NCBI GenBank assembly: GCA_035317005.1 | Contig: DATHHW010000137.1 | Location: 384-64,383, forward strand | Length of the DNA: 64,000 bases | Direction of reading: 5' to 3' | Source: Pyrinomonadaceae bacterium | GTDB taxonomy: Bacteria; Acidobacteriota; Blastocatellia; Pyrinomonadales; Pyrinomonadaceae | Part shown: piece by piece, positions 1 through 64,000 of the stretch | Layout: each line of letters begins with the position of its first letter | How positions within the stretch are numbered: position 1 is the stretch's first letter | Translations under genes and position numbers: made by a program | The notes under the pieces: generated by a model | Databases searched by the model: none | The model's input: the letters and a program-made list of their open reading frames with translations, nothing else | Told to the model about the DNA's origin: nothing

Positions 1-1
1 C

Positions 2-763
2 AAGATTCCGATTCCACCCAAAAACATTCAGGAGATCACGGGCGCGTTTGAACGAGCCATTACTCCGCGCACGCGTCTGCTTCAAATCGCGCATCAGATC
101 AACATCACCGGCCAGATCACACCGGTCAAAGCCGTCTGCGAAATGGCCCGGGCCCGCGGTGTCGAAACCATCGTCGACGGCGCGCATTCGTTCGCCCAGT
201 TCTACTTCAAACAGCCGGACCTGAACTGCGACTACTTTGGCACCAGCCTGCACAAATGGCTCTACGCGCCGAAAGGCACCGGTCTGCTTTACATCAAGCG
301 CGACAAGATCGCCAAGGTGTGGCCGCTGTTCGCTGCTGAAGACAAGCAAAAGACGGACATTCGCAAGTTCGAAGAGATCGGCACGCATTCGGCCGCCCCG
401 AAGCTGGCCATCGGCGAAGCGATACTCTTTCACAACGGCATCGGCGGCAAACGCAAAGAAGCGCGCCTGCGTTACCTTTCGCGCTACTGGATGGACAAGC
501 TGAAAGACATTCCCAAAGTCCGCTTTAATACGTCACTGGACCCGCAACAGATGTGCGCCATCGCCAACGTGCAAATCGAAGGGATTGATTCGAGCAAGAT
601 CGGCAGCTACCTGTTCAGCCAACACCGCATCTATACGACGCCGATTATTCATGAGGAGTTTCAGGGCTTACGCATCACGCCAAATCTATACACGACTTTG
701 AAAGAGCTGGATCGCTTCAGCGAAGTAATGACGATGATCGCGCGCAAGGGACTGCCGTCATGA
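2..763 (+). CDS. Aminotransferase class V-fold PLP-dependent enzyme (cysteine desulfurase / isopenicillin-N epimerase-like), 5' end cut by window edge
   Basis: The frame is open from nt 2 (KIPIPPKNIQEITGAF...) into listed ORF 143..763. TSLHKWLYAPKGTG fits the S-x-HK...P-x-G PLP-lysine motif of class V enzymes. Confidence 0.75.
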   Translation, partial: KIPIPPKNIQEITGAFERAITPRTRLLQIAHQINITGQITPVKAVCEMARARGVETIVDGAHSFAQFYFKQPDLNCDYFGTSLHKWLYAPKGTGLLYIKRDKIAKVWPLFAAEDKQKTDIRKFEEIGTHSAAPKLAIGEAILFHNGIGGKRKEARLRYLSRYWMDKLKDIPKVRFNTSLDPQQMCAIANVQIEGIDSSKIGSYLFSQHRIYTTPIIHEEFQGLRITPNLYTTLKELDRFSEVMTMIARKGLPS

Positions 764-771
764 AGAGCTTA

Positions 772-930
772 GTAGTGATCCCGTTTACGTGTTACCGCGC
801 GACGGGGCATTAGCCCGACCGTAAGGGAGGGCTCAGTGGCTGTAACCCGTGAGGAAACTGAGCCCTCCCTCACGGTCGGGCTAGTGCCCCGAGGATCGCC
901 CGCCTCGGCAACACGCAAACGGATCACTAC
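772..930. repeat. Family A long imperfect palindrome (core agcccgaccgtNagggagggc)
   Basis: Outer arms gtagtgatcccgtttacgtgttaccg / cggcaacacgcaaacggatcactac. Inner arms ggggcattagcccgaccgtaagggagggctcag / ctgagccctccctcacggtcgggctagtgcccc. Confidence 0.85.
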
Positions 931-985
931 CCACCGAAAAGAGTTCTTGACTAGCTTTCACGGCGGCCTCCATAATCGAATTCAA

Positions 986-1046
986 ATGGCACAGAGTTTA
1001 GTCTGTGGCTGTTGAGCGCGAAATCACAGACTAACGTCTGTGCCAT
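986..1046. repeat. Family C hairpin pair (core cacagactNaagtctgtgcca)
   Basis: tggcacagagtttagtctgtg and cacagactaacgtctgtgcca lie in inverted orientation. Related units occur at 44946..44966, 46210..46269 and 58091..58110. Confidence 0.8.
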
Positions 1047-1087
1047 ATTCCAGGCAGCAATAATCTGATCGGAGGACACCAAGTCCG

Positions 1088-2734
1088 GTGAGCGAAGAAC
1101 TAGAACATAGCTTGCAGCACGCCATCGAGAGCTATCTCGGCAAGCGTCTGGCCGCAATTGATGAACAGCTTAATCGCCTGCAGAGTGATTTCGACGAGGC
1201 GTTAAAGCGCGTGCGCGAAAGCTCGGCCGGCGAATCCCTGGATGCTTCGCCGCTGTCGGCCGCGATCTTCGCCCATTTGCAGACTGCGCGGACGCAAAAG
1301 CTGAGCGGCGCCACGTCGGATTCGGCTCAAACTTCAGGCGAGATTTCCACGATCAAGCGCGCAGTCGAAGAGATCGAGCGTCGGCAGACGCATGCCGATA
1401 TTCTTGGCTCACTGTTGACCGCCGCCGCCCAGTTTGCTGAGCGGGCCGCGCTCTTTGTCGTCAGAAACGAACAGGCAATAGGCTGGCGCGAATGCGAAGC
1501 CAGCGATCCTTCCAACTTTGAATTGATCGGCGGCGTGTCCTTGCCGCTAAGCGCGGACACACTGATCGGTCGCGCGGCGAGTTCTCTTTCAGCATGGACC
1601 GGCGCTCCGGGATTGAATTCGGAAGACAGACTCTTGATCGATCAATTGGGCGGCGATCCGCAGACGGTTGCGGCAGTGCCCCTGGTCGTGCGTGGAAAAG
1701 TTGTCGCCGTCCTCTACGCCGATTCGGTATCGCGCGATGCGAACGCGGTGAATGTGGACGCGCTGGAACTGCTGGCAAGAGTTGCCGCGATGGCGGTCAA
1801 TCTGGCAGCGGCGCCGCGCCCTGTACCAGAGAAGCAACCTGAACCTGAGGCCGTTGCTCCAGAACCGGAAACCTCTCCGACGCCCGTAGAAACGCAGCCG
1901 GTTGCAACCGAGCCAGCTCGTGAACCCGAGCCGTCTTACACACCACAAATCGAACCGCAAACGACCGAAGTCGTGCCCGAACCGGCGGCCGAAGAAGTTT
2001 TCGCCGAGAGGGAAGCTGAGTTTGTTCCGGAAGGGCTCGCCGAGCCCGCGGTTATCGCCGAGTCCGCCGTTGATGAGGTCCCAATCGCGGCCGAGGCTGA
2101 GATTGTTTACGAAGAAATCGCCGAGCCGGTAGTCGAAGACGTTTCGGTAGAAGCGGAAGCCGAGGCTATCGCAGAAGCGACGCCCGAGCCAGAGCCGGTG
2201 CCCGAAACTGCAGAGTCAACCGCTTTCGGATGGAACGTCCCTCCGCCTGCAACCCAGCAGATTGTAGAGCCACGGATTCCTGAGGCCATCACACACACGG
2301 CTGAGCCAACGACCGAACCAACAACGGAAATGGCGCCGCCGCCGGCTCCGCCCGCGCCCGGCGTTGCTTCGCAATACGCGGCCCCGCTGGGCAGCGCTCG
2401 CCGTTATGGCGTGAGCGAACCGGACTTACCAATCGAGGTCGGCGAAGAAGAACGTCGTCTGCACAACGATGCGCGACGCTTCGCGCGTCTGCTGGTTTCG
2501 GAAATCAAACTTTACAACGAACCAAAGGTAAAGGAAGGCCGCAGCCGCAGCGACATCTACGATCGTTTGAGAGAAGACATCGATCGCTCGCGGCAGATGT
2601 ATGACAAGCGGGTGGCGCCACCGGTCGCCGCGCGTCACGACTACTTTCATCAGGAGTTGGTGAACACTCTGGCCGAAGGCGATCCGGCAAAACTCGGAGC
2701 CAGCTATCCCGGGGCCATCTTGGCCACAAATTGA
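1088..2734 (+). CDS. Hypothetical multidomain protein: coiled-coil plus GAF-like N-terminal half, ~200-aa acidic Pro/Glu/Ala-rich linker, conserved basic C-terminal domain
   Basis: GTG start about 11 nt after GGAGGA. Long PEPEP/EAEAE low-complexity stretch. C-terminal RRLHNDARRFARLLVSEIKLYNEPKV. A terminator follows. Confidence 0.7.
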   Translation: MSEELEHSLQHAIESYLGKRLAAIDEQLNRLQSDFDEALKRVRESSAGESLDASPLSAAIFAHLQTARTQKLSGATSDSAQTSGEISTIKRAVEEIERRQTHADILGSLLTAAAQFAERAALFVVRNEQAIGWRECEASDPSNFELIGGVSLPLSADTLIGRAASSLSAWTGAPGLNSEDRLLIDQLGGDPQTVAAVPLVVRGKVVAVLYADSVSRDANAVNVDALELLARVAAMAVNLAAAPRPVPEKQPEPEAVAPEPETSPTPVETQPVATEPAREPEPSYTPQIEPQTTEVVPEPAAEEVFAEREAEFVPEGLAEPAVIAESAVDEVPIAAEAEIVYEEIAEPVVEDVSVEAEAEAIAEATPEPEPVPETAESTAFGWNVPPPATQQIVEPRIPEAITHTAEPTTEPTTEMAPPPAPPAPGVASQYAAPLGSARRYGVSEPDLPIEVGEEERRLHNDARRFARLLVSEIKLYNEPKVKEGRSRSDIYDRLREDIDRSRQMYDKRVAPPVAARHDYFHQELVNTLAEGDPAKLGASYPGAILATN

Positions 2735-2786
2735 TAGATACAGAACCCGGAGCGGTAGCGACGGGATCCCCCTCCATGCTTAAAGC

Positions 2787-2825
2787 AAAGCGGCCACCCG
2801 AACTGTGGTGGCCGCTTTTGTTTTG
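2787..2825 (+). terminator. Rho-independent terminator
   Basis: gcggccacc-cgaactgt-ggtggccgc followed by ttttgtttt, about 55 nt after the stop of 1088..2734. Confidence 0.75.
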
Positions 2826-2971
2826 GGAAGCCCTGAAGATTTCTGGAATATTATTCGGATTGCCAGTTTCATACCCCTACAAAGTCCAATGTTAGTAGTT
2901 CAGCGTCAGCACTTGCCCCGCTCCTGATCTAGCCTTCAACGCAGGTATGTTTTCAGGCTGAAGGGGAATCC

Positions 2972-3610
2972 ATGAAATCTCGAATAACAACTCTACTTAA
3001 ATCGCTTTCCATCGTTCTGGCACTGGCGGGCGTCCTGGCATTTGCGCAGGGCCAGGCCCGAGCCGACGAAGTCACCGTAAGCGGTTTCACAACCGGGGCC
3101 TCCGAGGGCCCACCCGAGTTGAGTTTCGTCGGCAACAATTTTACCGGCACAACTTTTCTGGGTGTGGGCTCCTTGAGTGGGTCTAATCACTTGGGAACCC
3201 TCTTCCTGAGCACGGGTCCGGGACGCAAGTTCGAATTCGGGGACTTCCGTATGACCGTCACATTCACCAGCCCAACCGGCATTCACGGCAGCACGAAATA
3301 CATCTCGAAAGTCAGTGGTACAGTCTCGCCCGACATTAATCAGGGCGGAGTTACAATTCATTTCTTTAACCAGCCAGATCTCTTTATCTTTGACAATTCG
3401 AGCGGTAGCGGTACCTTTAGCATCCAACTTGCCGACGTGTTCTTACAATCAGGACAATCCGTTAATCTGACTGCTGGATTGACCGGACGAATGACGACTC
3501 AACCGGTCCCGGAACCGGCAACTCTGTTACTGCTCGGCTCGGGATTAACCGGCATCGCCGCACAAGTGCGAAGGGTAAGGAACAAACGGAAGCAGGCTGA
3601 AGCTAGCTGA
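2972..3610 (+). CDS. PEP-CTERM sorting domain-containing secreted protein
   Basis: N-terminal signal peptide (LALAGVLAFAQGQARA). C-terminal VPEPATLLLLGSGLTGIAAQVRRVRNKRK has the PEP motif, a TM helix and a basic tail. Confidence 0.85.
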   Translation: MKSRITTLLKSLSIVLALAGVLAFAQGQARADEVTVSGFTTGASEGPPELSFVGNNFTGTTFLGVGSLSGSNHLGTLFLSTGPGRKFEFGDFRMTVTFTSPTGIHGSTKYISKVSGTVSPDINQGGVTIHFFNQPDLFIFDNSSGSGTFSIQLADVFLQSGQSVNLTAGLTGRMTTQPVPEPATLLLLGSGLTGIAAQVRRVRNKRKQAEAS

Positions 3611-3646
3611 CGGCTTTAGCATTCACCTGCGATGGATTTCGAGGTT

Positions 3647-3676
3647 GGCGGCGAGCGCGTCCGCCGCTTTTTTTTT
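3647..3676 (+). terminator. Rho-independent terminator
   Basis: gcggcg-agcgcgtc-cgccgc stem-loop followed by a run of nine T. Confidence 0.75.
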
Positions 3677-3684
3677 GCGCCCAT

Positions 3685-3713
3685 GAAAAAACGGCCACCG
3701 GAATGGCGGCCGT
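3685..3713 (-). terminator. Rho-independent terminator (minus strand)
   Basis: The reverse complement reads acggccgcc-attcc-ggtggccgt followed by ttttt. It lies downstream of the minus-strand protease gene. Confidence 0.6.
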
Positions 3714-3720
3714 CTTGTCA

Positions 3721-3806
3721 GAACCGCCTGCGGTAGCGGGCGGTTGGACTTTGACATGCTATGTCGCGGTCTCGCGACTTAAACCGCCCGCTACCGCAGG
3801 CGGTTC
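3721..3806. repeat. Family G palindromic element
   Basis: gaaccgcctgcggtagcgggcggtt ... aaccgcccgctaccgcaggcggttc, 25-nt arms around a ~36-nt spacer. A half-like unit lies at about 2745..2775. Confidence 0.85.
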
Positions 3807-3814
3807 TGACGAGG

Positions 3815-5938
3815 CTAAGGCGTTCCGAATCGTTTCCGATATTCGGTGGAAGTAATAAAGGCTTTTACCATGTCGGCCTTCTGCACGCGCACCAGAACGT
3901 CGTCGCCAGGTTGAGTGAAGCTGTTCAGCTTGGTCAACCAGAAGTCATAACCCGTGTAGTCAGTGTCCGGCAAGTCATTCGGATTTCGTCGCAGGTAACC
4001 AAAGAATTGCATCAAGAGAAACGCCTTATTGAATTCGGAGTTGACCAGGGTCTGATGTTCGGCAATTTGGCGCAGGACTTTCGCGCGCGTGGTCTGGCCT
4101 GTCGCAACTTGTAACGCCAACGTCGTTTCTTCAGTAGGCGATAATGGGCTGCCGGCATTTTGGTTCAACGTGTGAACAAAATCTGTTGGCAACATGTTGG
4201 CCGGATACTTAGTAGTAAATCGCGACCGAGTGACAAACTGATCACAGAAAGCCACCTTGTTACTCTCCAGCACGGCCTCCCAACCATTTTGTCCGACAAT
4301 GACCCCGCGCCCAATCTGCTGAGTGTCCGGCAGAAACTCGTTGGCGAAGCGAACGATCGGGACCTTCACTGTGTGAGTGCCACCGAACGTCGACGTGCCG
4401 TCAAAATCGTTGTAGGCGGTCTTGTAAAGACGCTCAACCAGATAGCCTGTCTGCTGAAATTCGATCGAGAGGAAAAAAGCCGCCGAAACGTTTACCCGCT
4501 TATTCTCGATGCAGGCTTGGTTACTCCCGCAGGAAGCAATCTCGTTAGTCCAGAAGGCCAGACCACTTGCGTCCGCGGTGCGATTCAGAAAGTCGAGATA
4601 CTGCTGCTTCACAAAGAAGTCCGGTTGATCGATTGGATTGCCGGCAGGCGCGTTGGTAAGACAACCTGAGTTCGCGTTAACGTAGTTAGTTATTTCATCG
4701 ATCGAGAACTGACAGAACGTCAAATTATTAAACTGGTTCTGCGTCGCCATCATGATGGTATTGTCACAATTGGCCTGACCGTCGCAGTGGCTGGCGCCAA
4801 AATTATGTCCGATCTCGTGAGCGGGAATGCCTACGCGAAACGGAGCGATTGTTTCCAGATCTGACACCCCGTACGCACCGGCTGGATCACGACACACGAC
4901 GCCCCCCCAAGCTATGCCAGAGTATCCGCCAAGGTCTCTGTTGGTCCAAAGATGCGCAACATCTCGCGGCGTGTTCGCAAAATCTCTGTTCCAGACAGTC
5001 GTGAACTCATTCAAGACGTCCCCGGCGTTGCCAGTGGTCGTGTAGGGATCGCTTTTAGGATCGGTCCAGGTGTGCTGAAACACCACGGTGAAGGTAAGAC
5101 CAATATCACGCTGATAAATCGCCTGAATCCCATTCATGACGCTAAGGATGTCATTGTTCGCGTTGGCCGAGCCGCCCAGAGCCGTCGTGTACTCGCCGTC
5201 CGCTTCGGTGGCGATCTCGACTACTTTGAAAGGAGAAAACGCGTTGGGCACAACTGTGCCGGATGCGATCCTGGGCGCGATGTCCTTTGCGCCGCGACTA
5301 ATCTCTTCGTCCAGAGTTCCGCAGGTCCGGGTTACGTCCGGCCGCACATCGGACGCTCTGTAAATCAGATAATCATTTGCTCCCGCGGCTGAAGAGTATT
5401 TGCGCGCGGATTCGACGAAATACGATCCCTGCGGCGTGATGATCATTCCTTCGATGTGTTCACCGTCCAGGGTAAATCGCGCATCCGTTCCAGAGACGCC
5501 TTCGACGCTGCCCTTGTACGTGGTAATTCCCGGCATGGGAACAACGCGCGTCACGCCTCCCTCCACAACTTCTTCGGCGCGATAGTTTGACGCGCGCAAA
5601 TCGTTGGGACTCAGTTGAATCTCAAAGTCATGCGTCGGTGTTACTAAAGACAGCCGGCCCGATTCCCTTACCCTTTCCGCCGCCGCCTGCGCGTCGAGTG
5701 TGACGTCTTCATGCCCGGTCAGGACCTGTTCGATGTCCAATTGGTAGCGAGACTTGGCGGACTGGGCCCCCGCAGGTGACGAATAAAAACCGGGACCTGC
5801 CGATAACGCCACCGCGGCTAAGGTGAACAGGAGGGAAACGTAAATCCTGAAACGAAAGCGACCGCGCAAAACTTCGCGGAGAGCGTGGGATTTCAAGCGT
5901 TGAGTGCTCGATTGATTGGAGGGTAGAACTTCTTTCAT
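3815..5938 (-). CDS. Secreted reprolysin/M12B-like zinc metalloprotease with C-terminal DUF4214-like domain
   Basis: HEIGHNFGASHCDG matches the HExxHxxGxxH zincin motif. Hydrophobic N-terminal signal/anchor. C-terminal FLNRTADASGLAFWTNEI resembles DUF4214. Confidence 0.8.
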   Translation of the reverse strand: MKEVLPSNQSSTQRLKSHALREVLRGRFRFRIYVSLLFTLAAVALSAGPGFYSSPAGAQSAKSRYQLDIEQVLTGHEDVTLDAQAAAERVRESGRLSLVTPTHDFEIQLSPNDLRASNYRAEEVVEGGVTRVVPMPGITTYKGSVEGVSGTDARFTLDGEHIEGMIITPQGSYFVESARKYSSAAGANDYLIYRASDVRPDVTRTCGTLDEEISRGAKDIAPRIASGTVVPNAFSPFKVVEIATEADGEYTTALGGSANANNDILSVMNGIQAIYQRDIGLTFTVVFQHTWTDPKSDPYTTTGNAGDVLNEFTTVWNRDFANTPRDVAHLWTNRDLGGYSGIAWGGVVCRDPAGAYGVSDLETIAPFRVGIPAHEIGHNFGASHCDGQANCDNTIMMATQNQFNNLTFCQFSIDEITNYVNANSGCLTNAPAGNPIDQPDFFVKQQYLDFLNRTADASGLAFWTNEIASCGSNQACIENKRVNVSAAFFLSIEFQQTGYLVERLYKTAYNDFDGTSTFGGTHTVKVPIVRFANEFLPDTQQIGRGVIVGQNGWEAVLESNKVAFCDQFVTRSRFTTKYPANMLPTDFVHTLNQNAGSPLSPTEETTLALQVATGQTTRAKVLRQIAEHQTLVNSEFNKAFLLMQFFGYLRRNPNDLPDTDYTGYDFWLTKLNSFTQPGDDVLVRVQKADMVKAFITSTEYRKRFGTP

Positions 5939-6154
5939 AGTTTGTCTTTCAGTTTCTATCGGGATTCGATTTACGTGGATCGGGGATGGGACCAGACTCT
6001 AAGGAAAGGCCACAACGGGGCAGTAACGATTGTATGGACTGGAACAGTCATCGTCAACCTGATTTTTGAGAGCCGACCGGTGGAGTTGCCAGCCAGCCGA
6101 GTTTGGTAATAAAGTCAGCGACTAATCGAAAAACGAGTTTCTCCGAAAAGCCTA

Positions 6155-7594
6155 ATGAAAATCTCTTTGTCCGAAACTTCACTCCAGGGAATCGCCGAAA
6201 TGCTGCGCGCGTCCAACAACGCGTTCACGGAAGATTATCCAGGCGAAACGGGACGGCGACAGCCGGTGCATACGGTCTATGGCGGCGCGCATTTGTTTCG
6301 CGCGGACACAGCCCAGCGGCTGGGCCAGGTGGCCGAGCGATCGTTCGCTGAAAACGCCTCAGACTTTGTAGTCTTCGCGCGAGCTATCGGCTTCCCGCGG
6401 GCGAGCGAACTACCCGATGTGCTGGGTTACGCGACCGGCCTCAGCCAGCGTCTTAAGGATGAGCCCGATGCGGTGCGTGAAGAGAATAAGGCCGCGTGGC
6501 TGGCGCACACCATTCACGCGCGCGTGCAGGAAAAGCTGAGTCGCGAACCAGTCGAGGATTTCCGGATCGATTTCGAGGACGGTTACGGCAATCGACCCGA
6601 CGCGGAAGAAGACAGCCACGCCGAATCGGCCGCAATGGAAGTTGTCCGCGGGCTCGCGGCCGGAACCTTGCCGCCATTCATTGGCATACGCATCAAGCCC
6701 TTCAACGAAGAGCTGCGCGCCCGGAGCATGCGCACGCTCGACATTTTTGTCTCGACTGTAGTGGCGGAAAGCGGCGGCAGACTGCCGGACAATTTCGTCG
6801 TCACGCTGCCAAAGATTACGACTCCCGAACAGGTGTCAGCGCTGGCTGACGTATTTAATTTGATTGAGAAGAAGACTGGCCTGCCAACCGGGGCGTTGAA
6901 AATGGAGATGATGATCGAGACTACCCAGTCGATCATAAATAGCGAAGGAAGGATCAACCTTCCCCTGCTGTTGAAGGCTGCTCGCGGCCGCTGCACGGCG
7001 GCCCACTTCGGCACGTACGACTACACCGCGAGTTGCAGCATTACAGCCGCGCATCAACACATGATGCATCCGGCGTGTGACTTCGCGAAGCACATGATGC
7101 AGGTTTCGTTTGCCGGCACCGGCATTTGGTTGTCGGATGGCGCGACCAACATTATGCCGGTGGGACCGCATCGGGCGGCTGAAGGCTCGACGCTTACTAC
7201 GGATCAGATTGAAGAGAACCAGGCGGTCATTCATCGCGCCTGGAAACTGCATTACGATCACGTCCAGCATTCACTGGTCGGCGGTTTTTATCAGGGGTGG
7301 GATTTACATCCGGCGCAACTCCCGACACGCTACGCCGCCGTCTATGCTTTCTTTCTCCAAAGTTTGGATGCGGCGTCCGAACGCTTGCGCAACTTTGTTG
7401 AGAAAGCCGCGAAGGCCACGTTGGTCGGTGATGTCTTTGACGACGCAGCCACGGGGCAGGGTCTGCTCAACTATTTCCTGCGCGCGATTAACTGCGGCGC
7501 GATCACCAAAGAAGAAGCATTGCGCCTTTCAGGCTTGACACTGGAAGAATTGCAATCAGGATCGTTCGTCAAGATACTGAAGAGCCGGACCTAA
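6155..7594 (+). CDS. HpcH/HpaI aldolase / citrate-lyase beta (CitE)-like family protein
   Basis: RIDFEDGYG, KMEMMIETTQ and FGTYDYTAS resemble the D-x-E-D, I-E-T and G-x-x-D motifs of the family. The family assignment is by motif only. Confidence 0.5.
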   Translation: MKISLSETSLQGIAEMLRASNNAFTEDYPGETGRRQPVHTVYGGAHLFRADTAQRLGQVAERSFAENASDFVVFARAIGFPRASELPDVLGYATGLSQRLKDEPDAVREENKAAWLAHTIHARVQEKLSREPVEDFRIDFEDGYGNRPDAEEDSHAESAAMEVVRGLAAGTLPPFIGIRIKPFNEELRARSMRTLDIFVSTVVAESGGRLPDNFVVTLPKITTPEQVSALADVFNLIEKKTGLPTGALKMEMMIETTQSIINSEGRINLPLLLKAARGRCTAAHFGTYDYTASCSITAAHQHMMHPACDFAKHMMQVSFAGTGIWLSDGATNIMPVGPHRAAEGSTLTTDQIEENQAVIHRAWKLHYDHVQHSLVGGFYQGWDLHPAQLPTRYAAVYAFFLQSLDAASERLRNFVEKAAKATLVGDVFDDAATGQGLLNYFLRAINCGAITKEEALRLSGLTLEELQSGSFVKILKSRT

Positions 7595-7672
7595 GTGTCA
7601 GAAGCCCGACCGTCAGGGAGGGCATCGTGGCCGTGGAGGCCCTCCCTGACGGTCGGGCTTCTGACACTAAGC
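7591..7672. repeat. Family A palindromic element
   Basis: gtcagaagcccgaccgtcagggagggc ... gccctccctgacggtcgggcttctgac, directly after the stop codon at 7592..7594. Confidence 0.85.
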
Positions 7673-7709
7673 CGGACGGAATATTTGGGAAACACACAGA
7701 AAGATATCG

Positions 7710-9383
7710 ATGATGAAAAATTGGAAGAAGAGCGTTTGTTTCGGCTTGATCCTAACTCTGACGGCGGTTGTTTTCGGCCAGAAAACGCAACGCACACCAG
7801 ACAATAGTTCACTCGCCGCGAAGACTAGTCGCTTTGCGCCGACGTTGTTGACGGGTAACACGTCGAGTCTTTCGCCAAAGGATCGCCAGGCGCTGCTGAA
7901 GATTGTCGCCGCGGCGAAGTATTTCGATCGGCTTTATCTTCGTCAAATTTGGAGCGGCAACGAGCCTTTTTTGAAGAAACTGCAAGCCGAGAAGAGCCCG
8001 CTCGGTCGTCTGCGCCTGCACTATTTCATGATCAATAAAGGTCCCTGGTCGCAGCTCGACGGCAACGAACCGTTCATCGAAGGGGTTCCCCCGCGACCAG
8101 CCCAGGCCAACTTTTATCCGGACGACGTGACTAAGGATGAGTTCAATGCCTGGTTGAATACGTTGTCTCCCGAAGAGAAAGAAAAGGCCACGGGTTACTT
8201 CTACACCATTCGTCGCGATGCGAGCGGCAAACTGAAAACCGTGCCTTACAGCGAAGAGTATCGCGAGTTTCTCGAACCGGCGGCGAAGCTCTTGCGCGAA
8301 GCCGCCACTCTGACAACCAACAAAACTCTGAAAGACTTTCTGAACAAACGCGCGGCCGCGTTTGCGTCGAATGATTATTACGATAGCGATGTGGCGTGGA
8401 TGGATCTGGACGCTCCGATCGATGTCACGATCGGGCCGTACGAGACTTACGAAGATGAGTTGTTTGGCTATAAAGCCGCGTTCGAAGCCTACATTACGCT
8501 GCGAGACCAGGCGGAATCGGCAAAGCTGAAGAAGTTCAGCCAGTACCTGCAGGAAATCGAAAACAATCTGCCAATCGATCCGAAATATCGCAACCCGAAG
8601 CTGGGCTCGGCATCGCCAATTCGGGTAGTCAATGAAGTGTTCAGCTCCGGCGAAGGCAACAGCGGCGTGCAAACGGCGGCGTTCAACTTGCCGAACGACG
8701 AGCGCGTGGTCAAGGAAAAAGGCTCGAAGCGGATCATGTTAAAGAACGTGCAGGACGCAAAGTTCAATAAGACTTTGATTCCGATCTCGCGCGTCGTGCT
8801 CGATCCGGCGCAACAGAAGGACCTCGCCTTCGAAGCGTTCTTTACTCACATCCTGATGCACGAGCTGATGCACGGACTCGGACCGCACAATATTAATGTC
8901 GATGGCAAAGCGACCACCGTGAGGTTGCAGCTAAAGGACCAGTACTCTGCAATTGAAGAAGCTAAGGCCGACATGACCGGCCTCTGGGCGTTGCAGTATC
9001 TGATCGACAAGGGCGTGATAGATCGTGAGATGCAGCGCACGCTGTACACAACCAATCTCGCCAGCATGTTTCGTTCGGTGCGGTTCGGCATCACCGAAGC
9101 GCATGGACGGGGCGTGGCTATGCAGTTCAATTACCTGACTGACGAAGGTGCAATTAAGTTCAACGACAGCAATGGAACATTCAGTGTCGATGAGTCAAAG
9201 ATTAGAGCGGCCGTGGCCCAGCTCACTCATGAACTTCTGACCATCGAAGCCGAGGGTTCTTACGAAAAAGCGAAAGCGCTTTTGGACAAGTACGCATTGA
9301 TTCGACCGCAAATGAAGAGCGCGTTCGATAAACTGAAGGGTGTGCCGGTGGATATCGAACCGATCTTTCCATTGGCGCGGTGA
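7710..9383 (+). CDS. Secreted dipeptidyl-peptidase III-like (M49-related) zinc metallopeptidase
   Basis: Signal peptide MMKNWKKSVCFGLILTLTAVVFGQ. HELMH plus downstream EEAKAD resemble the HExxH / EExxAD variant of the M49 motifs. Confidence 0.55.
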   Translation: MMKNWKKSVCFGLILTLTAVVFGQKTQRTPDNSSLAAKTSRFAPTLLTGNTSSLSPKDRQALLKIVAAAKYFDRLYLRQIWSGNEPFLKKLQAEKSPLGRLRLHYFMINKGPWSQLDGNEPFIEGVPPRPAQANFYPDDVTKDEFNAWLNTLSPEEKEKATGYFYTIRRDASGKLKTVPYSEEYREFLEPAAKLLREAATLTTNKTLKDFLNKRAAAFASNDYYDSDVAWMDLDAPIDVTIGPYETYEDELFGYKAAFEAYITLRDQAESAKLKKFSQYLQEIENNLPIDPKYRNPKLGSASPIRVVNEVFSSGEGNSGVQTAAFNLPNDERVVKEKGSKRIMLKNVQDAKFNKTLIPISRVVLDPAQQKDLAFEAFFTHILMHELMHGLGPHNINVDGKATTVRLQLKDQYSAIEEAKADMTGLWALQYLIDKGVIDREMQRTLYTTNLASMFRSVRFGITEAHGRGVAMQFNYLTDEGAIKFNDSNGTFSVDESKIRAAVAQLTHELLTIEAEGSYEKAKALLDKYALIRPQMKSAFDKLKGVPVDIEPIFPLAR

Positions 9384-9388
9384 GATAC

Positions 9389-9500
9389 GCGGGGCAGTAG
9401 CCCGACCGTTAGGGAGGGCGTGGACTTGCCGTTCGACCTTAACGTCCATGATGAGCCCGACACCTCGACGTCCTCCCTTACGGTCGGGCTACTGCCCCGC
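9389..9500. repeat. Family A palindromic element with 52-bp spacer
   Basis: gcggggcagtagcccgaccgttagggaggg ... tcctcccttacggtcgggctactgccccgc. Confidence 0.85.
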
Positions 9501-9517
9501 TCGCGATTCCTCCGGAT

Positions 9518-10453
9518 CTAGAACAAACTCCCCTGCGGCGATTCATCGTCCGCCTCGACTGATTCGCTCAGACGTGGATAACTCTCAATTAACTTTGCGG
9601 GTCCCGGCATTTTTTTCTCTTCCAGCAGCGCCAGCACCTCGAAGGCATTCGCCAGACTCTGCCCACGCGCGTGGTTGTTGGTGATCACAAAAGTCTGTTG
9701 CGCTTTGTCAGCGACCTGTTTGATACGCTCGACCCACGGCTCTAACTCGTCGCGCGAATACAGATAGTCATAGCGCTCGACGACGTTCGCCTCTTCACGA
9801 AACCAGTTCTGATAGTTCCGCCCGTGCAAACGAATGTAGCCGATTGGCGAAGTCACTTCCGCCGACGGTTTGATCGAGTTGGCAAACACCGGCTGATCGA
9901 TGTCGCACAAACCCACTCCGAGATCTTCGAGAGTCTGCAGGATCCTCGCGTTGTTCCATGATTCATGCCGCAACTCGACGACCAGCGGATAGTCTTTGAA
10001 GCGTTCGCAGAGTTGATTGAGGTAGGTGCGCTCTTCGCGATCGTTCTTGAATGACCAGGGGAATTGGATTAGAAGCGCGCCGAGCTTCTCCGCCTCCATC
10101 AGGGGACTGAGCCCCTCGCGAAAAGCCCCTTCGTCTTTGCTGGTTAGCTTGTCACGCTTGTGCGTAAAGACCTTGTGGAGCTTCGCCGTGAAAATGAAAT
10201 TGGGGTTGTGCGCAACGCGTTTCAGCCACGATCTGGCCGTGTCAGGTGTGGGCGGATAGTAGAAGCTGCTGTTGATCTCGGCAGTGTCAAAGTATTTCGA
10301 TACCAGCGCCAGCGTGTCGAACTTCGTGCCGGCGCCTTCGGGATACACCCGCCCTCGCCAGTCGGCGTACGACCAACCGGCAGGACCAATGCGAATATCT
10401 CGGAGAGCGCGCACGCTCGGATTTTGTTCGATAGAGTCTCGTTTGTCGAACAT
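9518..10453 (-). CDS. DUF72 (UPF0759) family protein
   Basis: IRIGPAGWSYADWRGRVYP ... YFDTAEINSSFY is the typical DUF72 N-terminal signature. Full-length 311-aa ORF. Confidence 0.8.
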   Translation of the reverse strand: MFDKRDSIEQNPSVRALRDIRIGPAGWSYADWRGRVYPEGAGTKFDTLALVSKYFDTAEINSSFYYPPTPDTARSWLKRVAHNPNFIFTAKLHKVFTHKRDKLTSKDEGAFREGLSPLMEAEKLGALLIQFPWSFKNDREERTYLNQLCERFKDYPLVVELRHESWNNARILQTLEDLGVGLCDIDQPVFANSIKPSAEVTSPIGYIRLHGRNYQNWFREEANVVERYDYLYSRDELEPWVERIKQVADKAQQTFVITNNHARGQSLANAFEVLALLEEKKMPGPAKLIESYPRLSESVEADDESPQGSLF

Positions 10454-10480
10454 TGTGAGAAGCAGATGGCATCCGGATCT

Positions 10481-10575
10481 GCCTTTGCGCCTTTCGGTTT
10501 TCCTTAGCGCCTTGGCGTGAAACTCTGAGGGCCGGTTTCACGCAAAGGCGCAAAGGCGAAACTAAAGGCGCGAAG
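10481..10575. repeat. Family E palindromic element (gcctttgcg / cgcaaaggc units)
   Basis: gcctttgcgcctttcg...ggcgtgaaac / gtttcacgcaaaggcgcaaaggcg. Related copies lie at 51245, 52921 and 59791. Confidence 0.75.
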
Positions 10576-10608
10576 AAGAGCGAACATCAAAACCATGGAC
10601 GCGCACGA

Positions 10609-11622
10609 TTACGCGACCGCAGACTTTGATGCGAGGAGAAAGTTGCGAAGGTTGTCCGCCACGGCATCAGGTTGGAGACCCGACGCCGCCAGCTTCCCCT
10701 TCTCATCAGAAAACTTTGCCGCCGAAGCCAGTTCCGAAGCGTCCAAACGCCAACTGCCTGCCGAGCTGTTTTCGATTTCATTGAGTTCATCGATGAGCCC
10801 ACTGAGATCGCAACGCCTGATTGCCGTCCGCACAATCGTCTCGGCCCAGGAGTAGTAAGGATAGTCGATGCGATAGGCCCAGCCCTGACCGAGCGGCGTC
10901 GCTATTAAGAAGATTTCACCTTTAGCGTTTTTGGAGATTGCAGTAAATGGCGCCCCGTGACGTGTCGGCTTGAAACCAGCGGGACTGAAGATCTCAGGCG
11001 CCAGAGTTACCAATGAAACTTTCGTTTCGTCGTCTTCGACAGCTCGCGAAGCGCCTTTCGCAAAGCTATCGAGCGCCGCCGCAATCCGATCCCATTCCTG
11101 GCGCCACAGCGATTCATATTCATTGGTGTGGCCCAGGACACGCGCGACATGCGGCAGCACCAATTCGTACGCGCGCGCATCATCGTTAACCGGTTCGCCG
11201 GCCAGTTGCCGCGCCAGAGGCGACCCGGCATCCTCATCGATTGGCGACTCCGAACCTTGTATGACGATGCTGGCGCGGACGCCGTCTTCGGTGCTCATCT
11301 CGGAAAAATCGCCGGCCTCCGCGGCCGAGATCAACTTGTCGTGCAACTCGAGCGCGGGTTCACCAGTCAGGACGGTCCAGACAGAAAGCACGCCGTCGGT
11401 ATCAAAATGATTATTCGTGACCAGATCGATTCCTCCGGTTAACTCTTCACGATTCGGCGCGGCCACCAGGTTCAGCGCAATCTCTGTCGACGTGTCCGCC
11501 TTAACTGACTTTGGCGTTCGATTCCCTCTCCAGTGAGAGAAATGGATCGCGTTGTCGACGGTGCCGTCTACTGAAAGCTTGGGCACGTCGGCGATGCTGT
11601 TACTGTAGTACTGGAATCTCAT
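10609..11622 (-). CDS. Conserved hypothetical protein
   Basis: Uninterrupted 337-aa ORF with normal composition. NNHFDTDGVLS faintly resembles a DHH-type metal site. No confident family. Confidence 0.6.
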   Translation of the reverse strand: MRFQYYSNSIADVPKLSVDGTVDNAIHFSHWRGNRTPKSVKADTSTEIALNLVAAPNREELTGGIDLVTNNHFDTDGVLSVWTVLTGEPALELHDKLISAAEAGDFSEMSTEDGVRASIVIQGSESPIDEDAGSPLARQLAGEPVNDDARAYELVLPHVARVLGHTNEYESLWRQEWDRIAAALDSFAKGASRAVEDDETKVSLVTLAPEIFSPAGFKPTRHGAPFTAISKNAKGEIFLIATPLGQGWAYRIDYPYYSWAETIVRTAIRRCDLSGLIDELNEIENSSAGSWRLDASELASAAKFSDEKGKLAASGLQPDAVADNLRNFLLASKSAVA

Positions 11623-11663
11623 GAAGGCTTAATCACGGCCGGGGGCATCGGGTGATAATTGAG

Positions 11664-11996
11664 TTATGCCGCAATCGGTCTGAGCTTGGCGTATTGATTC
11701 TTATTTGCCTGGGCCGCGTCCCAAAGATCCACGGCCTTCTGCAAATTCATCCAGATGTCGGGTGTTGTCTTGAACACACGCGACAAGCGGATCGCCATAT
11801 CCGCCGTCATTGACCGGCGCTCATGAATTAACTCGTTGACGAGGCGTGGTGAAACTCCAAGCCGATTTGCTAATTCTTTTCGCGTTAGCGAGGCGACCTG
11901 ATCGCTTCCATCCTCAGCCAGTTCCGCCAGCATGTTTCTGAAGATCGCGCCGGGATGAGTGGGACGCACTTTGCGCTGAATGCTTTGTTCTGCCAT
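11664..11996 (-). CDS. higA: HigA-family antitoxin (XRE-type HTH)
   Basis: HPGAIFRNMLAE...LANRLGVSPRLVNELIHERRSMTADMAIRLSRVF is the typical HigA HTH. ATG at 11996 is preferred over the TTG at 12011. It lies 11 nt downstream of higB. Confidence 0.85.
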   Translation of the reverse strand: MAEQSIQRKVRPTHPGAIFRNMLAELAEDGSDQVASLTRKELANRLGVSPRLVNELIHERRSMTADMAIRLSRVFKTTPDIWMNLQKAVDLWDAAQANKNQYAKLRPIAA

Positions 11997-12007
11997 ATCA
12001 ATCTCTC

Positions 12008-12286
12008 TCAATGATAGTCCTCAAAGTTTACCTCGCTTACGTCGCCGTCCGCAAAATGAAAGGTCAGCCGCCAGTTCTTATTGACCTTCACCGCCCACGT
12101 GCCGGCGCGATTTCCCTTTAGCTCGTGCAGACCGAAGTGTGGTAAAGCAATATCTTCCAGAGTAGCCGCCGCGTCGATCACGTCAAGCCGATCTCGAAGG
12201 CGACCGGATAGTTCTGGTGGAATTCCTCGCTTGCTATTAGTTTCGAAGAACTCACGCAAGCCCTTATGCTTGAATGAACTAATCAT
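12008..12286 (-). CDS. higB: HigB-like RelE/ParE-superfamily toxin (plasmid maintenance system killer family)
   Basis: 92 aa, FKHKGLREFFETNSKRGIP...LHELKGNRAGTWAVKVNKNWRLTF. Toxin-first order upstream of higA. Confidence 0.85.
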   Translation of the reverse strand: MISSFKHKGLREFFETNSKRGIPPELSGRLRDRLDVIDAAATLEDIALPHFGLHELKGNRAGTWAVKVNKNWRLTFHFADGDVSEVNFEDYH

Positions 12287-14370
12287 CTCCTGGCGTCACT
12301 GGCCAAAGTTGAAAGGGGCGGAATGCTGAGACCAAAGTTCCGCGGATTCTCACCAATAATCGCAGCGGCGAAAAAGCTCGGAACGTACCCGGCTTGATTA
12401 CGAAAGTCATTGTCCAACTTGTCCCGGTTCGCGTAAATCGTCCAGAAGTTTCTCTGGTAGTTCTCAGTCTCTCTAAGTTGTCTCAGGGTGTCCACGACCC
12501 ACGTCGGACCAGTATTGTAACTAAGTATCACCAGCGTCATGGTTCCCGAATCTTCACCGAGTTCAGCCATGCGATCGGCGATGTAGTGCGCGGCTGCCGG
12601 TGTCATTTTCTCGACATCGCACATGTCCTCGCGCGCCACGCCGTAGTTCCTGGCAGTATCCGGCAGGAACTGAAACAGCCCGGTAGCGCCTATCTGGTTT
12701 ACAAAGCAGGGTTTGTACTCTGACTCGATCATCGGCAGATAGATGCCCACGATGCTCGGAATTTTCCGGGCCGCAAACACCCGCGCGATCAAGGGGACAA
12801 ACGGCACCGCGCGCCCATACACCACATTCAAACTCTCGCCACCAGGTTTGTTGGAAGTGGTTCCTTCGCGCGCAGCGTAACGGTCAACGTGATTTTTGAT
12901 TGCCCGCAATGCTTCTTCGTTGAGTTTCACCGGACGGTCGCCCATCATCGCCGAGATGCGCTGCTCCTGCTCATCGACAAATTGGAGCTGCTCGGCCTCG
13001 CTCATCTGGGTGTAGAGCTTATTCGCAATAGCCGAGGCCGCCGGCGTCGTCACTACGATTTTTCTTTGCGGACTGAATCTTTGGTAAAGAAAAACTCCGC
13101 CCAGCACGATCAGGGCTACGAGACCAAGAGCCAACAGGCCATAGCGATGATAGCCATTTGATTTACCAGGCGGGAAAGCCGTTGAAATTGCCTGCTCGCG
13201 AGCGAGGGTCGCAGAGACCTCGCTACTGTTCACGACCCCGGCCTTGGGGATTGATTCGCGTATTAGACCGAGCACGACTCGCTCTTTCGATCTGTCAAAG
13301 GTATCGAGCTCCCGTCTCGCCGCGGTTAGATCCGCGAGTAGTTCCGCGGCAGTCTGATATCGTTCTGCTGTCTCTTTACGCAGAGTTTTGTTGACGATGG
13401 TCCAAAGCCGTTGCAGCTTCGGATCATCTGTCAGTTCAAGCGGCGCCAGTTCACGCTCGAGGATTGCCACCATCGTGTCCATCCGAGTTGCGCCGGCGAA
13501 CGGCGCGCGATAGGCCAGCATTTCATAAAGCACGACTCCCAAACTCCAGATGTCCGTGCGCTCGTCGACGGGCAGACCGCGGGCTTGCTCGGGCGACATA
13601 TAGCCGACCGTTCCCAGCACAATGCCAGTCTCCGTTTGCTGTCGGGTGATGGCCGGAAGGTCAGCCGGCGTCTGCTCTAAGAGTTTCGCAATGCCAAAGT
13701 CGAGCACCTTCACGATGCCGTCGCCGCGGCGCATGATATTCTCGGGCTTGATATCACGATGCACGATACCGGCTGCGTGCGCGGCAGAAATCGCGGAAGC
13801 AACCTGAGCGACAATGTCCAACACATCCTTGAGGGACAACTCGTCACGTGCAATCAACTCGCGGATTGTTTGGCCGTCGATGAATTCCGTGGCTATGAAG
13901 TGGACGCCGTCCAACTCTCCGACTTCATGAATCGTGAGTATGTTCGGATGATTCAAAGCTGAAGCGGCCCGCGCCTCTCTCTGAAAACGGCGTAGACGCG
14001 TGTCGTCAGAAACAAAGTAAGCCGGCAGGACTTTTAGCGCGACCAGCCGATCAAGTCGCGCGTCATGAGCCAGATAGACTTCGCCCATCCCACCACTTCC
14101 AAGGTGGTCGATGATTTTGTAGGGCCCGATCTCCTGTCCGATGTGGTTGATCGAATGGTCGCCCAGAATGACGCGCGCATCCTGCGCGATGGCCGGCTCC
14201 TCGATAAAATCCGCGGCGGCATCGTAAGCACTAACCAGTGAACTCGCCTCAGACTGCAACTCTGCGTCACCGGCGCACACCTGCTCCAGAAACACGGCGC
14301 GCTCCGCCGGACCGCGATCAAGCGCCGCCTGTAAAACTTCTTCGACTTGTTGCCAGCGTTCAGGAGTCAT
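12283..14370 (-). CDS. Ser/Thr protein kinase with one TM helix and an extracytoplasmic SLT lytic-transglycosylase domain
   Basis: Kinase motifs GSGGMGEVY, HRDIKPEN, DFG, SPEQ. TM segment YGLLALGLVALIVLGGVFLY. Ectodomain has IESEY, GATGLFQFLP and LSYNTGP SLT motifs. Start is moved to ATG 14370 (MTPERWQQVEEV) because 14371..14535 is repeat sequence. Confidence 0.85.
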   Translation of the reverse strand: MTPERWQQVEEVLQAALDRGPAERAVFLEQVCAGDAELQSEASSLVSAYDAAADFIEEPAIAQDARVILGDHSINHIGQEIGPYKIIDHLGSGGMGEVYLAHDARLDRLVALKVLPAYFVSDDTRLRRFQREARAASALNHPNILTIHEVGELDGVHFIATEFIDGQTIRELIARDELSLKDVLDIVAQVASAISAAHAAGIVHRDIKPENIMRRGDGIVKVLDFGIAKLLEQTPADLPAITRQQTETGIVLGTVGYMSPEQARGLPVDERTDIWSLGVVLYEMLAYRAPFAGATRMDTMVAILERELAPLELTDDPKLQRLWTIVNKTLRKETAERYQTAAELLADLTAARRELDTFDRSKERVVLGLIRESIPKAGVVNSSEVSATLAREQAISTAFPPGKSNGYHRYGLLALGLVALIVLGGVFLYQRFSPQRKIVVTTPAASAIANKLYTQMSEAEQLQFVDEQEQRISAMMGDRPVKLNEEALRAIKNHVDRYAAREGTTSNKPGGESLNVVYGRAVPFVPLIARVFAARKIPSIVGIYLPMIESEYKPCFVNQIGATGLFQFLPDTARNYGVAREDMCDVEKMTPAAAHYIADRMAELGEDSGTMTLVILSYNTGPTWVVDTLRQLRETENYQRNFWTIYANRDKLDNDFRNQAGYVPSFFAAAIIGENPRNFGLSIPPLSTLASDARR

Positions 14371-14412
14371 CAGAACATTGCCAATTGTTGATTGCCGATT
14401 GCCGATTGATCT

Positions 14413-14533
14413 GCGCTGGGAGCGCGGACGTCCGTCCGCATTGATCGCGAAGCGCGAAAACTTGTGCTTGTGAAAAGGAATAAAGAAAAACTTGTTTCGC
14501 ACGCGTTGCGGACGAGCCGTCCGCGCTCCCAGC
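14413..14533. repeat. Palindromic element between sigma and kinase genes
   Basis: gcgctgggagcgcggacgtccgtccgc ... gcggacgagccgtccgcgctcccagc, with an inner partial palindrome. A solitary related half lies at about 20630..20672. Confidence 0.75.
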
Positions 14534-14566
14534 ATGATCTAGCCTCTCTCCAAACCACATCGCTCT

Positions 14567-15160
14567 CTATCTATTCAGCCTTCGATACAACCAGGCCTTT
14601 GCTGCGCGCCAATCGCGGCGCACAGTCATCACCGAAATCTGTAACACCTCCGCGGTTTCTTCCAGTCCCAGACCACCAAAATAGCGCAGCTCTACTACCC
14701 GGCTCTTCCGCAAATCGATCTTCGCCAATCCATCCAGCGCTTCGTCCAGCTCCACCAGTTCCCGTGCGCGTTCCCTGGGCATTAGCTCGGCTTCGGCCAG
14801 CGAAACTCGCTGCACGTCGCCGCCGTGTTTAGCGCAATGCCGGCGTCGCGCGTGATCGATCAAGACGTGGCGCATGACCTGGGCGGTGACCGCGAAGAAG
14901 TGGGCGCGATTCTGCCATTTGATTTTCTTTTGTCCGGCGAGACGCAGATATGCTTCGTTGACCAGCGCGGTAGTCCCGAGCGTGTGGCCATTCCGCTCTC
15001 GCTGCACATAACGATGCGCGATGCGCCGCAACTCGTCATAGACCAAAGGGGTCAACTTGTTGAGCGCGGCTTTGTCGCCCTGCCGCCACTCAATCAGCAA
15101 TCCCGTTAAGTTGTCCGCCGCGACCATCATCGTGCCCATCTCTCTTAGTTTAGAGTTCAA
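14567..15160 (-). CDS. ECF-type RNA polymerase sigma factor (PF07638 / TIGR02999-like, kinase-associated type)
   Basis: [56 protein letters not shown] is the hallmark N-terminus of this ECF family. The exact start among several Met codons is uncertain. Confidence 0.85.
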   Translation of the reverse strand: [197 protein letters not shown]

Positions 15161-15441
15161 GCTTTAGCCTGCTCCTGGAAACAGCAACCTGAAGGTTGAA
15201 CTCTGAACTCAAGACTTACCACTACAGAGATTCTAGCATCATTGCCGCAGGCTCAACTTTCAGAGATCCTGAAACGGAAAAAGTATTTGTGCCGCAGAAA
15301 AACTTTTCCTTCCAATGAACATTCTCGCCGCGATTTCTCGCTTGCCCCTTTTAGACCATGAACACTTCCCTGATCTTTTCTCGCTGATCAAAGTGAGGAC
15401 CACTTGAGTGGCCCAAACTAAAACCAGGAAAGCTGAGGGAC

Positions 15442-16281
15442 ATGCTAATGAAAATCAAAAGAATCCTGCTCTTTTCACTGACTTTAATAATCTCTTCATC
15501 CACGGCTTCGCGTCTTTCCAGCGCGGTAACGACGCAGTCAGGTACGGTCTATCAGCAGATGACGCTGGCGCAACGCGCGGGCTTCGTGACCGAAAAGGCA
15601 CACGAAATTTCGCGAAAGATTTCCGGTAACGATTATGAATTTACGACGGCGTTTGAAATGGAGATTCAGAAAGCTGTCGATATGTATGCCCGGCGCATTG
15701 GAAACAACGCCGGCGACAGCCCGGGCAAGGGCGATGTTCGCATTGTCTTTGAGCGGGGTCAGACGGTCGCGCCCGTCTTGATCAAAACATTCAAGGCACA
15801 CAATGTCTCGCCGTTAATCGGACTCTACCTGCCGCTGGTTGAATCTGAATACGTCAACATTGACTCGCCAAACTCAGTGGGGGCGGTGGGGATGTTTCAG
15901 TTTGTGCCACAGACCGGCGAGCACTACGGCCTGAGCGCTGACGATTTACTCGACGTGGAGAAATCCGCCGACGCGGCCGCGCGCTATATCGGCGATGGTA
16001 TCAAACAGTTCGGCTCGGACCGCATGAAAGAGGCACTCGCCCTGCTGGCCTACAATCGCGGTGGCGGCAATGTCGAGCGCGATCTGGCGACGCTCGTTAA
16101 CGAACAGAACCGCGCGTGTAGTATCTGTGCGCTGACCGAGCAGCGCGATAAGCTGGACAAGACTTTTCGCAGTGAGAATGTCTACTACGTCCCGCGCTGG
16201 TTCGCCGCCGCGATCATCGGCGAGAACCCTCAGGCCTTTGGTCTGCAGACACGACCGCTGTCGTCATTCGAATCGAAGTAG
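15442..16281 (+). CDS. Secreted SLT-domain lytic transglycosylase, paralogous to the kinase ectodomain
   Basis: Signal peptide. VESEY, GAVGMFQFVPQTG, LAYNRGGG. Collinear with residues ~500-750 of 12283..14370, including YVPRWFAAAIIGENPQAFGL versus YVPSFFAAAIIGENPRNFGL. Confidence 0.85.
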   Translation: MLMKIKRILLFSLTLIISSSTASRLSSAVTTQSGTVYQQMTLAQRAGFVTEKAHEISRKISGNDYEFTTAFEMEIQKAVDMYARRIGNNAGDSPGKGDVRIVFERGQTVAPVLIKTFKAHNVSPLIGLYLPLVESEYVNIDSPNSVGAVGMFQFVPQTGEHYGLSADDLLDVEKSADAAARYIGDGIKQFGSDRMKEALALLAYNRGGGNVERDLATLVNEQNRACSICALTEQRDKLDKTFRSENVYYVPRWFAAAIIGENPQAFGLQTRPLSSFESK

Positions 16282-16288
16282 GTTGGAA

Positions 16289-16480
16289 TTCTCCCTTCTC
16301 TCTTTGGGAGAAGGGTTGGGGATGAGGGCTTGAAGAAGACTTGATGGATTTACTTCCCTGTCTTTTGTGAGAGGGGCGTTGAAGAGATCACCAAACTTTT
16401 TCGCCAGGGAAAAACGAAGTCGACGGAGAGGGTCCGCCTAAGTCCCTCTCCCCAACCCTCTCCCAAAGGGAGAGGGAGTA
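16289..16480. mobile_element. Family F MITE-like element (terminal inverted ccctctccc..gggagaggg arms)
   Basis: Left end ttctcccttctctctttgggagaagggttggggatgagggc. Right end gtccctctccccaaccctctcccaaagggagagggagtaag. Same family as 38905..39066 and 39799..39950. Confidence 0.8.
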
Positions 16481-16497
16481 AGACCGAGCGCCGTCAG

Positions 16498-19400
16498 TTA
16501 CTGATCCTTCCATTCCGGAATGCGGCCCGGCGTCCAGGGGGCGCCGGCAGCTTCCATCTGTTTTTCCAGCTTGGCCAGATCGCCTTCGATTAGTTGCCGC
16601 AGTTGATTAAGAGTAGTTTCAAATTCCTGCGCCGCTGCCGCGTACTGATCGATTTGCGTCTGGGTGGGACGGGACGTAGACGTACGCTGCGAGCCGGCAA
16701 CGCTACCGACTCGCTCAGCGATCGAAGGCGGCAGGTTCATGTTGCGTTGGCGTAAAGCCTGATCGCCTGTCAGCGCGCGCAGGATCTCGTTGGTGCGTTT
16801 GTCCAAAGCGGCTGCATCGCTCATCAGTTTTTCCGGCGCCGAAGGTGTTTCCAACAACGCCCGTCTGATCGCTACCAGACGCGGCTTGAGAGCATTGGCA
16901 GTCGCCACTGCTCCCTGCACCGCACGCTGCAGCCTGGCTACCTTTTGTTGAAATTCGACCAGATTCGCGCGATCGGCCGGTGACATGCGCTCCTGACCTT
17001 CCACGATCACCTGAAACTCCTGCGCCTGGCCCAGGGAGGTAATCACGCCGTCGACTCTCTTCGCCAGACTCACCTTGTAGGTGCCAGGCATGACCAGCGG
17101 ACCCGACGGACCTTCGTCGAAAGGATTCTCAGCCTCCGGATTCGGTGGCGGCGGCAGAGATGGGGCAGGTGAGCGCAAATCCCACGAGACGCGCTGCATG
17201 CCGGCGGTGACTGGCCCCGTCAAGCGACGGACCACGCGACCCGACGAATCGCTGATAGTGAGGATGACCGCCGGCGCTTCCTCTTCTTCTTCGGCGCGAA
17301 GATCCGCGGAGCTGGGGAGAGCCACGGCGGTGTTCTTCCGCTGCGCATCTCTTTCAGTTTCCTGCCGCTTCGATTTCTTGGTCTTCAGCTCTTCCTTCAA
17401 ATAGTAGGTGAACGTCGCGCCGAACGGTGGATTGTCCGCCGTGTAAAATGATTCGCCCTGAAAACTTTTGCCGCGCCCGCCGAGGGGCTGGGCCTGGATG
17501 TACATCAGCGCATCCTTGACCGGGAACAGCAGGCCGTCCTGTTTGAGCATTTCAGGTTTCAGCAAACGCAGCGGCGTGTAGCTATCCAGAATGTAAATGC
17601 CGCGACCGAACGTTCCCAGCACCAGATCGTTCTCGCGTTTCTGAATAGTCAGATCGCGCACCTGAATAGTCGGCAAGCCACCTCTCAGTTGAATCCATTT
17701 CTGACCGCCATCGATCGAGAAGTAGAGACCAAACTCGTTGCCGACAAAAAGCAGATTTGGGTTGACATGATCCTCGGCAATCGCCCAGACCGGACCATTC
17801 GGCGGCAGGTTGCTCTTAATCGAGGTCCACGTGCGCCCGGCATCCGTGCTTTTGAACAGATAAGGTTTGAAGTCCGCGTTCTGATGGTTTTCGATCGCGA
17901 CATAGACCGTGTTGACGTCGTGGTTGGAAGCCACAATGCGGCTCACGTAAGCGAGTTCAGGAACGTCGGGGAGCTTTTCGACTTTACGCCAGTTCTTGCC
18001 GCCATCCTCTGTGATTTGGAGCAAGCCATCATCCGTACCGATATAGATAAGCCCTTCCTTTTTAGGTGATTCAGCGAGCGCTGAGGCGTTGCCAAAGAAA
18101 GCCGTCGACTGGTTCTTGGCGACTGCATCCATGCTCCAAATCTTGCCCATGACCGGCAACTTGTCGCGATCCAGAGCGCGCGAAAGCTGTCCGCTAATGA
18201 CCTTCCAGCTATCGCCGCGATCGTCGCTGCGGAACAATTTGTCTGCGGCAAAATAAAGGCGCGTGTGCGAATGTGGACTGATGATGAAGGGCGAATCCCA
18301 GTTCCAGCGCAAAGGATCTTCGCTGCGGCCGACCTCTGGCTGAATGCCCATTCGTTCGCCCGTGACTTTATCAAAGCGCGCCAATGACCCGCCCTGTAGT
18401 TCCGCATAGATCGTGTTCGGATCTTCAGGATCGACCTGGCTGCGGAAACCGTCGCCGCCGTTGGTAACGAACCAATCACTGTTGAGGATGCCCGAAACAT
18501 TGCGTGTCCGCGATGGTCCGCCAAAGCTGAAGTTGTCCTGGGCGCCGCCATAAACATTATAGAAGGGCTTGGCGTTGTCGGTGGTGATGTCGTAGAACTG
18601 CGTGACCGGCAGATTGCGTTTGAATTCCCAATTCAAGCCGCGGTCGTGGCTCTCATAAACGCCGCCATCGCAACCGACCAGATAGTGATCGGTGTTGCTC
18701 GGCTGGATCCAGATATCGTGATTGTCGACGTGCTTCGATCTCTCACCGAGACGCCGCAGGGTCCGGCCGCCGTCGTCAGACACCATCAGAAAAACGTTCA
18801 TCACGTAAATTCGATCGACATCTTTCGGGTCGGCGACGATCCGCGCATAGTACATGGCGCCCGCATCGAACTCGTTGCGTCTTTCCCAACTACCGCCGCG
18901 ATCGTTCGAACGAAAGATGCCCCCCTTGCGATCCCCGGCTTCGATCGTCGCGTAAACAACGTTCGAGTCAACCGGTGAAACGGCCAAACCGATGCGGCCC
19001 ATCTCAGTCGTTGGTAGACCGGCCCTCACTTTGTTCCACGTCGCGCCGGCATCCGTCGACTTATAGATGGCGCTCTCTGGCCCACCGTCAATCAAGGTAA
19101 ACATGTGGCGACGGCGTTGATAAGAAGCGGCGTAGACTGTTTCCGGATTCTGCGGATCGATCACCACGTCGGTGACGCCCGTGTTCTCGCTGATGTTGAG
19201 AATGTTCTTCCAAGTCTTTCCGTTATCGGTCGTCTTGAAGAGCCCGCGATCTCCGCCCGGGCCCCACAGCGGTCCCTGCGCAGCCACGTAAACGATGTTT
19301 GAATCCTTGGGATCGATGGCGATGCGGCCGATGTGCTCGGACGTTTTCAGTCCGACATTCCTCCAAGTCTTGCCGCCGTCATCGGAGCGATAGAGGCCGT

Positions 19401-19917
19401 TGCCGTATGAAACACTGCGTTGGCTGTTGTTCTCTCCCGTGCCCACCCAAACCGTCAGCGGATTTTTCGGATCCAGCGCGATGCAACCGATTGAATACGA
19501 TCCTTCCCGGTCGAACACCGGCGTCCACGTCGTGCCGTTATTAATCGTCTTCCACACCCCACCCGAAGCCGAGGCGACAAAGTAGCGCGCCGAGTTAGTC
19601 GGGTCCACCGCGAATCCAATCACCCGACCAGAGGTGAATGCCGGTCCGATAGAGCGAAATCTCAAGCCGTTGAAAGTCGGCGTCGACATCGGATCGCGCG
19701 GCCGGCTCTCATCTTCAGCGCCCGGCTGCTCGGGCCGTCTGGTGGCGTCCGGCCTGGCGGGCTCAGGAGAAGGCTGCTGTTTGATCGCCGCTTCCGGCGT
19801 TGGTTTCTGAACTGTCGCGTCGGTCTGGGCCAGAACCGAGAGCGGCAGCACAAGGATCATTAAGGCAAGCAGGATTAAGCGGGTTGAAGTCGTGATCGAA
19901 CGGATACAGGGGAACAT
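16498..19917 (-). CDS. Secreted sortilin/VPS10-type BNR (Asp-box) repeat beta-propeller protein
   Basis: 1139 aa with a signal peptide. Many S-x-D-x-G-x-T-W Asp-boxes (SDDGGKTW, TDNGKTWK, STDAGATW, SNDRGGSW). Confidence 0.8.
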   Translation of the reverse strand: MFPCIRSITTSTRLILLALMILVLPLSVLAQTDATVQKPTPEAAIKQQPSPEPARPDATRRPEQPGAEDESRPRDPMSTPTFNGLRFRSIGPAFTSGRVIGFAVDPTNSARYFVASASGGVWKTINNGTTWTPVFDREGSYSIGCIALDPKNPLTVWVGTGENNSQRSVSYGNGLYRSDDGGKTWRNVGLKTSEHIGRIAIDPKDSNIVYVAAQGPLWGPGGDRGLFKTTDNGKTWKNILNISENTGVTDVVIDPQNPETVYAASYQRRRHMFTLIDGGPESAIYKSTDAGATWNKVRAGLPTTEMGRIGLAVSPVDSNVVYATIEAGDRKGGIFRSNDRGGSWERRNEFDAGAMYYARIVADPKDVDRIYVMNVFLMVSDDGGRTLRRLGERSKHVDNHDIWIQPSNTDHYLVGCDGGVYESHDRGLNWEFKRNLPVTQFYDITTDNAKPFYNVYGGAQDNFSFGGPSRTRNVSGILNSDWFVTNGGDGFRSQVDPEDPNTIYAELQGGSLARFDKVTGERMGIQPEVGRSEDPLRWNWDSPFIISPHSHTRLYFAADKLFRSDDRGDSWKVISGQLSRALDRDKLPVMGKIWSMDAVAKNQSTAFFGNASALAESPKKEGLIYIGTDDGLLQITEDGGKNWRKVEKLPDVPELAYVSRIVASNHDVNTVYVAIENHQNADFKPYLFKSTDAGRTWTSIKSNLPPNGPVWAIAEDHVNPNLLFVGNEFGLYFSIDGGQKWIQLRGGLPTIQVRDLTIQKRENDLVLGTFGRGIYILDSYTPLRLLKPEMLKQDGLLFPVKDALMYIQAQPLGGRGKSFQGESFYTADNPPFGATFTYYLKEELKTKKSKRQETERDAQRKNTAVALPSSADLRAEEEEEAPAVILTISDSSGRVVRRLTGPVTAGMQRVSWDLRSPAPSLPPPPNPEAENPFDEGPSGPLVMPGTYKVSLAKRVDGVITSLGQAQEFQVIVEGQERMSPADRANLVEFQQKVARLQRAVQGAVATANALKPRLVAIRRALLETPSAPEKLMSDAAALDKRTNEILRALTGDQALRQRNMNLPPSIAERVGSVAGSQRTSTSRPTQTQIDQYAAAAQEFETTLNQLRQLIEGDLAKLEKQMEAAGAPWTPGRIPEWKDQ

Positions 19918-20063
19918 CAGCAGAGTCTCCTTGAAGTGACCAAATTATGTGCCGGCATCGTCTCTGGTGACCTTAAGGAAATACCTCGGCCACAGCCGCA
20001 GCACTAAGAGCAACGATTAACTGTTGGGATCGCCACGTCTCGCCATCGACATTGATCGCCGGG

Positions 20064-20450
20064 CTAGGCAGCAGCGCACTCTCGCTTTGAAAGCAGTTTG
20101 TGAACGGTCTCGATGAGGGCTTCCACGTCGGGCTTGGGCACGTAAGCCTGGGCCCCGGCCGCCATTGCTTCCAGCCGGTGAACCTCGTAGGCATCGCCCG
20201 TGTAGAAGATGCACGGCACCCCGGGTGTTAGCTGATTCAACTGTGCGCATAGGTCCAGGCCGGTGCCGTCCGGCAGACGTTTGTCCAGCACGTAAAGATC
20301 GAATTCGTGCACTCTGGCGAGTTCCATCGCCTCTGCCATGCTGTGCGCGGGGTGAACCTCATAGTCCGACTGTGAGAGCAGGAGCTTAAGCATCTCAGGC
20401 GTGTCTTCATGATCGTCCACACACAGGATTCGACATTTGACTTCTGACAT
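20064..20450 (-). CDS. Stand-alone response regulator receiver domain
   Basis: 128 aa. ILCVDDHEDT acidic pocket, DLYVLDKRLPDGTG phospho-acceptor region, conserved T/K region. No output domain. Confidence 0.85.
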   Translation of the reverse strand: MSEVKCRILCVDDHEDTPEMLKLLLSQSDYEVHPAHSMAEAMELARVHEFDLYVLDKRLPDGTGLDLCAQLNQLTPGVPCIFYTGDAYEVHRLEAMAAGAQAYVPKPDVEALIETVHKLLSKRECAAA

Positions 20451-20679
20451 ACCAACCTCCGGATGGGACAGTTTTCCTACTAAAATTGTGCGAATGAAAC
20501 CGAATGATTAATTCAAGGAGAGCGGATTATAGTCCACGCCGCGCCCGTCGCGCTACTATTGATCAATGGCAATTCGCCAATCGCGAATAGATTGTTCTGC
20601 TTCGGAGTGATTTAAGTGTTTGAGCGTGCTTCGCACGCGGGCGAAGGCGCGGGCGCCCGCGCTCCCAGTAGCTGATTGT

Positions 20680-20853
20680 CTACCGTCTGAGCAGGATCAA
20701 TATACCCGCGACGATGCCAAGCACCGCTAGGCCAGTCGTGACCGTTGCAGAAAGTCTCATGTTGAGCAACGGCAAGAGTCCGGTGAGAATCAACCAGAGC
20801 CCAAGTAAAAGCATTCCCAGATTTCTGCCTGCCAAATCATTTGTTAGTCCCAT
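20680..20853 (-). CDS. Small two-TM membrane protein (57 aa), below the ORF-track length cutoff
   Basis: The reverse complement reads aaaaggagaaggaATGGGA..., encoding MGLTNDLAGRNLGMLLLGLWLILTGLLPLLNMRLSATVTTGLAVLGIVAGILILLRR*. GGAGAAGG RBS. Co-directional with the response regulator. Confidence 0.4.
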   Translation of the reverse strand: MGLTNDLAGRNLGMLLLGLWLILTGLLPLLNMRLSATVTTGLAVLGIVAGILILLRR

Positions 20854-21068
20854 TCCTTCTCCTTTTGAAATGCGAGTGACAAAAGCGAACCCATGGCTCG
20901 CTTATCTGATTCGGAATCACCCGCTTGATTCTAGCCGAGTTCGCAAACGCCAAGCTAGTTTTTGCCCGACGTTGATGCCGCAGCCCTTGTGCATTAACTG
21001 CCCGCTATGTTAACAACCGCATGCAATCCGCTTTCTACTCGCTTGCTTTTTCTGACGGAGGACGACAG

Positions 21069-24000
21069 ATGTTTCGACAGACGGTGCTTTCGTTCATCGC
21101 CTTTTCATTCCTACTGCTGGCTGTTCCGCAGGTTCATGCGCAAGTAACCAGCCAGACAATGATCCCCAGCGTCGATCCCGCGCTCTTCAAGGGACTTCGC
21201 TATCGCCTGGTTGGACCATCGCGCGGCGGACGAGTCACGACCGTGACCGGAGTTCCGTCTCAGCCGAAAACATTTTATATGGGCGTCGCAAGTGGCGGCT
21301 TGTTCCGCACGACGGATGGCGGGACCACCTGGATCGCCATTACGGATGGAAAGGTTCCGTTGGGTTCAACTGGATGCGTCGCGGTGGCCGACTCTGATCC
21401 AAATGTCATCTATCTCGGCACCGGTTCTGATGACGTGCGGAGCAACGTCTCGACGGGGCGTGGCATGTACAAGACAAGCGACGGCGGCCAGACGTGGAAA
21501 TTCATCGGTCTCTACAACGCCGGCCAGATCGGATCGGTACGCATCCATCCGACAAATCCGGACATCGTCTGGGTGGCGGCGCAGGGCGATGCTTTCAAGT
21601 CGAACTCCGAACGCGGTGTTTTCAAGACTACCGACGGAGGGCAGACGTGGCACAAGGTTTTGTTCTTATCCGACCAGGTGGGCGCGATGGATCTGGAGAT
21701 TCAGCCGGGCAATCCGAATGTCGTCTATGCCTGGATGGCCCGGCTCGAGCGCAAGCCCTGGACGATCATTAGCGGGGCGCGCGAGGGCGGCTTCTACAAG
21801 AGCACCGACGGTGGTGAACACTTCACCAAAGCTGCAAACGGTTTGCCGGCTGAATTGATCGGCAAAGCCAACCTCGCGGTAACAGCAGCGAAACCGGACC
21901 GCATCTATGCGCTGGTCGAGGCGAAGCCGGGTGGCGGACTCTATCGTTCAGACGACGCCGGCCAAACCTGGATGGCGATGAATCCGCAGCCGGCATTGAT
22001 CGCAAACGCGATGATCCAGCGTCCTTTTTATTACGTGGCGCTCGGCGCCGACCCGACGAACGCCGACGTGGTCTACGCGGGCGCGGAAAGTTTCTTCAAA
22101 TCAGCGGACGGAGGCAAGACGTTTACGATCCTCCGCACACCGCATGGCGACAATCACGACATCTGGATCAATCCGAAGGACGGCCAGATCATGATCCAGT
22201 CAAACGACGGCGGCGCCAACATCTCAACCGACGGCGGCCGCACCTGGTCAACCCAGATGAATCAGCCGACGGCCGAGATCTATGGCGTATGGTTAGACAA
22301 TCAGTTCCCTTACAAACTTTACGGCGCGCAGCAGGACAACACGACGATTATCATGTCTAGCCAGCCCGACGCCGCCGGACGCGAAGACTGGCGCCCCGGC
22401 CCCGGTTGTGAAACCGGGCCCATCATGCCGCATCCGAAAAATCCGGAAATCGTTTACGGCTCGTGCAAAGGTCAGTACGGCGTGATGAACCTGCGGAACG
22501 GTCAGGAGAAAAACTACTGGGTCGGCGCACAGTCTTTGTATGGTAATCCCGCCGGCGATCTGATTTACCGCATGCAGCGCGTGTCGCCGATGGCGACGTC
22601 GCCGCACGATCCTGACGTGCTCTATTACGGGTCGCAGTATCTGCACCGGACTCGCGACAAAGGCATCACGTGGGAAAGGATCTCACCGGACTTAACGGCT
22701 AAGCCTGCGTGTTGCCAGGGCGCGAGTGGCGAACCGATTACTCGCGACGTTACCGGTGAAGAGTTTTACAGCACCCTCTATGCGATTGCGGAATCGCCGC
22801 TCGAAAAGGGAGTGATCTGGACTGGCGCGAACGACGGACCCTTCTATGTGACGCGCGACAATGGCAAGACGTGGACCAACGTCACGCCAAAAGATCTTCC
22901 GTCAGGAGGCCGCGTCCAATACATCGATCCATCGCCTCATAGAAAGGGATCGGCTTACTACGCCGTGTACCGTTGGCTTTTGGGGGACTATCAACCATAC
23001 ATCTATCGCACCGATGATTATGGAAAGACCTGGACACGCCTGACTGATGGAAAGAACGGCGTCCCCGCGGATTGGCCCACACGCGTGGTGCGCGAAGATC
23101 CAAACCGCGCCGGATTGCTTTACGCGGGAACGGAATTCGGGATGTTCATTTCGTTCGACAACGGCGCGCACTGGCAATCATTCCAGTTGAATCTGCCGAA
23201 CGTGCCGGTCACGGACATTAAGGTGCATCGGAAGGATTTGGTGATCTCGACTCAGGGTCGCGCGTTTTGGATCCTGGATAACATCAGCTCGCTCCACCAA
23301 ATCACACCACAGATGACGGCCTCAGACGTGCACCTGTTTCATCCTCGCGACGGCTATCGCACCAGAATTAATCCCAGCGTCCTTGGGCCCACGATTGAAT
23401 ATTATCTTCCCGCCCCGTCGACGGTTCCGGTGACGATCGAGATCCTTGATGCCAGGGGAACACTGATGAATTCCTACAACAGCGAGACCCCTTCGTCGAT
23501 AGGTCGCGGCGGCCGTGGCGGCGCGGGAGCGACCGGAACCGGCGCGCCCGAACCGGAAGATCCCGATGCGCCTGCCGGACGACGCCCAAATCCACCGCCA
23601 CGTCCAACAAAGGTCGCGGGCCTCAATCGCATGGTGTGGGACGTAAGAAATCAGGCCGGGGTGATTGTTACGCCCGGGCAATATCAAGCCCGTCTGAAGA
23701 TCGGTGCGGCGTCATTAACTGAAACCTTTAACGTCCTCATCGATCCGCGCGTCGCCGAGGATGGCGTCACCTCGGCCGACTTGCAGGAACAATTCGCACA
23801 CAACATGCGCATGCGCGAACTTGTGACCGGCGTTAACCAACTCGTTAGCCAGGTTCGCGAGGCGCAAACAAAATTGCGCGGCGCGAACGGCGGTGACGCC
23901 AACATGTCGGCTGCGGTAAACGCGCTAGCGGCGCAGCTCAACACCGAGCCGGTGCGATACGGCAAGCCAGGATTGCAGGCCCAGATAACCTATCTGGCGG

Positions 24001-24149
24001 GGATGACTGCCAACGTCGATCAAAAGATCGGCCGGGACGCGATCGAACGATATGAAGTGTTGAAGAAGGAACTTGACGCGATTCGCGCGGAGGTTGTTCG
24101 ATTGCTTGGGCCGCCGCCGTCCCCGCCATCGAATAGCAACTTGCCATAA
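21069..24149 (+). CDS. Secreted sortilin/VPS10-type BNR (Asp-box) repeat protein, paralogue of 16498..19917
   Basis: Start set at MFRQTVLSFIAFSFLLLAVPQVHAQ (GGAGGA upstream). Asp-boxes TTDGGTTW, TSDGGQTW, TTDGGQTW, STDGGRTW, TRDNGKTW. Confidence 0.8.
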   Translation: MFRQTVLSFIAFSFLLLAVPQVHAQVTSQTMIPSVDPALFKGLRYRLVGPSRGGRVTTVTGVPSQPKTFYMGVASGGLFRTTDGGTTWIAITDGKVPLGSTGCVAVADSDPNVIYLGTGSDDVRSNVSTGRGMYKTSDGGQTWKFIGLYNAGQIGSVRIHPTNPDIVWVAAQGDAFKSNSERGVFKTTDGGQTWHKVLFLSDQVGAMDLEIQPGNPNVVYAWMARLERKPWTIISGAREGGFYKSTDGGEHFTKAANGLPAELIGKANLAVTAAKPDRIYALVEAKPGGGLYRSDDAGQTWMAMNPQPALIANAMIQRPFYYVALGADPTNADVVYAGAESFFKSADGGKTFTILRTPHGDNHDIWINPKDGQIMIQSNDGGANISTDGGRTWSTQMNQPTAEIYGVWLDNQFPYKLYGAQQDNTTIIMSSQPDAAGREDWRPGPGCETGPIMPHPKNPEIVYGSCKGQYGVMNLRNGQEKNYWVGAQSLYGNPAGDLIYRMQRVSPMATSPHDPDVLYYGSQYLHRTRDKGITWERISPDLTAKPACCQGASGEPITRDVTGEEFYSTLYAIAESPLEKGVIWTGANDGPFYVTRDNGKTWTNVTPKDLPSGGRVQYIDPSPHRKGSAYYAVYRWLLGDYQPYIYRTDDYGKTWTRLTDGKNGVPADWPTRVVREDPNRAGLLYAGTEFGMFISFDNGAHWQSFQLNLPNVPVTDIKVHRKDLVISTQGRAFWILDNISSLHQITPQMTASDVHLFHPRDGYRTRINPSVLGPTIEYYLPAPSTVPVTIEILDARGTLMNSYNSETPSSIGRGGRGGAGATGTGAPEPEDPDAPAGRRPNPPPRPTKVAGLNRMVWDVRNQAGVIVTPGQYQARLKIGAASLTETFNVLIDPRVAEDGVTSADLQEQFAHNMRMRELVTGVNQLVSQVREAQTKLRGANGGDANMSAAVNALAAQLNTEPVRYGKPGLQAQITYLAGMTANVDQKIGRDAIERYEVLKKELDAIRAEVVRLLGPPPSPPSNSNLP

Positions 24150-24199
24150 CGCCGCGCCCGCGCAACGAATAATCAAAATCGGAGGTGGTGTCTTAGTTT

Positions 24200-24280
24200 A
24201 CAGGCGTTCAGAGTACCGACTTTAGTCGGGTCTTTCCCCGTCTTAAAAGCCCGACTGAAGTCGGTACTCTGAACGCCTGT
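24200..24280. repeat. Nested palindrome (gtaccgacttNagtcggg units)
   Basis: acaggcgttcagagtaccgactttagtcggg ... cccgactgaagtcggtactctgaacgcctgt. Each arm contains its own small hairpin. Confidence 0.85.
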
Positions 24281-24314
24281 TTCCAACTCATAACACACCA
24301 AATCGGAGCCACTT

Positions 24315-26675
24315 ATGAACAAACTCAAACTACCAAAAATTGCGATTCTCGCGGCTAGCCTGCTCTTCACGATTTCGGTTGTCGCGCAGGAGCGCGCCGC
24401 GCTCACCTCAGCCGACTACGCGCGCGCCGAAAAGTTGATGGGCTATAACACATCACCGCTCGTGTTCCGCTCCGGCGTGCGTCCGACCTGGACCCCGGAT
24501 GATCGCTTTTGGTATCGGATCACCACAGCGGAGGGCAGTGAATTTTTGCGGGTCGATCCTGCAAAAGGAACTCGCGAGCCGGCTTTCGATCATGCGAAGG
24601 TCGCGGCGGCCCTCTCAGAGGCTGCCGGCGCTACTTACGACGCGCGTCATCTGCCCTTCACTCAATTCGATTTCTCGTCCGACGGTCAAACAATCTCATT
24701 CACCGTGCGGCAACGTCGATGGAAGTGTGATCTGCAAACCAACAAGTGCGTGGCTGAAGCCGGCGCCGACCCGGGAGCCGCCGCGCCCGGCGCTGCCAGG
24801 GCCAGAGCCCTTGAAGTAATGTCGCCCGATAGGAAACGCGCCGCCTTCATCCGCGATTTCAATCTCTGGGTTCGCGACGTGGCCAGCGGCAAGGAAACTC
24901 AACTGACCACCGACGGCGTGAAGGACTTTGGTTACGCGACCGATAACGCCGGCTGGGTGCACAGCGATCGCGCGATTCTGCTCTGGTCTCCTGACTCGAA
25001 GAAGATCGCCACCTTTCAACAGGACCAGCGGAAGGTGGGCGAGATGTACCTGGTCGAAACCAAAGTTGGACATCCGACGCTGCAAGCCTGGAAATATCCT
25101 TTACCAGGCGACGCGGTCGTGGCAATGATTCAGCGGGTCATCATCGACGTGGACCAGCCAAGCGTCGTCCGTTTGAAACTCCCTCCTGATCAGCATCGCT
25201 CGACGGTCTGTGACAACATCGCCTGCCGCGGCACTGAATTGGCCGATGCGGAGTGGAGTCCCGATTCTTCCGAACTCGCGTTCGTTTCAGTCTCACGCGA
25301 TCACAAAGAAGCGAACCTGCGCATCGCCGACTTGACCGGCGCCGTGCGTGATGTCGTCGAAGAAAAAGTGAAGACCCACTTTGAGTCAGGCCAGAACCAG
25401 TGGAATTGGCGCTACCTGCCGTCGTCGCATGAAGTGATTTGGTTTTCCGAGCGGGACAACTGGGGTCATCTCTATCTCTACGATTCAGCAACCGGGCGGC
25501 TGAAGAACCAGATTACCAGGGGCGATTGGGCGGTGACCGACGTGCTGCGCGTCGATCAGAAAAATCGCTTGCTTTATTTTCTCGCCGTGGGTCGTGAACC
25601 GGGTCGTAATCCTTACTTCAAGCAGCTATACCGTATCGGATTCGACGGCACGAAGCTGGCGCTGCTGACGCCGGATGACGGTAATCATGACATTGCACTC
25701 TCGCCTTCGGGCCGCTTCTTTGTTGATAACTATTCACAGCCAGACGTCGCGCCCGTCGCCGTTTTGCGCGACGTAAGCGGAAAGCTAATTACCACTCTCG
25801 AGAAGACCGACACTTCAAAATTGCTGGCCGCCGGATGGAAACCGCCCGTCCCGATTACCGTGAAGGCGCGCGACGGCGTAACCAATCTTTATGGGTTGAT
25901 GTTCAAGCCGACGAATCTCGACCCAAATAAGAAGTATCCGATCGTCAATCACATCTATCCCGGTCCGCAGGGAGGAAGCGTAGGCAGTTGGTCCTTCGCG
26001 GCTGCTCGCGGCGACTGTCAGGCGCTGGCGGAACTCGGCTTCATCGTAGTCGAGATCGAAGGCATGGGAAATCCTCTTCGATCAAAAAGTTTTCATGATT
26101 TCTACTATGCCAACATGGGTGATAACACGCTGCCGGACCAAATCAGTGGCATGAAGCAACTGGCCGCAACGTATCCGTGGATCGACATTGATCGCGTGGG
26201 CATCTACGGCCATTCGGGTGGGGGCTATGCGACCGCCGACGCGATGTTTCGTTATCCCGACTTTTTCAAGGTCGGAATTTCTGAATCAGGAAACCACGAC
26301 AATCGCGAATACGAAGATGATTGGGGCGAGATGTATCAGGGTCTGGAAACTAAATCCAACAACACGTCTAACTATGATGACCAGGCAAATCAGAACCTGG
26401 CGAAGAATCTGAAGGGACACTTACTGCTGGCGCACGGCACGATCGACGACAATGTGCCGCCGTACAACACACTGCTGGTCGTCGACGCGCTCATCAAGGC
26501 GAACAAAGACTTCGACCTGTTAATGCTCCCTAATCAGCGGCATGGATACGGTGCAGCCGGCAACTACATGACACGCCGGCGGTGGGACTATTTCGTCCGC
26601 TACCTCCTGGGCGCCGAGCCACCTCTGAATTATCAATTGCATCCGCCTGATGCGCGCCCGACTGCCGGGCCATGA
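24315..26675 (+). CDS. S9 family peptidase, dipeptidyl-peptidase IV-like
   Basis: Signal peptide. DPP-IV N-terminal propeller-like region (WSPDSKKIATFQQDQRKV). Catalytic GHSGGGYAT nucleophile elbow. Confidence 0.85.
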   Translation: MNKLKLPKIAILAASLLFTISVVAQERAALTSADYARAEKLMGYNTSPLVFRSGVRPTWTPDDRFWYRITTAEGSEFLRVDPAKGTREPAFDHAKVAAALSEAAGATYDARHLPFTQFDFSSDGQTISFTVRQRRWKCDLQTNKCVAEAGADPGAAAPGAARARALEVMSPDRKRAAFIRDFNLWVRDVASGKETQLTTDGVKDFGYATDNAGWVHSDRAILLWSPDSKKIATFQQDQRKVGEMYLVETKVGHPTLQAWKYPLPGDAVVAMIQRVIIDVDQPSVVRLKLPPDQHRSTVCDNIACRGTELADAEWSPDSSELAFVSVSRDHKEANLRIADLTGAVRDVVEEKVKTHFESGQNQWNWRYLPSSHEVIWFSERDNWGHLYLYDSATGRLKNQITRGDWAVTDVLRVDQKNRLLYFLAVGREPGRNPYFKQLYRIGFDGTKLALLTPDDGNHDIALSPSGRFFVDNYSQPDVAPVAVLRDVSGKLITTLEKTDTSKLLAAGWKPPVPITVKARDGVTNLYGLMFKPTNLDPNKKYPIVNHIYPGPQGGSVGSWSFAAARGDCQALAELGFIVVEIEGMGNPLRSKSFHDFYYANMGDNTLPDQISGMKQLAATYPWIDIDRVGIYGHSGGGYATADAMFRYPDFFKVGISESGNHDNREYEDDWGEMYQGLETKSNNTSNYDDQANQNLAKNLKGHLLLAHGTIDDNVPPYNTLLVVDALIKANKDFDLLMLPNQRHGYGAAGNYMTRRRWDYFVRYLLGAEPPLNYQLHPPDARPTAGP

Positions 26676-26685
26676 GACCGACTTT

Positions 26686-26772
26686 TGTGTTTCGTGACTT
26701 TTCGTGTGAATTCGTGGATCGTCCTTCGCGGCGAAAACTCGATCCACGAAATCACCCGAAGCCACACGAAAC
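26686..26772. repeat. Family D palindromic element (cgtgtgatttcgtggatcg core)
   Basis: ttcgtgtgaattcgtggatcg ... cgatccacgaaatcacccgaagccacacgaa. Other copies lie at 37811..37888 and 43519..43596. Confidence 0.85.
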
Positions 26773-26777
26773 AACTG

Positions 26778-27401
26778 TTAATCGATCAAATGAAACGCGA
26801 CCTTCGCGTCCTCGGGCTCGAGGATCGGGTGATAGTCTTTGCCGTAGTTCGCGACAATCTTATTCACGTAGTTCTGCGTTTCGGGATAAGGCGGGACGCC
26901 CTGGTATTTGTCCACTGCTCCTTCACCGGCATTGTATCCGGCGAGAGCGAGCTTCACGTCGCCATTGAATCTCTTCAACAACCACGCTAAGTACTTCGTT
27001 CCGGCTTCGACGTTGCAAGCCTCGTCTTTGAGATCGGTGCAATCAAATCGTTTCGCAGTGGCCGGCATCAGTTGCATCAGGCCGCGCGCTCCCACGGGAG
27101 AGGTCGCGTCGGGATGATATTTCGATTCCTGTTGGATGACCGCGTGTATGAATCGCGGGTCAACGCCTTCGCGCTCTCCGGCGTGAAAGATGATCCAATC
27201 CAGATCACAATCGCCGGAAACGGGAATGTCGGCGGGTATTTTCTCGAACTCAACAGCAGCGTCGACAGAAGGCGCAAATACAGGACTGAAGAAGAGTCCC
27301 GTAAAGTTTGTTAGACAAAAAAGAGAAATGATGGCAAAGGGTGCGAACTTGGCAGAGCGCAAGTGGGGAAATCGAGGCAACTTCATTCGGTTTTTCTCCA
27401 T
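26778..27401 (-). CDS. Secreted SLT-domain lytic transglycosylase
   Basis: IQQESKYHPDA, GARGLMQLMPATA and AGYNAGEGAV are the canonical family-1 SLT motifs. N-terminal signal/anchor. Confidence 0.85.
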   Translation of the reverse strand: MEKNRMKLPRFPHLRSAKFAPFAIISLFCLTNFTGLFFSPVFAPSVDAAVEFEKIPADIPVSGDCDLDWIIFHAGEREGVDPRFIHAVIQQESKYHPDATSPVGARGLMQLMPATAKRFDCTDLKDEACNVEAGTKYLAWLLKRFNGDVKLALAGYNAGEGAVDKYQGVPPYPETQNYVNKIVANYGKDYHPILEPEDAKVAFHLID

Positions 27402-27639
27402 GTGAGCGATGACCCCAGGTCATCAAATTACGTAAAGCCTTTTAGCTACGCATGGCCGAACCGATTTACAAAGAACTTGAAAAAGTATTGCAATCAGGAG
27501 ACCGAGACTAAGATGGCTTTTTGATTGCGACAGTTGCTCTTTTTCGATTGCCGACACTGCTTCAATGTGACGTACCCAAACGAGTCAATAACGCGTCAGA
27601 GGCCCGTTTTCAAAGGCTGATAAGGAGTGAACCAAAAGT

Positions 27640-28318
27640 TTACATCCGACGACGGGCGGGGAGATAAACTCGGATGTCATCGTTTCGAGGATTCACGACA
27701 TAAACGGAAACGCGACCGTCGGGAAGCGTCTGAATTGTGGCCGGCGAGGCCAGCCCCGTGAGATACCAACCTGACGGCAGCACCACCGTGTTACGCAAAC
27801 GCCCAAAGGCCCGGTCCCACACCAACTCATCCGAGTCGACGTAATAACTTTTCGCGTCCGCGTAGGTTTCCATTAAACGGATCCTGTTGGTCGTGCTCGG
27901 GCTCAAGCGCCCGCGTGAGATGGGTGACGACGATCTCGCTGTCGTCCTTGATTGTATCTGTGATGGGCAGCTTTCGTTCGGTTGCTTGTTTGCCGGTGAT
28001 GATCTCGCACTTTAGTTTGGCGCCGGTATCCAGATCGATGCTTTCCGGATCGGACACATGACTGCCCGCGCGCACGACGTTGAAATAATACTTCTCGCCA
28101 ACCTTGCGAACTGTGTAGTCGTGAGTGATGCGAAAGGAATGCGACTCAGGCGACTGGAGCTCGTAGAGGATCTCGCGATCCTGATAGGCGCGTTCGGTGA
28201 GTGGATTCTGGTTTTGTGCGGCGGTGATTGTCAGTAACGCCTGCGGTCGCGGGAGGAGGCAGAAAATGCCGCTGAGTAGAGCGAAGAAAGCGATCACCAA
28301 TGGCCGGATTCTCATCAT
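27640..28318 (-). pseudogene. Frameshifted tandem paralogue of 28381..29118 (secreted hypothetical protein)
   Basis: ORFs 27827..28357 and 27640..27906 together align collinearly with the neighbouring 261-aa protein (YELQSPESHSFRITHDY versus YELLAPDTHQFKIYYEV; YADAKSYYVDSDELVW versus YKDDKSYYIEGDQIVF). The frames switch near 27905..27915. Confidence 0.7.
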
Positions 28319-28349
28319 GACAGTCGCGGTAAGGGATGCATCAAGTCTT

Positions 28350-28465
28350 ATTAGCACCTCGCTTCAGCGAGGTGATCTATTCAGTGCGATTGGACGCGAA
28401 AACCGTTGAAACGGTTATTCAGTTTTCCTCCCACCATGGTCACCTCGCTGAAGCGAGGCGCTAAT
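28350..28465. repeat. Family I palindromic element (cacctcgcttcagcgaggtg units)
   Basis: attagcacctcgcttcagcgaggtgatc ... gtcacctcgctgaagcgaggcgctaat, with an inner hairpin aaaccgttgaaacggtt. It overlaps the 3' end of 28381..29118. Confidence 0.8.
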
Positions 28466-29118
28466 GAAAGGATGTGTTCGTTTACTGTCAACGCCGCTTT
28501 CTTTGACGTAGGCAACTTCTTCGCCCTAATCGTGACTTCGAGCTGCCCGCCACTGCCCGGATTCACGAATGCAAGTTTCAGACGGCCGTCAGCTTCCGAC
28601 AAGACCTGCGTCGCCACCGAACATGAAACGATTTCGTACCCAGCGGGCAACACGATGCTGTCGCGTGGTATTCCGAGGGGCCGTTTGAAAACGATCTGAT
28701 CGCCCTCGATGTAGTAGCTCTTGTCGTCCTTGTAAGTTTTGATAATGGCCAGGCGATATTCGCCGCGATCTGAAACTGGGTGCGCCAGATGTACCTTAAT
28801 GTAATGGGACGTGGGACTGAAGTTCTCAGCCGGCGAATCAGTTTTGGCTTGGACGCCGGTTACGACTTCGATTTTCAGGGGCTTGCCGGTCGCCAGATCG
28901 ATAACCGATTCATCGGACGCCTCGCTCCCTTCGCGAATCTGGTTGAAGTGATAACGCGCGCCCGCGCGCGTCTCACTCACTTCGTAATAGATCTTGAATT
29001 GATGAGTGTCGGGCGCCAGCAATTCGTAGCGCGTGTAGGTGTCGGCGGAAATGTATTGGGCGGACGCCAGGCTGCATGAAGCAATGAAGCATACGAAGGC
29101 AATTAGCTTATTGAACAT
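28381..29118 (-). CDS. Secreted hypothetical protein with a repeat-derived C-terminal tail
   Basis: Signal peptide MFNKLIAFVCFIASCSLASAQ (start set at 29118). Paralogous to the adjacent pseudogene. The last ~29 codons are encoded by the family I repeat. Confidence 0.7.
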   Translation of the reverse strand: MFNKLIAFVCFIASCSLASAQYISADTYTRYELLAPDTHQFKIYYEVSETRAGARYHFNQIREGSEASDESVIDLATGKPLKIEVVTGVQAKTDSPAENFSPTSHYIKVHLAHPVSDRGEYRLAIIKTYKDDKSYYIEGDQIVFKRPLGIPRDSIVLPAGYEIVSCSVATQVLSEADGRLKLAFVNPGSGGQLEVTIRAKKLPTSKKAALTVNEHILSLAPRFSEVTMVGGKLNNRFNGFRVQSH

Positions 29119-29228
29119 TTGCGTTAGCGGCTGCATCAGGATTTGCGCGAATCCTACCAGCGTCAATAGAGGGATGATAAACTGATTTGAGTTTATCGTC
29201 AGTCAGAAAGCGTCCCGAAGCGAGCCGG

Positions 29229-29747
29229 ATGGAAAAGGTAATTGAAATACTAAACCGCATGCAAGCCGATGGCGTGTTCGAGAAATTCGCAATCGGCGGA
29301 GGGATAGCGGCGATCTATTATCTGGAACCCTACCAAACAGACGATATCGATGTCTTTATCTCGCCTGTATTGGTTGGCCAAAGCGGTTTGGTATCGCTTG
29401 AGCCAATATATTCCTATCTGGAGAAGCTGGGTTACTTGCCAGTTAAAGAAGGTGTGCTGATCGAAGATTGGCCGGTCCAGTTCGTGCCGACATTCGCCGC
29501 CGTGCAGGAGGAAGCAATTGCCCGGGCGCGGCGCGTCGAGTACGGAGGGACTCACACATTCATCTTTTCCGCGGAACATCTTGGCGCCGAGCTGCTCCGC
29601 TCGGGGAGACTCAAGGATCAGGTGCGAGTGATCGATTTGATCGAATCGAAAAAAATGGACATGAACGTGTTTCGCGATATCATTAGCCGCCATGGCTTGA
29701 CGGAGAAGTGGAAAGAGCTTGTTACGCGTTACGAGTTGGAGGAGTGA
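29229..29747 (+). CDS. Minimal pol-beta-fold nucleotidyltransferase (MNT-like)
   Basis: AIGGGIAAIYYLEPYQTDDIDVFIS fits the hG[GS]-x(9-13)-DxD NTase signature. The start is ATG 29229 or TTG 29187 (uncertain). The stop overlaps the next start by 1 nt. Confidence 0.65.
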   Translation: MEKVIEILNRMQADGVFEKFAIGGGIAAIYYLEPYQTDDIDVFISPVLVGQSGLVSLEPIYSYLEKLGYLPVKEGVLIEDWPVQFVPTFAAVQEEAIARARRVEYGGTHTFIFSAEHLGAELLRSGRLKDQVRVIDLIESKKMDMNVFRDIISRHGLTEKWKELVTRYELEE

Positions 29748-30493
29748 TGAGTAGCAAAACATTCGATCTGACCAAGATGACCGTCGAGGATCTCTTTCGC
29801 GCGAAGAAGGAGCGGCGGCAGCGTCTCGCCAACCTGCCTTTTCAAGAGAAGATTGAGATCGTTAAGAAGCTCCAAGCCGTCGCACGTACGATTCGGGCGT
29901 CGAGGCGCAAAGTTCGGCGGACGATGACGAACGAGAAAAATGTTTTTGCGTCGTTTCTGGAAGTTCTTCGAGACTTTGCTGGTGAGCCAGTCAAAGAATG
30001 GGATGTGGTTGAGGAATGGTACGTCAATCGTGCGCTCACTCCGCCTGCCGTGCCCTATGACAAACGGCCGGACGTCATCTGCGTCACCTCGTCTGGGAGA
30101 AAGATTGGTGTTGAGCTTAAGAGTTGGCTAAACGAAGAACAGATAGCAGAAGCTCGAAGCCGTCCCGACCATCAGTGGGTTCAGTCTCCTACGCCTGTTG
30201 GGTTTTATGGTGATGAAATGCTGGAGACACTAAGCAAATCCCTTGTTGCTCATACGGGGGATGCTCGCTACAAAGACCTTGGAAAGCTGATTGGGCTTGA
30301 TGAAGTCTATTTGCTTGTTCACTACGACTTCAAGTCCTTTGCTTACAACACACCATTTGATGCTCCTGGTTTTGGCTTCAAAGAAGCGGCGGAATCCGCG
30401 TCCCGCGTACTCGGGGGCGATGGTGGCTATTTCGACCGAATCTTTCTTTTCCACTTCTTGTGGGGCGAGGAAAAGGCCTACAGAATCCTATAG
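29747..30493 (+). CDS. Hypothetical protein with basic helical N-terminus and putative PD-(D/E)xK nuclease core
   Basis: ATG 29747 overlaps the upstream TGA (TGATG), with GGAGGAG upstream. RPDVICVTSSGRKIGVELKSW fits PD-x13-E-x-K. The fold is inferred from the motif only. Confidence 0.55.
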   Translation: MSSKTFDLTKMTVEDLFRAKKERRQRLANLPFQEKIEIVKKLQAVARTIRASRRKVRRTMTNEKNVFASFLEVLRDFAGEPVKEWDVVEEWYVNRALTPPAVPYDKRPDVICVTSSGRKIGVELKSWLNEEQIAEARSRPDHQWVQSPTPVGFYGDEMLETLSKSLVAHTGDARYKDLGKLIGLDEVYLLVHYDFKSFAYNTPFDAPGFGFKEAAESASRVLGGDGGYFDRIFLFHFLWGEEKAYRIL

Positions 30494-30521
30494 GTAAGAA
30501 TTTCTGCGAAGCACGGTAGGC

Positions 30522-31403
30522 TTATGCCGTAATGGGTCTGAGTTCCGCGTATTGATTCTTATTTGCCCGGGCGGCGTCGCGCAAATCCACCGCCTCCTGC
30601 AAATTCATCCAGATGTCTGGCGTAGTCTTGAACACTCGCGACAAACGAATCGCGATGTCCGCCGTCATGTCGCGGCGTTCATTGATCAGCTCGTTCAAAT
30701 GATAATATTCTCCCGCTGGCGTTTCGAAGTGCCAGGCTTCCTTATTAACTGTTCGATCTCGGAGCTATAAGCATGAGAAAACTCTTACTGCCGTGTCTGC
30801 TCTTCCTTCTTTTGATCGTTTCCTTTCAAGGTACCAATTCCCAGTCTCAAGAGACACCGTGGAACGAGTCTTGTAGCACAAACGATTCGAGGCATTACTT
30901 AAACTCTAAATACATTACAAAGGGCGTATACGCGAATAAGAATCCTGATGCTGAACTGCTCGCTGATATTTGGCTCAAAATAGTTCCGCGCAGGGACACT
31001 GAGCAAGGGCGCACAGTATATCAAGAGCACCTCAAGCAATTAAAGAAAAAGGTAAAAGATAAGAGTCAAGCGTTTGCCTATCAGATGGCGAAGATCAGCT
31101 TTCACTGTGAATCTCGTCGGGTCAATGTGTGGGAGATGTGGGATTACGATTCTGATGGGAACATACTCTATAAATGGCCAAAGACCTGGCCCGGACTGTC
31201 AACCACCCTGTATGGTGACACGGTTGGGCCTGGCACAGCGAACGAATGCCTGTTAGATATTGTGTGCGAGGTTCTTAAAGCCAAAGACTCATCTCTTAAA
31301 GAAAAGCGTTGATTTCGCGAGACATCGCGCCGGGATGGGTTGGCCGCACTTTACGCTGTATGTTCTTTCCTGCATGGTCAATCTTTTTCAGTGATGGTTC
31401 TCA
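30522..31403 (-). pseudogene. Decayed higBA paralogue: higA 3' part (30522..30696) and higA 5' part plus higB stop remnant (31313..31403), with the centre replaced
   Basis: Nucleotide-level similarity to 11664..12030. 30522..30696 encodes NELINERRDMTADIAIRLSRVFKTTPDIWMNLQEAVDLRDAARANKNQYAELRPITA*. The 5' piece is frameshifted. About 90 bp of HTH-coding sequence is missing and is replaced by 616 bp. Confidence 0.8.
30773..31312 (+). CDS. Secreted hypothetical protein (possibly surface-adhesin-E-like) carried on the low-GC insert
   Basis: Signal peptide MRKLLLPCLLFLLLIVSFQGTNSQ. Visibly AT-rich, Lys/Asn/Tyr-rich coding. ISFHCESRRVNVWEMWDYDSDGNILY resembles the Adhesin_E-type core (weak). Confidence 0.6.
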   Translation: MRKLLLPCLLFLLLIVSFQGTNSQSQETPWNESCSTNDSRHYLNSKYITKGVYANKNPDAELLADIWLKIVPRRDTEQGRTVYQEHLKQLKKKVKDKSQAFAYQMAKISFHCESRRVNVWEMWDYDSDGNILYKWPKTWPGLSTTLYGDTVGPGTANECLLDIVCEVLKAKDSSLKEKR

Positions 31404-31412
31404 ACCGGCAAG

Positions 31413-32462
31413 TCATCGCGCCACCACCCCAACGTTCGCGATGGTCGCACCCTTAGTCATCGACGGCACTGCGCAAACGTACAAAATCACTCCGGCAACA
31501 GGAGCTCGTGCTTCAAACACAACGTTTCCTAAATAGTCCGTAACGTAACCAACCTTCATTCCCTGCTCGACGTAAGTCCCGCGTTTGACGAGCGGATAGA
31601 ACATGCCGGTTTGTTCGCTGGTTATCGTCACGACCTTCTCGATCCAGACTGGATGTTCGATCACTGACGGAGCACCAGGCAACATCTTCAGATAGCGCAT
31701 CACACCGAGGCACCCGTTCACCAGCGCATTGAGATCGTCCGTCTCGACCGTGCCGGCGTATCCCGCTTCGGCCGTAATCGATGGTTTGCCGCGCACGGTC
31801 GCAGTGTTTTCCAGATAGCGTGAAGCCTGCGGATCTTTGGGCCGGTCAGTCGAGATGATGATGTGATCGAGACCAAAGGCCAAAACCATCTCGCGAGAGA
31901 TCTGATCCTGCTTTTCATTCCCCGTCTTCGTCCAGTAACTGTAAGGCCGCAGGCTTTCATCGAGATCGCCGCCGTGCAGATCGATCAAATAATCGCACTG
32001 CTCTACCACTTGTTTGGTGATCAGGAATGAAGCGCGATCGGTCTGGGTGCCGTCCATCTTGCCGGGGTACCAACGGTTCATGCTCTTGCGATCCACCGGA
32101 TTGAGGTGCGGCACTTTCTGCTCGAACGATTGAATGTTGATGAGCGGAACCACGATCACCGTGCCGGAAATCTCCGCCGGGTTGAGCATGCCGATCAACT
32201 TCTCGAGCGCGATGATCGAAGTGTACTCAGTCCCATGCGAGCCGGCTACCAGCGCCAGCACCGGCCCGGGCTTCGCGCCATGAAAGACAGCCACAGGAAT
32301 GCTCAGGGCCGCGTCGCTCCCGGCCGGAACCTCAATCGTGCCGGTAGCCTTCTGCCCGCGTGCGGCGGTTGCGGTGCCCACAGTAAGCGTGGTCCGTTCC
32401 TGGGCGTCAGCTGCACCGACAAATAAAAATGCGAGTATGGCAGTGGCAATCAAGCGTGGCAT
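31413..32462 (-). CDS. Succinylglutamate desuccinylase/aspartoacylase (AstE/AspA, M14-like) family protein, secreted
   Basis: GSHGTEYTS (H-x-x-E zinc site) and DLHGGD motifs. N-terminal signal peptide. Confidence 0.8.
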   Translation of the reverse strand: MPRLIATAILAFLFVGAADAQERTTLTVGTATAARGQKATGTIEVPAGSDAALSIPVAVFHGAKPGPVLALVAGSHGTEYTSIIALEKLIGMLNPAEISGTVIVVPLINIQSFEQKVPHLNPVDRKSMNRWYPGKMDGTQTDRASFLITKQVVEQCDYLIDLHGGDLDESLRPYSYWTKTGNEKQDQISREMVLAFGLDHIIISTDRPKDPQASRYLENTATVRGKPSITAEAGYAGTVETDDLNALVNGCLGVMRYLKMLPGAPSVIEHPVWIEKVVTITSEQTGMFYPLVKRGTYVEQGMKVGYVTDYLGNVVFEARAPVAGVILYVCAVPSMTKGATIANVGVVAR

Positions 32463-32533
32463 AGATTCCTCCGGATTCGAATCACTGTGGCGGTGAATTT
32501 CAGGGCGTCATTTACTTCTGCAAACGCGTCGCG

Positions 32534-35065
32534 CTACTGCGACAATCCCACGCGCCGCAGCCGCTCCGCAAAGCGCGGGTCCGAACGAAGCGGGTCCCAA
32601 ATCGGATTCACTTTGAGATAGATGAGCGGACCAAAGCGCCCATCAAGGGCCTGATCGAGCCACTTAAACGCCTCATCTTTGTTGCCCAGACTCGCCTGCA
32701 CGGCCGAGAACCAGTGCGGAGAAACATAATGATCCTTTGACAGTTCCAACAGTTCACTCATCGCCTTTTGAGCTTCGGGCTTGCGCCCGCATGCCGCGTA
32801 CTCCTGCGCGAGCCAGCCTAACCCCTCGATCGCCGGGACCATCCTTTGGGCTTTTAGGGCTTCATCAATCCCTTCGTCGCACCGGCCTTTTTGAATCAGC
32901 GCGCGGCCCAACAACCAATGCGCCCGCACAAAGCTCGGATCCATATCGATGGCCTTTTTCAGTTGAGCAATCGCTTCATCAGGGCGCCGCGCAAAATAAT
33001 AATACTCGCCATGATCGGTCTGAAAGATCAGCGACAGCGGATCGATCTCTTCCGCTTTCTTGATCTCTGCGATGGCCGCTTCAGTGCGGCCCGACGAGAT
33101 CAAAAGGTAAGCATACCCATGATGCGGAGTCGCATAGTTGGGATTTAGGTCGATAGCTTTTTTGTATTCTTGCTCGGCTCCAACCCAATCCCAGTCGTAA
33201 TAAAGCTTGACGTAGGCAAGCGACGTGTGTGCTTCCGACAGGGAATTATCAATCTCAATTGCTTTGCCGGCGGCCTGCTTCGCTAAAGGAAAGACATCGC
33301 CCGGCGGCCGAATACCCTGACTACTGAGAAAACTGTAGCAGTCGGCGAGTCCCGTGTAGGCGAGCGCATAGTTTGGATCTTTTTCTATAGCTTGCCGGAA
33401 ATAGTCAATCGCCTTTTTATAGCTCTCTTCGGTGCGCTTATTCCAATAAAAGCGGCCCTTCAAATACAGTTGAAAGGCTTCGGGATTTTCCGTGAAGTGT
33501 TTCATCATGCGATTGTGCTCTTCGCCAGAGATTTTCAACCGCAGGTTGTTCGCGATCTGACCGGCGATATCACGTTGCAGCGACATCAGGTCTGAGGCCT
33601 TGCGCTGGTACTGTTCACCCCAAACTTGCTTGTTATCGCGCACGTCCACCAACTCAGTACTGATGTTGAGATCGTCGCCACGCTGCATAATGCGCCCCAC
33701 GAGCACAGCTCGCACGCCCAGCTCTTTGCCGATGACCAAAGGATCAGTCTCTTTGCCTTTGTAGCGAAAGACAGAACTGCGCGCGATCACTCGCAGATTT
33801 GGCAGCTGGGCCAGGCTGTTAATAATGCTTTCCGTTAAACCATCCGAGAGATACTCAGCATTGGGATCGCCGTTCTGGTTTATGAAAGGAAGAACGGCAA
33901 TTGATTCGATAGCTACTTCGGTGTTGCGCGCGTGCAAATAATAGGCGAGCCCGATGACGCCGATGACCAGCATAACACCGGCAACGATTACTCCGAGTTT
34001 GTGTTGTTTGATTCCAGAGACGAGATACTCAGCGCTCGAGGCGCGCGTGGTGGGAGCACCGCCTTCGAGACTGTTTGGAGTTCCGCCTTTAGGCGGCGAG
34101 GCCTGCGCGCTGGATGTATCTCCGCCTGTAGAAGGTACTCCGAACTTTTCCGAGGGCGGCGGAGGCACGGTTGTATCGACCCCGGCACTGTCCTTGAGTT
34201 CGCGCCTTACTTCCTTTAGCTCGATCGCCACGTCTTTGATTGTTTGATAACGCTCATCAGGATCTTTCGCGAGGCAACGACGCACGACGCGTTGCAGGTC
34301 GGCGGGCGCCAGGGGATTGAGATCGCTAATCGGCGCAACCGGTTCGCGAATGATTTTGTTGAGAGAGTCGATCGCATCTTTGCCCTCGAAAGCCCTCTGG
34401 CCCGTCACCGCCTCAAACAGGATGCAGCCGAACGAGAAGATGTCTGAGCGTTGATCCACCACCTGGCCCTGTGCCTGCTCGGGCGACATGTAACCCACCG
34501 TGCCGAGAATCATGCCGGGCTTTGAATGCTGTTGCAGGATCGCGGTCGCAATGTCGCTGCTGCCAGTGCCTGAGATCCGTTGTGGCTCGACCAGTTTTGC
34601 CAGTCCGAAATCGAGAACCTTTGCGTGGCCGTCGCGGGTGATCATGACGTTATCGGGCTTCAGATCACGATGCACGATTCCCACCGAGTGAGCTTTCGCC
34701 AAACCCTCCGCCGCATGCTGCAGATATCTCAGCAACCTCCCCAGATCGATCTGGCTGCCGTGAATCAATTCTCGCAACGTTTGGCCATCGATGAACTCCA
34801 TCGCGATAAAGTGCAAACCATCGGTCTCGCCGATCTCGTAGATGTGCGCGATACTCGGATGATTGAGCGCCGCGGCGGCCTTCGCCTCCTGCACGAAGCG
34901 CCGCATGCGCTCCTGATCAGAAGCCACTTCAGCCGGAAGAATCTTGATGGCGATCTTGCGATTCAGCTTCGAATCTTCCGCCAGATACACTTCGCCCATT
35001 CCGCCCTCGCCAATCTTCGAGCGGATTTCGTAGCGCCCGAGTTTTGTTCCGGCGGCTAGACTCAT
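32534..35065 (-). CDS. Ser/Thr protein kinase with TM helix, periplasmic TolB-N-like module and TPR repeats
   Basis: GEGGMGEVY, HRDLKPDN, DFG, SPEQ. TM segment LGVIVAGVMLVIGVIGLAYY. IAVLPFINQNGDPNAEYLSDGLTESII. C-terminal TPR-like repeats ending in RFAERLRRVGL. Confidence 0.85.
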   Translation of the reverse strand: MSLAAGTKLGRYEIRSKIGEGGMGEVYLAEDSKLNRKIAIKILPAEVASDQERMRRFVQEAKAAAALNHPSIAHIYEIGETDGLHFIAMEFIDGQTLRELIHGSQIDLGRLLRYLQHAAEGLAKAHSVGIVHRDLKPDNVMITRDGHAKVLDFGLAKLVEPQRISGTGSSDIATAILQQHSKPGMILGTVGYMSPEQAQGQVVDQRSDIFSFGCILFEAVTGQRAFEGKDAIDSLNKIIREPVAPISDLNPLAPADLQRVVRRCLAKDPDERYQTIKDVAIELKEVRRELKDSAGVDTTVPPPPSEKFGVPSTGGDTSSAQASPPKGGTPNSLEGGAPTTRASSAEYLVSGIKQHKLGVIVAGVMLVIGVIGLAYYLHARNTEVAIESIAVLPFINQNGDPNAEYLSDGLTESIINSLAQLPNLRVIARSSVFRYKGKETDPLVIGKELGVRAVLVGRIMQRGDDLNISTELVDVRDNKQVWGEQYQRKASDLMSLQRDIAGQIANNLRLKISGEEHNRMMKHFTENPEAFQLYLKGRFYWNKRTEESYKKAIDYFRQAIEKDPNYALAYTGLADCYSFLSSQGIRPPGDVFPLAKQAAGKAIEIDNSLSEAHTSLAYVKLYYDWDWVGAEQEYKKAIDLNPNYATPHHGYAYLLISSGRTEAAIAEIKKAEEIDPLSLIFQTDHGEYYYFARRPDEAIAQLKKAIDMDPSFVRAHWLLGRALIQKGRCDEGIDEALKAQRMVPAIEGLGWLAQEYAACGRKPEAQKAMSELLELSKDHYVSPHWFSAVQASLGNKDEAFKWLDQALDGRFGPLIYLKVNPIWDPLRSDPRFAERLRRVGLSQ

Positions 35066-35189
35066 TTACTTCCTTCCCACGGGTCGGCTCTAAAGAAGAA
35101 ACTCAACTCTGCGCTTAACTGGAATTCAAGATCAGAAATTCGCTGGGGATTCTATCCGAGTTGGTAGGTGTGGGCTAGGTTTAAGTGGA

Positions 35190-35415
35190 GTTAGGGTTAG
35201 CCCGATTCATCGGGCTTTCCCACAGGGTTACCAGGCGAGCGCTTTAGCGCTGGGTCTGCGAGGTGATTTCAAATAGCGCGCTTCAGCGTGCTTACCCGCG
35301 TAAAGCGGGGAGAAGCCCGCTGAAGCCGCCTCGAACAATTCATGGCGAATCGCAACCAGCCGTAAAACGGCTGCTCTAATAACCCCACGGCGAAAGCCGC
35401 GCGAACGCGGCTCAA
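35190..35415. repeat. Array of about seven short GC-stem tetraloop-type hairpins
   Basis: agcccgattcatcgggct, cagcgctttagcgctg, gcgcttcagcg, cccgcgtaaagcgggg, cagccgtaaaacggctg, gccgcgcgaacgcggc lie in a 470-bp intergenic region. Confidence 0.65.
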
Positions 35416-35538
35416 ATGGTGCTTAGCGCATCTTCGAGTTACGCTCCCGGGCCGCTTTCAGTGACTCAGCCGACGTACTGGACACACCTGCTGCTCACCA
35501 AAACTTAAACACCACTCACTTCGTTTCGCGTTGCGATT

Positions 35539-36453
35539 CTACTTCGCGGCCGGCTTCGCTATCGGAGTGCCCACGTGCAACAAGGCCACCCACTTGCCGT
35601 TGCGATTCGCCCAGATGCTGGTGTGGCGTTCCGTGTCCCACTTCGGATCGCTTGGCTTCACCAGGTAAGTGACGAGCGCCGCGTCGTTATCCAGTCTGGC
35701 GGATTTCCATTCGCTCAATTCAAACTTGGTCGCGTCAAACCCCTCCACGCTTTTGACTGCTCCAGCCTTGTCATAGACGCCCGTCGATTCCAGTTCGACG
35801 AACGCGGGGTCCAGCACCGCCGCGAACGCGTCGTAGTTCTTAGTCTTGAAGGTGTCCCAAACGATCTTCTCGTTGGCGATTGGATCGGATCCGGTCTCTG
35901 CTGGTTTGGCGAGCGGAGTGGCGGGCGCCTTTTCCGGTTTGCTCGGGCTTGCGGCTGGTGGCGGCGGCATCGGCTTCACCGGAGTCTGCTGGTAATAGAA
36001 CGCCAGCCATTTTCCGTCACGGTTTACCCAGGCAGCAGCGGCGCGATACGGACCCGGCGGTATGTCTTTGCCCTTGTACGTGGCCTTGACGGTCACGCTG
36101 TAAGTAAGAATCACGGCATCGTTATCGATCGGCAGCATCTTCCAATCGGAGAGCGCGATGTCCGTGGGAATAAAGTCCTTTACGTCGGCGACTATGCCGG
36201 CCTTGTCAAAGTTACCTTCATCTGTGACCTCGATGTAATCGCTGGCCAACATGTCTCCAAACGCGGCGTAATCTTTTTTCTTGAGCGTTTCCCATGCCGC
36301 CTTTTCTTTAACAATCATGTCGGCTTCGGACGGGGCAGCCGTTTTCGCAGCCGTCATCTTCGCATTTGAGTTCGTGCCTGTGTTCATTGATGGCTGATTG
36401 GTGCAAGCGGCCGCAACCAGCAGAAAAGAAACGAGCGCAAGAATCTTCTTCAT
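35539..36453 (-). CDS. Lipoprotein with two NTF2-like (DUF4440/SnoaL-like) domains joined by a Pro-rich linker
   Basis: Lipobox LVAAAC. Internal duplication (KEKAAWETLKKKDYAAFGDMLASDYIEV versus NEKIVWDTFKTKNYDAFAAVLDPAFVEL). The two halves end in WVNRDGKWLAFYYQQTP and WANRNGKWVALLHVGTP. Confidence 0.75.
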   Translation of the reverse strand: MKKILALVSFLLVAAACTNQPSMNTGTNSNAKMTAAKTAAPSEADMIVKEKAAWETLKKKDYAAFGDMLASDYIEVTDEGNFDKAGIVADVKDFIPTDIALSDWKMLPIDNDAVILTYSVTVKATYKGKDIPPGPYRAAAAWVNRDGKWLAFYYQQTPVKPMPPPPAASPSKPEKAPATPLAKPAETGSDPIANEKIVWDTFKTKNYDAFAAVLDPAFVELESTGVYDKAGAVKSVEGFDATKFELSEWKSARLDNDAALVTYLVKPSDPKWDTERHTSIWANRNGKWVALLHVGTPIAKPAAK

Positions 36454-36591
36454 GATCGAGGGACTCCTTAAGGACCGAGACTTTGAAAAACGTGTGACGT
36501 GCTTCTATGCCAAAACGGGGAGTATAGTCAAGGGTGAGAGAAGCCATGAGACATAATAGGTCGGATAAGTCCCAGAGGTCCTATCACGCTT

Positions 36592-37771
36592 TTATGTTTT
36601 GATCGCCGCCAGGATTCTCTTGAACAATTCATTGGCGCCGCGGTCCTGATGCCAGCGCCACACGACCACGAGATCGTGTTCAGGGTCGATCCAGATTGTG
36701 CTTGAGCCGGCGCCCAGGGCGGCAAAACTTGTTTTGGGCGCGCTCGGGTACTGTTTGCCTTGAGTGTTAAGCCACCAGAGATAGCCGTAGTCCTGGCCAA
36801 TCTTCGTTGGCGTCGTGGCCATTTTGATCCAACTCTCGGAAACGATCTGTTTGTTCTTCCACTTACCCCGGTGCAGAATCAGGTAACCGAAGCGGGCCTC
36901 GTCGCGCGCGCTGATCCACAAGCCGCCGCCCCAGCGCGTGCCGCCGCTCACCGAATCCATTTTCTTGCCGTTGATGACAACCTGAGAATTAAAGTAGCCG
37001 TGATACTGCCACGTGTTAGAAGCACCAATGCGATCCATGACTTCATCTTTCAGCACCTGCGGCAGGGGCTTCTTCCATACTTCCAAGAGCGTGAGCGACA
37101 TGCGATTGATGCGCACGTCGTTGTATTCCCAGAAGGTGCCCGGCTCTTTTATTTCGCGCGGACGACGCTGGCCGCGGCCGAATTCTTCGACGCCGAGGAA
37201 GTTGCTGTTCTTACCCCACATCGAACCTTCCCACTCACTGGTTTGCTGCAAATGATTTTCCCAGGTGACTTTCGCATTGTGCGGAGAGTCGTACCCGCCA
37301 TCAGTCGCGTATTGTTTCATTGGATCGTGCGCTCTTGATCATTCCACGATCGACGGCCATACCGACTAAGGTGGAAAGAAAACTCTTGGCGATGCTGTAA
37401 GTCGGAGAGACATCGTTTGTGTCGCCCCATTCAGCGACGATAAAGCCATGCCGAATGATGATCCCATTCGTCTCGCCGCGCGACTTTGGCAAAGGTCCGA
37501 GCACGCGGCCGAAGGTTTCGACCTGCGTGGAAAAGTCAGCCGGCATCGTACTGGGTTGCGTCTTGGCATAAGCTACCGCCTGTTCCAACAGAGCACTGTC
37601 CATGCCCTCGTCTTCAGGCCGACGGCGCTGCCAACTATCACCTGGAGCTGGGTAGTAGACGGCCGGTTGTTTGTTCTGCGAATGAACCGGCAGCGGATTG
37701 CGCAACGTGATGCCGCCACTACAAAGAACAAGCAGCAGGCTCCAAAATCTGAATTGTCGTCTGATGTTCAT
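36592..37771 (-). pseudogene. Beta-lactamase-family serine hydrolase split by a frameshift
   Basis: The N-terminal ORF 37301..37771 has a signal peptide and the S-x-x-K motif (YSIAKSF). C-terminal ORF 36592..37320 continues the same fold. The frames switch near 37325..37335 (IKSA|HDPMKQY). Confidence 0.7.
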
Positions 37772-37810
37772 GTTATTGGTCTTGAGTTTCTAAATTGACT
37801 TTGTAGACCG

Positions 37811-37888
37811 TTTCTTTCGTGTGACTTCGTGGATCGAGGTTTTCGCCGCGGAGGACGATCCACGAAATCACACGAAAAATCACGAAAC
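37811..37888. repeat. Family D palindromic element
   Basis: tttcgtgtgacttcgtggatcg ... cgatccacgaaatcacacgaaaaatcacgaaa. Confidence 0.85.
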
Positions 37889-37926
37889 GCATCCTGAGTT
37901 GAAACCGCATGAACGCGACTGAATCT

Positions 37927-38781
37927 TCAGATCGTCGGCAGCTCTTTCGGCTTGGGCCCGCGCGGAAATGCTTTGTCGATCCGAGAAAGCTCTTCCTCGC
38001 TCAATCGCAAGCTCGCGGCTTTTGCATTGTCTTTGACGTGTTTCGGTTTGGAAGCTTTCGGGATTGCAAACATCGCCGGCCAACGCAAAAGAAAACTGAG
38101 AGCCACCTGGCGCGGCGTCGCTTCATGGGCTGCGGCTATTTCCTGCAGCACGCGGCCTTCGCGGGTACTCGCGTCGGGAAAATCTCCCGAGCCGAACGGG
38201 CTATACGCCGTGACCGCGGCTTGGTGCTCTGCACACCAGGGGATCACGGCATGCTCGATCGCACGCTCTTGCAAGTGATAGAGGACCTGATTGCAGACGA
38301 GATGATGCTCGTCGACGTTCCCGACAATTTCCAAAGCTTCGTCGAGGTCTGCTTCATCAAAGTTGCTTACGCCCCAGGAAAGGATCTTGCCTTCGCGATG
38401 AAGCTGATCGAATGCGGCAAAAGTGTCTTCCAGCGAATACTCGCCACGCCAATGTAAGAGGTAGCAATCAAGCCGATCGGTCCTGAGTCGAGTGAGCGAT
38501 TTCTCACATGCGGTGACCGTTTTCTTGCGCGAGGCATTCTCAGGCAGGACCTTTGAAACCAGAAAGATCTCGTGGCGTCGCCCGGAGATCGCTTCGGCAA
38601 CCAATTCTTCTACCCTGCCCTCGCCGTACATCTCAGCAGTGTCGATGTGGTTCATGCCGAGATCGAGACCCGTTTGCAAAGCGGTGATCGCCTGCGCGCG
38701 ATCGTCTTGCTCAAGGTTCCAGGTCCCTTGCCCAACGATCGCAACCTCTCTTTGTGTCAGACCGAACTGGCGGTATTCCAT
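37927..38781 (-). CDS. Aldo/keto reductase
   Basis: Start set at MEYRQFGLTQREVAIVGQGTW. DTAEMYGEG, LDCYLLHW and SPFGSG are typical AKR motifs. Confidence 0.85.
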   Translation of the reverse strand: MEYRQFGLTQREVAIVGQGTWNLEQDDRAQAITALQTGLDLGMNHIDTAEMYGEGRVEELVAEAISGRRHEIFLVSKVLPENASRKKTVTACEKSLTRLRTDRLDCYLLHWRGEYSLEDTFAAFDQLHREGKILSWGVSNFDEADLDEALEIVGNVDEHHLVCNQVLYHLQERAIEHAVIPWCAEHQAAVTAYSPFGSGDFPDASTREGRVLQEIAAAHEATPRQVALSFLLRWPAMFAIPKASKPKHVKDNAKAASLRLSEEELSRIDKAFPRGPKPKELPTI

Positions 38782-38904
38782 TTGGGAAATGTTACTGCAC
38801 AGATGTTCGTTTCTCGACACCGATCTTATGCAGATCGTTAGCCGAGTACAAAAGAATCAGCAGGCGTCGGCCAGGTAACAGCGCCGTGTCAGAAATAGAT
38901 TTGT

Positions 38905-39066
38905 TCCCTCTCCCTTGGAAGAGGGTTAGGGTGAGGGGCCTAAGCGCGCGCCAGACTCTACCACCGATTGTCGTGCCTAATCACAACGCATGTTCAAAAA
39001 GGGACTTCGCGCTAAGCTTCGCCCCCTCTCCCTTGACCCTCTCCCAGCGGGAGAGGGGAATAAGAC
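38905..39066. mobile_element. Family F MITE-like element, direct copy 1 flanking efpL
   Basis: ttccctctcccttggaagagggttagggtgaggggcctaag ... cttcgcgctaagcttcgccccctctcccttgaccctctcccagcgggagaggggaataag. Confidence 0.8.
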
Positions 39067-39139
39067 TGAGTTCCAAAACTGCTGGTGCTACAAGTCCTCT
39101 TCTCCAAACCGCTCTCCCGGGGGAAAGGAGAGTCCACAT

Positions 39140-39712
39140 CTAAGCCCGGCCCGCCACTTCGCCCGTCAGTGTGTTCACCCGCACGACTTCACCTTCCTTG
39201 ATAAAAAGCGGCACCCGCACAGCGAGGCCGGTCTCCAGCGTCGCCTGCTTGCTGGCTCCTCCGGCGGCAGTGTCGCCGCGCATGCCCAGTTCGGTAGACG
39301 CCACCGCGAGTTCAACGTATTGAGGGAGCTGTAACGAAACTGGCGCGCCGTTATACTTCAAAACCTGGAGCGACACACCCTCCTTGAGATAGCCGCGATC
39401 AGGCTCAACGTCTTCGGCGTTAAAAGTAAACTGCTCGTAACTTTTCTCGTCCATGAAATGAAAACCGTGCGCGTCGTTATAAAGAAAAGACGCGGGGACC
39501 AACTCAACGTCCGGCTCTTCAAACTTCTCCGTCGCACGGAAACTTTTTTCCAGGACCGCGCCGGTCAGCAAGTGCCGCAACTTTGTGCGGACCATCGTGG
39601 CCGCGCCACGCGCCGTCGGCGAAGCAAAGAAAACTTCGAGGACGACGTAGGGTTGCCCTTCAACCCCGATCAGGAGTTTTCGTTTTAGTTCGTTGGCCGT
39701 TATCAGCGCCAT
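39140..39712 (-). CDS. efpL: Elongation factor P-like protein, EfpL/YeiP subfamily
   Basis: 190-aa EF-P architecture. The tip-loop region FASPTARGAATMVRTKL matches the SPTARGAAT loop of E. coli YeiP rather than the PGKG loop of canonical EF-P. Confidence 0.75.
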   Translation of the reverse strand: MALITANELKRKLLIGVEGQPYVVLEVFFASPTARGAATMVRTKLRHLLTGAVLEKSFRATEKFEEPDVELVPASFLYNDAHGFHFMDEKSYEQFTFNAEDVEPDRGYLKEGVSLQVLKYNGAPVSLQLPQYVELAVASTELGMRGDTAAGGASKQATLETGLAVRVPLFIKEGEVVRVNTLTGEVAGRA

Positions 39713-39798
39713 TTAAGATTCATTCCTCCCTAAGCTCGCACAAGGATAAGCGAGATCGATCAAAAGTCTGAAGTGGGGTCGTGTGATCTGTGGGTCTT

Positions 39799-39950
39799 TC
39801 TCCCTCTCCTTTTGGGAGAGGGTTGGGGTGAGGGCCTGAGCGAGAACCCACTCTTAGTTATTGTTGTCGTGGTCAAACACGATAGTACTTAAAAATACTT
39901 CGCCCTAAGCTTCGCACCCTCCCCTAACCCCTCCCAATGGGAGGGGAAGA
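39799..39950. mobile_element. Family F MITE-like element, direct copy 2 flanking efpL
   Basis: ttctccctctccttttgggagagggttggggtgagggcctgag ... cttcgccctaagcttcgcaccctcccctaacccctcccaatgggaggggaag. The interior is also similar to copy 1. Confidence 0.8.
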
Positions 39951-40059
39951 AACCAGAATGAAGAATCTACTTTGAATAGGCTTGTCTAACGACCTTCCGC
40001 CAGTTCACCAAACAGACGCTTACAGAGGCCGTGGGGAATGACCTCGAGCTCCAACGGTT

Positions 40060-43000
40060 TCAGGATCCAACCTGGCGCAGCAAATCCGCAAAGCGTTGAT
40101 CCGAGCGGAGGGCGTCGAGCCGCGGATCGACCTTAAGCCAGACCAAAAAGTACTCACGATTCGTGTACGCTTTGTTAAGTTCAGCGAAAGCCTGGTCTTT
40201 CTCGCCGAGTTCGGCAAGGAATCTGGCCGCGATGGATGAAGACAAATCAGCCGGACGTTTCTCACCCGTGATGGTGCGCAGAAAGCCCTGCCAACCTCCT
40301 TTGGCAAAACTGTCTCTGATCATCGTTGCATTTTGAAAGTTGCCGGTGAGCTCCTGGAACTTGGCAAATTCGTCGACGCTCTCAGGATAGTTACCCTTCA
40401 ATTGGTAAGCCGTGGACAGACTGTAATGCGCCCGCGCAAAATTTGGATCCAGCTCAACCGTCTTCTTTAGTTGCGCTACGCTCTCGTCATAGCGGCGCGA
40501 AAAGAACAAGCACTCTCCATACATCCGGTTGATGGTCAGCGAGAGCGGTTCGATCTCCAGCGCCCGCCGGAATTCAGCAAATGCCTCATCCGGACGGCCG
40601 CGGTGCGTGAGCAGCTCGCCGTAATACTGGCGGGCCGTCGCGTAATTCGGGTTCAGTTCGAGCGCCCGCTTGAACTCGCGCTCAGCCGCGACAAAGTCAT
40701 AATCGTAACCGCTGAGAACATACCCCAGCGAAGTATGGGCTTCGGCCAACTCTTCATCGATTGCCAAAGCTTTCTGAGCATTCTCCCTCGCTTTGGGCAT
40801 CAGTTCAGCAGGAGGCATTCCGCCATAGCCGGAGAGAATTGCCTGAGCATCCGAGAGACCCGCATACGCCAGCGCATAGTTCGGGTCAAGCGAAATTGCC
40901 TGTTTGAAATACTCGATCGATTGCTGCAAATCTTTCGTTGTTCGCTTGTTCCAGTAGAAACGTCCGCGCAAGTAAAGCTGATAGGCTCCGGCATTCGCGG
41001 TGTAACTTTTCGCCAGCTTACGCTGATCCGTATCCGTTACTTTGGCTTGCAGGTTGGTTGAGATGTCGCGCGCAATGTCCTTTTGTAACGCGACCAGGTC
41101 GGTCGCGGCGCGATTATATGTTTGCCCCCAAACCTGGTTGCCGGTCCTCGTGTCCACCAACTCCAGACTGAGCGTCAATTGATCGCCGCGCTGCGTAACG
41201 CGTCCGTTCACGACGGATTGGACGTTCAAGTCCGAACCAAGCTGCTGCGCGTCTACGTCCTTACCCTTATATCTAAACACCGAACTGCGCGGCTTGACCG
41301 AAAGGCTGGGCAACTGCGAGAGGTTATTGATCAGCTGCTCAGTCATGCCATCAGACAAATACTCGACGTCGGCATTACCGCTGGCGTTTACGAACGGCAT
41401 TACTGCAAGAGACTTAATGCCTGCCGGTGGATTGGGCGCGCGATAGTAAAACCAGATTCCCAGCGTTGTGACAGCGAGCAGCAACATGGCAACCAGGGCC
41501 ACGACCCGGTAACGGATCGATCCCTCGCCCGGCTGAGGGTCACCTGAGGTCGGGCGCGCTTCGGCGATGCTCGTCGGCTGCTCGGACAAACCAACTTCAG
41601 TTTTACTGGTTGCGGCCGCCGGTTTGTTTTCAGCGTCTGAGACGTCAGGGCCGGGCGCGCTCGAGCGGTTTATCTCAGACTGAATATCCAGATCGCGACG
41701 CAGGCTCTTAAGATCGATCATTAGGTCGCGCGCGGTCTGGTAGCGGCTGTCGCGATCCTTGGTCAGAGCTTTGCGGACGATGCGTTGTAGTTCCGCTGGG
41801 GTCTCTGGCGCGAAGGTAGTTAGCGGCGGCGGCTCGGTCTCCAGAATTGAAACGACGGTATGGCTTTTGGTCTCGCCGCGGAATGGCGCCCGCCCCGCCA
41901 CCATCTCGTAAAGCACGACGCCCAGACTCCAGCTGTCCGTGCGCGCATCGAGGTCGAGGCCGCGCGCCTGTTCGGGCGACATGTACGCCGGAGTGCCGAG
42001 GACTCTGCCGGGATCAGTCAGCACCAGCGCGCGGGTGTCGGCTTCATGATCGATCATCTCGCGCGCGTGATCTTCCAAAAGCTTGGCCAAACCAAAGTCG
42101 AGCACCTTCACGATCCCATCGTGGCGCACCATGATGTTTTCCGGCTTGATGTCGCGATGCACAATTCCCGCGCCGTGAGCGGCGGTCAGCGCGAACGCAG
42201 CCTGCTGCGCCACGTCCAGGGCTTCATCGATTTTCATGCGCCCGCGCTTTATTCGCGCGCGCAGGGTCTCGCCATCGATATACTCAGCCGCGATAAAATG
42301 CGCGCCACTCTCAGCGCCGATTTCGTGAATGGTGAGCAGATTCGGATGATTAAGCGCGGAGGCAGTGCGGGCTTCCTGCTGAAAGCGGCGCAGCCTTTCT
42401 TTGTCGTTGGTGAATTCAGCCGGCAAGGTCTTGAGCGCAACCTTGCGGCCCAACTTCGTGTCTTCCGCCAGGTAAACTTCGCCCATGCCGCCCACGCCGA
42501 GAAAAGAAATGATCGTGTAACGGTCCGGCAGATCGCTTCGTTTCAAATCAGGTTTCGCCAACCTGGCGGAACTTGAGGATTGCCTTAGCGCCGAAGTTTC
42601 TTCGGCTCCGAGAAAGTGACGCACCTCTTTGACGAACATGTCCCAGGAAGGATCGCCTTCGAGCAACAAATGATTTCGGCCATTAAGCGGAACAAAGCGC
42701 GCGCCCGGAATCGTGCCCGCGAGTGTGCGGCCTTCTTCGAACGGGACACCCGATTCGTCCCGGCAGTGCAGCACCAGCGTGGGCACTTTCACCTGCGGCA
42801 AAAGATTCGCCACGTCGATGTTGCCCATGATGTTCAGGAGCTTGACCGCATTTTCGGGCGAGGTCGAAACGCGTTGCAGGTCATTGAATGACTGCGCCTG
42901 TTCCGGCGTCGCGTCGGGCGCATAAAGGGAGGTCCACAGTTGACGGAACGCGGGATTGTCTTTGCCCCAACCCAATCTAACCAGGGTCAGCGCCGCCTGT

Positions 43001-43437
43001 CTTTGCTCGATCTCTTCGGGTGAGTCTCGCATCGCCCAACCTCGCGCGTAGGCGCCGTAAAGAATCAGGTGCGAAACTTTTTCGGGATGACGAACAGCGT
43101 AAGCGATGGCCACCGCGCCGCCCTGCGAAATGCCCAGCAAGGGAAACCGGTCCAGTTTTGCGGCTTCGACTACTGAGTCGAGGTCTTCGACCCACGCGTC
43201 AAATGACAAATCCGAGACGTTCCAATCAGACAGGCCATTACCGCGCTCGTCATAGCGGATGAAGGTATGATCGCGCGCGAACTCAGCCAAAAGGTGACGC
43301 CAGACCGGACTGCGCCAATCGAATTCCAGATGGCTGAGCCAGTTCGCTGCCTTCACCAGAGGCGGCCCTTCGCCAACCGTGGCGTACGCGATCCGCACGC
43401 CGTCATGAGTGGTGCAAAAATGGATTTGCTGTTCCAT
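40060..43437 (-). CDS. Alpha/beta-hydrolase + Ser/Thr kinase + TM + TolB-N-like + TPR multidomain protein
   Basis: N-terminal hydrolase fold with GISQGGA nucleophile elbow. Kinase motifs GVGGMGEVY, HRDIKPEN, DFG, SPEQ. TM segment VVALVAMLLLAVTTLGIWFYY. LAVMPFVNASGNADVEYLSDGMTEQLI. TPR repeats. Confidence 0.85.
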   Translation of the reverse strand: MEQQIHFCTTHDGVRIAYATVGEGPPLVKAANWLSHLEFDWRSPVWRHLLAEFARDHTFIRYDERGNGLSDWNVSDLSFDAWVEDLDSVVEAAKLDRFPLLGISQGGAVAIAYAVRHPEKVSHLILYGAYARGWAMRDSPEEIEQRQAALTLVRLGWGKDNPAFRQLWTSLYAPDATPEQAQSFNDLQRVSTSPENAVKLLNIMGNIDVANLLPQVKVPTLVLHCRDESGVPFEEGRTLAGTIPGARFVPLNGRNHLLLEGDPSWDMFVKEVRHFLGAEETSALRQSSSSARLAKPDLKRSDLPDRYTIISFLGVGGMGEVYLAEDTKLGRKVALKTLPAEFTNDKERLRRFQQEARTASALNHPNLLTIHEIGAESGAHFIAAEYIDGETLRARIKRGRMKIDEALDVAQQAAFALTAAHGAGIVHRDIKPENIMVRHDGIVKVLDFGLAKLLEDHAREMIDHEADTRALVLTDPGRVLGTPAYMSPEQARGLDLDARTDSWSLGVVLYEMVAGRAPFRGETKSHTVVSILETEPPPLTTFAPETPAELQRIVRKALTKDRDSRYQTARDLMIDLKSLRRDLDIQSEINRSSAPGPDVSDAENKPAAATSKTEVGLSEQPTSIAEARPTSGDPQPGEGSIRYRVVALVAMLLLAVTTLGIWFYYRAPNPPAGIKSLAVMPFVNASGNADVEYLSDGMTEQLINNLSQLPSLSVKPRSSVFRYKGKDVDAQQLGSDLNVQSVVNGRVTQRGDQLTLSLELVDTRTGNQVWGQTYNRAATDLVALQKDIARDISTNLQAKVTDTDQRKLAKSYTANAGAYQLYLRGRFYWNKRTTKDLQQSIEYFKQAISLDPNYALAYAGLSDAQAILSGYGGMPPAELMPKARENAQKALAIDEELAEAHTSLGYVLSGYDYDFVAAEREFKRALELNPNYATARQYYGELLTHRGRPDEAFAEFRRALEIEPLSLTINRMYGECLFFSRRYDESVAQLKKTVELDPNFARAHYSLSTAYQLKGNYPESVDEFAKFQELTGNFQNATMIRDSFAKGGWQGFLRTITGEKRPADLSSSIAARFLAELGEKDQAFAELNKAYTNREYFLVWLKVDPRLDALRSDQRFADLLRQVGS

Positions 43438-43518
43438 GCTGGACGGCGCGCATTCTATCTGAGATGAGGAGTAGGAGGCTAGAGAGATTCAGCTCGTTGC
43501 AGGCTTGTGAAAAGTCGG

Positions 43519-43596
43519 AACACGACCCACGAAATCACACGAAGCCACACGAAGGCGGCCCATGTTTCGTGTCATTTCGTGTGATTTCGTGGATCG
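43519..43596. repeat. Family D palindromic element (arms in swapped order)
   Basis: cgacccacgaaatcacacgaagccacacgaa ... ttcgtgtcatttcgtgtgatttcgtggatcg. Confidence 0.85.
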
Positions 43597-43630
43597 CTTT
43601 TGCGGCTTACCGTCTCCAGTTTAGTCCGTC

Positions 43631-44863
43631 CTACGCCGCCTCGTTGATCTCTTTCACCGCCCGCAGCCCCGATTGTAAAGCGCCCTGCATCCACGATGAC
43701 GCGGCCGAAAGATGTTCGCCGGCAAAATGGATGCGGCCTTCGGGCGCGGTGATCCGGACAAAGTCTCTGGGGTTGACGAAAGACCAGGCGCCGCGCGACC
43801 ACTCGTCTTCCATCCAAACTTTCGACGTGCCGCCTTCGAAGTTCTCGCGCAGGCCGGGGAAGATGTCGTCGAGTTGAGTCAGCGTTGAACTGATTCGATC
43901 GGCTTCCTTCAAACTGGCAATGCGCTCGGCCTGGCCCGGCCGCGCATACGTCATCAAGATGCCGCGCGGTCCCGGTTGGCTCCAGGTGGGTTGCCAGATT
44001 TCGATGGCTTCATTGGTAAACGCAAAGCCGCTCATTCCCTTCTCTTCCCACGACCTCTTCTTCGCTTGCAGATAGACGCGGGACACGCCGTCATACTGCT
44101 GTTTGCGAATAATGTCTTGCTTAACTTGAGACAGACTCGCGGGCAACTCAATCTGACGCAGCACGGAAAACGGAATCGTGCACAGCAGGCGATCGGCGCT
44201 GATGGTTTGCGCGCTGCCGCCGTGAAGAAAAACGGCGCGAACGCTATTGGCATCCTGCTCGATGCGCACGACCGGCGCGCCATAGTAAATTTTGTCGGCG
44301 AGCCTTTGCGCAAAAGCTTTCGGAAACAGATCTGAGCCGCCTTTGATCTTTGACCACCGAGATGGATTGCCGCCCAACTCACTACCAAAGTTTTTGCCCA
44401 GAGCCTCGGTGAAACCTTCCGGACTAACCAGTCGTCTTGGCCCACCGTCCAGACGGACTGCAGAGAGTCGCGTGGGATACATCGGCTCGAGCGGCACGTC
44501 GAATAGCTTGATGTACTTCAGAGTCAAATCATGATCGTCAGGAATACGCGCAGCGCCTGCCTCCGCATACAGACCGTCAGAGAAAGGCTCCCGCAAGGTG
44601 TGCACGCGTCCACCGGGGCGCATGCGGGCCTCGAGAATGGTCACGTTGTGGCCGAGTTGAGAAAGTTCGTATCCGGCCACCATGCCGGCCAGGCCGGCGC
44701 CCAGAATCAGCACGCGTTTTGGCGTGCCCGGCCCGCGCAAATCAATCAGCGCGTTGGCGACCGATTTTCTCGGGAGTAAAGAAACGCCAGCGGTAGCCAG
44801 GGCGCTGCTCTGTAGAAACTGCCGGCGATTAAGACCGCGAGCTTTCTGTTTTCTGTTGGACAT
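43631..44863 (-). CDS. Tat-exported flavin monoamine/amino-acid oxidase family protein
   Basis: Twin-arginine signal [32 protein letters not shown]...[15 protein letters not shown] dinucleotide-binding motif. Confidence 0.8.
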
Positions 44864-45163
44864 TGGGGTGCATCTTAGCCGAGAACTTTCACCTGCGCCA
44901 GATTCTCAGTGGCAAGACTTCTGTCTGTGCTTCCTCTGCTAGCATCACAGACTGAAGTCTATGCCACAAAAATCTCGTCCATGGGCGTTCCGGCCGCGTC
45001 TAAACGCGTTGGTAAGGGGTTCGCCGCGAAAGATAACGTGGGTTTTCGACACGCAGGTCGAATCAGCGTTCTCTCTCCTCCTGCCTCTTCGGAGGCGGAC
45101 CTTGGGCTCTGCAGAACTCGTGCAACCCGGGACCGAATTCAAAATTCAGGAGGAACCGAAACG

Positions 45164-45553
45164 ATGAAAAAGAAACTTTTTCTTTTAGCTTTACTGTGTG
45201 CATCAATGCTGGCGGCGGCGGGAACGGCGACAGCGCAAAGACGGATCGACAAAGGGGAGCGCCGCGAGCTGCGCGCCGATCACCGGGAAATCCGAGCCGA
45301 TACCCGAGACATCCGCGGCGACCGTCGCGATATTCGCGAAGATGTCCGAGATCGCCGAGGCGACGTCCGCGAATTTCGTCAGGACAAGCGCGAGGGCGGG
45401 TCGCCAGTCGAGTTGCGAGCAGATCGACAGGAGATCAGAGTCGATACGCACGACCTCCGCACCGATCGCCGGGATATCCGCGGAGACTTTCGCGATCGAC
45501 GAGGCGATGTTCGTGACTTCAGGCAAGATCGCCGAGAGGCGCGCCACAATTAA
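45164..45553 (+). CDS. Secreted Arg/Asp heptad-repeat protein
   Basis: AGGAGGA RBS and ATG 45164. Signal peptide MKKKLFLLALLCASMLAAAGTATA. About 12 heptads of x-R-(D/E)-h-R-x-D in two ~46-aa blocks. A terminator lies downstream. Confidence 0.7.
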   Translation: MKKKLFLLALLCASMLAAAGTATAQRRIDKGERRELRADHREIRADTRDIRGDRRDIREDVRDRRGDVREFRQDKREGGSPVELRADRQEIRVDTHDLRTDRRDIRGDFRDRRGDVRDFRQDRREARHN

Positions 45554-45580
45554 CGAGCATTGGGAGAGGCCAATGGGATC

Positions 45581-45646
45581 GGGGCAGTAGCCCGACCGTA
45601 AGGGAGGGCTTTGCAAAAGCGGCGACAAGTCGCCGCACTCCAAAAG
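45581..45646. repeat. Family A half-element fused to a family B unit
   Basis: ggggcagtagcccgaccgtaagggagggc immediately followed by aaaagcggcgacaagtcgccgcactccaaaag. Confidence 0.8.
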
Positions 45647-45714
45647 ATCAGCGTGACTAAAGTTTCAACCCGGAGGGGCTGAAATCCGGATAACCTGTTT
45701 GGTCACGCTGCCGG

Positions 45715-45749
45715 GGACGAGTGTTGAGGCACACTCGTCCTCTTTTTTC
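45715..45749 (+). terminator. Rho-independent terminator
   Basis: ggacgagtgt-tgaggc-acactcgtcc followed by tcttttttc. Confidence 0.7.
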
Positions 45750-45750
45750 T

Positions 45751-45887
45751 TTTGGAGTGCGCTAACTTGTTAGCGCTTTCGAACGCGGGTCACCTGTCGC
45801 GCTAACCCCAACCGGGCGTCGGAACATTTCGTGAGCCGCTGACAAGTCAGCGCAATCCAAAGCGGCGACAAGTCGCCGCACTCCAAA
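45751..45887. repeat. Family B composite element (ttggagtgcg...hairpin termini)
   Basis: Left end ttggagtgcgctaacttgttagcgcttt. Right end aaagcggcgacaagtcgccgcactccaa. Each terminus is itself a hairpin. Confidence 0.8.
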
Positions 45888-45948
45888 TTCGCGCTTCGCA
45901 ACTTCCTCACTCAACTGCTAAACTATGTTCACCGACGGAGGTAATCGA

Positions 45949-46170
45949 GTGGCACTGGTTATTTACACCAAGCCTGGCTGTCCTTACTGCCAGCAAGCGC
46001 GCGAATATTACAACTCAAAGGGCATGACGTTCATTGATCACGATGCCCAGACCAATCGCGCACTGCGGGCAGAGATGCTCAAGTTTTCCGGCGGCGATCC
46101 GACGGTTCCCTGCATCGTCAAGGACGGCAAGTTTGTGCAATCAGGATGGGGCGATCCGCTTCGCGGTTGA
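45949..46170 (+). CDS. Glutaredoxin-like protein (CPYC active site)
   Basis: GTG 45949 lies 7 nt after GGAGG. VALVIYTKPGCPYCQQAREYY...TVPCIVKDGKFV is a glutaredoxin fold. The gene ends at TGA 46168. Confidence 0.75.
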   Translation: MALVIYTKPGCPYCQQAREYYNSKGMTFIDHDAQTNRALRAEMLKFSGGDPTVPCIVKDGKFVQSGWGDPLRG

Positions 46171-46209
46171 ACGGTCCACGACTGACGAGCGGTGCGTTCG
46201 TCAACAAAA

Positions 46210-46269
46210 GTAGCATAGACTTCAGTCTGTGTTGCCGAGCAAATATCCACAGACTAAAGTCTATGCTAC
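46210..46269. repeat. Family C hairpin pair
   Basis: gtagcatagacttcagtctgtg ... cacagactaaagtctatgctac. Confidence 0.8.
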
Positions 46270-46292
46270 TAGGTCTCACTTAGGAGATTCGC

Positions 46293-48422
46293 ATGAAACC
46301 AAACAAATCCCTGCTGTTCGTTTTACTGTTATTCATTTCAATGATTGCTTTGAGAGTCTCGGCCCAGGATGGAAACTCATCTATGATGCTGCAACCCCCG
46401 CCCACGGAAAAGAAACCGAAGTTTACCGAGATTAACGGCGACCGGCTGGTCGATAACTATTTCTGGCTGCGCGAAAAGACGAACCCGGCGGTCGTGGCAC
46501 ATTTGGAAGCGGAAAATGCTTACACCACGGCCGTGATGAAGCCCACCGAGGCGTTGCAGGACAATCTCTACAAAGAGATTCTCAGTCATATCAAACAGAC
46601 GGACGCCAACGTACCGTATCGGTGGGGTGGTCACTTCTATTACACCCGCACCGTCGAAGGAAAGCAGTATCCCATCTATTGCCGCAAGCAGGGCAGCCTG
46701 ACGGCGCCTGAAGAAATCCTGCTCGATCTCAACGAGCTGGCCAAAGGACAGAAGTTCATGTCCGTAGGCAGCTTTGCTCCCAGCGATGACGGCACGCTGC
46801 TGGCTTACTCAACCGACAACACCGGTTATCGACAGTACACTTTGCAGATTAGGAACCTGCGCACTGGCGAGCTGCTGCCCGAAAAGATCGAACGGGTCGA
46901 CGACGTGGCGTGGGCTACCGACAACAAAACTATTTTCTATGTCACTGAAGACGCAGTCACCAAGCGCAACGACAAAATGTTTCGCCACGTGCTGGGCTCG
47001 GACAAGTACGAACTGATCTATGACGAGAAGGACGAGTTGTTCGACATCGGTGTGCAGCGGTCAAGGGACAAAGCTGTGATCATGCTGGGCGCTTTCAGCA
47101 AGACCTCAACCGAGTTCCAGTACATTCCCGCCAGCGATCCGAATGCCGCATGGAAAACGATCCTGACGCGCCAGGCCGATCACGAATACGACGTCGATCA
47201 TCGCGGCGATCTTTTCTACATTCGCACGAACAAAGGCGCAAAGAACTTTCGCGTGGTCACCGCGCCCGTATCCGATCCGGCTGAAAAGAATTGGAAAGAG
47301 CTCGTAGCTCACCGGCCTCTCATCAAGATCGACGGAGTCGATCTGTTCAAGGACCACGCGGTCTTGTCGGAATGGGAAAACGGCTTGCAGCAAATCGAGA
47401 TCATCGATTTCAAAACGAACAAACGCCACCGCATACAGTTTCCGGAACCTGTGTATGCCGCTGGAGTAAGCACGAATCGCGAGTTCGACACGACCGTGCT
47501 GCGCTACAACTATCAGTCGCTGGTCACGCCGAGCTCGGTCTTTGACTACGATATGAATACCAGCCACGCCACCTTGATGAAACAGACCGAAGTCCCCGGC
47601 GGGTTTGATAAAGCGAATTACAAATCTGAACGCGTGTTTGCGACCGCCAGCGACGGGACGCAAATCCCCATGTCAGTGGTCTACAAGCGCAACGTGAAGC
47701 TGGATGGCACGGCGCCGATGCTGCTTTATGCTTATGGGTCGTACGGCATTCCCATGTCGCCGACTTTTTCGGCCGGCCGTCTGGCCTTGCTCGATCGCGG
47801 CGTCATCTATGTCATCGCGCACATTCGCGGCGGCGGCGAGTTGGGCGAGCCCTGGCGCGAAGCCGGCCGCATGATGAAAAAGATGAATACCTTTACGGAC
47901 TTCATCGCCTGCGCCGAGCACCTGACGAAACAGAAATACACTTCCAGCGACAGGTTGGTGATTCAGGGCGGCAGCGCCGGCGGTTTGTTAATGGGCGCCG
48001 TCACTAACATGCGGCCCGATCTGTTCAAAGCCGTAGTGGCCCAGGTGCCGTTCGTCGATGTGCTCAACACAATGCTCGACGCGTCGCTGCCTTTGACCAC
48101 CAGCGAATACATCGAGTGGGGCAACCCGAACGAGAAGCCGGCTTACGATTACATGAAACAGTATTCGCCCTATGACAACGTTCATAAGGCGAACTATCCG
48201 GCGATGCTGGTGAAGGTTTCGCTCAACGACAGTCAAGTGCCCTATTGGGAAGGCGCGAAGTTCGTCGCGAAGATCCGCGAAATGAAGACAGATCACAATC
48301 CTCTGCTGCTGAAGACGAACATGGGCGCCGGACACGGCGGCGCTTCAGGACGCTACGACGCGATTCACGAGACCGCGTTCGATTACGCGTTCATGCTCTG
48401 GCAGATGGGCCTGACGAAGTAA
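46293..48422 (+). CDS. ptrB: S9 family peptidase, oligopeptidase B (protease II)-like
   Basis: DNYFWLREKTNPAVVAHLEAENAYT N-terminal signature. GGSAGGLLMG catalytic Ser elbow. Signal peptide present. Confidence 0.8.
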   Translation: MKPNKSLLFVLLLFISMIALRVSAQDGNSSMMLQPPPTEKKPKFTEINGDRLVDNYFWLREKTNPAVVAHLEAENAYTTAVMKPTEALQDNLYKEILSHIKQTDANVPYRWGGHFYYTRTVEGKQYPIYCRKQGSLTAPEEILLDLNELAKGQKFMSVGSFAPSDDGTLLAYSTDNTGYRQYTLQIRNLRTGELLPEKIERVDDVAWATDNKTIFYVTEDAVTKRNDKMFRHVLGSDKYELIYDEKDELFDIGVQRSRDKAVIMLGAFSKTSTEFQYIPASDPNAAWKTILTRQADHEYDVDHRGDLFYIRTNKGAKNFRVVTAPVSDPAEKNWKELVAHRPLIKIDGVDLFKDHAVLSEWENGLQQIEIIDFKTNKRHRIQFPEPVYAAGVSTNREFDTTVLRYNYQSLVTPSSVFDYDMNTSHATLMKQTEVPGGFDKANYKSERVFATASDGTQIPMSVVYKRNVKLDGTAPMLLYAYGSYGIPMSPTFSAGRLALLDRGVIYVIAHIRGGGELGEPWREAGRMMKKMNTFTDFIACAEHLTKQKYTSSDRLVIQGGSAGGLLMGAVTNMRPDLFKAVVAQVPFVDVLNTMLDASLPLTTSEYIEWGNPNEKPAYDYMKQYSPYDNVHKANYPAMLVKVSLNDSQVPYWEGAKFVAKIREMKTDHNPLLLKTNMGAGHGGASGRYDAIHETAFDYAFMLWQMGLTK

Positions 48423-48480
48423 TTTGGAGTGCGCTGACTTGTCAGCGCTTTTGAAAGCGGCGACTAGTCGCCGCACTCCA
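48423..48480. repeat. Family B element, short form
   Basis: tttggagtgcgctgacttgtcagcgctttt gaaagcggcgactagtcgccgcactcca, starting 1 nt after the ptrB stop. Confidence 0.85.
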
Positions 48481-48488
48481 TAAAAAGA

Positions 48489-48860
48489 ATGCATAAGATC
48501 AATCTCGCCCAAAAGCTTTCGCTCATTCATGATCACTGGAATCCGCGTATCACCGGTGAACTCAACGGCCAGCTACTGAAGCTCGTCAAATTCCAGGGGC
48601 CGTTCACCTGGCATCATCATGAAAACGAAGATGAGCTGTTCCTGGTAGTGGAGGGCCGCTTCCGCATGGACTATCGCGAAGACGGCAACGAACGCGAAGA
48701 ATGGATCGAAGCCGGCGAGTTGGTGATCGTGCCGCGCGGCGTCGAGCACCGGCCGTTCGCCGCGAAAGAGTGTCACGTCTTACTCTTCGAGCCCGCGTCC
48801 ACCCTGAATACCGGCAATGTCGAGGATTCATTCACCCGCAAACAGCTCGAGCGCATCTAG
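48489..48860 (+). CDS. Cupin domain protein
   Basis: GPFTWHHHENEDELFLVVEGRFRM...ELVIVPRGVEHRP are cupin motifs 1 and 2. Confidence 0.85.
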   Translation: MHKINLAQKLSLIHDHWNPRITGELNGQLLKLVKFQGPFTWHHHENEDELFLVVEGRFRMDYREDGNEREEWIEAGELVIVPRGVEHRPFAAKECHVLLFEPASTLNTGNVEDSFTRKQLERI

Positions 48861-48873
48861 TAAGGAGAGTATT

Positions 48874-49308
48874 TTGGCTGAGATTGAAAAAGGGCCAACA
48901 GTTTCCGATCTCTTCCGTTTCGCTCAAGCGATCAGAAAAGAAAATCCGCAGGCTTCTTATAAAGAGATTGCCGCGCAGATCGTGCAAAGGTTTTCGGGTG
49001 GGCCTTTACCACCGACTTACAATTTGACCATTCCGGAACAGGACGCGCGGGCGCCGGAGGAAGATTGGACAGCGGGTCTGCCACTGGTTTTGCGCGGCAT
49101 TCAACAGAACGATTGGCCAGGCATCGCGCAGGGCATTGTCCTCTCGTTAGAGCAAACTGAAAACTATGAACGCCAGCGTGGCCCGGAAGGCACGCGCGAT
49201 AAATGGCACGATCGCTCGAAAGGCGTTGCCGGAGCGACGGCGAAGGGCATCGGCAAGTGGATGCCGGAAGAATTAATAAAGCTGGCTGAAAGGAATGTCC
49301 CGAAATGA
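48874..49308 (+). CDS. Hypothetical protein
   Basis: TTG 48874 lies 6 nt after AAGGAGAG. 144 aa with no recognisable motif. The stop overlaps the next start (ATGA). Confidence 0.55.
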   Translation: MAEIEKGPTVSDLFRFAQAIRKENPQASYKEIAAQIVQRFSGGPLPPTYNLTIPEQDARAPEEDWTAGLPLVLRGIQQNDWPGIAQGIVLSLEQTENYERQRGPEGTRDKWHDRSKGVAGATAKGIGKWMPEELIKLAERNVPK

Positions 49309-49724
49309 GAATGCGACAGATCTTATTCAACTGTCTTTGTGTGTCGCTGCTGCTAGTGGCGCTGGCGGCGGTCGTCCTGGCGCAACTACCAAGTCCGGCT
49401 CCCAACACGCCAGAATGTTCTTTTCCGATTCTGAAAATGAAAGAAGTAGATAAGAGGGTAAAGATCCTCGCCAAACCCGAGCCACAGTTCCCCAGGAGCG
49501 ATAGAGAGAAATTTAGATCGAAGTCGATAACCCTCACCGCGGTCTTCTGCGGCTCGGGTAGCGTGACGGACATCAGGGTAACCCAGGGACTGAACGATGC
49601 CATGGATGAAGAGGCAATAAAGGCAGCGCGCCGGATCCAATTCATACCGGCAGAGAAGGACGGTAACAAAGTCTCACAAAAGCTTAACGTCGTGTATTTA
49701 ATTCAAGGTGGTATGAGACCATGA
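49305..49724 (+). CDS. TonB C-terminal domain-containing protein (anchored/secreted)
   Basis: N-terminal hydrophobic segment. KPEPQFPRS...ITLTAVFCGSGSVTDIRVTQGLNDAMDEEAIKAARRIQFIPAEKDGNKVS fits the TonB_C pattern. Confidence 0.7.
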   Translation: MRMRQILFNCLCVSLLLVALAAVVLAQLPSPAPNTPECSFPILKMKEVDKRVKILAKPEPQFPRSDREKFRSKSITLTAVFCGSGSVTDIRVTQGLNDAMDEEAIKAARRIQFIPAEKDGNKVSQKLNVVYLIQGGMRP

Positions 49725-50182
49725 CCCAACAATATGCCGAACTAATCACCGGCTTTCCTTTGTTTAAAGGCTTCACCGTAAACGGCACGCAGAGACTAGT
49801 CGACGCGGGCGAAGTAAAGGAGTCCGCCGCCGGCGACGTGTTGCTGAAAGAAGGCGACAACTCGGACTTCGTGCTGCTCGTTCTATCGGGCAAACTCGAA
49901 GTGTTCGTCGAGCGCGACGGCCAGAAGCTGGTTTTGACTGAAGCAAATCCCGGAACGATCCTCGGAGAGTTGGCTATGTTGTGCGGCCTGCCGCGCTCAG
50001 CATCAGTACAGGCCAAAGAGAATTCCGCAGTGCTGGAGTGGCCCGATGAAGCTTTCCGCACCCTACTGCTGCGCGATCCTTCTCTGTCGCAGCGAATCTT
50101 TGGTCAGGCCCTTCGCACCCTGGTTGAGAAAGAGAAGTCGCTGATTGAATCGCTGGTTAAGGAACAAAAGGCTAGCGCTTAA
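49721..50182 (+). CDS. Stand-alone cyclic-nucleotide-binding domain protein
   Basis: FPLFKGF...GDVLLKEGD...GTILGELAMLCGLPRSASVQA is the cNMP-binding signature. There is no HTH. ATGA overlap with the upstream gene. Confidence 0.8.
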   Translation: MTQQYAELITGFPLFKGFTVNGTQRLVDAGEVKESAAGDVLLKEGDNSDFVLLVLSGKLEVFVERDGQKLVLTEANPGTILGELAMLCGLPRSASVQAKENSAVLEWPDEAFRTLLLRDPSLSQRIFGQALRTLVEKEKSLIESLVKEQKASA

Positions 50183-50240
50183 GCTTGAATAGTTGCGCGT
50201 TAGTGTTTGGCGAAAGATTTGATTCTGTGTGGAAGACTCT

Positions 50241-50469
50241 GGCCTCAGCGCCAAAGGCGCTAAATGTAGAAGCCTGGGGCAACGCCCCAGGTGGAGAGTC
50301 CATAAAAACTTGGAAGCGCTGAAGGCGCGAAATAGGAAGTTTCGGAGATTGGTACTGATTGCACCGCCTCCAAGATCATTTCGCGCTTTCAGCGCTAGGC
50401 CCCTTTGACCGATTCCGCCTGGGCCGATGGCCCAGGCTATTACATTTCGCGCCTTTGGCGCTGAGGCCT
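50241..50469. repeat. Family H ~230-bp nested palindromic element
   Basis: Outer arms ggcctcagcgccaaaggcgctaaatgtagaagcctggggcaacgccccagg / cctgggccgatggcccaggctattacatttcgcgcctttggcgctgaggcc. Inner arms gcgctgaaggcgcgaaat / atttcgcgctttcagcgc. Confidence 0.85.
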
Positions 50470-50523
50470 TGGTTTTCATTTGGTGTCGGGGTTACTTGAC
50501 GAATAACAAGATCACCATTGACT

Positions 50524-51207
50524 ATGAGCTTTCTCGACGGTCTAATCAAAGATCCAAAATATCAGAACGCCAATCCGCGCCCACCGGAAGAGGTTTCGGA
50601 TCCGGAAATCATTATCAGTCCTGACACGCGGCGCAAGAATCGGATTCCGCCGGGGCAGACGCGGACAAAAAAGTGGCCGGTGCTCGATGCACACGGCGCG
50701 CCGCCGGTCGATCTGGCTACGTGGATGTTTGAAGTTGACGGTCTGGTCGACAAGCCTCTGACATTTTCGCTCGATGAGTTCATGCAACTGCCGCCCGTGA
50801 AGGTCTATTCCGACTTTCATTGCGTAACGCGCTGGTCGCGGCTCGACAATGTTTGGACCGGAGTGTCAACCAGCGAAATCGCCAGACTCGCCGGCGTCAA
50901 ACCAGAGGCAAAGTTCGTTTTGGCTTTAGCGTACGACTATGGATGGACGACAAACGTTCCCATCGAATACTTTCTCAAAGAAGATTCACTCTTTGCTTTT
51001 CTGCATGACGGTGCGCCGATACCACCCGAGCATGGCGGCCCCGTCCGTCTAATCATCCCGCAACTCTACGCGTGGAAATCCGCGAAGTGGGTCAAAGGCG
51101 TGCGCTTCCTGGCCGAAGATCAGCCGGGCTTCTGGGAAGAAGGCGGCTATCACATGCGCGGCAATCCCTGGACGAGCGACGACGGGGAAAGATTTCGCTG
51201 GTCGTGA
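50524..51207 (+). CDS. Sulfite-oxidase-like molybdopterin-binding oxidoreductase
   Basis: ATG 50524. FHCVTRWSRLDNVWTGV (Moco Cys region) and GGPVRLIIPQLYAWKSAKWV are typical of the SO/YedY-type family. Confidence 0.75.
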   Translation: MSFLDGLIKDPKYQNANPRPPEEVSDPEIIISPDTRRKNRIPPGQTRTKKWPVLDAHGAPPVDLATWMFEVDGLVDKPLTFSLDEFMQLPPVKVYSDFHCVTRWSRLDNVWTGVSTSEIARLAGVKPEAKFVLALAYDYGWTTNVPIEYFLKEDSLFAFLHDGAPIPPEHGGPVRLIIPQLYAWKSAKWVKGVRFLAEDQPGFWEEGGYHMRGNPWTSDDGERFRWS

Positions 51208-51244
51208 TACTTCAGCGTTACGTGATCGATGAAGACGGATTTGA

Positions 51245-51331
51245 AACGCAAAGGTACGCAGAGGTTGGCGCAAAGGTCGCCAAGAATTTCTTTGCGTTCC
51301 TTTGCGAATTCCTTTGCGTTCCTTTGCGTTT
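51245..51331. repeat. Family E palindromic element
   Basis: aacgcaaaggtacgcagagg ... cctttgcgaattcctttgcgttcctttgcgtt. Confidence 0.8.
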
Positions 51332-51349
51332 AAGCTTTCTTCTGTAACC

Positions 51350-52921
51350 TTGAACCTTCACTCCAAACAGACTAAGGAAGCTCTAGCGTCGCCGATAGTC
51401 CCCAAAGACGCCGCCGCCATCATCCTCGTTCGGCCCGATACCGATCCCACCAATCCCGAAATTTTTTGGGTAAAGCGCAGCACGAAGCTCGCTTTTCTCG
51501 GAGGCTTTTATGCTTTTCCCGGCGGCCAGCGCGAAACCAGCGACGCTGAAACCCCTGTCGAGAACCTCGCCGATCAAGAGCAAGCAGCAATGATCAGTTG
51601 TGCCGCGCGTGAGTTGTTTGAAGAGACCGGCGTCCTGCTGGCGCGTGGTTCGCAGACACTGACTGTCGGCCAGCGTGCGTCGCTGCTGGACGATCTCGAA
51701 TCAAAACGGATGACCTGGCCAGAGTTGCTGAACCTTTATGGATTGCATCTCGACCCTCGTGACTTCACTTTCGCCGGCCGTTGGGTGACGCCTCCCTTTG
51801 CGCCGAGGCGTTTCGATACCTGGTTTTTTCTCGTCACTTGTCCCGCCAAGCAATCACCGAAGATCACGGAAGATTCTGAACTCGAGAGCGGCGAGTGGAT
51901 CCGCGCACGTGACGCCTATGCCAAATGGGAACGCAGCGAAATTGTCGCGGTACCGCCGGTCCTGCATTTGCTGAAGACGCTTGCGGGTGGACTCAGCGAT
52001 GACCTGGTCGAACGATTTCTATCGGTGCCCGAAGCGCGTCGCGTACCTACGCGGTGCATTGAGTTTCGGCCCAACTACATTTGTTTTCCCGTGCGCACGC
52101 CCACGAAGCCGCCGGCCACCCATACCAACTGTTATCTAATTTACAACTCTCGCGTCGTCCTGGTGATCGATCCTGGGTCGCCTTATGAAGACGAACAAAG
52201 TGCGCTGGCTGGTTGTGTCGATGATTTGATTGCCGCAGGAAAGACCGTGCGTGAGATCATCCTCACGCATGTCCATCCGGACCACGTGGCTGGCGTCAAT
52301 GCTTTAAACGATCATCTTGAGCAGAGGCACGGCGGGCGCGTTCCGGTTGCCGCGCACCGTTTGACTGCCGAGTCATTAAAGAACCAGGTCAGCGTCGATC
52401 GCGAGATCGAGGATGACGAAGTTCTGGAGTTGCCGGGCGAACCTTCGATCGAGTTGCACGCGCTGTACACGCCCGGACACGCTCGCGGTCATCTCTGCTT
52501 CTACGACGAACGAACGGGAGCGCTGATTTCCGGTGACAACATTGTCGGATTCGGGTCGGTCCTGATCGATCCGCCCGAAGGCAACATGCGCGAATATCTC
52601 GATTCGCTCAGAAGAATGCGCGCGCTGCCGAAGTTGTCTGTCCTGTTTGGGGGACACGGGCCCGCGATTGCGAATCCGTACGAGAAGATCGACGAATACA
52701 TCGCACATCGTTTGCAGCGCGAAGAGCTGATTCTCGCCGCAGTGCGCGAAGGTGCTTCAACTCCAAAAGCAATCGTTGCCCGCGCCTACACCGACGTTTC
52801 TCCGAAAGCTCACGCCATGGCTGAACGCGCGGTGCTGGCGCATTTGGAGAAGTTGGAAGGCGACGGAATGGTGTCTCGATCCGGCGATCGTTCTTATCGT
52901 GCCACACAAGCAAACGACTAA
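51350..52921 (+). CDS. Nudix hydrolase - metallo-beta-lactamase fold fusion protein
   Basis: N-terminal PGGQRE...AARELFEETGV (Nudix box with an insertion). C-terminal THVHPDHVAG (HxHxDH) and TPGHARGH. The start is uncertain (TTG 51350, or 51302 inside the repeat). Confidence 0.7.
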   Translation: MNLHSKQTKEALASPIVPKDAAAIILVRPDTDPTNPEIFWVKRSTKLAFLGGFYAFPGGQRETSDAETPVENLADQEQAAMISCAARELFEETGVLLARGSQTLTVGQRASLLDDLESKRMTWPELLNLYGLHLDPRDFTFAGRWVTPPFAPRRFDTWFFLVTCPAKQSPKITEDSELESGEWIRARDAYAKWERSEIVAVPPVLHLLKTLAGGLSDDLVERFLSVPEARRVPTRCIEFRPNYICFPVRTPTKPPATHTNCYLIYNSRVVLVIDPGSPYEDEQSALAGCVDDLIAAGKTVREIILTHVHPDHVAGVNALNDHLEQRHGGRVPVAAHRLTAESLKNQVSVDREIEDDEVLELPGEPSIELHALYTPGHARGHLCFYDERTGALISGDNIVGFGSVLIDPPEGNMREYLDSLRRMRALPKLSVLFGGHGPAIANPYEKIDEYIAHRLQREELILAAVREGASTPKAIVARAYTDVSPKAHAMAERAVLAHLEKLEGDGMVSRSGDRSYRATQAND

Positions 52922-53008
52922 ACGCAAAGGACGCAGAGGATTTCGCAGAGGAACGCAAAGGAAAGACCTTGACGGTGCTGTGCGTTCGAACTTTGCCTCC
53001 TTTGCGGT
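52921..53008. repeat. Family E element
   Basis: aacgcaaaggacgcagaggatttcgcagaggaacgcaaagg ... ctttgcctcctttgcgg, abutting the stop codon at 52919..52921. Confidence 0.8.
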
Positions 53009-53021
53009 TAGAATCGTGTCC

Positions 53022-54491
53022 ATGGAACGAGCAAGGACTTTAGGCGAACTGAAAGAGACTGGCTATGAATGCGTCTCAGTCAAAGACGAGCTGCGCGCAA
53101 ACCTGATTCGCAAATTACAATCGCGCGAAAGACTTTTTCCAGGCATCGTTGGCTACGATGAAACCGTCGTCCCGCAACTAATCAACGCGGTTCTGGCGCG
53201 GCATAACCTGATTCTGCTCGGTCTGCGCGGGCAGGCGAAGAGCCGGATCATTCGCCAGCTAACGAACCTTCTGGATGACCAGATTCCAATCATCGCGGGT
53301 TCCGAAGTCAACGACAATCCCTTTCATCCGATTAGCGCTTACGGACGACAGATGATCGAGTTGCATGCCGATGCAACGCAAATTGCATGGGTCGATCGCG
53401 ACGCGCGTTTCGTCGAGAAACTTGCCACTCCCGACGTGACCATCGCCGACATCATCGGCGACGTCGATCCGATCAAGGCAGCGAAAGGCGGACATCTCCT
53501 AAGCGACGAGTTGACGATTCACTATGGACTTTTGCCGCGCGCTAATCGTGGCATCTTTGCGATCAACGAACTACCTGATCTGGCCGGCAAGATCCAAGTC
53601 GGGCTTTTCAACATCATGCAGGAAGGCGACGTGCAGATTAAGGGCTACCCGGTGCGCCTGCCGCTCGACGTGATGCTGGTCTTCTCGGCGAACCCGGAAG
53701 ACTACACGGCGCGCGGCAAGATCATTTCTCCTTTGAAGGATCGCATCGGCGCCGAAATCCTGACGCACTATCCCAAAGAGATCGACCTCGGGGTTCAAAT
53801 CACGCGACAGGAAGCCTGGACCGATCGCGATGGTTTTCAGGATCGCCTGCTGATTACCGATTTCATTCGCGAGGTGATCGAACAGATTGCGTTCGAAGCG
53901 AGAGATGATCAGAGGATAGACAAGCACTCGGGAGTTTCTCAGCGACTGCCCATCAGCGTGATGGAGTCCGTCGTATCCAACGCCGAACGCCGCGCACTGT
54001 TAACCGGCGAAGAGCAGATTGCCCCGCGAATCGCCGACATCTACGCCGCGATTCCTTCCATGACCGGCAAGATGGAGCTGGAATACGAAGGCGAGCAGAT
54101 CGGCGCCAATCGGATCGCGAAAGATTTAATCAAACGCGCCGCCGGTGAAATCTTCGAAGGCTATTTTGTCGGCATCGAGTTTGCCGGGACTATTAACTGG
54201 TTTGATGCGGGCAATAATCTGCGTCTGGCGGACACTGCTGCGGCTGAAGAGTGTATGCTGCTGCTCGAATCAGTGCCCGAACTCCTGGACACGGCGCGGA
54301 TTCCCTTCGACTTCAACCGCAAGGACAGAGCCCAGACGGTCGCCGCGTGCGAATTCGCGCTGGAAGGCCTGTACGCCGCCAACAAGATCAGCCGTAATGA
54401 AGAAGGCGGGTACACAGCGGTGACAAAGGCGAAGAAGGATCGGCGGGGGATGATCTATGATGATTTGACGGAGACCGGGAAGTTCAGTTAA
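53022..54491 (+). CDS. AAA+ ATPase, Mg-chelatase subunit I / MoxR-like
   Basis: Start set at MERARTLGELKETGYE. Walker A-like GLRGQAKS, Walker B-like GIFAINELPD. Co-directional with a VWA protein, with a 2-gene TA module between them. Confidence 0.7.
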   Translation: MERARTLGELKETGYECVSVKDELRANLIRKLQSRERLFPGIVGYDETVVPQLINAVLARHNLILLGLRGQAKSRIIRQLTNLLDDQIPIIAGSEVNDNPFHPISAYGRQMIELHADATQIAWVDRDARFVEKLATPDVTIADIIGDVDPIKAAKGGHLLSDELTIHYGLLPRANRGIFAINELPDLAGKIQVGLFNIMQEGDVQIKGYPVRLPLDVMLVFSANPEDYTARGKIISPLKDRIGAEILTHYPKEIDLGVQITRQEAWTDRDGFQDRLLITDFIREVIEQIAFEARDDQRIDKHSGVSQRLPISVMESVVSNAERRALLTGEEQIAPRIADIYAAIPSMTGKMELEYEGEQIGANRIAKDLIKRAAGEIFEGYFVGIEFAGTINWFDAGNNLRLADTAAAEECMLLLESVPELLDTARIPFDFNRKDRAQTVAACEFALEGLYAANKISRNEEGGYTAVTKAKKDRRGMIYDDLTETGKFS

Positions 54492-54539
54492 TCGTTCTTG
54501 GTTAACACCCGCGCGGGCATTTGCTAGACTGAATTTGCA

Positions 54540-54776
54540 ATGAGCACTAGAGCAGACACAATCCTCGATACGGCGCTGGCTCTGCCCCCAGATGAACGCG
54601 CTTGGCTTGCCTCCGAGTTGATCGCGAGTCTTGACGAAGGTGAAGGCGCTGACGTCGAAGCGGTGTGGGCCACCGAGATTGAACGACGTATCGCCGAAGT
54701 CGAATCAGGCGAAGCGAAAACCGTAAGCTGGGAAGAGGCGCGCACCCGAATCAAGTCAACGCTCGCGAAGTCGTGA
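54540..54776 (+). CDS. Addiction-module antitoxin component (Unstab_antitox / TIGR02574-like)
   Basis: 78 aa. ILDTALALPPDERAWLASELIASLD...WATEIERRIAEVESGEAKTVSWEE is the typical signature. Confidence 0.8.
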   Translation: MSTRADTILDTALALPPDERAWLASELIASLDEGEGADVEAVWATEIERRIAEVESGEAKTVSWEEARTRIKSTLAKS

Positions 54777-55087
54777 CCAAAGCTCTTCGAATTCATGAGC
54801 TCGCCGAGGATGAACTCGCGGACGCTGCGTCGTGGTACGAAGGAAAGCAGCCCGGCTTGGGGACGGCGTTACTCGAACTCGCCGATCAGGCCGTTGAACA
54901 AATCCGCTCAGCTATCTTGCCCAGCAGTCCAGTTCCCAGTGTCAGGAAGACGAAAAACGCCCGGCGAGTTTTTTTGAGACCCTTCCCCTATTCGATTGTG
55001 TTCTATGAAAGCGAGGACCAGATTGTAATCGTCGCCTTTGCTCATAGCAGCCGACGACCTGGATATTGGCGTTCTCGAAAATTTTGA
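54773..55087 (+). CDS. RelE/ParE-family type II toxin
   Basis: 104 aa. LAEDELADAASWYEGKQPGLG...RVFLRPFPYSIVFYESEDQIVIVAFAHSSRRPGYW. The GTG start overlaps the antitoxin stop (GTGA). Confidence 0.8.
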   Translation: MTKALRIHELAEDELADAASWYEGKQPGLGTALLELADQAVEQIRSAILPSSPVPSVRKTKNARRVFLRPFPYSIVFYESEDQIVIVAFAHSSRRPGYWRSRKF

Positions 55088-55097
55088 TACTAACTAA

Positions 55098-56426
55098 ATG
55101 CGTTTCACTCGTTACGGAAAATTCAATGGTCTCGATGTCTGGTCGCTCAATCTTGGCGACCTGATGGAGGGTCTGTCTGATTCCCTGCTCTCTTCCGGCT
55201 TTGACGACGACTACTATTGGACGCGCGAGCGAACGCCGCAGGACACGACGCTGGACGCGTTGCGGCGTGCTTTATTACAGGCCCTGGTTGATCAGGGAAT
55301 GCTCAGCGAGCACCAGATCAAGCAGATGCTCGACGAGAACGAAGGCAAGTACGAAGGCTCGCAACTTCAGGAGATGCTGAATCAATTGATCGAGCGTCTG
55401 GTTGAAGAGGGTTATCTGACCTTGCACGAAGAGCCGCAGAACTCAGAGCGGCGACACGATCAGCGTGGGAATGGACAAGGCCAAATTGACGAGCCCCTCC
55501 CGCGCAACATCAAATTCGAAGTAACTGAGAAAGGATTGGATTTCCTCGGTTACAAAACGTTGCGTGGTCTGCTGGGCAGCCTGGGTAAAAGTTCGCTCGG
55601 CCGGCACGATACTCCGTACCTGGCCACAGGCGTCGAAGCTGAATCAGCCAGCAAGCCCTACGAATTCGGTGACACCATAAATCTGGACGTGAACACTACG
55701 CTGCTCTCCGCGATTCAGCGCGAGGGGCTTTCCGTTCCGCTCAACCTCGAATACCGCGATCTGCATGTGCATCAATGCGACTATCAATCGTCGTGCGCCA
55801 CGGTAGTGATGCTCGATTGTTCGCACTCGATGATTCTTTACGGCGAAGATCGGTTTACGCCGGCGAAGAAAGTTGCGCTGGCGCTCGGTCATTTGATCAG
55901 AACGCAGTATCCGGGAGATTCGCTGAAGATCGTTTTGTTCCATGACAGTGCGGAAGAGTTGCCGCTGGCGAAGCTCGCCACCACGCAGGTCGGGCCTTAT
56001 CACACGAATACCGCGGAAGGTCTGCGCCTGGCGCGCCGCATTCTCCAGGCACAGCGGAAAGACATGAAGCAGATCGTGATGGTGACCGACGGAAAGCCGA
56101 CCGCGTGTTTTGTGGAAGGGACTGTCACCCACGGCCGTGGCTTTAACTGGCTCCCGAACGAAGGCAGCAGTGCCCGAAGGATTTACAAGAATTCGATGGG
56201 CGGCGATCCCTTCGTAATGGAAGCTACCTTTCGCGAAGTCCAGGCCTGCCGCAAAGCCGGCATCATGATCAATACCTTCATGCTCGCCTCGGACTATTAC
56301 CTGGTCGAGTTCGTTAAGCAAATGACCGCGATGACCAACGGCAAAGCATACTTTGCCAACCCGTCGAATCTCTCACAATTCGTCCTGATTGATTTCCTGA
56401 AAAGACGAAAGAGCCGCGTGAAATAA
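55098..56426 (+). CDS. von Willebrand factor A domain protein (partner of the AAA+ ATPase)
   Basis: MIDAS motif VVMLDCSHSM (DxSxS). IVMVTDGKPT. Confidence 0.8.
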   Translation: MRFTRYGKFNGLDVWSLNLGDLMEGLSDSLLSSGFDDDYYWTRERTPQDTTLDALRRALLQALVDQGMLSEHQIKQMLDENEGKYEGSQLQEMLNQLIERLVEEGYLTLHEEPQNSERRHDQRGNGQGQIDEPLPRNIKFEVTEKGLDFLGYKTLRGLLGSLGKSSLGRHDTPYLATGVEAESASKPYEFGDTINLDVNTTLLSAIQREGLSVPLNLEYRDLHVHQCDYQSSCATVVMLDCSHSMILYGEDRFTPAKKVALALGHLIRTQYPGDSLKIVLFHDSAEELPLAKLATTQVGPYHTNTAEGLRLARRILQAQRKDMKQIVMVTDGKPTACFVEGTVTHGRGFNWLPNEGSSARRIYKNSMGGDPFVMEATFREVQACRKAGIMINTFMLASDYYLVEFVKQMTAMTNGKAYFANPSNLSQFVLIDFLKRRKSRVK

Positions 56427-56462
56427 GCGACTTTAACTAACCGCGTAGACTACAACCTCAGG

Positions 56463-57386
56463 TTATTGCACTCGGAAGTAATAGCTGCCGAGAGTTTCTT
56501 TCGCTGTCGCATTCTTCCGGCCCAGTCTAATCTGATAGTTGCCGGTCTTTAGCAAACGCGCCGGAACGTCGAAGGTAATCTGCGCGCTACCGTTGTCCGC
56601 GGCCTTGATCGCCTCCACACTAAAGACCGACTGCCCGTCTCCGGTTAACAGTTCAACTCGATACGGTCCCGGCTGATCGGGCTTCAAGGCAAGTTGCAAG
56701 CGCACGACCTCCTGCTCGCCTTTCGGGAGATTGACGGATGGCATATTGCTGCCGTCAGGCGACTCGGCGGGCCTCAGCGGAACGGTCACGCTCGCCGTTG
56801 AGGTGGGCGCGGTCTGATTATGAACTGGCATTGGCGAAGGACTTGTCTGGTGTTCCGGCATGGATTTATTTGTGGGATGGTTTGACTCAACCGGCGAGCT
56901 CGGAACGGGAGGTCGTTTGCGCACCCATCGCTTTGTAATCTCTTCTTTAATGCGTGGCTCCTTTTTCACAACCACCCACACAGTGCCAATCAGAAGAATG
57001 AATATCACGAGGCCAAATGCGTATCTCCGCCCTGGCCGAATGAACCCAAGCAGAGGTCGCAGTCGATCGGCGAGCGAGATCTTCGTTTCGACTGGAGCAG
57101 ACGCGAAACGGACGCGCAAGACTCTTGAAACGTTCAGCTTGCGCCGGCGATCCGCAGTTACCAGAAACTTCTCTTGGAAGAGTTCGCGCTCAGCGTTATC
57201 GAGGCGCCCGTAAGCGTAGTCATCCGCCAACTCCAACTCAGCCAGGCGCACGCGCGCGTTCAAACTATCATCCGCAAACAAACACTGCTCGAACGCAGGC
57301 TGCTCTAAAGCGCTCAGACGGCCAAACAGAAAGCGTCGGATCGCATCCTCGGGAAAGTCTGCTGAGTTGTTTCGATCTTCAACCAT
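56463..57386 (-). CDS. Putative membrane-anchored anti-sigma factor-like protein
   Basis: Immediately downstream of a sigma gene. Cytoplasmic N-terminus, TM segment YAFGLVIFILLIGTVWVV, Pro-rich linker and beta-rich C-terminal domain. Function is inferred from context. Confidence 0.5.
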   Translation of the reverse strand: MVEDRNNSADFPEDAIRRFLFGRLSALEQPAFEQCLFADDSLNARVRLAELELADDYAYGRLDNAERELFQEKFLVTADRRRKLNVSRVLRVRFASAPVETKISLADRLRPLLGFIRPGRRYAFGLVIFILLIGTVWVVVKKEPRIKEEITKRWVRKRPPVPSSPVESNHPTNKSMPEHQTSPSPMPVHNQTAPTSTASVTVPLRPAESPDGSNMPSVNLPKGEQEVVRLQLALKPDQPGPYRVELLTGDGQSVFSVEAIKAADNGSAQITFDVPARLLKTGNYQIRLGRKNATAKETLGSYYFRVQ

Positions 57387-57402
57387 TGGACTGGGCCCTC
57401 CC

Positions 57403-57969
57403 TTACAGTCGGGCTTCCGACACAAGACACTGCTCGATACACGTTTGCAGCTTATCTCTGATGCGCAGGGCGCGCAGTCTCAAGGTGCTGAGACCAATTC
57501 CAAGTTCGGCCGCAATTCGCTTGCGTAAATCGATCTTCGCCCGCTTGTCCTCAGCGTAATATCGCTCGATCATTCGACGCGAATTAGGCGACAGCTTGTC
57601 CAGACATTTCTCCAAACAGAGAGAGGTGCTTTCGGTCCTCTCAACGTCGTCATCGGGTTCCGGCAGCCGTGGCATCATCGGCCGTTTCAAGTATTCGTGA
57701 TGCACGTTGTTCATGACGCCCAGAAAGTAAATTGCCTGGTCGCCTACATAAGAGGCCTGAATGTCGATTACTCTGCGCGCCACTCGGTCGATCGTCTCAT
57801 CCGCCAATTCTTCGGGGCAAGTACAGCCGCGCGAGGCCAGAATCGCAACCAGTCGCCAGCGAATCTTTTCATAGGTCAGACCGGCGCGCCCGGGATCAGG
57901 ATCGAGCCACACGAGCAATCGATCGAAGTCTTCCTGCCTGATTGTGTGAAGCGTTTTCGCCGGCGACAT
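57403..57969 (-). CDS. Sigma-70 family (ECF-like) RNA polymerase sigma factor
   Basis: Start set at MSPAKTLHTIRQEDFDRLLVWLDPDPGRAGLTYEKIRWRL. C-terminal region-4-like ELGIGLSTLRLRALRIRDKL. The upstream 39 codons of the listed ORF are repeat sequence. Confidence 0.7.
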   Translation of the reverse strand: MSPAKTLHTIRQEDFDRLLVWLDPDPGRAGLTYEKIRWRLVAILASRGCTCPEELADETIDRVARRVIDIQASYVGDQAIYFLGVMNNVHHEYLKRPMMPRLPEPDDDVERTESTSLCLEKCLDKLSPNSRRMIERYYAEDKRAKIDLRKRIAAELGIGLSTLRLRALRIRDKLQTCIEQCLVSEARL

Positions 57970-58193
57970 ATCTTTGGAGTGCGGTGGCAAGCGTAGCGCG
58001 ACACCGCTTTGGTTGTTTGGTTCAGCTTCAGCCAGCGCCTCGTTTGATTCGGCCCAAAGACGGGGCACCGAAGAAATTCTGCACATGAATCACAGACTGA
58101 AGTCTGTGCCCTTGAAGCGTTTGATGAGGGCAACCCTTCAGAGTTGCCCCCACCCTGTAACGCCGCTCCAGCATCGCCAATATCTATCGCGCG

Positions 58194-58526
58194 CTACTCT
58201 TTTATTACATCGGCGATGGCGACCGTCTTCTCTTCCTTCTGACCCTGGATTTTGACCGTCACCTTACCGGCCTTTTCGTCCACGCTGATGACTGTAGCAG
58301 GAGCAGCGGCGCCATTGATCGTGACCTTAACTTTGTCTCCTGCTTTGACCTGTGGTTTGAGCGCCGCGCTCGGTTCCGGCGACGGCGAGACTGGGGCCGG
58401 CGTCGACGCGGACTGAGTGTTCGGCGTCGCGTTGCTGTTCGCATTCGAATTGTTCTCTGTGCTGCTGGGCTCACAAGCCGCGAGTGTCAGCGACAGAAGC
58501 ACTACTGCAAAAAGTTTCTTCGTCAT
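58194..58526 (-). CDS. Small lipoprotein with low-complexity linker and SH3/Tudor-like beta C-terminus
   Basis: Lipobox LTLAAC. GGAGGA RBS. KAGDKVKVTINGAAAPATVISVDEKAGKVTVKIQG. Confidence 0.75.
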   Translation of the reverse strand: MTKKLFAVVLLSLTLAACEPSSTENNSNANSNATPNTQSASTPAPVSPSPEPSAALKPQVKAGDKVKVTINGAAAPATVISVDEKAGKVTVKIQGQKEEKTVAIADVIKE

Positions 58527-58914
58527 GATTGTCCTCCATTCGTATCAAGCCTCCTCTTAAAAGGAGTGCTGGTTCCCTCTTCGCTGGGTGAATGGGAATG
58601 GAGGGCAAAACATTTCAAGCCTCAAAGAAAAAGTTTTTCGGTGAGTCAAATACAGCCACTGGATTCGCCAGAGCCGAAAAGAATCTCGCCAGAGCTAACG
58701 GGCCTTCTTCCGTTCTGGCCAGACGTACCTGGCGGAGATAGCCGCGTTTTTCACCAAACTGCTGAAGGCAATCAAGGGCTCACAAGGACGGGTAACAGGA
58801 AAGCGTGACGTGCCGTTTTTTTGGACGTCGTTCGTTCGAAGCAGCTAACGATTTTCACCCTTAAGCGGGCTGAAAACCTGTACGCCGTGATGAATCCGAT
58901 GGAACGCACCTGGA

Positions 58915-59661
58915 TCACTCATTGAATTGAAACTTCCGGTAAACCGGATCGCTTTCAAGTTCGTACTTCTTCAAAAACTCCCAGGCTTTGAGATTGATCT
59001 TTGGCGCCAGGTCATAGTACCAGTGATCATGTCCCGCGATTTCCGTAAGCTCCGCTGAAAATCCCTTCGCGTTCAAGAGGTCCCTGGTCGCCCTCACCAC
59101 TTTGAGCGGAAAAGCCTGGTCGCTATCTCCCACCTGGATGAAGATCGGAATTTTCCTTTTCGCTACATCAAGCAAGTCGCCGTCGTCCGGCTGTAGTGCT
59201 CCCGCATGAATCGCCGTGGCCGCAAAGTACTGGGCCTCCATCAGAGACATTTCGAGGGCGAATGTAGCGCCGGCCGAATGACCAAACAGATAGACTCGAC
59301 GCGGATTGATCGGGTATTTCGCTTTAAGCTCTTCGACCAGGTCGTGCAGGTAATCCGGCCCATCCTGAGGCGAGCGCCAACCGCTGATCTCCGAAGCGTC
59401 CGGCCCGGCAATGATGAAACCTTCCTTCTTGGCCAGGTCTTTCCATTTTTCCACGAGCGACATGCCGACGCGCCCCGATCCATGCAGCATCACAATCAAA
59501 GGCGCCGGCGATCCCGGCTTGATTGTCGACGGCACGTACAAGTAGTAGGCGCGCATCTTGCCGTTCGAAGCGATCAACTCTTTAGTGATGTCGTCTTTGG
59601 CGGCGACGGAGCTGGAGAAGAGGAGCAACAAGGTTGTCGTGAGTAGAAGGTGAAGTTTCAT
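58915..59661 (-). CDS. Secreted alpha/beta-hydrolase esterase (PHB-depolymerase / carboxylesterase-like)
   Basis: Signal peptide MKLHLLLTTTLLLLFSSSVAA. LIVMLHGSG and GHSAGATFA (G-x-S-x-G). Start is set downstream of the MITE terminal repeat. Confidence 0.75.
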   Translation of the reverse strand: MKLHLLLTTTLLLLFSSSVAAKDDITKELIASNGKMRAYYLYVPSTIKPGSPAPLIVMLHGSGRVGMSLVEKWKDLAKKEGFIIAGPDASEISGWRSPQDGPDYLHDLVEELKAKYPINPRRVYLFGHSAGATFALEMSLMEAQYFAATAIHAGALQPDDGDLLDVAKRKIPIFIQVGDSDQAFPLKVVRATRDLLNAKGFSAELTEIAGHDHWYYDLAPKINLKAWEFLKKYELESDPVYRKFQFNE

Positions 59662-59696
59662 AAGTAGTTTCCTTAATATGGGCATTACGCCGAAGA

Positions 59697-59929
59697 CATT
59701 TTCCATTTGTCATTTGACAGTCTTCATTTGCCATTGATAGCGAAAGAAGTTCGGATCTGTTCGCCGACACGACGGCTGCTAATTACTTTAACCGCAAAGG
59801 ACGCAGAGGGTCCCGCAGAGGAACGCAAAGGATTTCTCTTAGGCTCGATGAATCTTCAGTGCGTCGGTAACGATCACGCCACGTATGAGCAATCGCAAAT
59901 GAAAACTGTCAAATGACAAATGGAAAATG
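59697..59929. mobile_element. 233-bp MITE-like element with 35-bp terminal inverted repeats, carrying a family E unit
   Basis: The left end cattttccatttgtcatttgacagtcttcatttgc matches the reverse complement of the right end, cattttccatttgtcatttgacagttttcatttgc (34/35). The internal accgcaaaggacgcagagggtcccgcagaggaacgcaaagg is a family E unit. Confidence 0.85.
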
Positions 59930-59959
59930 GTTTTTCTCTCTTCGTAATCTGCGGATCGC

Positions 59960-61894
59960 TCAACGCATCACGACCACAGGCAGCTCAACAAAACTCGCCT
60001 GCCCCGCCGCGTGATAGATCCTTTGCGTGGCCTTGCGATAATCTCCCGGCTTGGCCCAGAAGATGTTCTCGACGAACGTCTGTGGATTGCGATCGTAGAG
60101 CGGGAACCAACTCGATTGGATCTGCACCATAATCCGGTGGCCCGGCAGAAACACGTGGTTGGCTGTCGGCAAAGGCCAGCGATACAGCAGTGGCTTGTCG
60201 GCCGCGATGGGTTTGGGTGTTTCGAGGCTCTCGCGATAACGGCCCCGCAAGATGTCCGCAGAGATCATTAACTGATAGCCGCCCATGTTTGGCTGGCCGG
60301 CGACTTCATCCGGATAGAGGTCGATCACTTTGACCACCCAATCGGAATCCGTGCCGCTGGTCGACGCGATCAGATTGGCGATCGGTTCGCCACTGATCTT
60401 CACCGGGGTTTTCAAAACATCTGAGGTGAAGACCAAAACATCGGGCCGGCCCGATTGCTCGCGTTGATCGTCAACCAACCACTGCCGCCACGTCGTGCCG
60501 TCGATCGGCCGGGCCCGGAAGGGCACGGGCTTTGAAGGATCAGAGATGTATTCTTCGTAACCAGAGGCTCCCGATCTCGACATCTCGAAGCTCGCTTTCA
60601 GACCTCCATTGAGATAAAGCGGAGTCGGCTTAACCGTACAGCCTCTCTCGCAGCCGGCGGGCCAGGACGAGAGACTGTGCCACTTGTTCGTTCCGGTCTC
60701 GAATGCCGTAACCGGCGCGACGTTCATCTTTGGCGCGTCATCTTTCAGGTAATGGTCCAGAAACGGGCGCAGGATCTCCTGACGAAAATACAGCGCGGTA
60801 TCACTGTCGAACTTAATCGCTCCGAGCGAGCTGCCTTCCCTGATCTCCTGGCCGTGATGCCAGGGACCCATCACCAGAAACACCTTATCGTTGTTGGTGT
60901 CCTTCGGCTCGATCGCTTTGTACACCGCGATGTCACCATAAATGTCTTCCTGATCCCAGAGGCTGTGCACCAACATCACCGGGACCTTCAAAGGCTCTTT
61001 CGCCAGAATCTTGTCGACGGCCTGTTCGCGCCAGAACGCGTCATAGCTCGGATGCTCGAGCAGCTTGCGCCAGAAGCCGACCTGTTCCATGCCGCGCCGG
61101 CGTCCCAATTCGCCCGCCGAGCCTGCTTCCATGAACATGTCGTAATCATCGAAGTGGCTGGTCCACCACGTGATGTCATTCGCGCGAGTCGCTTCCTGAT
61201 CGTAGATGTAGCTCATGCCCTGCTGACGGAACGCACCGTGATGAAACCAGTCGTCGCCCATCCAACCATCCACCATCGGGTTCATCGGCACCGACACCTT
61301 CAACGCCGGATGCGGATTAATTAACCCCATCAAAGGCAGAAAGCCATCGTAGGAAATGCCGAGGATGCCAACCTTGCCGTTCGTCTCCGGAATATTCTTA
61401 ACCAGCCAATCAATCGTGTCGTAAGTATCGGTCGGGTGATCGACCCGCGTCGGATTCAGCGGTCCGCGCACCGGACGGTTCATCACATACTCGCCTTCCG
61501 AGCCGTATTTGCCGCGGATGTCCTGGACCACTCGAATGTAGCCGCCTTCGACAATCACGTCGGTGGCGTTGTCATAGCCGTACAGGCTGGGGCCGAGGTG
61601 CGAACTGTTGATGTGCGTGGTGAGTTGGGTGGCATTGTAAGGCGTGCGCGTCAGCAGTATCGGCGCGCGGCTTGCTCCCTTGGGTACGAGGATGACTGTG
61701 TGCAGCTTCACGCCGTCACGCATCGGGATCATGACTTCACGCCTGACATAATCAAAGCCATCGTTGGTCGGCGTGAACTTGTCCGGCGTCTCGTTGGGTA
61801 GAGTTTGGGCGCGGCCATTTGCTGGTTCGATGAAAAGGACAGCGCCGCACAGCAGCGCGAGCACTAGCGACTTGTAAAAAGGTTTTATGATCAT
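59960..61894 (-). CDS. CocE/NonD family hydrolase (S15 X-Pro dipeptidyl-peptidase-like)
   Basis: Signal peptide. TRTPYN, GISYDGF nucleophile region and a C-terminal beta-sandwich region are typical of the family. Confidence 0.85.
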   Translation of the reverse strand: MIIKPFYKSLVLALLCGAVLFIEPANGRAQTLPNETPDKFTPTNDGFDYVRREVMIPMRDGVKLHTVILVPKGASRAPILLTRTPYNATQLTTHINSSHLGPSLYGYDNATDVIVEGGYIRVVQDIRGKYGSEGEYVMNRPVRGPLNPTRVDHPTDTYDTIDWLVKNIPETNGKVGILGISYDGFLPLMGLINPHPALKVSVPMNPMVDGWMGDDWFHHGAFRQQGMSYIYDQEATRANDITWWTSHFDDYDMFMEAGSAGELGRRRGMEQVGFWRKLLEHPSYDAFWREQAVDKILAKEPLKVPVMLVHSLWDQEDIYGDIAVYKAIEPKDTNNDKVFLVMGPWHHGQEIREGSSLGAIKFDSDTALYFRQEILRPFLDHYLKDDAPKMNVAPVTAFETGTNKWHSLSSWPAGCERGCTVKPTPLYLNGGLKASFEMSRSGASGYEEYISDPSKPVPFRARPIDGTTWRQWLVDDQREQSGRPDVLVFTSDVLKTPVKISGEPIANLIASTSGTDSDWVVKVIDLYPDEVAGQPNMGGYQLMISADILRGRYRESLETPKPIAADKPLLYRWPLPTANHVFLPGHRIMVQIQSSWFPLYDRNPQTFVENIFWAKPGDYRKATQRIYHAAGQASFVELPVVVMR

Positions 61895-62023
61895 TGATCA
61901 ATCATCCTCAAGACTCTTCTGGATCTGTGGACACGATTTGAGAAACTGATTCGTGTTGGTGAAGCGCCGTTAGGCGCGAAATGTTTATAGCTCAAGAACG
62001 ATTAGAATAGAAGCTGAGTCCTT

Positions 62024-62123
62024 TTTGGAGTGCGCTGACTTGTCAGCGCTTTGTTAATCCGCGACTTGTCGCGGCCCTGGCAGTCACAGCGAAAAAAGCG
62101 GCGACAAGTCGCCGCACTCCAAA
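62024..62123. repeat. Family B element, 100-bp form
   Basis: tttggagtgcgctgacttgtcagcgcttt ... aaagcggcgacaagtcgccgcactccaaa, ending 1 nt before the ettA stop codon. Confidence 0.85.
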
Positions 62124-63806
62124 TTAGCTGCGCGTCAACTGTCGATACTTAATCCGATGCGGAGTCTCAGCCGCCGCGCCCAAACGCGCCTTCCGATCTT
62201 CTTCATAGTCGGAATAATTCCCTTCAAACCAGACAACCTTGCTGTCGCCTTCGAAGGCGAGGATGTGCGTTGCTATCCTGTCTAAGAACCACCGGTCGTG
62301 TGAGATGACTACCGCACATCCGGCAAAGTTTTCCAGCGCCTCTTCCAGAGCCCGCAGCGTATTCACATCGAGATCGTTAGTCGGCTCGTCGAGCAACAAA
62401 ACATTCGCGCCCTCCTTCAACATCTTTGCCAGGTGCACTCGATTGCGTTCGCCACCCGACAACATGCTGACTTTCTTTTGCTGGTCTGAGCCGGAAAAAT
62501 TGAAACGCCCGACGTACGCGCGCGAGTTTACTTCGCGCGTGCCCAGCTTCAAGATGTCCGTGCCACCGGAGATTTCTTCCCAGATCGATTTGGTCGGATC
62601 CAGCGTGCGGCTTTGATCGACATAAGCCAACTGCACCGTCTCGCCGACACGGATGGTTCCCTCGTCGGGCTCTTCCTGCCTGGTAATCATCCGAAACAGG
62701 GTCGTCTTGCCGGCGCCGTTCGGACCAATCACGCCGACGATGCCGCCGCGCGGCAGCTTGAAAGTCATGTCCTCGACCAGCAGGTTTTCGCCATAGCCTT
62801 TATCAACGCCGTCCGCTTCGATCACGACATCTCCCAGCCGTGGCCCCGGCGGAATGTGAATCTCTAAGTCTTCCCGTCGCTTCTCTGATTGTTCCTGTAG
62901 CAAACTTTCGTAAGCATTCACGCGGGCCTGGCCTTTCGCGTGACGCGCCTTCGGCGACATGCGAATCCATTCCAGCTCGCGCTGCAGAGTTTTCTGTCGT
63001 TCGCTTTCAGACTTTTCTTCGCGCCGCAGCCGCTCCTGCTTCTGCTCCAGCCAACTCGTATAGTTCCCCTTCCACGGAATGCCCGCGCCGCGATCAAGTT
63101 CCAGAATCCAACCGGCCACGTTATCGAGAAAGTATCTGTCATGCGTCACCGCGATGATCGTTCCCGCATAACTCTGCAGATGATGTTCGAGCCACGCGAC
63201 CGATTCGGCATCGAGATGGTTGGTAGGCTCATCGAGAAGAAGGATGTCCGGTTTCTGAAGCAGTAGACGACACAGCGCCACCCGCCGTCGTTCACCACCG
63301 GAAAGAATTTTCACCGGCGTCTCGGGCGGCGGACAACGCAGCGCGTCCATAGCCATCTCCAGACGCGAATCGAGATCCCAGGCGTCCTGATGATCCAGCT
63401 TCTCCTGCACCTCGCCCTGGCGCGCCAGAAGCTTGTCCATGTCCTCGTCGGACATCTGTTCGCCGAACTTCGCGTTGATCTCGTCAAACTCTTTCAGCAG
63501 AGCGACCGTCTCTTTCACAGCCTCTTCGACGACCTCACGCACAGTGCGCGCATCGTCAATCAAAGGTTCCTGCTCGAGATAGCCGACCGTGTATCCCGGT
63601 GAGATCACCGTCTCGCCATTGATCTCTTTGTCGACGCCGGCGAGGATGCGCAACAAAGAAGACTTGCCCGACCCATTCAACCCAATGACGCCAATCTTCG
63701 CGCCATAGAAATAGGAAAGATAGATGTCTTTGAGGACGGCTTTCTTGTCATAGAACTTACTGACGCCGACCATGGAATAGATGATTTTGTTTGGTTCAGT
63801 GCTCAT
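62124..63806 (-). CDS. ettA: Energy-dependent translational throttle protein EttA (ABC-F ATPase)
   Basis: Collinear with E. coli EttA throughout ([87 protein letters not shown]). Start is at [12 protein letters not shown]. Confidence 0.95.
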
Positions 63807-63814
63807 GATTTTCG

Positions 63815-63958
63815 TCCACAGATTACACAGATTCCGCAGATAAGGAAAAACTGCGGGCAACTTCTTCTTTCCCTCTTTCAAAGAGGAATTGGAAGGGGAC
63901 CAAAGTATTGCCGTTAAGGTTTTGAGTTTCTTTCTGTGTAATCTGCGTAATCTGTGGA
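63815..63958. repeat. Family L palindromic element upstream of ettA
   Basis: tccacagattacacagattccgcagat ... tctgtgtaatctgcgtaatctgtgga, with an inner hairpin cctctttcaaagagg. A related half lies at about 59937..59962. Confidence 0.8.
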
Positions 63959-64000
63959 TAGCCTACGGTCGCGGCGCCGGACCCGTCCGCGGATTCTTGC

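Follow-up and report, generated by a model that had tools for sequence, protein, structure and literature searches.

A lytic transglycosylase-like ectodomain on the receptor kinase of a conserved ECF43-type sigma factor/kinase trio in Blastocatellia

In the ECF43 systems EcfP-PknT of Vibrio parahaemolyticus and EcfK-PknS of Xanthomonas citri, a PF07638-type sigma factor lacking the acidic patch of region σ2.2 and carrying Thr-Thr-Ala is encoded next to a single-pass Hanks kinase, with no anti-sigma factor (PMC13147305, PMC8999054). ECF43 sigma factors share the consensus QTTA, in which a Thr is phosphorylated (PMC13147305), and in EcfP the motif is STTA and the second Thr is phosphorylated (PMC8999054). 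The locus analyzed here shares these features, whereas activation of the sigma factor by phosphorylation, known for the ECF43 pairs, is for this locus only expected by analogy. It differs in that a complete MltD-type lytic transglycosylase (LT) forms the ectodomain of the kinase, in that a secreted paralogue of this ectodomain and a conserved promoter-like motif belong to the unit, and in its lineage, the Acidobacteriota (Blastocatellia). No paper describing a sigma/kinase/LT-ectodomain architecture was found in the searchable literature, and the architecture is a variant of the ECF43 sigma/kinase switch already known.

The PASTA kinases PknB, PrkC and StkP, believed to respond to precursors or fragments of the cell wall (summarised in PMC13147305), resemble the kinase of this locus in having one transmembrane (TM) helix and an ectodomain from the world of peptidoglycan enzymes. 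The ectodomain described here differs from PASTA in its all-helical lysozyme-like fold and retained catalytic Glu, and the output is an ECF sigma factor. PASTA repeats were absent from the kinase in a profile search, and the NCBIfam PASTA-kinase model scored 315 bits (cut-off 450), matching the kinase part only. A logic like that of the trio is found in RsgI/SigI of Clostridium thermocellum, where an extracytoplasmic glycan-binding or glycoside-hydrolase-like module sits on the regulator of an alternative sigma factor and enzymes for the same polymer are induced. RsgI/SigI use anti-sigma sequestration, plant polysaccharide targets and another sigma family, whereas the trio would use kinase phosphorylation and peptidoglycan.

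The window, that is, the whole stretch of 64,000 nucleotides analyzed, comes from a soil metagenome and belongs to a Pyrinomonadaceae-like acidobacterium. It carries three linked genes, for an ECF sigma factor, a Hanks Ser/Thr kinase and a divergently encoded secreted paralogue of the kinase ectodomain. All three open reading frames lie where the initial annotation had placed them, and its observation was correct in every detail; its functional interpretation found support in part. The features are:

12283..14370 (-), receptor Ser/Thr kinase, 695 aa, with N-terminal extension, Hanks kinase domain, TM helix and LT ectodomain
14122..14370 (-), N-terminal extension of ~83 aa before the kinase domain (tblastn comparison)
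13360..14121 (-), Hanks-type kinase domain (Pkinase E 8.6e-46)
13084..13143 (-), single TM helix, aa 410-429, YGLLALGLVALIVLGGVFLY (sequence reading and hydrophobicity scan)
12286..13083 (-), extracytoplasmic MltD-type (family 1D) LT module, 266 aa, without LysM
12724..12726 (-), codon of E549, the Glu of LPMIES predicted to be catalytic
14415..14533 (-), long-hairpin palindrome inserted between the sigma and kinase genes, outside the conserved unit
14567..15160 (-), kinase-linked (ECF43-like) ECF sigma factor, longest ORF
14966..14977 (-), GTTA, aa 62-65 of sigma region 2.2, predicted phospho-acceptor site T63/T64
15230..15238 (-), housekeeping-type extended -10, TGCTAGAAT, 5' of the sigma gene and predicted to drive the sigma-kinase operon constitutively
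15316..15342 (+), promoter-like motif, distal copy, with one mismatch
15359..15385 (+), proximal copy, TGAACAC-N12-TTCTCGCT, 57 nt 5' of the paralogue ATG, predicted ECF-type promoter in its presumed orientation
15442..16281 (+), stand-alone secreted paralogue of the ectodomain, 279 aa (SLT E 8.9e-15)
15841-15843 (+), predicted catalytic E134 of the paralogue
16117-16128 (+), CSIC motif of the paralogue

In profile searches the sigma factor matched both PF07638 (E 5.9e-54) and TIGR02999 (E 4e-67; 225.6 bits, cut-off 126), confirming the type to which it had been assigned. Its GTTA occupies the place of the acidic DAED/DxxD found in other ECFs, a hallmark of ECF43, and QTTA, ETTA or GTTA followed by LVNEAY is present in 69 orthologues. 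This agrees with the kinase-linked sigma family proposed earlier, in which GTTA/QTTA stands in σ2.2 (PMC13147305). The TTG at 15160 is only the start of the longest ORF; since orthologue alignments begin at about residue 11, the true start is probably ATG 15130 (or 15139). The sequence TGnTA(A/T/G)(A/T)AT occurs at most 130 nt from the sigma start in 55 of 65 loci, against an average of 1.1 in shuffles.

The longest ORF of the kinase gene, 12283..14535 (-), encodes 750 aa and is over-extended. Its first 55 codons fall within the palindromic insertion, and every kinase orthologue starts with MTPERWQQ, which in the window corresponds to ATG 14370; the 750-aa start was rejected as a spurious upstream ATG derived from the insertion. 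The insertion has perfect 16-nt arms plus inner arms and a predicted RNA fold of -67.9 kcal/mol (z -6.6). Elsewhere the spacer measures 0-570 nt (0-12 nt in several loci), and in distant loci the two genes overlap by 4 nt, as would suit an operon. The catalytic motifs of the kinase domain are complete (GSGGMGEV, VALK, HRDIKPEN, DFG, SPE and DIWSLG). The ~83-aa extension is common to the sigma-linked kinase-SLT proteins, tblastn alignments to orthologues and to the distant locus L207 running from residues 1-6, and is missing in the two other kinases of the window (40060-43437 and 32534-35065), which aligned only from residues 78-84. We infer that it is a candidate sigma-docking region.

An SLT ectodomain of ~270 aa behind a single TM helix had been claimed for the kinase, with the motifs IESEY, GATGLFQFLP and LSYNTGP; helix, domain (266 aa, SLT E 1.3e-11) and motifs were all recovered. 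A stretch of about 17 residues links the module to the membrane. MltD of P. aeruginosa (PDB 8rhe/8rhf/8rhi) was its best match both by sequence (8rhe, E 1.1e-7) and by fold, a Foldseek search with the AF2 model (pLDDT 89.2) returning 8rhi first (E 1.4e-5, 236-249 columns). The predicted catalytic Glu aligned to MltD E144 (LPMIESEYKP in the ectodomain, LPVIESAYNP in MltD), which forms the ES motif E144-S145 with P141 at -3 (PMC11327851). The ectodomain carries all four LT motifs. In common with MltD it has ES preceded by Pro at -3, the clamping-loop motif GLxQ, YNxG and the Tyr that orients the Glu, and its catalytic module is likewise extended at both termini. Unlike MltD it has no lipoprotein anchor or LysM modules and is joined to a kinase through a TM helix, and identity in the structural alignment is about 19-20%. 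The NCBIfam MltD model scored 50 bits against a cut-off of 508, and orthology to MltD was therefore rejected. Judged from its sequence, the ectodomain is an intact-looking peptidoglycan-cutting enzyme. Of 123 representatives of the family, taken at 50% identity, 117 retain the catalytic Glu, from which the groove of the ectodomain is predicted to be functional. The divergent protein, which starts with a signal-peptide-like segment, is 37% identical to the ectodomain over 254 aa (BLASTP E 8e-54), far beyond chance, and the collinearity reported between them extends over the whole ectodomain.

The trio was kept in 65 of 66 testable Blastocatellia genomes (65 loci, one true exception), 16 further loci cut by contig ends lying outside the 66. 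When the linkage of sigma, kinase and SLT genes was examined in relatives, it persisted even at 36-48% identity: L209 and L210 are complete trios with ectodomains 37% and 48% identical, and L207 keeps the sigma-kinase linkage in reversed gene order.

A bipartite motif with fixed spacing was present in 65/65 sigma-paralogue intergenic regions (100 instances). The distance between the paralogue ATG and the first copy is 63 nt (IQR 58-72) across loci, and in 29 loci copies are paired 39-44 nt apart. The window holds two copies only, with 0.13 expected by chance, and 72 of the 80 exact matches in metagenomes fall in the sigma-paralogue intergenic region. Read toward the paralogue, the motif offers a GAAC-type -35 with an A/T-rich stretch upstream, and a search for a sigma-70-like promoter of the paralogue found none. 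The spacing between the distal copy and the sigma gene also varies rather little (median 105 nt); in the opposite orientation the motif would act as promoter of the sigma operon, which would then be autoregulated. In L209 and L210, the distant trios, the motif could not be recognised. One extra exact site, at L094, lies 72 nt upstream of the gene of a secreted CBM9-DUF5916 protein.

We tentatively read the trio as a cell-envelope circuit of three genes that builds on the ECF43 phospho-switch already known, running from a glycan-occupied LT ectodomain through kinase and sigma factor to the paralogue, with feedback. The sigma-kinase operon would be expressed constitutively from the housekeeping-type extended -10, and the sigma factor would be intrinsically inactive because its region 2.2 has GTTA instead of the RNA polymerase-binding acidic patch. 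In the inner membrane, the LT module would meet glycan strands of peptidoglycan, most plausibly nascent or uncross-linked ones; a long glycan in the catalytic groove could gather kinase molecules and lead to trans-autophosphorylation, and the kinase would then phosphorylate the sigma factor at T63/T64. Phosphorylated sigma would bind core polymerase and start transcription of the divergent gene from its TGAACAC-N12-TTCTCGCT promoter(s). The product, predicted to be a soluble periplasmic LT, would degrade the strands and thereby turn the signal off, a negative feedback. Such a sensor role would make the receptor kinase a possible functional analogue of PASTA kinases.

It is also possible, though somewhat less likely, that the LT module is mainly an effector, an inner-membrane-anchored cutter of glycan strands whose place and activity are set from the cytoplasm; the kinase fusion would then couple cutting to phospho-signalling from another cue, and the sigma factor would raise the dose of the soluble isoenzyme. 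Glu and the other catalytic motifs are kept in about 95% of the 123 family representatives, across all architectures. Such strict conservation is expected of an enzyme, and a pure sensor would not need it. Non-kinase fusions account for 63 of the 123; FHA, a phospho-Thr reader, is the commonest partner of the 250-aa module, ahead of the kinase, and a ToxR-like DNA-binding domain also occurs. Acidobacteriota encode FHA-TM-SLT proteins whose sole annotation is 'FHA domain-containing protein'. These share with the kinase of the window the LT module (35-48% identity), membrane topology and phylum, but have the phospho-Thr reader as their cytoplasmic part in place of a kinase. They cluster with a PEGA/FGE-sulfatase kinase, DUF4384 and other FHA proteins, and no adjacent ECF sigma gene was found in their neighbourhoods. 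In one case (L085/L086) the FHA-SLT gene is clustered with a Ser/Thr kinase and the T6SS membrane-complex genes TssK/TssL/TssM, which suits a space-making peptidoglycan cutter and points to an effector role, with the enzyme recruited from the cytoplasm. LT domains on other membrane machines are known, as in A. baumannii AmpG1 (PMC13507758). Because of the FHA and ToxR-like fusions, the T6SS neighbourhood and the strongly conserved catalytic residues, the module may be an anchored enzyme as much as a sensor. On the other hand, ECF43 signalling requires the extracytoplasmic part of the kinase, as in PknS (PMC13147305), profile and structure searches found no other sensor domain in the kinase protein, and the sigma-kinase-SLT linkage is tight over 36-80% identity, which speaks for a role of the ectodomain in the pathway. 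The two roles are not mutually exclusive.

Sensing of foreign glycans (chitin oligomers, or peptidoglycan fragments of neighbours or prey reaching the periplasm), with the paralogue induced for feeding or competition, is improbable. The groove of MltD binds chitotetraose (PDB 8rhi; PMC11327851), the host organisms are soil Blastocatellia and the L094 site precedes a CBM9-DUF5916 gene. However, that site is single and unreplicated, sequence and profile searches of the paralogue showed a Sec-type leader but neither a carbohydrate-binding nor a secretion-system signal, and the genes flanking the trio are not conserved, with no uptake or catabolic genes in the neighbourhoods examined. A binding-only pseudo-enzyme keeping fold and groove without turnover, like PASTA or LysM domains, is very improbable for the kinase-fused module: the conserved Cys pair C126/C155 (ectodomain numbering), present in it and in most family members and missing in the adjacent paralogue, and the identity of only 37% between the two, which implies differing properties, would fit it, but the ES motif, P at -3, GLFQ, YNxG and Glu-orienting Tyr are all present and conserved and the Glu is lost in only 1 of 19 kinase-fused representatives.

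We found no prior description of a link of this kind, in which, as the circuit favoured here would have it, the trio probably connects the glycan status of the cell wall to gene expression.

Open reading frames for the sigma factor, the kinase and the divergent paralogue were found where the initial annotation had placed them, and every peptide motif that it quoted was present in the proteins. The gene following the sigma gene on the same strand encodes, as had been proposed, a kinase joined to a transglycosylase SLT domain (Pkinase, E = 8.6e-46; SLT, E = 1.3e-11, near the C-terminus). The other features of the region, in window coordinates, are:

14567..15160, minus strand: ECF sigma factor gene (PF07638, E = 5.9e-54, 183 bits, cut-off 21.1; TIGR02999, 225.6 bits, cut-off 126.15)
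15442..16281, plus strand: divergent gene for the secreted paralogue (SLT, E = 8.9e-15)
15316-15342 and 15359-15385: two copies of a promoter-like motif, with none elsewhere in the 64 kb (chance expectation 0.13)
14415-14533: near-perfect palindromic insertion of about 120 nt between the sigma and kinase genes, with 16-nt perfect arms at 14415-14430 and 14518-14533

A kinase ORF of 750 aa starting at 14535 was rejected as over-extended, because its ATG and first 55 codons fall in the palindromic insertion and all orthologues begin at MTPERWQQ; the true start is thus the ATG at 14370, giving a protein of 695 aa. The sigma factor probably starts at the ATG at 15130 rather than at the TTG at 15160. 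Immediately downstream of the kinase gene lies a pair encoding a HigB-like toxin (PF05015) and an HTH_3 antitoxin (11664-12286, minus strand), the HigB start codon overlapping the kinase stop codon (12283-12286); related loci lack the pair at this position.

ECF43 sigma factors lack the acidic DAED/DxxD patch in region 2.2 and carry the consensus QTTA instead, the Thr of which is phosphorylated by the neighbouring kinase, restoring binding to core polymerase (PMC13147305, PMC8999054). Region 2.2 of the window sigma factor has no DAED/DxxD patch and contains xTTA with the conserved Thr. Among its orthologues (about 68-69) most have QTTA and the remainder ETTA, GTTA or QTSA. A kinase gene was directly downstream of the sigma gene in 72 of the 73 loci reaching far enough, and profile searches detected no anti-sigma domain in the three genes. 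Its PF07638/TIGR02999 membership, its xTTA sequence and the adjacent kinase predict that the window sigma factor is of the kinase-activated type; we call it ECF43-type on the basis of profiles and xTTA, and further kinase-linked groups exist (ECF59-62, 217, 267 and 283; PMC7826278).

The kinase is divided as follows:

Residues 1-83: N-terminal extension, common to the sigma-linked kinase-SLT proteins, one of them merely 38% identical
Residues 84-337: complete Hanks domain (GSGGMGEV, VALK, HRDIKPEN, DFG, SPE)
Residues 410-429: the sole TM helix
Residues 430-695: extracytoplasmic part

The Pkinase profile scored 156.9 bits (cut-off 31.7), with matches to the Gly-rich loop, the VAIK Lys and the HRD, DFG and APE-type motifs. 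A profile search at E<=0.1 detected no PASTA family in the ectodomain, and the PASTA-kinase model NF033483 reached 315 bits, below its cut-off of 450, covering residues 139-537 only. Two more Hanks kinases are encoded in the window (40060-43437 and 32534-35065, minus strand; kinase-domain identity 60% and 47%), both without an adjacent PF07638 sigma gene and without the 83-aa N-terminal extension. A small ORF at 26778-27401 showed weak SLT-like similarity.

A first homology search gave only proteins of 220-460 aa, many starting inside the kinase C-lobe. That these were truncated or degenerate kinases was rejected because their context revealed contig-end fragments and frameshift-split genes, the latter in long-read assemblies in which neighbouring genes were split too. 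Full-length kinase-SLT proteins of 620-760 aa were recovered by exhaustive search. In one representative protein (P0110, 460 aa, from a 1.8-kb ENA contig) the first ~90 sigma residues run straight on into the kinase C-lobe, with the TM helix and SLT domain behind it; the protein looks like an in-frame natural deletion or an assembly chimera and was left out of the analysis.

The SLT profile scored 44.6 and 54.7 bits with the two SLT proteins (cut-off 21.3). The paralogue proved collinear with the whole extracytoplasmic part of the kinase, as the initial annotation had claimed, with 37% identity over 254 residues (BLASTP, E = 8e-54). The closest solved relative by sequence was the lytic transglycosylase (LT) MltD of P. 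aeruginosa (8rhe, E = 1.1e-7), in which LPVIESAYNP aligned with LPMIESEYKP of the ectodomain, so that the proposed catalytic Glu falls on E144 of MltD. An AlphaFold2 model of the ectodomain built with 24 sequences (pLDDT 89.2, pTM 0.87) was compared with the PDB using Foldseek; the top six matches were MltD chains (E = 1.4e-5 to 3.1e-5, TM 0.56-0.62, 236-249 aligned columns), followed by MltE, Slt, MltC and MltF.

In MltD, the ES motif of family 1 is E144-S145, preceded at -3 by a Pro that is absent from other LT families; G159LWQ is motif II, and N215 and the Glu-orienting Y249 are further characteristic residues (PMC11327851). The kinase ectodomain contains P546-x-x-E549-S550, GLFQF, SYNTG and GYVP, and the paralogue shares this set of motifs. 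Motif II (GLxQ), motif III (YNxG) and the Glu-bonding Tyr were invariant or nearly so across A1/A2 and 123 representative proteins. Profile searches found neither a LysM module nor a lipoprotein signal in the kinase-SLT protein, and the MltD model NF008050 scored 50 bits against a cut-off of 508, indicating a relative of the MltD catalytic module and not an MltD orthologue. By sequence, fold and motifs, the ectodomain is a single LT module of the MltD type (subfamily 1D), predicted to be catalytically intact. Most family members share a Cys pair, C555/C584 in the window kinase (12703-12714 and 12616-12627 regions), which probably forms a disulfide. The paralogues beside the kinase have lost this pair and carry a conserved CxxC in another helix instead (CSIC, 16117-16128).

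A scan of species-representative genomes gave 413 related stretches, and the locus counts refer to the best 80 of these, all from Blastocatellia or Pyrinomonadaceae MAGs, plus two metagenome loci. The full order of paralogue (minus), sigma (plus) and kinase-SLT (plus) was present in 65 of the 82 loci, and 16 were cut by a contig end. The sole true exception, locus L069 (812-2881), has a kinase-SLT gene without a sigma gene upstream; there the kinase-SLT gene is preceded, at a distance of 180 nt, by the end of an EamA-like transporter ORF. Complete trios were also found in the distant loci L209 (ectodomain 37% identical) and L210 (48%). In L209, and likewise in another locus of 36% identity, there is a 4-nt overlap between the sigma and kinase genes, and in L207 (38% identity) the order is reversed, kinase then sigma, the sigma factor having QTTA. 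The two points on which the initial annotation could have failed, the SLT identity of the ectodomain with its aligned Glu and the conservation of the sigma/kinase/SLT linkage in relatives, therefore both held. Database names of the relatives are generic ('serine/threonine protein kinase' or 'transglycosylase SLT domain-containing protein'), and among sequencing data the window sequence had matches only in soil DNA metagenomes.

In all 65 loci (65/65), one or two copies of a bipartite motif with fixed spacing lie in the divergent intergenic region (100 instances). In the direction of the paralogue its sequence is (A)TGAACACTTT-N8-TTTCTCGCTTA, or in short form TGAACAC-N12-TTCTCGCT. In this reading it has a GAAC-type -35 box, often with an A/T-rich stretch upstream, and, about 18 nt further on, a -10 box containing CGC. 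GAAC-type -35 boxes are typical of ECF promoters. The distance from the first copy to the paralogue start codon was 63 nt (IQR 58-72), irrespective of intergenic length (122 to 581 nt). The motif was not found elsewhere in ~1 Mb of related loci and was not recognisable in the distant trios L209 and L210. Of 80 metagenome loci with an exact match, 72 were this same intergenic region, and 7 of the 8 off-locus matches, with low GC and no plausible gene, are probably chance occurrences. The only off-locus match that looks real, in locus L094 (3083-3110), has the same geometry as at the paralogue and lies 72 nt upstream of a gene for a secreted 868-aa CBM9 and DUF5916 protein (3182-5785), a possible second target of the sigma factor.

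Ahead of the paralogue no sigma-70-like promoter was detected, and for the sigma gene an extended -10 (TGnTAGAAT) is conserved in 55 of 65 loci against 1.1 expected. The simplest reading of these predicted promoters is that the sigma-kinase operon would be constitutive and the paralogue ECF-dependent. Read in the opposite orientation, the motif may instead be an autoregulatory promoter of the sigma operon; its distal copy is also at a fairly constant distance from the sigma gene.

The palindromic insertion between the sigma and kinase genes folds as RNA with -67.9 kcal/mol (z = -6.6), and a weaker copy of one arm lies at 20654-20669. A conserved RNA element was rejected because spacer length ranges from 0 to 570 nt among the loci, the equally structured inserts of other loci are unrelated and the hairpin had no Rfam match; small palindromic elements appear to use this spacer as a landing site. 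Downstream of the extended -10 and ahead of the sigma start, the sigma 5' leader (about 15150-15215, minus strand) contains a small inverted repeat, AGAGTTCAA ... TTGAACTCT. Locus L064 has a similar sequence in its intergenic region, and the repeat may represent a further short mobile palindrome.

When 1.84 billion representatives were searched exhaustively, 142 clusters covered the whole 250-aa module at E<=1e-30. The 123 representatives spanning the catalytic core comprised 19 kinase fusions, 41 stand-alone or short proteins and 63 with a different N-terminal part, and the catalytic Glu was kept in 117 of them, equally across classes. Of ten proteins sampled from those 63, seven were FHA-TM-module proteins (440-760 aa), which belong to a large family of the Blastocatellia/Acidobacteriota annotated only as 'FHA domain-containing protein'. 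In the representatives P0180, P0156 and P0167 the module follows a ToxR/OmpR-type (Trans_reg_C) DNA-binding domain with TPR and FGE-sulfatase (1238 aa), or sits in the middle of ~1400-aa proteins and is followed by WD40 or TPR arrays. FHA-TM-SLT gene clusters occur at L085:5485-11762 and L086 (Blastocatellia MAG GCA_035293105.1) and at L083:5366-8506, the last with two FHA-SLT genes in tandem. Their neighbours include a Pkinase-PEGA-FGE-sulfatase kinase, DUF4384 proteins, Trypsin_2, other FHA-TM proteins and a Peptidase_C14-TPR protein (caspase-like protease); in L085 the T6SS genes TssK, TssL and TssM come right after the cluster.

The anatomy and linkage of the trio are secure, and from them we infer a mechanism. 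The reading that we favour, with somewhat less than even confidence, is a wall-status circuit in which the LT groove senses glycan strands. The membrane-proximal groove would engage the strands, and this engagement would cluster and activate the kinase; the kinase would then phosphorylate the sigma factor at the TT site, the sigma factor would drive the gene for the soluble paralogue, and the paralogue would remove the ligand. The main rival, which we consider possible if doubtful, sees the module above all as an anchored enzyme under control from the cytoplasm; its fusions to FHA domains and the strict conservation of its catalytic residues suggest this. Sensing by the module and its action as an effector can hold together. 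It is unlikely that the ectodomain senses foreign glycans, and very unlikely that the kinase-fused module, with its full set of LT motifs, is a binding-only pseudo-enzyme.

The sigma/kinase switch is already known from ECF43 pairs; to it the window trio adds an intact LT ectodomain, a secreted paralogue and a promoter motif. The searchable literature yielded no description of such a kinase ectodomain together with a co-conserved secreted paralogue and promoter motif; queries combining kinase and LT, FHA and LT, or Pyrinomonadaceae and sigma returned nothing relevant. The SLT domain may figure in the survey of ECF43 kinase ectodomains reportedly made by Iyer et al. 2020. We know of no signal identified for an ECF43-type kinase ectodomain, even in both studied pairs. 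The ectodomain described here has an identifiable fold, a known ligand class (glycan strands), an inhibitor class (bulgecin) and a single catalytic residue, and the likely output gene adjoins the kinase and sigma genes with a sharply defined promoter-like motif; the input-output relation of sigma phosphorylation is therefore directly testable.

To our knowledge, how diderms outside the Proteobacteria monitor their peptidoglycan is largely unexplained. More speculatively, the module might be a general transmembrane reader of peptidoglycan glycan strands in Acidobacteriota with at least three heads (Hanks kinase with ECF sigma, FHA, ToxR-like), the kinase form being clustered on a template of uncross-linked strands, leading to sigma phosphorylation and induction of a clearing enzyme. 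If true, this would be a diderm counterpart of wall sensing by PASTA kinases in which the receptor is a live enzyme active site. Were the module an effector, its kinase and FHA fusions would be a new case of phospho-signalling steering a peptidoglycan cutter, possibly for T6SS assembly. The trio offers a handle on cell-wall homeostasis in the Acidobacteriota, an abundant and little-studied soil phylum.

Follow-up and report, generated by a model that had tools for sequence, protein, structure and literature searches.

A two-gene operon of a Pyrinomonadaceae bacterium (Acidobacteriota), located within the window (the whole stretch of 64,000 nucleotides that was analyzed), most plausibly represents, with a probability that we put at about 0.5, a toxin-antitoxin (TA) module resembling MenAT1, in which a nucleotidyltransferase (NTase) of the MenT/AbiEii kind is encoded first, in an order reversed relative to menA1-menT1, and the antitoxin is fused to a nuclease-like domain. 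From the sequences and structural models, we infer that the product of the first gene (ORF1) is a toxin targeting tRNA, that the N-terminal domain of the second (ORF2) is the antitoxin, and that the C-terminal domain of ORF2 may possess nuclease activity. The features on which this interpretation is based are listed in Table 1.

Table 1. Features of the NTase gene pair and its surroundings (positions in the window)
Feature	Position	Strand	Comment
Accessory islet	29167..31412		between 261-aa gene ending 29166 and AstE-like gene starting 31413
Imperfect inverted repeat GATGATAAACT-N6-AGTTTATCGTC	29173..29200		29 nt upstream of ORF1
ORF1 (NTase, presumed toxin)	29229..29747	+	172 aa; stop TGA 29745-29747
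NTase motif I, G23-G24-G25 ... T37-D38-D39-I40-D41	29295..29351	+	
Coupling junction	29738..29749	+	GGAGGAG ribosome-binding site 29738-29744 in last ORF1 codons, then TGATG 29745-29749
ORF2	29747..30493	+	248 aa; ATG 29747-29749
ORF2 N-terminal domain, residues 1-48	29747..29890	+	two basic helices; presumed antitoxin
Basic linker RTIRASRRKVRRT	29891..29929	+	from alignments with long and short forms
ORF2 C-terminal domain, residues 62-248 plus stop	29930..30493	+	internally deleted copy, PD-(D/E)xK-like
Putative nuclease motif P108-D109 ... E123-L124-K125	30068..30121	+	nt 30068-30073 and 30113-30121
Deletion junction	30161..30172	+	long-form residues 129-227 (99 residues) lost
HigA remnant	30522..30698	-	TIGR02607, 53.9 bits, model positions 38-80 of 81
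179-aa ORF	30773..31312	+	signal-peptide-like N-terminus; lowest GC in islet

The original prediction described two codirectional, translationally coupled genes, and this description is borne out: as read from the sequence, the stop codon of ORF1 and the start codon of ORF2 share one base and are preceded by a ribosome-binding site, and the two codons overlap or abut in every complete related locus. The pair is syntenic in all these loci, so that the homologs of the two genes are indeed neighbors across genomes. The junction, ..GGAGGAGT(A/G)ATG.., is retained in most of 22 related loci, and in the loci that retain it, the codons for the C-terminal L-E-E of ORF1 simultaneously serve as the ribosome-binding site of ORF2. 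The 558 homologs of ORF1 are 172-174 aa in length and begin with MEKVI; hence, ATG 29229 is the start codon and TTG 29187 is ruled out, and only the lower bound of the length of ~172-186 aa initially allowed for this protein stands.

The AF2 model of ORF1 (pLDDT 89.7, pTM 0.86), together with the conserved motif, allows us to assign this protein confidently to the NTase fold, as originally predicted. The five best matches of the model in a Foldseek search of the PDB are MenT1/MenAT1 structures (8an4, 8an5, 8rr5; E 7e-7 to 2e-5, probability 1.00, TM 0.62-0.67); the matches further include the C-terminal domain of AbiEi and two proteins that are not toxins, ANT(2'')-Ia and TM1012 (E 8e-4 to 1e-2, TM 0.52-0.56), and no MNT antitoxin structure is found among the best 50. 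The hGG-x13-DxD signature is present in the form GG-x13-DxD, which misses the strict textbook pattern hG[GS]-x9-13-Dh[DE]h by one residue. In an alignment of 36 ORF1 relatives, G23-G25, T37, D39 and D41 show no variation and D38 shows almost none, and the T-x-D-x-D motif extends to a plasmid-encoded homolog with 36% identity; T37 is the putative phospho-acceptor, and D39 and D41 are putative metal ligands. The active-site motif of MenT1 consists of T39 and D41xD43 (PMC11375011), and K137 and D152 of MenT1 are essential (PMC10435456, PMC11375011). In ORF1, K129 and D144, candidates for the motif III Lys and the motif IV Asp of the C-terminal helical part, are nearly invariant among the 36 relatives and are 15 residues apart, exactly as K137 and D152 of MenT1, an equivalence that is based on spacing rather than on superposition.

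At the sequence level, the signal is limited to DUF2204 (PF09970), which is matched below the threshold by all 36 ORF1 relatives (best E 3.4e-4) and by ORF1 of the window (16.8 bits, with a curated cut-off of 20.3 bits), the alignment being confined to the N-terminal ~44 residues, that is, the motif I region. Neither ORF1 nor any of the 36 relatives matches PF08843, the profile of the MenT/AbiEii (DUF1814) family, at E<=1; a profile search of PDB sequences with the ORF1 family produced only chance matches and did not recover MenT; and a literature search for DUF2204 yielded nothing relevant.

The very basic, helical beginning of ORF2 noted originally corresponds to a conserved domain of ~48 aa with two basic helices, which follows ORF1 in every complete locus. 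Of the first 22 loci, 8 encode this domain with a charged tail and nothing more, as a protein of 61-77 aa (hereafter, the short form). In the model of a long form, P0105, the two helices span residues 13-29 and 32-43 and are followed by a disordered linker with pLDDT below 50. Relative to the long forms, the linker of ORF2 from the window carries a 10-aa insertion; it is similar to the tails of the short forms. The N-terminal domain is homologous to a 63-aa ORF (hhalign probability 83.5%, E 8e-6) on plasmid pHY1 of the alphaproteobacterium Methylovirgula, where the ORF is coupled to an ORF1 homolog, next to a CopG/RelE pair. No similarity was found between the N-terminal domain and MenA1, PDB or Pfam entries. 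Partner genes of 61-77 aa can escape annotation, and the 63-aa gene of pHY1 does not appear in the gene table at hand for this plasmid, which is incomplete.

The C-terminal domain of ORF2 was originally assigned to the PD-(D/E)xK nucleases on account of the PD-x13-ExK pattern. By itself, this pattern is weak evidence of a nuclease, given that PD-x10-20-[DE]xK is also found in 6 of the 115 ORFs of the window and in 6.8% of shuffled ORF2 sequences. Conservation appears to add weight: PD and ExK, along with an upstream E, are invariant in the fused clade, and among 78 diverse relatives of the domain, D98 is present in all 78, E112 and E52 in 75 each, and Q121 in 60 (P0105 numbering). K114, though invariant in the fused clade, is retained in 10 of the 78 (G in 30, T in 19), and K/R126 on the next helix in 57. 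In the P0105 model (pLDDT mostly 80-95), helix 52-62, strands 71-76, 99-103 and 108-115, helix 119-139 and a further strand follow the order alpha-beta-beta-beta-alpha-beta, with E52 on helix 1, P97-D98 on strand 2 and E112-x-K114 on strand 3. The long-form model has no significant Foldseek match (best E 0.11 in the PDB and 0.08 in BFVD), and the weak matches are rich in nucleases, among them RecU, VRR-NUC, HinP1I and alkaline exonuclease. Profile searches of PDB sequences with the ORF2, N-terminal-domain and stand-alone families gave only chance matches, and none of the 78 relatives matches Pfam. The acidic residues of the predicted nuclease site hold up across the family, the lysine does not, and no significant fold match was obtained; by the order of secondary structure elements and the conserved E/PD/E, the domain in the P0105 model is compatible with a putative PD-(D/E)xK nuclease.

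The C-terminal domain defines a large family, with 494 representative clusters at E<=1e-3 that consist mostly of stand-alone proteins of 270-300 aa; the fused form accounts for about 245 homologs, with many fused clusters. In all seven distinct contexts that were inspected, the stand-alone relatives are encoded among genes for integrases, resolvases, transposases, DNA methyltransferases, helicases, HNH, Fic or HicB proteins. Judging from these sequence relationships, the C-terminal domain of ORF2 is taken from this stand-alone, mobile-element-borne family of ~280 aa, which can reasonably be considered a candidate new nuclease family.

Analysis by tblastn and alignment indicates that the 248-aa ORF2 of the window derives by in-frame deletion from a ~334-aa protein, the long form aligning with the window in two collinear segments (query residues 1-128 and 228-335). 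The deletion junction is common to the window and locus L030 (protein P0002), and comparison of the two gives a dN/dS of 0.16 at a dS of ~1.1, which suggests that the deleted ORF2 is still under purifying selection and rules against a decaying pseudogene. An independent, similar deletion in L031 (P0042) suggests that the lost portion is a separable middle module of ~95 aa.

The pair is part of what was predicted to be an accessory islet, AT-richer than its flanks, and both points are confirmed. The GC content is 0.46-0.52 over 28.9-31.6 kb and mostly 0.53-0.61 in the flanks, where it falls to 0.49 near 27.1-27.7 kb. Besides ORF1 and ORF2, the islet contains a higA remnant and the 179-aa ORF. 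In two related genomes (L100 and L111), the genes flanking the islet are directly adjacent, and in two others (L033 and L089), the gap between these genes is filled by the pair alone; because of the empty sites, the pair can be considered an insertable unit. Altogether, it is found beside the same neighboring gene in ~11 of 45 informative metagenome loci; L100 and L111 are the two clean empty sites. The pair occurs in four chromosomal contexts that are intermixed in the ORF1 tree, and in two of these (B and C), ORF1 directly follows a housekeeping gene, leaving no room for a promoter of its own. The identical context in L001 at first suggested core, vertically fixed genes, an interpretation opposed by the empty sites and the four contexts. 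A scan of IMG/VR for ORF1 relatives, as well as tblastn searches of phages with ORF1 and of plasmids and phages with the C-terminal domain, produced no hits; none of these searches detected the fused form in a virus or plasmid.

Of the decayed higBA locus proposed to lie next to the pair, only the higA part is recognizable: the remnant corresponds to the C-terminal half of HigA, with the N-terminal part removed and an internal deletion, and no higB is found within the 75 bp that precede the next ORF. The 179-aa ORF is absent from 80 related loci and shows a weak match to Adhesin_E that is below the cut-off (E 0.0095). Of the 11-nt inverted repeat that precedes ORF1, only half is conserved, the left arm being kept in loci with the same context, and the repeat shares positions with a minus-strand -10-like box. 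Such a repeat could be an operator or, alternatively, the promoter of the divergent neighboring gene; given the partial conservation and the overlap with the promoter-like box of the neighbor, we refrain from calling it an operator of ORF1. Scans for promoters, terminators and inverted repeats stayed at the background level and detected no clear conserved operator.

Two related loci can be regarded as natural knock-outs. In L043, ORF1 is deleted after T37, and in L097 it is disrupted; in both, the long ORF2 is intact, although these are metagenome assemblies in which the ORF1 lesions could be assembly errors. The reciprocal arrangement, in which ORF1 would be intact and the N-terminal domain missing, was not found in any of the related loci. 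As a long ORF2 remains intact where ORF1 is destroyed, the notion of ORF2 as a toxin with ORF1 as its antidote is disfavored. The nuclease-like domain itself is, as far as can be judged from the sequences, apparently dispensable and lost several times.

By analogy with MenT, the ORF1 NTase would add nucleotides to the acceptor ends of tRNAs and thereby arrest translation. The N-terminal domain of ORF2 would bind and neutralize ORF1, perhaps by covering its active face as MenA1 does and possibly by provoking autophosphorylation of the conserved Thr37. In one lineage of Pyrinomonadaceae, the small partner became joined to the ~280-aa nuclease-like domain, which was apparently lost or trimmed repeatedly later on. 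A bolder version of this scenario is that the pair founds an undescribed TA family, with a MenT-like tRNA NTase toxin encoded first and a new ~50-aa antitoxin that, in Pyrinomonadaceae, has captured a restriction endonuclease-like domain from a hitherto unrecognized nuclease family of mobile elements (about 490 clusters, without a Pfam entry), the outcome being a bifunctional antitoxin-nuclease that would couple the sensing or cutting of foreign DNA to the release of the translation toxin; we regard this extension as doubtful.

The original prediction envisaged the opposite distribution of roles, with ORF1 as an antitoxin of the MNT type and the nuclease as the effector. In MNT-HEPN (type VII) modules, the role of antitoxin belongs to the NTase, which is paired with a HEPN RNase that carries an Rx4-6H motif. 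Such a scheme, under which ORF1 modifies or sequesters ORF2 and the PD-(D/E)xK domain is a toxic or defense effector, could account for the upstream location of the small NTase gene (as with MNT), the invariance of E, PD and ExK in the fused clade, the defense-island or mobile-element contexts of the stand-alone relatives and the match of one of the 78 relatives to the REase_II model of PADLOC (E 1.4e-4). We nevertheless find both assignments unsupported and consider the scheme improbable: the structural resemblance of ORF1 is to the toxin MenT1, and its best 50 matches include no MNT antitoxin; ORF1 and the N-terminal domain are intact without the nuclease domain in the 8 short-form loci and on the plasmid; this domain, besides its apparent multiple losses, is internally deleted in the window; the long ORF2 persists in the two loci where ORF1 is destroyed; and ORF2 lacks a Pfam HEPN match and, on reading, an Rx4-6H motif, the long-form model consisting of two helices and an alpha/beta domain. 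The invariant catalytic-type residues, the purifying selection on the deleted form and the origin of the domain in defense-island-like contexts would also be compatible with the fused clade being a two-effector defense module, with the nuclease-like domain sensing or cutting the DNA of invaders and thereby releasing or activating the NTase, and with the antitoxin as the sensor, as known from defense systems built on fused TA components. The repeated loss of the domain, the lack of a PADLOC match for the pair, the failure to find the fused form in the viruses and plasmids searched, and the uncultured status of the hosts, which come without a phage-host system, make this, too, a long shot.

Among the readings that do not posit a second effector, the principal one is that the pair is not a TA module at all, ORF1 being a benign accessory NTase, for instance an enzyme acting on a small molecule or an antibiotic in the manner of ANT(2'')-Ia or a protein of the uncharacterized TM1012/DUF2204 type, and the N-terminal domain of ORF2 a regulatory or substrate-presenting subunit. 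The significant structural matches to ANT(2'')-Ia and TM1012, the function-unknown DUF2204 as the sole Pfam signal, the stable inheritance within clades in contexts B and C, directly after housekeeping genes, and the missing operator are all in line with this possibility. The matches to MenT1, however, surpass these by 2-3 orders of magnitude, the Thr-x-Asp-x-Asp phospho-acceptor motif has been retained, the pair is polymorphic for presence and absence and has TA neighbors (the higA remnant here, CopG/RelE on the plasmid), and the pattern of loss is one-sided, so that we deem a benign NTase rather unlikely. Finally, the 99 residues missing from ORF2 and the degraded higA in the same islet might be taken to mean that the copy in the window is itself a decaying, non-functional remnant. 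That would be hard to reconcile with two open frames, a full-length ORF1 relative (P0121) that is 98% identical, a deletion junction common to L030 with low dN/dS over considerable divergence and the independent deletion in L031, and we consider it very unlikely. On balance, the MenAT1-like TA module remains our preferred interpretation.

MenT-type NTase toxins have been studied mainly in mycobacteria (MenT) and in the AbiE phage-defense systems. If confirmed, the pair described here would extend them to abundant uncultured soil Acidobacteriota, with the operon order inverted and with a minimal antitoxin of a third kind, unrelated to the others. From the related loci, a series can be proposed that leads from the short partner through the fusion with the nuclease-like domain to repeated loss or trimming, and this series should be useful for asking what role the add-on domains of antitoxins play. 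Furthermore, our analysis delimits an unannotated mobile-element domain family of ~280 aa that has no match in Pfam, the PDB, NCBIfam or PHROGs. It has been proposed that any small binding partner can induce autophosphorylation of the toxin (PMC11375011), and the pair, if confirmed, would test the generality of this mechanism.

With respect to the known systems, neither ORF1 nor ORF2 matches a component of PADLOC-DB 2.0 at E<=1, and scans of Pfam, NCBIfam, PHROGs and PADLOC with ORF1, ORF2, the long form, the short forms and the 78 stand-alone relatives gave nothing above threshold, in agreement with the original placement of the pair outside the named TA and defense families. DUF2204, a family of NTases of unknown function, provides the only sequence-level signal for ORF1. 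The C-terminal domain of ORF2 shares with PD-(D/E)xK nucleases, such as RecU, VRR-NUC and the type II restriction endonucleases, the alpha-beta-beta-beta-alpha-beta order carrying E, PD and ExK, and its relatives reside on mobile elements beside methyltransferases; it differs from these nucleases in having no significant match to any member or profile, in the variability of the Lys in the wider family and in its size of ~280 aa with a separable ~95-aa middle module. With MNT-HEPN, the pair has in common a small pol-beta-type NTase and a downstream partner in a coupled operon. AbiE (AbiEi/AbiEii), a type IV TA and abortive infection system, is likewise bicistronic and mobile and employs an NTase toxin of the same superfamily, but AbiEii is larger than ORF1 and, unlike ORF1, matches PF08843, AbiEi is a ~200-aa wHTH protein encoded upstream, and the PADLOC models miss the pair.

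The closest counterpart is MenAT1 (Rv0078B/Rv0078A) of M. tuberculosis, even if sequence similarity is undetectable for both proteins. In the system described here, the NTase gene precedes the small gene in all loci, opposite to menA1-menT1; many members have the partner fused to the ~280-aa nuclease-like domain; and the system, known here from sequences and models, is found in Acidobacteriota and on one alphaproteobacterial plasmid. Against these differences, ORF1 finds its best structural match in MenT1, the sizes are similar (172 aa compared with ~176-195 residues in the MenT1 chains), and both proteins contain T-x-D-x-D and an equally spaced K...D pair. MenA1, at 68 aa, consists of two helices and lacks a DNA-binding domain (PMC10435456), and the organization of the pair is the same in this respect, a two-gene operon in which the NTase is accompanied by a tiny two-helix partner of ~60-75 aa that is likewise devoid of a DNA-binding domain.

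The gene pair is translationally coupled as originally predicted, with a single base common to the stop codon of ORF1 and the start codon of ORF2 and a GGAGGAG just upstream, and its AT-richness, initially judged by eye, is borne out by the computed GC content of 0.46-0.52 across 28.9-31.6 kb versus mostly 0.53-0.61 in the flanks. A longer ORF1 starting from the TTG at 29187 was rejected because the 558 homologues are 172-174 aa long and begin with MEKVI. The window stems from a Pyrinomonadaceae MAG. A protein identical to the window ORF2 is deposited as VK582_18825, and no annotation library names the pair.

Features of the window and of related loci
Feature	Location	Strand	Remark
ORF1	29229-29747	+	172 aa
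ORF2	29747-30493	+	248 aa
Stop/start overlap TGATG	29745-29749	+	one shared base
GGAGGAG	29738-29744	+	
Tandem paralogues, 176 and 261 aa	27827-28357, 28381-29166	-	signal-peptide-like N-termini
GATGATAAACTGATTT	29173-29200		
Islet gap	29167-31412		
179-aa ORF	30773-31312	+	lipoprotein-like leader; GC 0.457, the region's lowest
Acido-Lenti-1 small RNA, RF01687	50418-50462	+	41.5 bits, above gathering score; sole Rfam match in window
63-aa ORF, plasmid pHY1	L112 (NZ_CP073765.1) 5564-5755		ATGA overlap with stop of ORF1 homologue
132-aa ORF2 variant	L010 6526-6924		
ORF1 deletion	L043 1389-1520		
ORF1 deletion with frame change	L097 916-1360		
Frameshifted pair	L023 6001-7510		
63-bp duplicate	L070 2514-2576 (and 1-858)		
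Stand-alone C-domain genes	L025, L027, L028, L113, L114, L115-L116: 5001-58xx		
Stand-alone C-domain gene	L117 1546-2388		

The nucleotidyltransferase-type motif proposed for ORF1 is present (G23-G25 ... T37-D38-D39-I40-D41); it misses the textbook regular expression by one spacer residue, and its core residues are invariant, and D38 nearly so, among 36 relatives. The sole sequence-level signal is DUF2204, which is sub-threshold in all 36 relatives, and PF08843 matches neither ORF1 nor any of them. The five best PDB matches for the confident AF2 model (pLDDT 89.7, pTM 0.86) are throughout the Mycobacterium tuberculosis toxin MenT1 (E 7e-7 to 2e-5, TM 0.62-0.67) in the free, T39-phosphorylated and MenAT1 complex states, followed by the uncharacterised fungal nucleotidyltransferase-like protein 5uvd, the AbiEi C-terminal domain, ANT(2'')-Ia, giant-virus poly(A) polymerases and TM1012; no MNT antitoxin is among the top 50 matches of this PDB structure search. 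The active site of MenT1 consists of T39, D41xD43, K137 and D152, and T39 is autophosphorylated on binding of the 68-aa two-helix antitoxin MenA1 (PMC10435456, PMC11375011). The T39/D41xD43 arrangement corresponds to T37-x-D39-x-D41 of ORF1, and the nearly invariant K129 and D144 show the same 15-residue spacing as K137/D152, an equivalence that we infer from spacing rather than superposition.

In each complete locus, ORF1 is followed by a gene that starts with the ORF2 N-terminal domain, with overlapping or abutting stop and start codons; ORF1 and this small domain make up the constant module. The second gene comes in three forms, namely long (322-343 aa), short (61-77 aa; 8 of the first 22 related loci) and a single form of 132 aa whose tail is unrelated. 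The short-form proteins comprise the first ~48 residues of ORF2 and a charged tail, and no remnant of the C-terminal domain was found downstream of them. The 132-aa variant, in which the usual N-terminal domain precedes an unrelated C-terminal extension of ~80 aa, may be a second, different fusion. A plasmid tblastn search with ORF1 identified a sole distant homologue, on plasmid pHY1 of Methylovirgula sp. HY1 (36.5% identity, T-E-D-L-D kept), adjoining a CopG/RelE toxin-antitoxin pair; the overlapping 63-aa ORF, unannotated and not listed in the gene table at hand, which is incomplete, shows homology to the N-terminal domain of ORF2 (83.5% probability and E 8e-6 in hhalign). In the model of the long-form protein P0105, this domain folds into helices 13-29 and 32-43, after which comes a disordered linker; it has no match in PDB or Pfam and is similar to MenA1 solely in its size and helical composition.

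The 245 ORF2 homologues are nearly all ~334 aa long. Searching exhaustively with an HMM of the long form yielded 494 representative clusters, mostly stand-alone proteins of 270-300 aa; their matches span profile positions ~50-325 and, given this starting point, they lack the N-terminal domain. Since both short forms and stand-alone relatives exist, ORF2 is a fusion of a small partner domain with a member of an independent family, and the analysis exposes these clusters as a new domain family. The predicted PD-x13-ExK motif is found in the window ORF2 (P108-D109 ... E123-L-K125); equally loose motifs occur in 6 of the 115 window ORFs and in 6.8% of ORF2 shuffles, so that only conservation counts as evidence. 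Among 78 diverse stand-alone relatives (22-42% identity; P0105 numbering), the aspartate of P97-D98, at the start of strand 2, is present in all and E112, in strand 3, in 75, but K114 of the same strand is found in only 10, being invariant only in the fused clade. Also conserved are E52 in helix 1 (75/78) and, in the next helix, Q121 (60/78) and K/R126 (57/78). The P0105 model (pLDDT 80.4, and mostly 80-95 within the domain blocks) shows the secondary-structure order alpha-beta-beta-beta-alpha-beta in the C-terminal domain. A Foldseek search with this model gave nothing significant (best E 0.11 in PDB, 0.08 in BFVD), the weak matches being mainly RecU, VRR-NUC, HinP1I, SfsA, alkaline exonucleases and proteins annotated 'PD-(D/E)XK nuclease'; the PADLOC REase_II model matches 1 of the 78 relatives (E 1.4e-4), and Pfam, NCBIfam and PDB sequence searches gave no match for the stand-alone relatives. 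The modelled domain leans towards a PD-(D/E)xK-type nuclease, a plausible, albeit unproven, assignment.

Across seven distinct contexts, neither an ORF1-like gene nor a conserved partner gene was seen beside the stand-alone relatives, which in every case are surrounded by integrases, resolvases, transposases, DNA methyltransferases, helicases, HNH or Fic genes. The individual contexts contain an N6-methyltransferase with HNH, excisionase and integrase; an integrase with HicB; FRG with a DNA ligase; a serine recombinase together with two DNA methyltransferases; SMC with Fic and transposases; and, in two contexts (L115/L116 and L117), SNF2/DEAD helicases and a resolvase.

The original prediction cast ORF1 as an MNT-type antitoxin and the ORF2 nuclease as the toxin. 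This arrangement is disfavoured by the one-sided lesions of ORF1, its likeness to MenT1 and the many loci without the nuclease domain, all of which speak for a toxic ORF1 and an N-terminal domain that acts as its antitoxin. Next to an intact long ORF2, ORF1 is deleted directly after T37 in one locus (L043), and in another (L097) lacks residues 69-92, with a changed frame; both come from short-read metagenome assemblies, and the lesions may represent genuine knock-outs of the toxin or errors of assembly. In no locus was an intact ORF1 found without the N-terminal domain. On this wholly computational case, the pair is most likely a MenAT1-like nucleotidyltransferase toxin-antitoxin module.

The window ORF2 aligns with long-form residues 1-128 and 228-335 in two collinear blocks, which implies an in-frame loss of 99 residues (the end of helix 119-139, strand 150-157 and later helices and strands to residue 227); its linker carries a 10-aa basic insertion. 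The deletion junction (..QWVQSP..FYG-DEML..) is common to the window and locus L030 (protein P0002), and dN/dS between the two is 0.16 (0.11 before the junction, 0.25 after; dS ~1.1), indicating that the trimmed ORF2 has remained under purifying selection since the shared junction and is not a pseudogene. Almost the same segment is independently deleted in L031 (P0042); thus, the middle ~95 residues behave as a separable module. Frameshifts in both genes of a long-read-derived MAG (L023) may be sequencing errors or a sign that the pair as a whole is decaying.

A rough NJ tree built from ORF1 places at its base the pHY1 plasmid homologue (short form) and a clade of four short forms and the 132-aa form; all long forms group in a single clade that also includes three short forms at scattered positions. 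This topology suggests a short ancestor, one fusion and several secondary losses of the C-terminal domain, with two internal deletions that arose independently (window/L030 and L031). Four chromosomal contexts of the pair are known, and they are intermixed in the tree. The conserved 261-aa neighbour, used as a probe, retrieved 80 metagenome loci, about 45 with enough upstream sequence to judge, and the pair is present in about 11 of these. The proposed accessory islet is supported by the existence of clean empty sites (L100 and L111, where the AstE-like gene is directly followed by the neighbour), sites filled by the pair alone (L033, L089) and the window itself, where the gap also contains a higA remnant and the 179-aa ORF. 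The supposed decayed higBA locus is represented by a HigA C-terminal remnant, but no higB is present. The 179-aa ORF, with a weak Adhesin_E match and nothing else, is absent from the 80 loci.

In L070, a ~1.6-kb insert beside a short-form pair is bordered by a second, 63-bp copy of the AstE-like gene's 3' end, which resembles a target duplication at a hot spot for integration. The 176- and 261-aa paralogues are conserved beside an SLT transglycosylase and very abundant in soil metagenomes, with 294 relatives from a single scan. All loci in which the pair directly adjoins the 261-aa gene keep GATGATAAACTGATTT between the divergently oriented genes; this sequence forms one arm of an inverted repeat and overlaps the neighbouring gene's -10-like box. 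The window contains no tRNA genes.

By sequence profiles and gene order, the pair falls outside formal MenAT membership; computationally, we predict that it probably (about 0.5) works like MenAT. Compared with the known systems, its gene order is reversed; its putative minimal antitoxin is unrelated to theirs; and it differs from them in the lineage-specific fusion of the putative antitoxin to a nuclease-like domain, which is trimmed in the window.
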